Virus record (IMG/VR): IMGVR_UViG_2558860288_000002
Source: a virus
Taxonomy: Duplodnaviria > Heunggongvirae > Uroviricota > Caudoviricetes
DNA: 5,739 bases
Strand: one strand, 5' to 3'
Shown here: positions 1 to 5,739 of the stretch, one piece after another
Layout of the letters: the number at the start of each line of letters is the position of its first letter
Numbering within the stretch: position 1 is the stretch's first letter
Position numbers and translations under genes: made by a program
Notes under the pieces: generated by a model
What the model saw: the letters and a program-made list of their open reading frames with translations, nothing else
The model's database searches: none
Told to the model about the DNA's origin: nothing

Positions 1-1
1 A

Positions 2-19
2 AACCTGCCGTAGCAGGTT
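2..19 (-). terminator. Candidate stem-loop downstream of ogr at the window edge (7-bp stem AACCTGC/GCAGGTT, 4-nt loop); possible intrinsic terminator whose U-tract would lie beyond position 1
   Basis: Perfect inverted repeat at 2-8 and 13-19, located 8 nt after the ogr stop (27-29). On the minus strand the first base after the stem is T; the remainder is outside the window. Confidence 0.25.
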
Positions 20-26
20 CTCTTTC

Positions 27-245
27 TCAAAAATTCATATGCCCCTGACCACCTGGCAATGGATGTGGAGGAGCAGTAGCAATCAGTGCGGGTGTCACAA
101 TAAACCGGACCACTGTTTCATGGGTAACAAAAGTGCTCCCGCAGTTAATATTTTGGCACTGACAGTAACGCTCTTTGGTGCTTTCAGTTACTTGAAAACT
201 GCTCCTTGTGTGTGCCGCATGACCACACTTTGGACAATTCATCAT
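27..245 (-). CDS. ogr: Ogr/Delta-family zinc-finger late-gene transcriptional activator (72 aa from ATG at 245; the ORF track extends to a GTG at 290)
   Basis: Translation MMNCPKCGHAAHTRSS...KERYCQCQNINCGSTF...PHPLPGGQ has the C-x2-C ... C-x4-C zinc-binding arrangement and a 72-aa length that match my recollection of P2 Ogr (MFHCPLCQHAAH...KERYHQCQNVNC...PHPLPSGQ). AGGGA Shine-Dalgarno about 7 nt upstream of the ATG at 243-245. Lies directly downstream of gpD, as in P2. Confidence 0.85.
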   Translation of the reverse strand: MMNCPKCGHAAHTRSSFQVTESTKERYCQCQNINCGSTFVTHETVVRFIVTPALIATAPPHPLPGGQGHMNF

Positions 246-313
246 ATCCAGATCCCTACCTTTGCTATCAGAATCATTGTAATGATACACAAAATATCAA
301 TATTGAGAACACT

Positions 314-1414
314 TTATTCCATTTCAAGATCATCAATCTTCACTTCGAGTTCAATACTGGTTGTAAAACCGTTATCCGGGCTGACGGTATGTGTCAGAGT
401 CGTAATGGTCCATTCCGCATCATCTATCAGCTGTTTAAAGCCACTGACTTTCACTGGCATTTCCGTGTAGAGATCTGCCCGCCCTTCCGCCAGTTGTAGC
501 GAGAATGACGCAACGCCGCGTTGCAGGCGTTCCCACTGCATTTTTGCCGCCCGTTCGGCGTTGCTCCGGTTGGCATAGGTGCGATTAAGTACCAGCACAT
601 TTTCATCTGTACCCACCAGGTAATCGCCCTGCTTCGCTTCCGGCTCTTTCTTCTGCTTCTTAGTCCTGCGCTTACGCTTCACCGTGGTGCTTTCTTTCTT
701 CGCGGGTTCGCGGGTATGCAACCAGCTGGCAATTACGCCCGTGTAGGCTCCGCGATCTGCCAGGGTAAAGCGGTGACTGTCGCCGTCCTTACGTGTGATA
801 GTGATAACCGGTAGTGGTTTACCGCTGGCGCTTTTACCCTGTCCCTGACGGATGAATAAAAGATTGCCATTTTTCACCGACGCAATAGCACCGTACTGGC
901 GCGCCAGCCGCATCAGAAAACTGCCGTCACTCTCATTGGTCTGGTCTATATGCTCCACGGGTTTATCCGACAGGTCTTCACCCAGTGCCATCTTCAGTTT
1001 GTGCCGCGCAGCTATTTCCTTCACCACTTCCCCAACGGTGGTCTTGTGCCACGATTTTTCACGGCGGGTATTCAGCGTTTCACGAAAATCAGCACTTCGC
1101 GCCCGGATAGTCAGGCGGTCCGGTGCGCCAGTGTGTTCAATCTCGTCCACCGTGAATGCTCCTTTCGGGAAAAGCGGCTGCCCCTTCCAGCCCAGCGCCA
1201 GCGTGATGACCGCACCACGGCGCGGCAGCACGATTTTTCCGTCGGCGTCGTCCAGCTCCAGATCAAGCTGGTCTGCTTCAAAGCCCCGATTGTCCGTCAG
1301 CGTCAGACTCATCAGGCGGTTATCCAGCACAGTGGTGATATCCTTCCCCTCAATACTGATGCTGAATGCGGGAGTTTTGTTGCCTTTGTTAAGCAGTTCA
1401 GAGCTGAAATTCAC
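314..1414 (-). CDS. D: P2 gpD-like phage late control gene D protein (tail/baseplate hub family), 366 aa
   Basis: 366-aa ORF between gpU and ogr, matching P2 T-U-D-ogr synteny and roughly the size of P2 gpD. GTG start (1412-1414) overlaps the gpU stop (GTGA), with a GGGAGGG Shine-Dalgarno 9 nt upstream inside gpU. Assignment rests on synteny, size and general appearance, not on a computed alignment. Confidence 0.8.
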   Translation of the reverse strand: MNFSSELLNKGNKTPAFSISIEGKDITTVLDNRLMSLTLTDNRGFEADQLDLELDDADGKIVLPRRGAVITLALGWKGQPLFPKGAFTVDEIEHTGAPDRLTIRARSADFRETLNTRREKSWHKTTVGEVVKEIAARHKLKMALGEDLSDKPVEHIDQTNESDGSFLMRLARQYGAIASVKNGNLLFIRQGQGKSASGKPLPVITITRKDGDSHRFTLADRGAYTGVIASWLHTREPAKKESTTVKRKRRTKKQKKEPEAKQGDYLVGTDENVLVLNRTYANRSNAERAAKMQWERLQRGVASFSLQLAEGRADLYTEMPVKVSGFKQLIDDAEWTITTLTHTVSPDNGFTTSIELEVKIDDLEME

Positions 1415-1896
1415 GACAGCAGCCCTCCCACCGTTTTACTGATATCGCTTAAGGCAGACGTTGCCGTATCCTGCAAATTATTCAGCTGCGCACTGAGATC
1501 ACCGAACATATCGGACAGAGATTCATCCACCCGTTTGAGCGACAGGGTGAACTCAATCCGGCGCGGCATACCATCGCGGAAAAACTCCGTTTTAGTCTGA
1601 TTCAGTCCCTCAATCACATACATGCCGTAAATCGTGCCGCTGCCTTCAATCAGGGGCCATGCTTTTCCCTGTTCTGCCATCTGCTCCAGAGCCAGCAACG
1701 ACAGCCTGCCGCCCGTTATCTCCGGCATAAGAACACCAGAAAGCGTCAGCATGTCGTTGTCCGGTCCCAGAAACTGCGTGGACGGACGACGGTTTAGCCG
1801 GCTGTTTGCCGCATGTCGCCAGCTGCGTTGATACTGCAGTTCCTGATACGGAACGGTGCGCAGCATAAACACGTACAATCCCAGCACCATCATCAT
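1411..1896 (-). CDS. U: P2 gpU-like tail protein, 161 aa
   Basis: N-terminus MMMVLGLYVFMLRTVPYQELQYQ resembles remembered gpU-family N-termini. Size close to P2 gpU. ATG (1894-1896) overlaps the T stop (ATGA), with an AGGGGGGA Shine-Dalgarno 8 nt upstream. Sits between T and D. Confidence 0.8.
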   Translation of the reverse strand: MMMVLGLYVFMLRTVPYQELQYQRSWRHAANSRLNRRPSTQFLGPDNDMLTLSGVLMPEITGGRLSLLALEQMAEQGKAWPLIEGSGTIYGMYVIEGLNQTKTEFFRDGMPRRIEFTLSLKRVDESLSDMFGDLSAQLNNLQDTATSALSDISKTVGGLLS

Positions 1897-4800
1897 GCGT
1901 CGTATCCCCCCTGATCGCTGTAGTTACTCCTGGCTTTTGCCTTCAGCCTGCGTTCACGTTCATCAAGCTGGCGGGCCACCTCCCGCGCAATATCCTGCGC
2001 ACTTTGTCCTGGCTGCGTCTGAATGATGATCTGCGTCGGTGCCTCAATCCGTTGAACGGGCGGCACAGTGGCTGCACGACTCACCATCGCTTCGCCGCCT
2101 TTCGAGGGAAGTGCCAAAGGATGCAACGGTGGAAGCTCTGCAGGCGCGGCAGCAACGCCCATCATTCCGGCAACAACGGCAGCCAGTGAAGCTGTATTTC
2201 TCCGGCTGGTCACATTTGCCGGGCCGTTAACAATTTCCGGCCCGTTTTCACCGACGATGCCAAACTGCCCGCGCGGGATATAGCCGCCGCTGTCATACAT
2301 CCCCGCAAAGCCATATCCCCATGACGGAAAACCACCCGATGGCATCATCACTTTACCGTCTGCATTCACCGTCGCAGGTTGCTGACGCGTCACTCTTTCC
2401 GGCAGTTTCGCCTTTGCAGCCTCTTTACTGACAATGCCGAGTTTCTCCAGCAACCAGGAAACGCCGGATTTCAGGGAGTCCAGCGGATGCATGACCATAT
2501 TCAGCCCTTCCGCCAGTGCCTCCCCGAATCGTCGCCCCATTGCCGCTGCGCTCTGCAGTTCGGCAGAGGTCGACTTAACGGGCGTCAGCAGATCAGTAAA
2601 CCAGCCCCACAACGCCTGCACTTTGTCGCCAATCCACTGAAACACAGGCTTAAGTGGTTCGAATGCTGCACTGATGGGACCTGCCGCCGCTTTGAATCCT
2701 TCCACCACACCAGCGAGAAATGCGGTGATGGGTTGCCAGTATTTCCAGACAACCAGCGCCACGCCCGCCAGTGCAGTGACCACAAGACCTATCGGACTGA
2801 GCAGAGCACCTAACAGACCAGATATGGCATACAGGGCAACGCGCAGCATCGCCAGCGGACCGGATGCCAGTACTCGCAGCACCGCGCCTGCGGCAGCCAG
2901 TCCACCGCGTAGTGCTGCCAGTGGATTCATAAACATCACAGCAACAGCACGTAAACCGGATAATCCAGACCGCAACAGTGCAACCGGCACACCTGCTACA
3001 GTTTTCAGGACATTCCCCGTCAGTGATGCCGTGCGGCGCAAAGACGACAACGGCGCAGTAAGTAAACCCGCTGCGTTGCCCGATGAAGCAAGCCCGCGTC
3101 GCAGCCGTACCAGTGGAGCGCCAGCTAACCAGGACAACGCGCTGCTGGTTCGTGTTACTGCTGCCGTAACGGAAGGTAACGTTTTGATACCCAGTACAGA
3201 GAATCCCAGACGGATCACTGCCAGCGGCCCCAGCACTGCAGCCAGCGCCACAGCTAAGGTGCCGAGGCCTACGGTAACCGCAGCCACAACAGCCGCTACT
3301 TTCATCAGTGTGCCTGTCAGTTCCGGGTTAGCTTCCACCCAGCGGCGCAACGCCCCCGTGATGCTTTTCACCGTGTACAGAATATCCATCAGCGGCTGGC
3401 GCAGCGTTTCGCCCAGGCTGCTGAAGGTGTTCTGCGCTCCGGTTTTGACCAGCAACCACTGAGCAGAAAGTGAGTCTTTGTTGATGTCGGATTCTTTCTG
3501 CATGGAACCGAGCGCATCATTGCCCGCTGTCAGTTTTAGCTGGCGCCGCAGTTCCGGAAGGTTGTTTGCCAGTTTCGCCGCGTCATCACCAAACTCTTTA
3601 CCAAACAACATGGTCATGGCAGACAGACGCTTGTCCTGCGGCAGTGCGTTCACCTTCTCCAGCACACGCTGGATAGTTCCCATCGCATCCTTCGTCATCT
3701 GCTTTTCAATCACTTCAGGATTGAGTTTCAGCAGATTCATCCCTTCAAAGAAACTCTTGCTTTGCATGGTGGCAATGGACAATTCACGCACCATCGCGTT
3801 TGCTGCACTGGCTGCAACCTCCGGCGCAGCGCCCAGTGTCAGAAAGGTGGAACCCAGTGCCGCCGCTTTACGATAATCCAGACGGTCAGCCACACCGCCC
3901 AGACGTTGCATCACATCAATGATGTCCGCCCCTTTCGACATGGCGTTATCATCCAGATAGTTCAGCGCATCGCCGAGCTGTTCAATATTGCGGGTAGGTA
4001 TTTTGTAGAGCTGGGCGATTTTCCCCAGACTTTCTGACAGTTCATCCGCTGGCAGCTCAAAGGCTGTTGCCGCCTTTGCTGCCGTACTGGCGAAGGCCAG
4101 CAGGTCACGTTTCTGGTCTTCCCAGCTGTCGTCAGGGTTTGCGACGTTCATGCGCGCACCACCTTCAACCAGTGCAGCGAAGTCCACCGCACCGTTTTCC
4201 ATCGGCAACTGTTCGCTGGCAGCCTTGATGACATCCTGCATTTCATAAAAACGTGCAGTGCGGTTGCCAGTATCGTCACGCAGACCATTGACCTGCTTTG
4301 CCACACCTTTCATGGCATCTTCCATGCTGGTATAGCTTTTTACTGCCGCCATCACTGGCGCACCCATTGCCAGCCCTGCAGCCGTGGTAGTGGCTCCGGC
4401 TCCTGCGATGCGATCGCGCACTTCAAGCCGTCTTGAGTATTGTTCTCTGACAGCGTTCATCCGTGCCTGTTGTTCACCCAGACGTTTAAGTGCTTTTTGC
4501 TGGCCCTCCAATGCCTGCCTTGTTTCTTCAGCATTTTTCTTAAGTTCTCGCTGGGCACTACTGAGTTGTCTGGTATCAATCCCTGATTCTTTAAGTGCCT
4601 GACGTTGTCTCTGGACCGCCCCCAACAAGCCGTTATAGGTCTGCTGAAGTTCCTGTGCTCGTGTTTTGGCCTGACTGAATAACTTTGCCTGCGCGGCGGT
4701 TGGCCTGTTAGTGGCAGCAAATTGTGTGGCGAGTTTTGCCGCCTCTTCGCGGGCTGCGTTCAGGTTGTTGGCTGTTATGGCTAGTTGCGAGCGCGTCTTG

Positions 4801-4970
4801 CGAAATTCATCAATTCTGCCAGCCTGCTTATTTAGTTCTTTGAGGCTGTTTCGGGTATTCTGAATTGCGCCAGCCAGCTCTTTCGAACTGGCCTGTGCAG
4901 CACGAAATGGGCGGGTGAGTTTGTCAACCGCATTAAGAATGACCTGCAGGCGCAGGTTATTATCACTCAT
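1893..4970 (-). CDS. T: Phage tail tape measure protein (gpT-like), 1025 aa
   Basis: Single uninterrupted 1025-aa ORF. The N-terminal ~190 aa are Q/A/K/R/E-rich and look coiled-coil. A central segment (KSYTSMEDAMKGVAKQ...) looks like a tape-measure core. A long Ala/Leu/Gly/Val-rich hydrophobic region (aa ~555-760) contains ~21-aa periodic repeats. It is the largest gene in the block and lies directly upstream of gpU/gpD. Confidence 0.9.
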   Translation of the reverse strand: MSDNNLRLQVILNAVDKLTRPFRAAQASSKELAGAIQNTRNSLKELNKQAGRIDEFRKTRSQLAITANNLNAAREEAAKLATQFAATNRPTAAQAKLFSQAKTRAQELQQTYNGLLGAVQRQRQALKESGIDTRQLSSAQRELKKNAEETRQALEGQQKALKRLGEQQARMNAVREQYSRRLEVRDRIAGAGATTTAAGLAMGAPVMAAVKSYTSMEDAMKGVAKQVNGLRDDTGNRTARFYEMQDVIKAASEQLPMENGAVDFAALVEGGARMNVANPDDSWEDQKRDLLAFASTAAKAATAFELPADELSESLGKIAQLYKIPTRNIEQLGDALNYLDDNAMSKGADIIDVMQRLGGVADRLDYRKAAALGSTFLTLGAAPEVAASAANAMVRELSIATMQSKSFFEGMNLLKLNPEVIEKQMTKDAMGTIQRVLEKVNALPQDKRLSAMTMLFGKEFGDDAAKLANNLPELRRQLKLTAGNDALGSMQKESDINKDSLSAQWLLVKTGAQNTFSSLGETLRQPLMDILYTVKSITGALRRWVEANPELTGTLMKVAAVVAAVTVGLGTLAVALAAVLGPLAVIRLGFSVLGIKTLPSVTAAVTRTSSALSWLAGAPLVRLRRGLASSGNAAGLLTAPLSSLRRTASLTGNVLKTVAGVPVALLRSGLSGLRAVAVMFMNPLAALRGGLAAAGAVLRVLASGPLAMLRVALYAISGLLGALLSPIGLVVTALAGVALVVWKYWQPITAFLAGVVEGFKAAAGPISAAFEPLKPVFQWIGDKVQALWGWFTDLLTPVKSTSAELQSAAAMGRRFGEALAEGLNMVMHPLDSLKSGVSWLLEKLGIVSKEAAKAKLPERVTRQQPATVNADGKVMMPSGGFPSWGYGFAGMYDSGGYIPRGQFGIVGENGPEIVNGPANVTSRRNTASLAAVVAGMMGVAAAPAELPPLHPLALPSKGGEAMVSRAATVPPVQRIEAPTQIIIQTQPGQSAQDIAREVARQLDERERRLKAKARSNYSDQGGYDA
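2766..3122 (-). repeat. In-frame periodic repeat inside the tape measure gene: about six ~21-aa units of the form PL..LR..L....G..L
   Basis: Protein segments APLVRLRRGLASSGNAAGLLT / APLSSLRRTASLTGNVLKTVAG / VPVALLRSGLSGLRAVAVMFMN / PLAALRGGLAAAGAVLRVLASG / PLAMLRVALYAISGLLGALLS / PIGLVVTALAGVALVV (T residues ~617-735). Confidence 0.5.
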
Positions 4971-5328
4971 CGTTGGCCCCGCTTCTCTGAATTGCTTTAT
5001 ACCGCCATTCCAGCACTTCGGTCAGCGGCATAACGTCAGTAACGGATGGCGGCCAGTGAAAAATGGTGGCGATAACGCCACCATTGATCACCACTTCGCT
5101 GTTAATGCGCGTGCGGTCAGCCTCCAGTACAAACTCACTGGTTTTCATGGTGATGTTGTCAGCGGCCTCAATGACCATTGATTTGATGCCCCTGACATAC
5201 CAGCGCCCGGTGGCGGGTTCGTATTCAAACCAGCCACCGTCAGGATGTTCTGTCACGCAGGCGTTCGCCGACGTCGACGGTGGCGCGAACTGATTCGAAT
5301 AGATGGCGGGTACGGCTGCAGACGACAA
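4963..5328 (-). CDS. Hypothetical phage ORF at the position expected for the tail assembly chaperone E/E'; possibly an N-terminally truncated or fused remnant. The first ATG is at 5178, giving a 71-aa product (4963..5178)
   Basis: Open frame ending 8 nt inside the T start. The track start is a TTG at 5328 and the frame stays open upstream with no ATG until 5176-5178. Its upper part overlaps the truncated endolysin ORF in another frame. No intact partner ORF exists in the frame from which a -1 shift would enter it (stops at 5253, 5145, 5088 and 5022). Identity is unresolved. Confidence 0.3.
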   Translation of the reverse strand: MSSAAVPAIYSNQFAPPSTSANACVTEHPDGGWFEYEPATGRWYVRGIKSMVIEAADNITMKTSEFVLEADRTRINSEVVINGGVIATIFHWPPSVTDVMPLTEVLEWRYKAIQRSGANDE

Positions 5329-5453
5329 CCTTCGTAATCGGCAATCAGTTTCAGCCCTTCCACGGAGGTGTGAAGCTGCTGAAAACCCGGCAGCGTGGCA
5401 GCAATAGCCAGCACGGCCCCGACAAGGCAGCGTTTAACGATTGATGGATTCAT
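5253..5453 (-). pseudogene. Truncated SAR-type endolysin (T4-lysozyme-like, GH24): only ~48 N-terminal codons are recognisable (5310..5453), followed by an out-of-frame Arg-rich tail
   Basis: N-terminus MNPSIVKRCLVGAVLAIAATLPG is a weakly hydrophobic signal-anchor-release-like segment, followed by EGLKLIADYEGCRLQPY, which resembles the start of the lysozyme catalytic motif (catalytic Glu region). Full-length members are about 160-180 aa; here the ORF ends at 66 aa with PPSIRISSRHRRRRRTPA, which does not look like lysozyme. The ATG at 5451-5453 overlaps the holin 3' end by 20 nt, and a GGAGG sits just upstream. Confidence 0.55.
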
Positions 5454-5649
5454 AGTCCTCCCGCGAGATCTGCCCGTCGCGCAGAAGCTGGTAGGCTTTG
5501 TGTTTGTAGTACCAGTTGATAGCCAGCATCAGCACACCAATCATCAGGCCGCCCAGCGTTGAGGCATCCTTGATGGACAAATCGCCCAGCCAGGCCAGCA
5601 CAACGGCGATGCAGTACGTGATAAAGGCGCTGATTCGCTCAAGCGTCAT
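5434..5649 (-). CDS. Class II (two-TMD) phage holin, pinholin-like, 71 aa
   Basis: 71-aa product with two predicted transmembrane segments (ISAFITYCIAVVLAWLG and TLGGLMIGVLMLAINWYY) and a charged C-terminus (KHKAYQLLRDGQISREDYESINR). Lies immediately upstream of, and overlapping, the SAR-endolysin start, which is the usual holin-endolysin arrangement. GGGA Shine-Dalgarno about 7 nt upstream of the ATG at 5647-5649. Confidence 0.65.
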   Translation of the reverse strand: MTLERISAFITYCIAVVLAWLGDLSIKDASTLGGLMIGVLMLAINWYYKHKAYQLLRDGQISREDYESINR

Positions 5650-5727
5650 AATTCAGTCCCATAGCTGGACGGTCTGCACGGTGGTGGTGGTCGGTATGTC
5701 CGGCAGCTCCACCTGCAGCCCGTGAGG

Positions 5728-5739
5728 TAAAAAGGGGCC
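5728..5739 (-). terminator. Possible 3' half of an intrinsic terminator upstream of the holin (GGCCCC followed by TTTTT on the minus strand); the stem partner would lie beyond the window end
   Basis: Minus strand reads 5'-GGCCCCTTTTTACC-3' at 5739..5726, about 80 nt upstream of the holin ATG. Lambdoid late operons carry a terminator (tR'-like) just upstream of the holin gene. Only half the element is visible. Confidence 0.2.

Follow-up and report, generated by a model that had tools for sequence, protein, structure and literature searches.

An open reading frame at the E/E' position of a P2-like prophage in Escherichia coli ECC-Z is very probably a V::E' deletion-scar pseudogene

Introduction

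Phage P2 expresses the C-terminal part of its E+E' protein by a programmed -1 frameshift (Christie et al. 2002, as cited in PMC3091744), an arrangement comparable to that of G/GT in lambda (Xu, Hendrix and Duda 2004, as cited in the same article). PMC3091744 gives TTTTTTG as the P2 slip site and 91 and 142 aa as the lengths of E and E+E'.

The window (the whole 5,739-nt stretch of DNA analysed here, IMG/VR record IMGVR_UViG_2558860288_000002) carries at the corresponding place, immediately before the tape measure gene T, a minus-strand ORF at 4963..5328, listed as 121 aa from a mechanically assigned TTG start. The original prediction held that no recognisable E/E' frameshift pair precedes T. 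It offered three ideas for the ORF: a 3' fragment of a tail gene fused at a deletion joint, a chaperone that dispenses with the frameshift, or a 71-aa gene starting at the ATG at 5178. What is this reading frame, and what became of E and E'?

Results

Source of the window

The window is the end of contig AHHN01000009.1 in the draft assembly GCA_000498235.1 of E. coli ECC-Z, and window and source contig both end within gene X, at 5739. The source contig carries the tmRNA gene ssrA and smpB about 0.6 kb away from the ogr end of the prophage, and the host flank recN-nadK-grpE is 100% E. coli core genome.

Three collinear pieces and two deletion joints

By blastn, the minus strand of the window resolves into three collinear pieces, in order, of an intact Elveevirus-type P2-like phage. 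Escherichia phage Cartapus (NC_070909.1) and the prophage of E. coli B27 served as intact references, and the B27 prophage reproduces the same three-piece map by blastn. The pieces and the joints between them are as follows.

Window 5739..5311, minus strand: X', holin and endolysin nt 1-143, equal to Cartapus 7051..7479 (blastn 98.4%)
Window 5310..5073, minus strand: V-internal piece, equal to Cartapus 10121..10358 (blastn 96.6%)
Window about 5072..1, minus strand: E' end, T, U, D and ogr, equal to Cartapus about 17741..22812 (blastn 97.2%, segment 17729-22812)
Window 5310..5312, no strand: Junction 1, endolysin nt 143 to gpV nt 241 (parent and junction sequences)
Window 5072..5075, no strand: Junction 2, gpV nt 478 to nt 11 of the annotated E' ORF (parent and junction sequences)

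At Junction 1, where the parents read ...CAGCCGTA/TCAG and ...TGCGTTA/CCCGCC (the slash marks the breakpoint), both share a 2-nt microhomology, TA, at 5312-5311. This deletion measures 2,448 nt by the coordinates of the B27 prophage and 2,641 nt by those of Cartapus, and it took the 3' part of the endolysin gene, lysB/C, R, S and the 5' part of V. The parents of Junction 2, ...GGCGTTA/CCCAGG and ...GCAGATA/TCGCC, again share a 2-nt TA, here at 5074-5073, and a 7-nt repeat, TGGTGGC, lies out of register just upstream of the joint in both. The second deletion spans about 7.4-7.6 kb and removed the 3' part of V, W, J, I, H, G, the invertase gene, FI and FII; the whole of E, the slip site and E'-specific codons 1-21 went with them. 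In line with this map, tblastn with Cartapus LysB, R, S, W, J, I, H, FI, FII and E gave zero matches in the window.

The genes and gene fragments that remain are listed below.

5656..5739, minus strand: 3' end of X, last 28 codons (tblastn, Cartapus X aa 40-67, 100%; Pfam Phage_tail_X on the source contig)
5434..5649, minus strand: HP1-family holin, intact, 71 aa (PF16080, E = 4.3e-09; 100% to the Cartapus holin)
5311..5453, minus strand: 5' fragment of a SAR-type endolysin gene, nt 1-143, that is 47 codons and 2 nt (blastn 98.4%, ending at 5311)
4963..5328, minus strand: chimeric, putative pseudo-ORF, consisting of 6 endolysin codons in a foreign frame, gpV 81-159 and E' 110-145
5073..5310, minus strand: internal gpV fragment, nt 241-478, aa 81-159 of 192, native frame (blastn, BLASTP, TIGR01644, structure 3qr8)
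4963..5072, minus strand: 3' end of E', last 36 codons and TGA, overlapping T by 8 nt (PF06528; identity to E+E')
1893..4970, minus strand: tape measure gene T, intact, 1025 aa (PF10145; full-length, 98.4% to Cartapus T)
1411..1896, minus strand: U, intact (full-length tblastn 98.6-98.9%; Pfam GpU on the source contig)
314..1414, minus strand: D, intact (full-length tblastn 98.6-98.9%; Pfam GPD on the source contig)
27..245, minus strand: ogr, intact (full-length tblastn 98.6-98.9%; Pfam Ogr_Delta on the source contig)

The endolysin frame continues out of frame into V and stops at 5253, which gives a 66-aa ORF at 5253..5453. Only endolysin aa 1-48 were matched in the window by tblastn; the truncated product carries the NCBI name 'putative lysozyme protein R of prophage'.

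Composition of the open reading frame

ORF 4963..5328 is a chimera of two unrelated tail genes, V and E'. Its codons map to endolysin DNA (1-6), gpV (7-85) and E' (86-121). The native frames of gpV and E' thereby account for 115 of its 121 codons, and because of this the openness of the ORF needs no chance statistic. The joint from V to E' is in frame, an outcome with a 1-in-3 chance.

The E' portion is well defined. A Pfam scan of the ORF, which the original prediction had proposed as a check, returned PF06528 (Phage_P2_GpE) as its sole match, at residues 86-119 (E = 9.7e-16), which cover profile positions 4-37 of 37; this family comprises the short ORF in the -1 frame directly before T in P2-like phages, i.e. 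E'. Alignment to intact P2-like E/E', another proposed check, gave 36/36 identity between ORF residues 86-121 and residues 110-145 of the reconstructed E+E' of both Cartapus and B27, and residues 107-142 of P2 E+E' are homologous to the same part. The stop TGA of the ORF lies at 4965..4963 and the T start ATG at 4970..4968, so the 8-nt overlap described in the original prediction is real; it is there because the end of the ORF is the genuine 3' end of E', which carries the ancestral E'/T overlap.

The preceding part is gpV. The V piece is 100% identical to B27 V over 240 nt and 96.6% identical to Cartapus V (blastn), and ORF residues 5-85 match Cartapus gpV 79-159 at 77 of 81 positions (95%, BLASTP). 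Against TIGR01644 (phage_P2_V; cut-off 46.75 bits) this part scores 70.6 bits over profile positions 72-155 of 192; for comparison, intact Cartapus gpV scores 214 bits over positions 1-191. Residues 81-151 of the P2 gpV structure 3qr8 likewise match the N-terminal part of the ORF (E = 1e-07). The N-terminal domain and C-terminal tip that belong to a full-length gpV under TIGR01644 are absent from ORF 4963..5328.

A native start codon is missing from the ORF, and gene callers begin its product at the ATG at 5178, which yields a 71-aa protein, EST63410.1, named 'putative phage tail protein'.

The E/E+E' pair in intact relatives and in the window

Gene E of Cartapus and of B27 encodes 100 aa and contains ACT-TTT-TTG, i.e. 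T-TTT-TTG, in the E frame (Cartapus 17671-17677; B27 23767); the heptamer is also found in P2. A reconstructed slip at this site in Cartapus and B27 yields a 145-aa E+E' whose last 36 residues also conclude the window ORF. Reconstructing the P2 pair in this way gave an E of 91 aa and an E+E' of 142 aa, equal to the published values. In the intact relatives 63 nt separate the heptamer from the downstream position at which the window re-enters E'; E, the heptamer and 21 E'-specific codons were therefore lost in the second deletion. Thirty-six of the 57 E'-specific codons are left, and the ORF is missing all 88 residues shared with E (the TAC_7 domain) along with the other 21 E'-specific residues.

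Searches for the missing components agree with this account. An E gene (about 90-100 aa, Phage_TAC_7) between FII and T is absent from the window by tblastn and from the ORF by Pfam scan, the gpE of an intact relative had zero tblastn matches in the window, and TTTTTTG has zero copies on its minus strand. The only XXXYYYZ heptamers within 4900-5739 are at 5736 and 5388, in X and in the endolysin gene. A gpE in another frame of 5060-5330 with its own slippery heptamer, a finding that would have spoken against the original prediction, was negative by both tblastn and heptamer scan. The frame that would feed a -1 slip into the ORF is closed by TGAs at 5255-5253, 5147-5145, 5090-5088 and 5024-5022, the same four stops that had been reported earlier by their low coordinates (5253, 5145, 5088 and 5022).

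The T-run CCATTTTTCAC at 5066..5056 has no X-XXY-YYZ pattern, as had been noted. It was rejected as a slip site, being inside E' and downstream of both the former heptamer position and the E stop. The run is also present in the intact B27 prophage, and Cartapus has ATCTTTC there.

Three of the four defining features of a P2-type E/E+E' pair (the E gene, the heptamer and an open zero frame for slippage into E') are consequently missing from the window, and the fourth, a -1 frame extension of the PF06528 family ending across the T start, is represented by a partial E'. With E, the heptamer and the opening 21 E' codons gone, the window therefore cannot give rise to a frameshift product. The statement that no recognisable E/E' pair stands before T is accordingly right for E and for the heptamer, but not for the 3' end of E', which is recognisable by its PF06528 match.

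Reproducibility and rarity of the junctions

Both junctions are found, 100% identical over 840 nt, in the independently assembled Logan contig SRR5569415_874, from either a different isolate or the same strain re-sequenced; the SRR5569415 contig extends further upstream, into X and L. Elsewhere they are conspicuously rare. Queries of 61 nt across the junctions had zero matches in 5,426 complete E. coli genomes, and the exact junction patterns occurred 0 times in species-representative genomes, IMG/VR and JGI metagenomes. EST63410.1 (71 aa) and EST63411.1 (the truncated endolysin) are singleton clusters among about 15 billion proteins. The junction pair is strain-private, present in ECC-Z and SRR5569415 only.

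Recurrent breakpoints in other prophages

Endolysin nt 143 (...CCGTA/) is also the left end of two more deletions with different right partners: in IAL7255 and three sister strains it is joined to the 3' end of R, and in IMG/VR contig 638341082_000009 it is joined inside T. Endolysin residues 1-48, used as a protein query, matched 38 truncated endolysins, which diverge after residue 53/54 in 12-13 cases (with different tails), after 47-49 in 4-5 and after 36-38 in 4; most residue-53/54 loci were found via truncation at that point, and the enrichment rests on the distribution within this protein search.

Nine residue-53/54 loci were fetched, and in all nine the break falls at endolysin nt 159-161. 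Different partners were mapped for eight of them (V:241, D:1043, J:840, D:231 with a 20-nt filler, lysB:392, inv:462, inv:430 and J:52), with exact microhomologies of 0-3 nt. The left flanks of these loci differ from one another by 6-30 substitutions per 855 nt, the same as from intact phages, and the loci therefore represent independent lineages; they come from several assemblers and sources. One of the nine, remnant L011, retains gpV nt 241-480 on another haplotype, with other partners on both sides. Both ends of the gpV fragment fall within a 9-nt direct repeat, GCGTTA/CCC. The 7-mer GCCGTAT has 5 copies in the prophage, 4 of which are within 17 nt of a mapped break.

Truncation of the endolysin at this position affects only about 1% of copies in complete genomes. 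A drop in megablast places from 954 to 752 across the site was at first a candidate coverage step and was rejected as allele divergence: in sensitive mode, the right-hand segment is found at 998 places in complete genomes versus 1009 for the holin/endolysin-5' segment.

Several candidate causes were rejected. DNA folding of +/-45 nt around the break gave z = -1.2 and 0.2 for a hairpin, which is not significant; a pseudo-cos terminase site had zero similarity to the cos region of Cartapus or B27; and an IS element at the fixed end was seen at none of the nine further junction loci. A type I-E CRISPR spacer against the site gave zero matches to one guessed repeat-spacer-repeat query, a weak search of a single design. 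No description of such a deletion hot spot was found in the literature by full-text search.

Discussion

We conclude with high confidence that ORF 4963..5328 is a V::E' deletion-scar pseudogene in a decaying P2-like prophage of E. coli ECC-Z, next to ssrA. Two illegitimate deletions at TA microhomologies joined X'-holin-endolysin (nt 1-143) to gpV (nt 241-478), and this in turn to E' (last 36 codons)-T-U-D-ogr. They removed E, T-TTT-TTG and 21 E' codons and also the genes for tube, sheath, baseplate, fibre, tail completion and spanin, and the ORF is an accidental in-frame read-through from the gpV fragment into the E' remnant. Since T, U, D, ogr and the holin gene are full-length and 98.4-100% identical to Cartapus, the deletions are probably recent.

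With no native start, promoter or partner proteins, the ORF presumably does nothing. The V and F late promoters would have lain within the deleted DNA, judged from the P2 map, which places them upstream of V and FI. If the O-operon promoter beyond the contig end persists and Ogr is made, a transcript X-holin-endolysin'-V'::E'-T-U-D could result, and transcription of the late operon would then yield at most a junk peptide from an internal ATG of the chimera. Two points run counter to the pseudogene reading: a fusion under selection would be in frame too, and the breakpoints recur in other lineages, so that the deletions are perhaps not purely random.

That the ORF, or its 71-aa version from the ATG at 5178, is a working tail chaperone with no need of a frameshift would fit the significant PF06528 (GpE) match, the retained overlap with the T start and the gene-caller annotation as a putative tail protein. 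Such a protein would nonetheless have to manage with neither the E domain nor 21 of the 57 E'-specific residues and with a gpV fragment for its N-terminal two thirds, in a prophage whose tube, sheath and baseplate genes, which it would serve, are deleted. Its singleton status and the absence of its junctions from the complete E. coli, species-representative, viral and metagenome collections speak against it as well, and we regard this reading as extremely improbable; neither the 71-aa gene nor the frameshift-independent chaperone of the original prediction is supported. An assembly artefact, in which a chimeric contig hides a true genome with a normal V...E-E'-T order, might be suspected from a short-read draft source, a window at a contig end and the zero complete genomes with these junctions. 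The two joints are, however, present base for base in SRR5569415, which was assembled by another pipeline; they share 2 nt only, far under any assembler k-mer overlap. The three pieces are moreover collinear with the phage map, and analogous real deletions exist in complete long-read genomes, e.g. IAL7255 and N196. There is very little chance that the mosaic is artefactual.

Retention of the V::E' chimera for a new role, e.g. dominant-negative poisoning of tail assembly in superinfecting P2-like phages, would account for the in-frame fusion and for the unrelated remnant L011, which keeps gpV nt 241-480 fused in frame to T codon 567. Against it, the chimera lacks a native start and ribosome-binding context and is known from a single strain, and in L011 the reading frame arriving from the endolysin is out of register with the gpV fragment. 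Two in-frame joints amount to a 1-in-9 chance, and the recurring boundaries are explained at least equally well if the 9-nt repeat GCGTTACCC is a mutational hot spot. A selected function is in our estimation very improbable. Of the three ideas put forward originally, the 3' tail-gene fragment fused at a deletion joint came closest, for a fusion it is, but the fragment is an internal one (gpV aa 81-159 of 192). The observation made at the outset is thus confirmed and its interpretation partly supported.

E/E' is missing here through decay and not because an alternative chaperone strategy is in use, and the ORF is an ordinary deletion scar with nothing novel in itself. This settles the annotation of EST63410.1 ('putative phage tail protein') and EST63411.1 ('lysozyme') as a fusion and a truncation pseudogene. 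It also offers a lesson, namely that two real frames can fuse into an open frame that sits at the 'right' place.

Only the recurrent breakpoints are of wider interest. The recurrence of endolysin and gpV breakpoints in independent lineages suggests a deletion hot spot, probably a mutational one. A more specific proposal, that the left joint of the ORF sits in a site-specific hot spot where endolysin nt 143 and nt 159-161 fix at least 12 mapped deletions, is tentative and on present data rather unlikely. If it were true, and a sequence-specific break or replication arrest (caused by a nuclease or defence system, or at a pseudo-site for a recombinase) were responsible instead of chance microhomology, it would amount to a directed, undescribed inactivation of P2-like prophages, by a route that disables the endolysin first. 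Systematic confirmation would mean that prophage decay in E. coli is non-random by position and preferentially knocks out the lysis enzyme.

Comparison with known systems

Compared with the E/E+E' genes of P2, the ORF ends in 36 codons homologous to the E+E' C-terminus and about half identical to P2, and the overlap with the T start is exactly as in P2. The two differ in that the window has no E, no heptamer and not the 21 E' codons, and in that its frame is entered from a gpV fragment. Likeness to the P2 gpV spike (TIGR01644; 3qr8, 3aqj) lies in the alignment of ORF residues 5-85 to P2 gpV 81-151, whereas only 79-81 internal residues are kept, and aa 1-80 and aa 160-192 are missing.

The closest parallel is with defective P2-like E. 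coli prophages, which share with ECC-Z internal deletions with 0-6 nt of microhomology, loss of lysis and tail genes beside neighbours near-identical to intact phages, and integration at a known type of att site (ssrA). The ECC-Z element has the hallmarks of this class: near-identical collinear segments with clean deletion joints, loss of essential virion genes (the endolysin breaks off at aa 48, and only aa 79-159 of V are left), and chromosomal integration at a phage attachment site (ssrA). Decayed copies of the same phage type include N196, in which the endolysin is intact and V is cut; IAL7255, in which the endolysin is cut, W is joined to E' and T is joined to D; and EC71, a further decayed variant. 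The ogrK/yegZ remnant of K-12, reportedly described by Barreiro and Haggard-Ljungquist in 1992, is another example. What sets ECC-Z apart from these defective prophages is that its joints create an open chimeric frame at the E/E' position.

Recurrent breakpoints in the endolysin gene

Across independent P2-like prophage lineages, different deletions share left endpoints at endolysin nt 143 and nt 159-161. The loci behind this observation are the window, the map of the intact E. coli B27 prophage (L007), L003, L009, and L011-L019.

Window 5311|5310; L007 13554: endolysin break at nt 143
L007 13570-13572: endolysin break at nt 159-161

Three partners were seen for the left end at nt 143. A break at nt 159-161 was seen at nine junction loci, and the partners of the eight that were mapped are all different. 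At the protein level, truncated endolysins with 12-13 different tails diverge after residue 53/54. The recurrent breaks show no more than 0-3 nt of microhomology, and the recurrent endolysin junctions examined contain no IS element. These two positions in the endolysin gene look like a deletion hot spot.

The nt-143 break lies within the 14-mer GCAGCCGTATCAGT (L007 13546-13559). An exact inverted copy of this 14-mer is found in portal gene Q, at a distance of 8 nt from the deletion break of a differently deleted copy of the same phage type in E. coli N196. The 7-mer GCCGTAT occurs five times in the prophage, and four of these copies are no more than 17 nt away from a mapped break. These are post hoc observations on loci that are not an unbiased set.

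L007 7510-7538, 13546-13559, 26081-26087: places of the GCAGCCGTATCAGT and GCCGTAT motifs

The 14 nt directly right of the nt-160 break, CTGGACCGACGGCA (L007 13573-13586), also have an exact inverted copy (L007 30135-30148), in this case in ybjL, the host gene that borders the prophage where it is integrated at ybjL. This match is probably a coincidence.

The gpV fragment and the hairpin at its junction with E'

The internal gpV fragment of the window (nt 241-478/480; window 5073..5310) is also kept in an unrelated decayed remnant, L011 (6161..6400). There it is of a different haplotype and both flanking partners differ as well, being endolysin nt 160 on one side and T nt 1699 on the other. 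Both fragment ends are held in a 9-nt direct repeat inside V, GCGTTA|CCC (L007 15997-16005 and 16235-16243).

The junction of gpV nt 478 with E' coincides exactly with a terminator-like hairpin, TGGTGGCGTTATCGCCA and then CCATTTTTCA. This hairpin lies within the chimeric gpV-E' ORF and upstream of T. In intact relatives, a near-palindrome (TGGTGGC-TGATATC-GCCACCA) already occupies this place within E', and the slip site lies ~50 nt upstream of it.

Window 5083..5067, T-run to 5058, minus strand: terminator-like hairpin

Comparison with other copies of the prophage

The decay pattern in E. coli IAL7255 (L003 7336..7470 and 9233..9250) parallels that of the window. Its endolysin is cut at nt 143, the last 20 codons of E' are fused to W nt 75, and D nt 701 is fused to T nt 1783; an E' remnant directly before T is thus not unique to the window.

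In the window, the holin (5434..5649) is intact and 100% identical to that of the intact phage Cartapus, the SAR-type endolysin (5253..5453) is cut after codon 47 and continues out of frame into V sequence, and the spanin genes are gone. It is thus the enzyme, not the holin, at which the lysis cassette has been disabled.

One decayed relative, SRR17302178 (L015), encodes a 585-aa reverse transcriptase (RVT_1; 948..2705) and carries a SIR2-domain gene (1..257). Both lie in the accessory region, to the left of the portal gene, and are probably defence cargo.

The ogr end of the remnant in the source contig of the window (L004) adjoins the tmRNA gene ssrA and smpB, whereas most other decayed copies examined adjoin ybjL, which indicates at least two integration sites for the same phage type in E. 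coli.

L004 6347..6709, 6924..7406, minus strand: features at the ogr end (ssrA/smpB neighbourhood)

Follow-up and report, generated by a model that had tools for sequence, protein, structure and literature searches.

The stretch of DNA analysed here (5,739 nucleotides, hereafter the window) is the end of contig AHHN01000009.1 of Escherichia coli ECC-Z (GCA_000498235.1); it stops one base before the end of the contig. ECC-Z is a bovine mastitis isolate whose genome was obtained by 454 sequencing and assembled with Newbler (PMC4373696). Every long open reading frame lies on the minus strand of the window, and searching these frames against Pfam reveals an HP1-family holin, a GpE-family tail fragment, a tape-measure protein, GpU, GpD and Ogr. 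On the 3' side of ogr, a 160-aa ORF is followed by smpB, ratA, rnfH, bamE and recN, and these smpB-side neighbours of ogr show that the prophage sits at the ssrA site. The 160-aa ORF between ogr and ssrA, which is outside the window (L002 5741–6223), is conserved; depending on the record, it is annotated as hypothetical, as "BRCT domain-containing" or as "putative exonuclease".

As a reference we used the intact Escherichia phage Cartapus (NC_070909; Peduoviridae, Elveevirus; 33 kb). When compared to Cartapus by BLAST, the whole window resolves into three collinear blocks, with 96.6–98.4% identity. The first block (window 5739–5311, Cartapus 7051–7479) contains the end of X, the holin gene and nucleotides 1–143 of the endolysin gene; the second (window about 5312–5073, Cartapus 10121–10358) comes from the inside of the baseplate gene V (9881–10459); the third (window 5083–1, Cartapus 17729–22812) consists of the end of E', and then T, U, D and ogr. 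The order of the genes is the same as in Cartapus and in related intact P2-like prophages of E. coli and Klebsiella, and T, U, D and ogr are also of equal length, but ECC-Z lacks about 10 kb of the Cartapus sequence (7480–10120 and about 10359–17729). The collinear and homologous arrangement X–holin–K...V...E'–T–U–D–ogr, beside ssrA/smpB, identifies a P2-like (Peduoviridae) late region. It is not that of a functional prophage: the catalytic part of K, lysB, R, S, W, J, I, H, G, the invertase gene, FI, FII and E are all absent.

A preliminary description of this locus had considered either a mosaic joint or a single internal deletion, which would have removed the baseplate, fibre, sheath and tube genes and left T-U-D-ogr intact. 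The three-block alignment to Cartapus agrees with this account of which genes were lost and which were kept. A mosaic joint is excluded by this alignment, as far as sequence data allow. An internal deletion is the right kind of event, except that there are two deletions, with a 240-bp piece of V between them, rather than one. The alignment of the whole locus to an intact relative, which had been suggested as a check, places the joints, once refined with the closest parents, at 5311–5312 and 5073–5074.

The tail gene X is represented in the window by its 3' part (5652–5739, minus strand); the Logan contig L007 runs 430 nt further into X and L. A megablast search against phage genomes shows that window 5311–5739 is 97.4–98.8% identical to the X–holin–endolysin segment of intact P2-like elements of E. 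coli and Klebsiella. The holin, of the HP1/P2-Y type (5434–5649, minus strand), is intact, as had been supposed: it has the 71 aa of the Cartapus holin (98.4% identity to Cartapus 7141–7356) and matches PF16080 with 36.7 bits, above the cut-off of 28.8. The next gene, K', consists of the first 143 nt (codons 1–47 and two bases) of a P1-Lyz-type SAR endolysin gene (5311–5453, minus strand), and is part of an ORF of 66 aa (5453–5253) whose start overlaps the end of the holin gene by 20 nt. A GGGAGGA Shine-Dalgarno sequence is found 4 nt 5' of its ATG. These 143 nt and the endolysin gene of intact phages are 98% identical, so that the approximately 48 endolysin codons, the overlapping start and the Shine-Dalgarno sequence noted in the preliminary description are all confirmed; the break, which had been placed "around 5310", turns out to be sharp, since the similarity ends exactly at 5311/5310.

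K' retains the SAR helix, Glu41 and Cys43, and the remainder of the enzyme is gone; the 66-aa product has no match to the lysozyme family PF00959 in Pfam. The assignment of the gene to the SAR type is supported by the endolysin of an intact relative, which matches P1 Lyz (1XJT) with E=3e-26, including the motif EGCRxxPYxCxAGVWTDGIGNT. Like the SAR endolysins P1 Lyz and P21 R (1XJT, 1XJU, 3HDE), K' has an N-terminal Gly/Ala-rich SAR helix with Cys9, but the match ends after Tyr48, and Cys50 and the entire GH24 body are missing. What is left of a P1 Lyz-type (GH24) enzyme is therefore its SAR segment, the GH24 muramidase domain having been lost. The last 18 codons of the 66-aa product (PPSIRISSRHRRRRRTPA; 5253–5310, minus strand), whose Arg-rich sequence had been rightly said not to be lysozyme, are gene V read in the wrong frame. 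Full-length homologues of this product, which would speak against a break, were looked for and none was found: its 90% cluster has a single member, and its tail is absent from the other short endolysin fragments, about 70 in number. In other records, in-frame fusions of holin and endolysin (P0081, P0086, P0119 and P0120) recur, in which the holin ...GVLMLAI is joined to the endolysin ...AATLPG; they are seen with E. coli-type and with more divergent endolysin sequence, and probably arise by slippage between short similar stretches.

Joint 1 is a dinucleotide, TA, at 5311–5312, which is common to K (nt 142–143) and V; the sequence lost at this joint (deletion 1) corresponds to Cartapus 7480–10120, that is, 2641 bp (about 2.64 kb). 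The joint is followed by an internal piece of 240 bp of the baseplate spike gene V, codons 81–159 of 192 (5073–5312, minus strand). The closest parent of this piece is the gene V of E. coli B27, which is 100% identical over window 5073–5312 and was used to place joint 1. The V codons 81–159 are read in their native frame and are joined, without a shift of frame, to the final 36 codons of E'. The resulting chimeric V'–E' frame codes for 121 aa from a TTG (4963–5328, minus strand), whereas its annotation begins at the ATG at 5178 and gives 71 aa; no convincing ribosome-binding site was found for it. An "unrelated ORF" running into gpT had been reported at this place: the frame does indeed run into the start of the tape-measure gene, at 4970, but it is not unrelated, since it is the V'–E' fusion (GpE, E=1e-15).

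Joint 2 is again a TA dinucleotide, at 5073–5074, common to V and E/E'; here about 7.37 kb are lost (deletion 2, Cartapus about 10359–17729). The parent used for the E region at this joint is strain AF5. The joint is located at the edge of an imperfect direct repeat whose core is TGGTGGC (in V, GATCAATGGTGGCGTTA; in E, GATC-TGGTGGCTGATA). It is followed by the last 36 codons of the E' frame (4963–5074, minus strand), which give a match to GpE (PF06528, E=9.7e-16) over residues 86–119 of the 121-aa ORF. E' is the frameshift extension of the tail chaperone E. The gene E itself is deleted (Cartapus E, 17414–17716, is inside deletion 2), and the TAC_7 ORF with a slippery site that would define a frameshifted gpE/gpE+E' chaperone is not present: only the end of E' is there, fused to V'.

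The strongest inverted repeat in the region (5056–5091, 16-nt arms, 88% complementary) has its centre at joint 2. Intact phages have a native hairpin, TGGTGGC-N7-GCCACCA, 3' of the stop codon of E, of which this repeat is a hybrid, and deletion 2 rebuilt this hairpin in hybrid form because V resembles its left arm. This similarity accounts for the palindrome, which we do not retain as a mechanistic signal. Regarding the 20-bp imperfect palindrome that had been pointed out just beyond the break, it exists (5266–5285, 12-nt arms, 83% complementary), but it is ordinary, native V coding sequence, also present in intact Cartapus; it is off the joint, at 26–45 nt from joint 1, is one of 7 comparable inverted repeats in 511 nt, and has no demonstrable role.

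Beyond joint 2, the tape-measure gene T (1893–4970, 1025 aa), U (1411–1896, 161 aa; PF06995, E=2.9e-44), D (314–1414, 366 aa; PF05954) and the late-gene activator ogr (27–245, 72 aa as annotated) are intact, all on the minus strand. Together with the holin gene, these are the only intact ORFs left in the window. Deletion 1 removed the body of the endolysin gene, the spanin gene(s), R, S, a moron ORF, the promoter region of V and V codons 1–80; deletion 2 removed the sequence for the C-terminus of V, W, J, I, the fibre and fibre-assembly genes, the invertase gene, the sheath gene FI, the tube gene FII and the chaperone gene E. Judging from this gene content, the element is probably unable to lyse the cell, having neither muramidase nor spanins, or to build tails. 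T, U and D have lost the F promoter and their upstream translational partner E, and would be expressed only by read-through from the O operon, while the K' and V'–E' peptides are likely to be by-products. It may be that ogr still acts in trans.

Both joints, and the anatomy that they define, are reproduced in a second assembly. The Logan contig SRR5569415_874 (1294 nt) is 100% identical to window 5739–4876 (864 nt) and crosses the two joints, which speaks strongly against the misassembly considered in the preliminary description. SRR5569415 is a separate public run, assembled with a different program, and may be a re-sequencing of ECC-Z or come from a related isolate; a literature search found no paper that mentions it. 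One could argue that the contig is a chimera, in which reads from a single intact P2-like prophage, or from two, were joined: ECC-Z was assembled as a 454/Newbler draft whose contig ends 290 nt upstream, inside gene X, the Logan contig is short, and a second similar prophage may lie behind both contig breaks. However, a different assembler, used on a run with a different accession, produced the identical 864 nt, the 2-nt overlaps at the joints are far too short for overlap or k-mer misjoins, and equivalent joints are present in finished E. coli genomes. We consider an artefact extremely improbable. Regarding the contig ends themselves, the 454 and Logan contigs both break near X/L (window 5739; L007 1–430), and the latter has another break early in T; this could be due to a second P2-like prophage of similar sequence in ECC-Z.

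The joints were found in none of 5426 complete E. coli genomes, and none of the same genomes contains an intermediate in which one joint is present without the other. The exact T protein and the K' and V'–E' peptides are confined to ECC-Z and to the SRR5569415 assembly. For these reasons, the deletion event looks recent and strain-specific.

Similar, multiply deleted remnants of the Cartapus type of phage are found in other E. coli (EC26, N196, IAL7255, 22F46, IMG 638341082 and L031). Their joints have 2–8 nt of microhomology, and a single element may show up to four separate deletions. The classic case of a P2-type remnant is the ogrK/yegZ element of K-12, reportedly described by Barreiro and Haggard-Ljungquist in 1992. 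Like the other cryptic P2-like remnants of E. coli, that of ECC-Z is defective and its att-proximal D/ogr end has survived; unlike them, it has this particular pair of joints, which keeps a 240-bp island of V together with a complete T-U-D. The right-hand ends of the deletions in ECC-Z, EC26 and IAL7255 are at Cartapus 17730, 17783 and 17786 (window about 5027–5083; L003 17023; L005 9034): the three lie within 57 nt, just upstream of the start of T, and those of EC26 and IAL7255 are within 3 nt of each other. The cargo at the Q-proximal and S–V sites differs between remnants (an AAA ATPase with DUF4435, AIPR, AAA_15/21, and a P-loop NTPase beside HsdR, at L003 19035–21138, L031 1–1496, L035 1–1428 and L004 15052–18868), which indicates that these remnants derive from distinct phages.

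IAL7255, whose element is at a different attachment site, and the IMG isolate contig L008 are broken after the same nucleotide of the endolysin gene as ECC-Z (...CTGCAGCCGTA), with different partners: the S region in IAL7255 and the middle of T in L008. Three protein searches with the N-terminus of the endolysin gave roughly 100 fragments, from which frameshifts and contig-end partials were set aside. With the break position being our judgement of where each fragment departs from intact K, and fragments not being collapsed by host lineage, the deletion chimeras cluster sharply: breaks at codon 36–38 have 4 different partners, those at codon 47–49 have 6, and those at codon 53/54 (...GCGCGGGTG) have 18, compared to 2 at codon 71–72 and 1 each at codons 67, 96 and 101. 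Further breaks were seen at codons 135 and 143 (1 partner each) and at codon 153–156 (5 different partners), in a range where the sampling is incomplete (beyond codon 100; the protein search returned products up to about 1.7 times the length of the query). Endolysin nt 141–147, and especially nt ~160 (Cartapus 7477–7497; window 5294–5311), are thus left-hand ends with at least 24 different right-hand partners, in independent prophages that include phages 5% diverged. Six of the codon-53 joints were confirmed at the DNA level (L031, L032, L035, L038, L041 and L042), with partners in V, J, D and FI.

Among the 957 complete-genome records that contain this gene segment, five have a best match that ends within endolysin nt 101–220; the matches listed for these five include 22F46, ending at nt 160, and the remainder most likely correspond to the four IAL clones, whose break is at nt 143. 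A pattern scan for breaks at endolysin nt 143 detected one true case, L008, in viral_contigs, while in genome_contigs and metagenome_contigs all matches (21 of 21) are chance 17-mers from unrelated genomes.

The ends of the V piece are also reused. L031 keeps V 10119–10360 (L031 8159–8400) between a joint at K nt 160 and a joint in T. Its V piece differs from that of ECC-Z at 12 of 240 positions (5% diverged), which shows that the two events are independent. In L041 and L042 (near position 6160), V 10357–10360 (V nt ~477–480) forms the right-hand end, so that the side on which this place bounds a deletion differs between elements, being the left in some and the right in others. Inspection of the joints seen at the DNA level (the window, L003, L005, L008, L031 and L038) gives TA or TG as the microhomology in most cases. 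A literature search on deletion hot spots in P2-like prophages found nothing relevant.

Various causes of this recurrence were considered. A DNA hairpin at the endolysin hot spot was rejected, the folding of Cartapus 7420–7560 giving z=-0.18 compared to shuffled sequences. With regard to RecBCD/Chi-limited resection, no perfect Chi octamer (GCTGGTGG) is present on either strand of the 33 kb of Cartapus, where about one is expected by chance; some ends have correctly oriented, G-rich strings that resemble Chi (TGGTGGCG, GCGGGTG) on the 3'-ending strand, and other ends lack them. A terminase pseudo-cos site was discarded because the local alignment of K nt 121–200 with the cos region has a score of only 13. 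The native hix-like invertase sites of 26 bp (TTCTCGCATACC-TT-GGTTTGGGAGAA and its partner) have a TT/AA centre; the centres of the joints are TA/TG, and in a comparison made by eye and unscored the flanks of the joints bear no resemblance to the native sites, so that pseudo-sites of a serine invertase (Gin/Hin-type) were not retained either. In a search for 9–13-mers of the K hot spot that recur elsewhere in the phage, the only one found is a 13-mer, present as an inverted copy in gene Q, probably by chance. The hairpin, cos and invertase hypotheses are not supported, the Chi-like strings are not consistently present, and no mechanism for the recurrence was found among those considered.

On the basis of these sequence comparisons, we propose, with a probability of about 0.9, that ECC-Z carries at ssrA a defective Cartapus-type P2-like prophage, from which two illegitimate, microhomology-level deletions would have removed about 10 kb of the late region. 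The first deletion would extend from endolysin nt 144 to V codon 80, and the second from V codon 160 up to the edge of the final 36 codons of E'. The route is probably short-homology illegitimate recombination, either by replication slippage or by end joining after a break. Overlaps that consist of TA only, and the location of joint 2 at the imperfect TGGTGGC repeat, are the signature of short homology rather than of site-specific or homologous recombination, and neither joint contains the end of a mobile element or the core site of a recombinase. The joints of the other remnants share with short-homology illegitimate recombination in E. coli the 2–8 nt overlaps, the imperfect flanking repeats and the absence of IS or recombinase sites. 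What simple microhomology does not readily predict, however, is that a few sites are strongly reused with many different partners, and that TA and TG prevail. The recurrence of the break points in other strains suggests that the deletions are not purely random microhomology events.

We also considered that the two joints might result from a single complex repair event, in which one or several breaks were resected and rejoined and the 240-bp V piece was captured or spared. No genome with one joint alone was found among the 5426 complete genomes, the same dinucleotide is present at both joints, and the independent remnant L031 keeps nearly the same V piece with other outer partners, which suggests that the ends of this piece are preferred break sites, possibly cut together. 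However, the V piece is collinear and in its native orientation, which is also what two ordinary deletions would leave, and other remnants show up to 3 or 4 separate deletions each. Serial decay is therefore common and is the default reading, and a single event appears rather unlikely. Another hypothesis is that the element is not decaying but is a functional, streamlined one: a satellite, for example, or a module resembling a tailocin, or a T-U-D-ogr cassette that has been domesticated. It is true that T, U, D and ogr are full-length ORFs, and that in three remnants the right-hand ends of the deletions are 57–113 nt upstream of the start of T. But T, U and D have no known role when the tube, sheath and baseplate are absent, T, U or D are freely truncated in other remnants, and the exact arrangement is unique to ECC-Z, so that we regard this hypothesis as very unlikely. 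The reading in terms of two deletions in a decaying prophage is the one that we retain.

The case of ECC-Z is one of ordinary prophage decay, and the recurrent break points are the only notable lead. Its immediate relevance is to annotation: in ECC-Z, the 66-aa product annotated as "lysozyme protein R" and that of 71 aa annotated as "tail protein" are chimeras created by deletion. Regarding the break points, we put forward, as a tentative idea about which doubt outweighs confidence, that endolysin nt 141–162, V nt ~477–480 and V nt ~240 (Cartapus 10119–21) may be sequence-determined hot spots of breakage and rejoining, which would disarm the lysis and tail modules of P2-like prophages repeatedly and independently. 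If this were true, there would be a preferred, quasi-programmed path of prophage domestication, by way of a site-specific break, a replication pause or a nuclease, and the ECC-Z element would be one of its products. If the recurrence is confirmed, it would provide an experimentally tractable site at which illegitimate deletion can be studied in vivo, and it would mean that the inactivation of prophages in E. coli is partly deterministic.

Follow-up and report, generated by a model that had tools for sequence, protein, structure and literature searches.

The 71-codon open reading frame (ORF) at 5434..5649 on the minus strand of the window, as we call the whole 5,739-nt stretch of DNA analysed here, is a real and intact phage holin gene that very probably was passively orphaned by recent deletions in a P2-family prophage of Escherichia coli ECC-Z. 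A Fels-2-like prophage of the P2 family (Peduoviridae) is integrated next to ssrA, and the window forms its right-hand end; two deletions by illegitimate recombination would have removed ~10.2 kb of this prophage, and the holin would have survived by its position, because it is located just upstream of the second breakpoint (B). The observation is one of ordinary prophage decay, and the holin gene was already known.

Gene content of the window

The window comes from contig AHHN01000009.1 (30,956 nt) of E. coli ECC-Z, a bovine-mastitis isolate that was sequenced with 454 technology and assembled with Newbler (PMC4373696). It comprises the last 5739 nt of the contig bar one base, with smpB and ssrA just beyond ogr, and its edge is the contig end, inside gene X (position 5739 is position 2 of our locus L003). 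This break in X probably marks the boundary of a repeat shared with another P2-like prophage, or of an IS element. Separately, the G+C content given for the ECC-Z assembly is 53.0%, compared with ~50.7% in the other E. coli of the same table (PMC4373696, Table 1), an odd value for an E. coli draft that may reflect contamination or a data-entry error.

All the window genes lie on the minus strand. At the contig end we found the 3' end of tail gene X (5653..5739; the last 28 codons and the TGA; PF05489 Phage_tail_X, E 1.1e-6), which shares 100% identity with the gpX of L005, an intact prophage. It is followed by the holin gene and by the 5' remnant of a lysozyme gene (5311..5453), then by an internal fragment of the baseplate gene V (5075..5310; approximately codons 81-159 of 192; PHROG 9992, E 4e-4) and by a 3' remnant of the E/E' tail-chaperone gene, a GpE family ORF devoid of its first codons (4963..5074; PF06528, E 9.7e-16). 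The remaining genes are full length: the tape-measure gene T (1893..4970; 3078 nt, 1025 aa), the tail genes U (1411..1896; 161 aa) and D (314..1414; 366 aa), and ogr (27..245; 72 aa), which encodes an Ogr/Delta zinc-finger late-promoter activator whose translation carries the CX2CX22CX4C motif as defined in PMC3931495. We also observed an in-frame fusion of the gpV fragment with the gpE' remnant, which gives a 121-aa chimeric ORF with a TTG start (4963-5328, minus strand); an exact look-up of this V'-E' fusion returned none on record. Rfam gave nothing at gathering thresholds in the whole window.

The holin gene

According to the ORF list, the reading frame at 5434..5649 (minus strand) begins with an ATG and has 71 codons, and its product is MTLERISAFITYCIAVVLAWLGDLSIKDASTLGGLMIGVLMLAINWYYKHKAYQLLRDGQISREDYESINR. 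In Pfam it matched PF16080 (Phage_holin_2_3, holin family HP1) with 36.7 bits against a cut-off of 28.8 (E 4.3e-9), and it matched PHROG 20, annotated as 'holin', at 1.9e-26. No NCBIfam model matched the holin; the RefSeq name of the identical protein WP_000171568.1 ('HP1 family phage holin') is probably derived from the Pfam family. Kyte-Doolittle hydropathy predicted two hydrophobic peaks, one over residues ~6-22 and the other over ~29-48, with the acidic loop DLSIKD between them. The second transmembrane domain (TMD) is flanked by K49/K51, and the C-terminal tail of 23 residues contains 5 basic and 4 acidic ones. This pattern of two TMDs and a charged tail is predicted to be kept in 19 homologues, and the layout described for class II holins is N-in, C-in (PMC9636201). 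Judged by its family score, its two predicted TMDs and its position in the lysis cassette, the 71-aa product fits a class II holin of the HP1 family (HP1/Fels-2 type). Thus, the complete ORF with a good ATG start, the two transmembrane segments and the charged C-terminus noticed in an earlier sequence-only reading of this DNA were all confirmed by our predictions.

The same reading had credited the gene with a Shine-Dalgarno (SD) sequence. Such a sequence is present (GGGA, contributed by the final codons of gene X) but weak, with -3.9 kcal/mol against the anti-SD compared with -10.3 kcal/mol for the lysozyme start. The holin ATG lies 4 nt past the gpX stop codon in all relatives, which makes translational coupling to X likely. 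In addition, the TGA of gpX (5650-5655, minus strand) is in the holin frame, with a single ATT codon between TGA and ATG, and this TGA-ATT-ATG arrangement at the X/holin boundary is conserved in nearly all relatives; read-through of the stop codon would therefore yield an X-holin fusion.

The holin protein is 100% identical to the holins of isolated phages, among them Escherichia phage Cartapus and Klebsiella phage KP12, and WP_000171568.1 is also found in intact prophages and in ~18% of the complete E. coli genomes. In the literature we found no experimental test of holin activity for this family member, and the KP12 paper is computational only. The full-length homologues from other species are all 71 aa long (19/19). 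Between these 19 homologues and the window copy, dN/dS is 0.15-0.37, values that reflect selection in functional phages and not in the remnant. A comparison of conservation and selection across strains carrying the remnant had been proposed; one strain only was found to have it.

The truncated lysozyme partner

The gene that overlaps the 3' end of the holin gene is a 5' remnant (5311..5453, minus strand; codons 1-47 and 2 nt) of a P1 Lyz-like SAR endolysin gene. It opens a 66-aa chimeric ORF (5253..5453, minus strand; GenBank EST63411.1) made of lysozyme residues 1-48 and 18 out-of-frame residues, PPSIRISSRHRRRRRTPA, which are read from the gpV fragment. Hence the claim that the partner endolysin has lost most of its catalytic domain is correct, as 48 of 170 residues are retained before the reading frame is lost. 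The remnant keeps the SAR domain, Cys9, Glu41 and Cys43, while Cys50, Thr56 and the remaining fold are gone. We take the motif E-x8-C-x5-T (with C or D at the middle position in the family) to correspond to Glu41, Cys50 and Thr56 in this lysozyme. The window ORF has neither the complete fold nor the complete catalytic motif of a functional GH24 P1 Lyz-type endolysin and, going by its sequence, the window lysozyme is dead.

The nature of the lost enzyme was read from the intact relatives. Of the solved structures, P1 Lyz matches their lysozyme (170 aa) best (1XJT, E 2.9e-26). The stretch EGCR..PY.C.AGVWTDGIGNT is shared by the two, and the lysozyme of the relatives carries an N-terminal Ala/Gly/Leu-rich hydrophobic segment after Lys-Arg. 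The match to P1 Lyz together with this segment indicates that the intact lysozyme is a SAR-type endolysin.

The lysozyme start and its strong SD (GGGAGGA, -10.3 kcal/mol) sit inside the 3' end of the holin gene, with an overlap of 20 nt. The chimeric stub (5253-5474, minus strand) has kept both; if transcribed, it would be expected to give the 66-aa peptide efficiently, with a predicted SAR helix followed by an Arg-rich out-of-frame tail (RHRRRRR).

Two deletions and their junctions

As a reference for the deletions we used the complete prophage L004, which strain WP3-S18-ESBL-09 carries at this ssrA site and which is 98.2% identical to the window from ogr to E. Its genes are ordered X, holin, lysozyme, a membrane protein of the DNZ54_00345 family, LysB, LysC, R, S, V, W, J, I, H, G, FI, FII, E, T, U, D and ogr. 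Deletion A runs from inside E to inside V and corresponds to 7752 nt of the reference (L004 21076-28827); its junction lies at window position 5073/5074 with a TA microhomology, within short imperfect repeats (TGGTGGC..TA). Deletion B runs from inside V to lysozyme codon 48 and corresponds to 2448 nt (L004 29066-31513), with a junction at 5310|5311 that shows no homology. Both breakpoints look typical of illegitimate recombination.

Altogether ~10.2 kb are missing with respect to L004, and what is left is X', holin, lys', V', E', T, U, D and ogr. The losses include most of the SAR endolysin, the 4-TMD membrane protein at the LysA position, the spanins LysB/LysC, and R and S, as well as the genes for baseplate, tail fibre, sheath and tube; the late promoters PV and PF went with them. 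The window thus falls short of a complete P2-family (Fels-2-like) prophage, which would have the full late-gene set and both of these promoters.

Junction A also coincides with a terminator-like hairpin (5059..5088, minus strand; scan site 5083-5067) that has a perfect 10-bp stem, a UUAU loop and the tract UUUUUCA. Its folding energy is -23.6 kcal/mol (z -6.66), compared with -13.4 kcal/mol (z -2.24) for the parental sequence. The intact phage already has a hairpin here; the junction, located in its loop, created the perfect stem and U-run, between the holin scar and gene T.

Distribution of the scar and signs of selection

The holin itself is common. We found it in about 981-982 of the 5426 complete E. 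coli genomes, 964 of which have holin plus lysozyme at a coverage of at least 80%. In 17 complete E. coli genomes the holin is present and holin plus lysozyme are covered at less than 80%; these may carry mosaic lysozymes rather than truncations. In other species, the lysozyme is full length, with the holin immediately upstream, in all the loci with enough DNA (17/17).

The scar was found in a single genome. None of the 5426 complete E. coli genomes covers 4900-5739, the region of the double junction, in one piece; in the indexed public assemblies a single contig has the 66-aa chimeric ORF, and a 30-nt sequence across junction B had no match in metagenome or viral contigs. With one carrier only, selection has no lineage to act on or to be measured in.

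The retained DNA also looks recent. The 429 nt from 5311 to 5739 (X'-holin-lys') are 100% identical at the nucleotide level to the complete prophage of strain PSS-15, and T, U, D and ogr match their counterparts in the intact L004 in length. T is useless without sheath, tube and baseplate, yet it is full length, and decay by point mutation has not begun in any retained gene. Because these useless neighbours are equally intact, the intactness of the holin carries no information on selection. Neither an orphan state kept across a lineage nor purifying selection on the holin only, as exaptation would entail, was found. Among the reasons offered earlier for the retention of the holin, a recently formed deletion is the one that these identities, the full-length neighbours and the confinement of the scar to one assembly support.

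Expression and the proposed terminator

P2-type late operons are transcribed only from Ogr-activated promoters with the element TGT-N12-ACA (PMC3931495). In an intact relative we located these elements exactly in the intergenic regions upstream of O/P, V and FI, and none was detected near the holin in the window. The holin of the intact relative lies ~3.4 kb downstream of PO, a position that in ECC-Z falls beyond the contig end. No sigma-70-like promoter was predicted on the coding strand between 4800 and 5739, an interval that covers 90 nt upstream of the holin. Given that the contig ends inside gene X, the promoter context of the holin lies outside the ECC-Z assembly. The supplementary tables of the published ECC-Z RNA-seq study list MG1655 genes only and thus say nothing of this prophage (PMC5072449).

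Silencing by a possible terminator at the window edge, another of the reasons offered earlier, was rejected. The candidate is a GGGGC-N12-GCCCC-T5 element (5-bp stem, 12-nt loop), half of which is in the window; it lies within the coding sequence of gpX, also in functional phages, which must read through it. In the intact relative the element is outside the minimum-energy fold and scores no better than shuffled sequences (z +0.28). A terminator scan found none upstream of the holin.

To call a holin 'unopposed' when its endolysin is disabled is a misconception, since endolysins do not neutralise holins. Triggering of a holin collapses the membrane potential (proton motive force) and kills on its own (PMC9636201). 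The normal restraint on a P2-type holin is its transcription from Ogr-activated late promoters (PMC3931495), to which P2 adds the antiholin LysA (PMC3091744). By its family, the window holin would be a two-TMD membrane protein in the N-in/C-in layout that permeabilises the inner membrane at a set time, with lethal effect; in the intact relatives its action would release the P1 Lyz-like endolysin from its membrane tether and activate it. In a cell devoid of endolysin and spanins, the holin could still be lethal but could not bring about lysis. The host would tolerate the gene as the ~980 holin-carrying E. coli presumably do, with no promoter of its own and only the Ogr-dependent PO, which should be silent in a lysogen.

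Other prophage remnants

The P2-like remnants of E. coli N196, EC26 and BL21(DE3) have, like that of ECC-Z, arbitrary internal deletions in the same gene block, although the ECC-Z breakpoints are not shared with any of them. In N196 (L001 4772-6901) the remnant is inserted in artJ and has kept X, the holin and the whole lysozyme gene. Missing from it are the gene at the LysA position, the spanins, R and S, together with the 5' part of V, and a fusion joins its terminase and portal genes. In EC26, a strain from bovine milk with a prophage at the ssrA site (L002 9963-14138), baseplate gene J stands directly next to gpE, and the genes for tail fibre, sheath and tube are absent. This prophage also has a pair of genes for an AAA-ATPase and a DUF4435 protein between S and V, possibly a defence cargo. 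In the BL21(DE3) remnant (NZ_CP053602.1 884909-885057; H159) the situation is reversed with respect to ECC-Z: the holin is deleted, and the lysozyme gene persists as a 3' part only, beside the capsid scaffold gene O. Finally, in the heavily decayed remnant of Klebsiella sp. R390 (L024 3136-4607) the N-terminal part of a capsid protein leads into a holin fragment (residues 19-62), which is followed by an ogr-like ORF with zinc-finger cysteines replaced (..YNQCQNINSS..). These older remnants, R390 and BL21(DE3), show the eventual fate of an orphan holin.

Alternative explanations

Three other explanations were weighed against passive orphaning by recent deletions. If ECC-Z had an intact P2-like prophage, or several, and the junctions had been mis-joined during assembly, the holin would not be orphaned at all. 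The deletions do rest on a single 2011-era 454/Newbler draft, the window stops 1 nt from the contig end, inside X, and the scar is in no other genome searched; moreover, E. coli genomes often have two or three P2-like regions, which invites repeat collapse. Nonetheless, we consider such an artefact improbable. The junctions share 0-2 nt only, too little for an overlap assembler to mis-join, and the V fragment, at 236 nt, is shorter than a 454 read, so that both joins would sit inside individual reads. Furthermore, the imperfect repeats at junction A are what is expected of a RecA-independent deletion, and comparable independent deletions are found in such prophages of other E. coli strains.

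The two remaining explanations give the holin a function. A trans-activated suicide module, in which the Ogr/Delta protein of an incoming P2-family phage, of a P4-like satellite or of the remnant's own ogr would switch on X-holin through a surviving PO, seems to us very unlikely. In such a case the lone holin would depolarise the cell early and the infection would be aborted without lysis. The intact ogr, the deletion of the gene at the LysA (antiholin) position and the TGT-N12-ACA element shared by the late promoters of the phage group are all compatible with it. The proposal is, however, purely inferential and hinges on a PO upstream of the contig end; it concerns a single strain with no sign of selection, and intact lysogens would respond likewise, so the effect would not be specific to the remnant. 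We give the slimmest chance to a holin domesticated by the host, one that selection maintains as a factor for membrane permeabilisation or release, by analogy with the holin-dependent export of toxins or enzymes. The ORF is intact, and holin-like proteins with host functions do exist, such as CidA/LrgA and the GTA holin (cited in PMC9636201). Against this stand the orphan state in one strain only, the zero divergence from the phage copies, the lack of a predicted promoter of its own and the equally intact useless neighbours, together with the R390 remnant, whose holin is truncated at both ends, and that of BL21(DE3), which retains a lysozyme fragment and no holin. For host use of this particular holin, as suggested in the sequence-only reading, we found nothing in favour beyond these general points, and its orphan state is that of a single strain.

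Apart from annotation, passive orphaning of the holin is of little consequence. The label that suits the 71-codon gene is that of a phage holin belonging to a defective prophage of the P2 family, and the 66-aa ORF is best labelled a pseudogene fragment of a lysozyme. The remnant also illustrates neatly why the intactness of a short ORF soon after a deletion is not evidence of selection, as the 3-kb gene T is equally intact. Were the holin expressed in ECC-Z, it could bear on abortive-infection-like effects of defective prophages; nothing points there.

Comparison with known systems

A pinholin of the S21 68 type was considered because the partner endolysin is of the SAR type. Such pinholins form heptameric channels ~2 nm wide, through which cytoplasmic endolysin is not released. 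Like S21 68 of phage 21, the window holin has ~70 aa, two TMDs and a charged C-terminal tail, and its intact relatives, like S21 68 with R21, pair it with a SAR-type endolysin, of which the window copy is truncated. There is also a weak sequence similarity to the phage 21 holin family, with PF04971 (P21 holin S family) below its threshold (23.2 bits against a cut-off of 26, E 7e-5). Unlike the Gly/Ala/Ser-rich SAR TMD1 of S21, however, TMD1 of the window holin is strongly hydrophobic (KD ~2.1): its 15-residue KD mean reaches 2.18, compared with at most 0.63 for TMD1 of S21. Nor does the gene have a dual-start motif, since its single Met is at position 1 and the in-frame upstream codons are ATT and then TGA. 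On these three grounds the pinholin assignment was dropped. To our knowledge, LydA of phage P1 is not described as a pinholin. P1 itself has a SAR endolysin paired with this holin (PMC9025707).

With P2, the window shares the logic of the lysis cassette. The holin occupies the same position downstream of X as in the Y-K-lysA-lysB-lysC cluster of the PO late operon, under the same late-promoter logic, and the order holin, endolysin, 4-TMD membrane protein and Rz/Rz1-like spanins is common to P2 and this phage group. The proteins themselves differ: P2 Y is a three-TMD class I holin unrelated in sequence to the window holin, and P2 K is a soluble endolysin that is not known as a P1 Lyz-like SAR enzyme.

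The closest relationship is with the Fels-2-like phages. Their lysozyme is complete, unlike that of the window, which is cut after codon 48, and the window has lost their LysA-position gene, their spanins and most of their tail genes. The 71-aa holin, on the other hand, is identical in sequence to WP_000171568.1 and to the holins of Cartapus and KP12, and 80% identical to that of Fels-2. As in these phages, its ATG is 4 nt past the X stop codon and its 3' end overlaps the lysozyme start by 20 nt.
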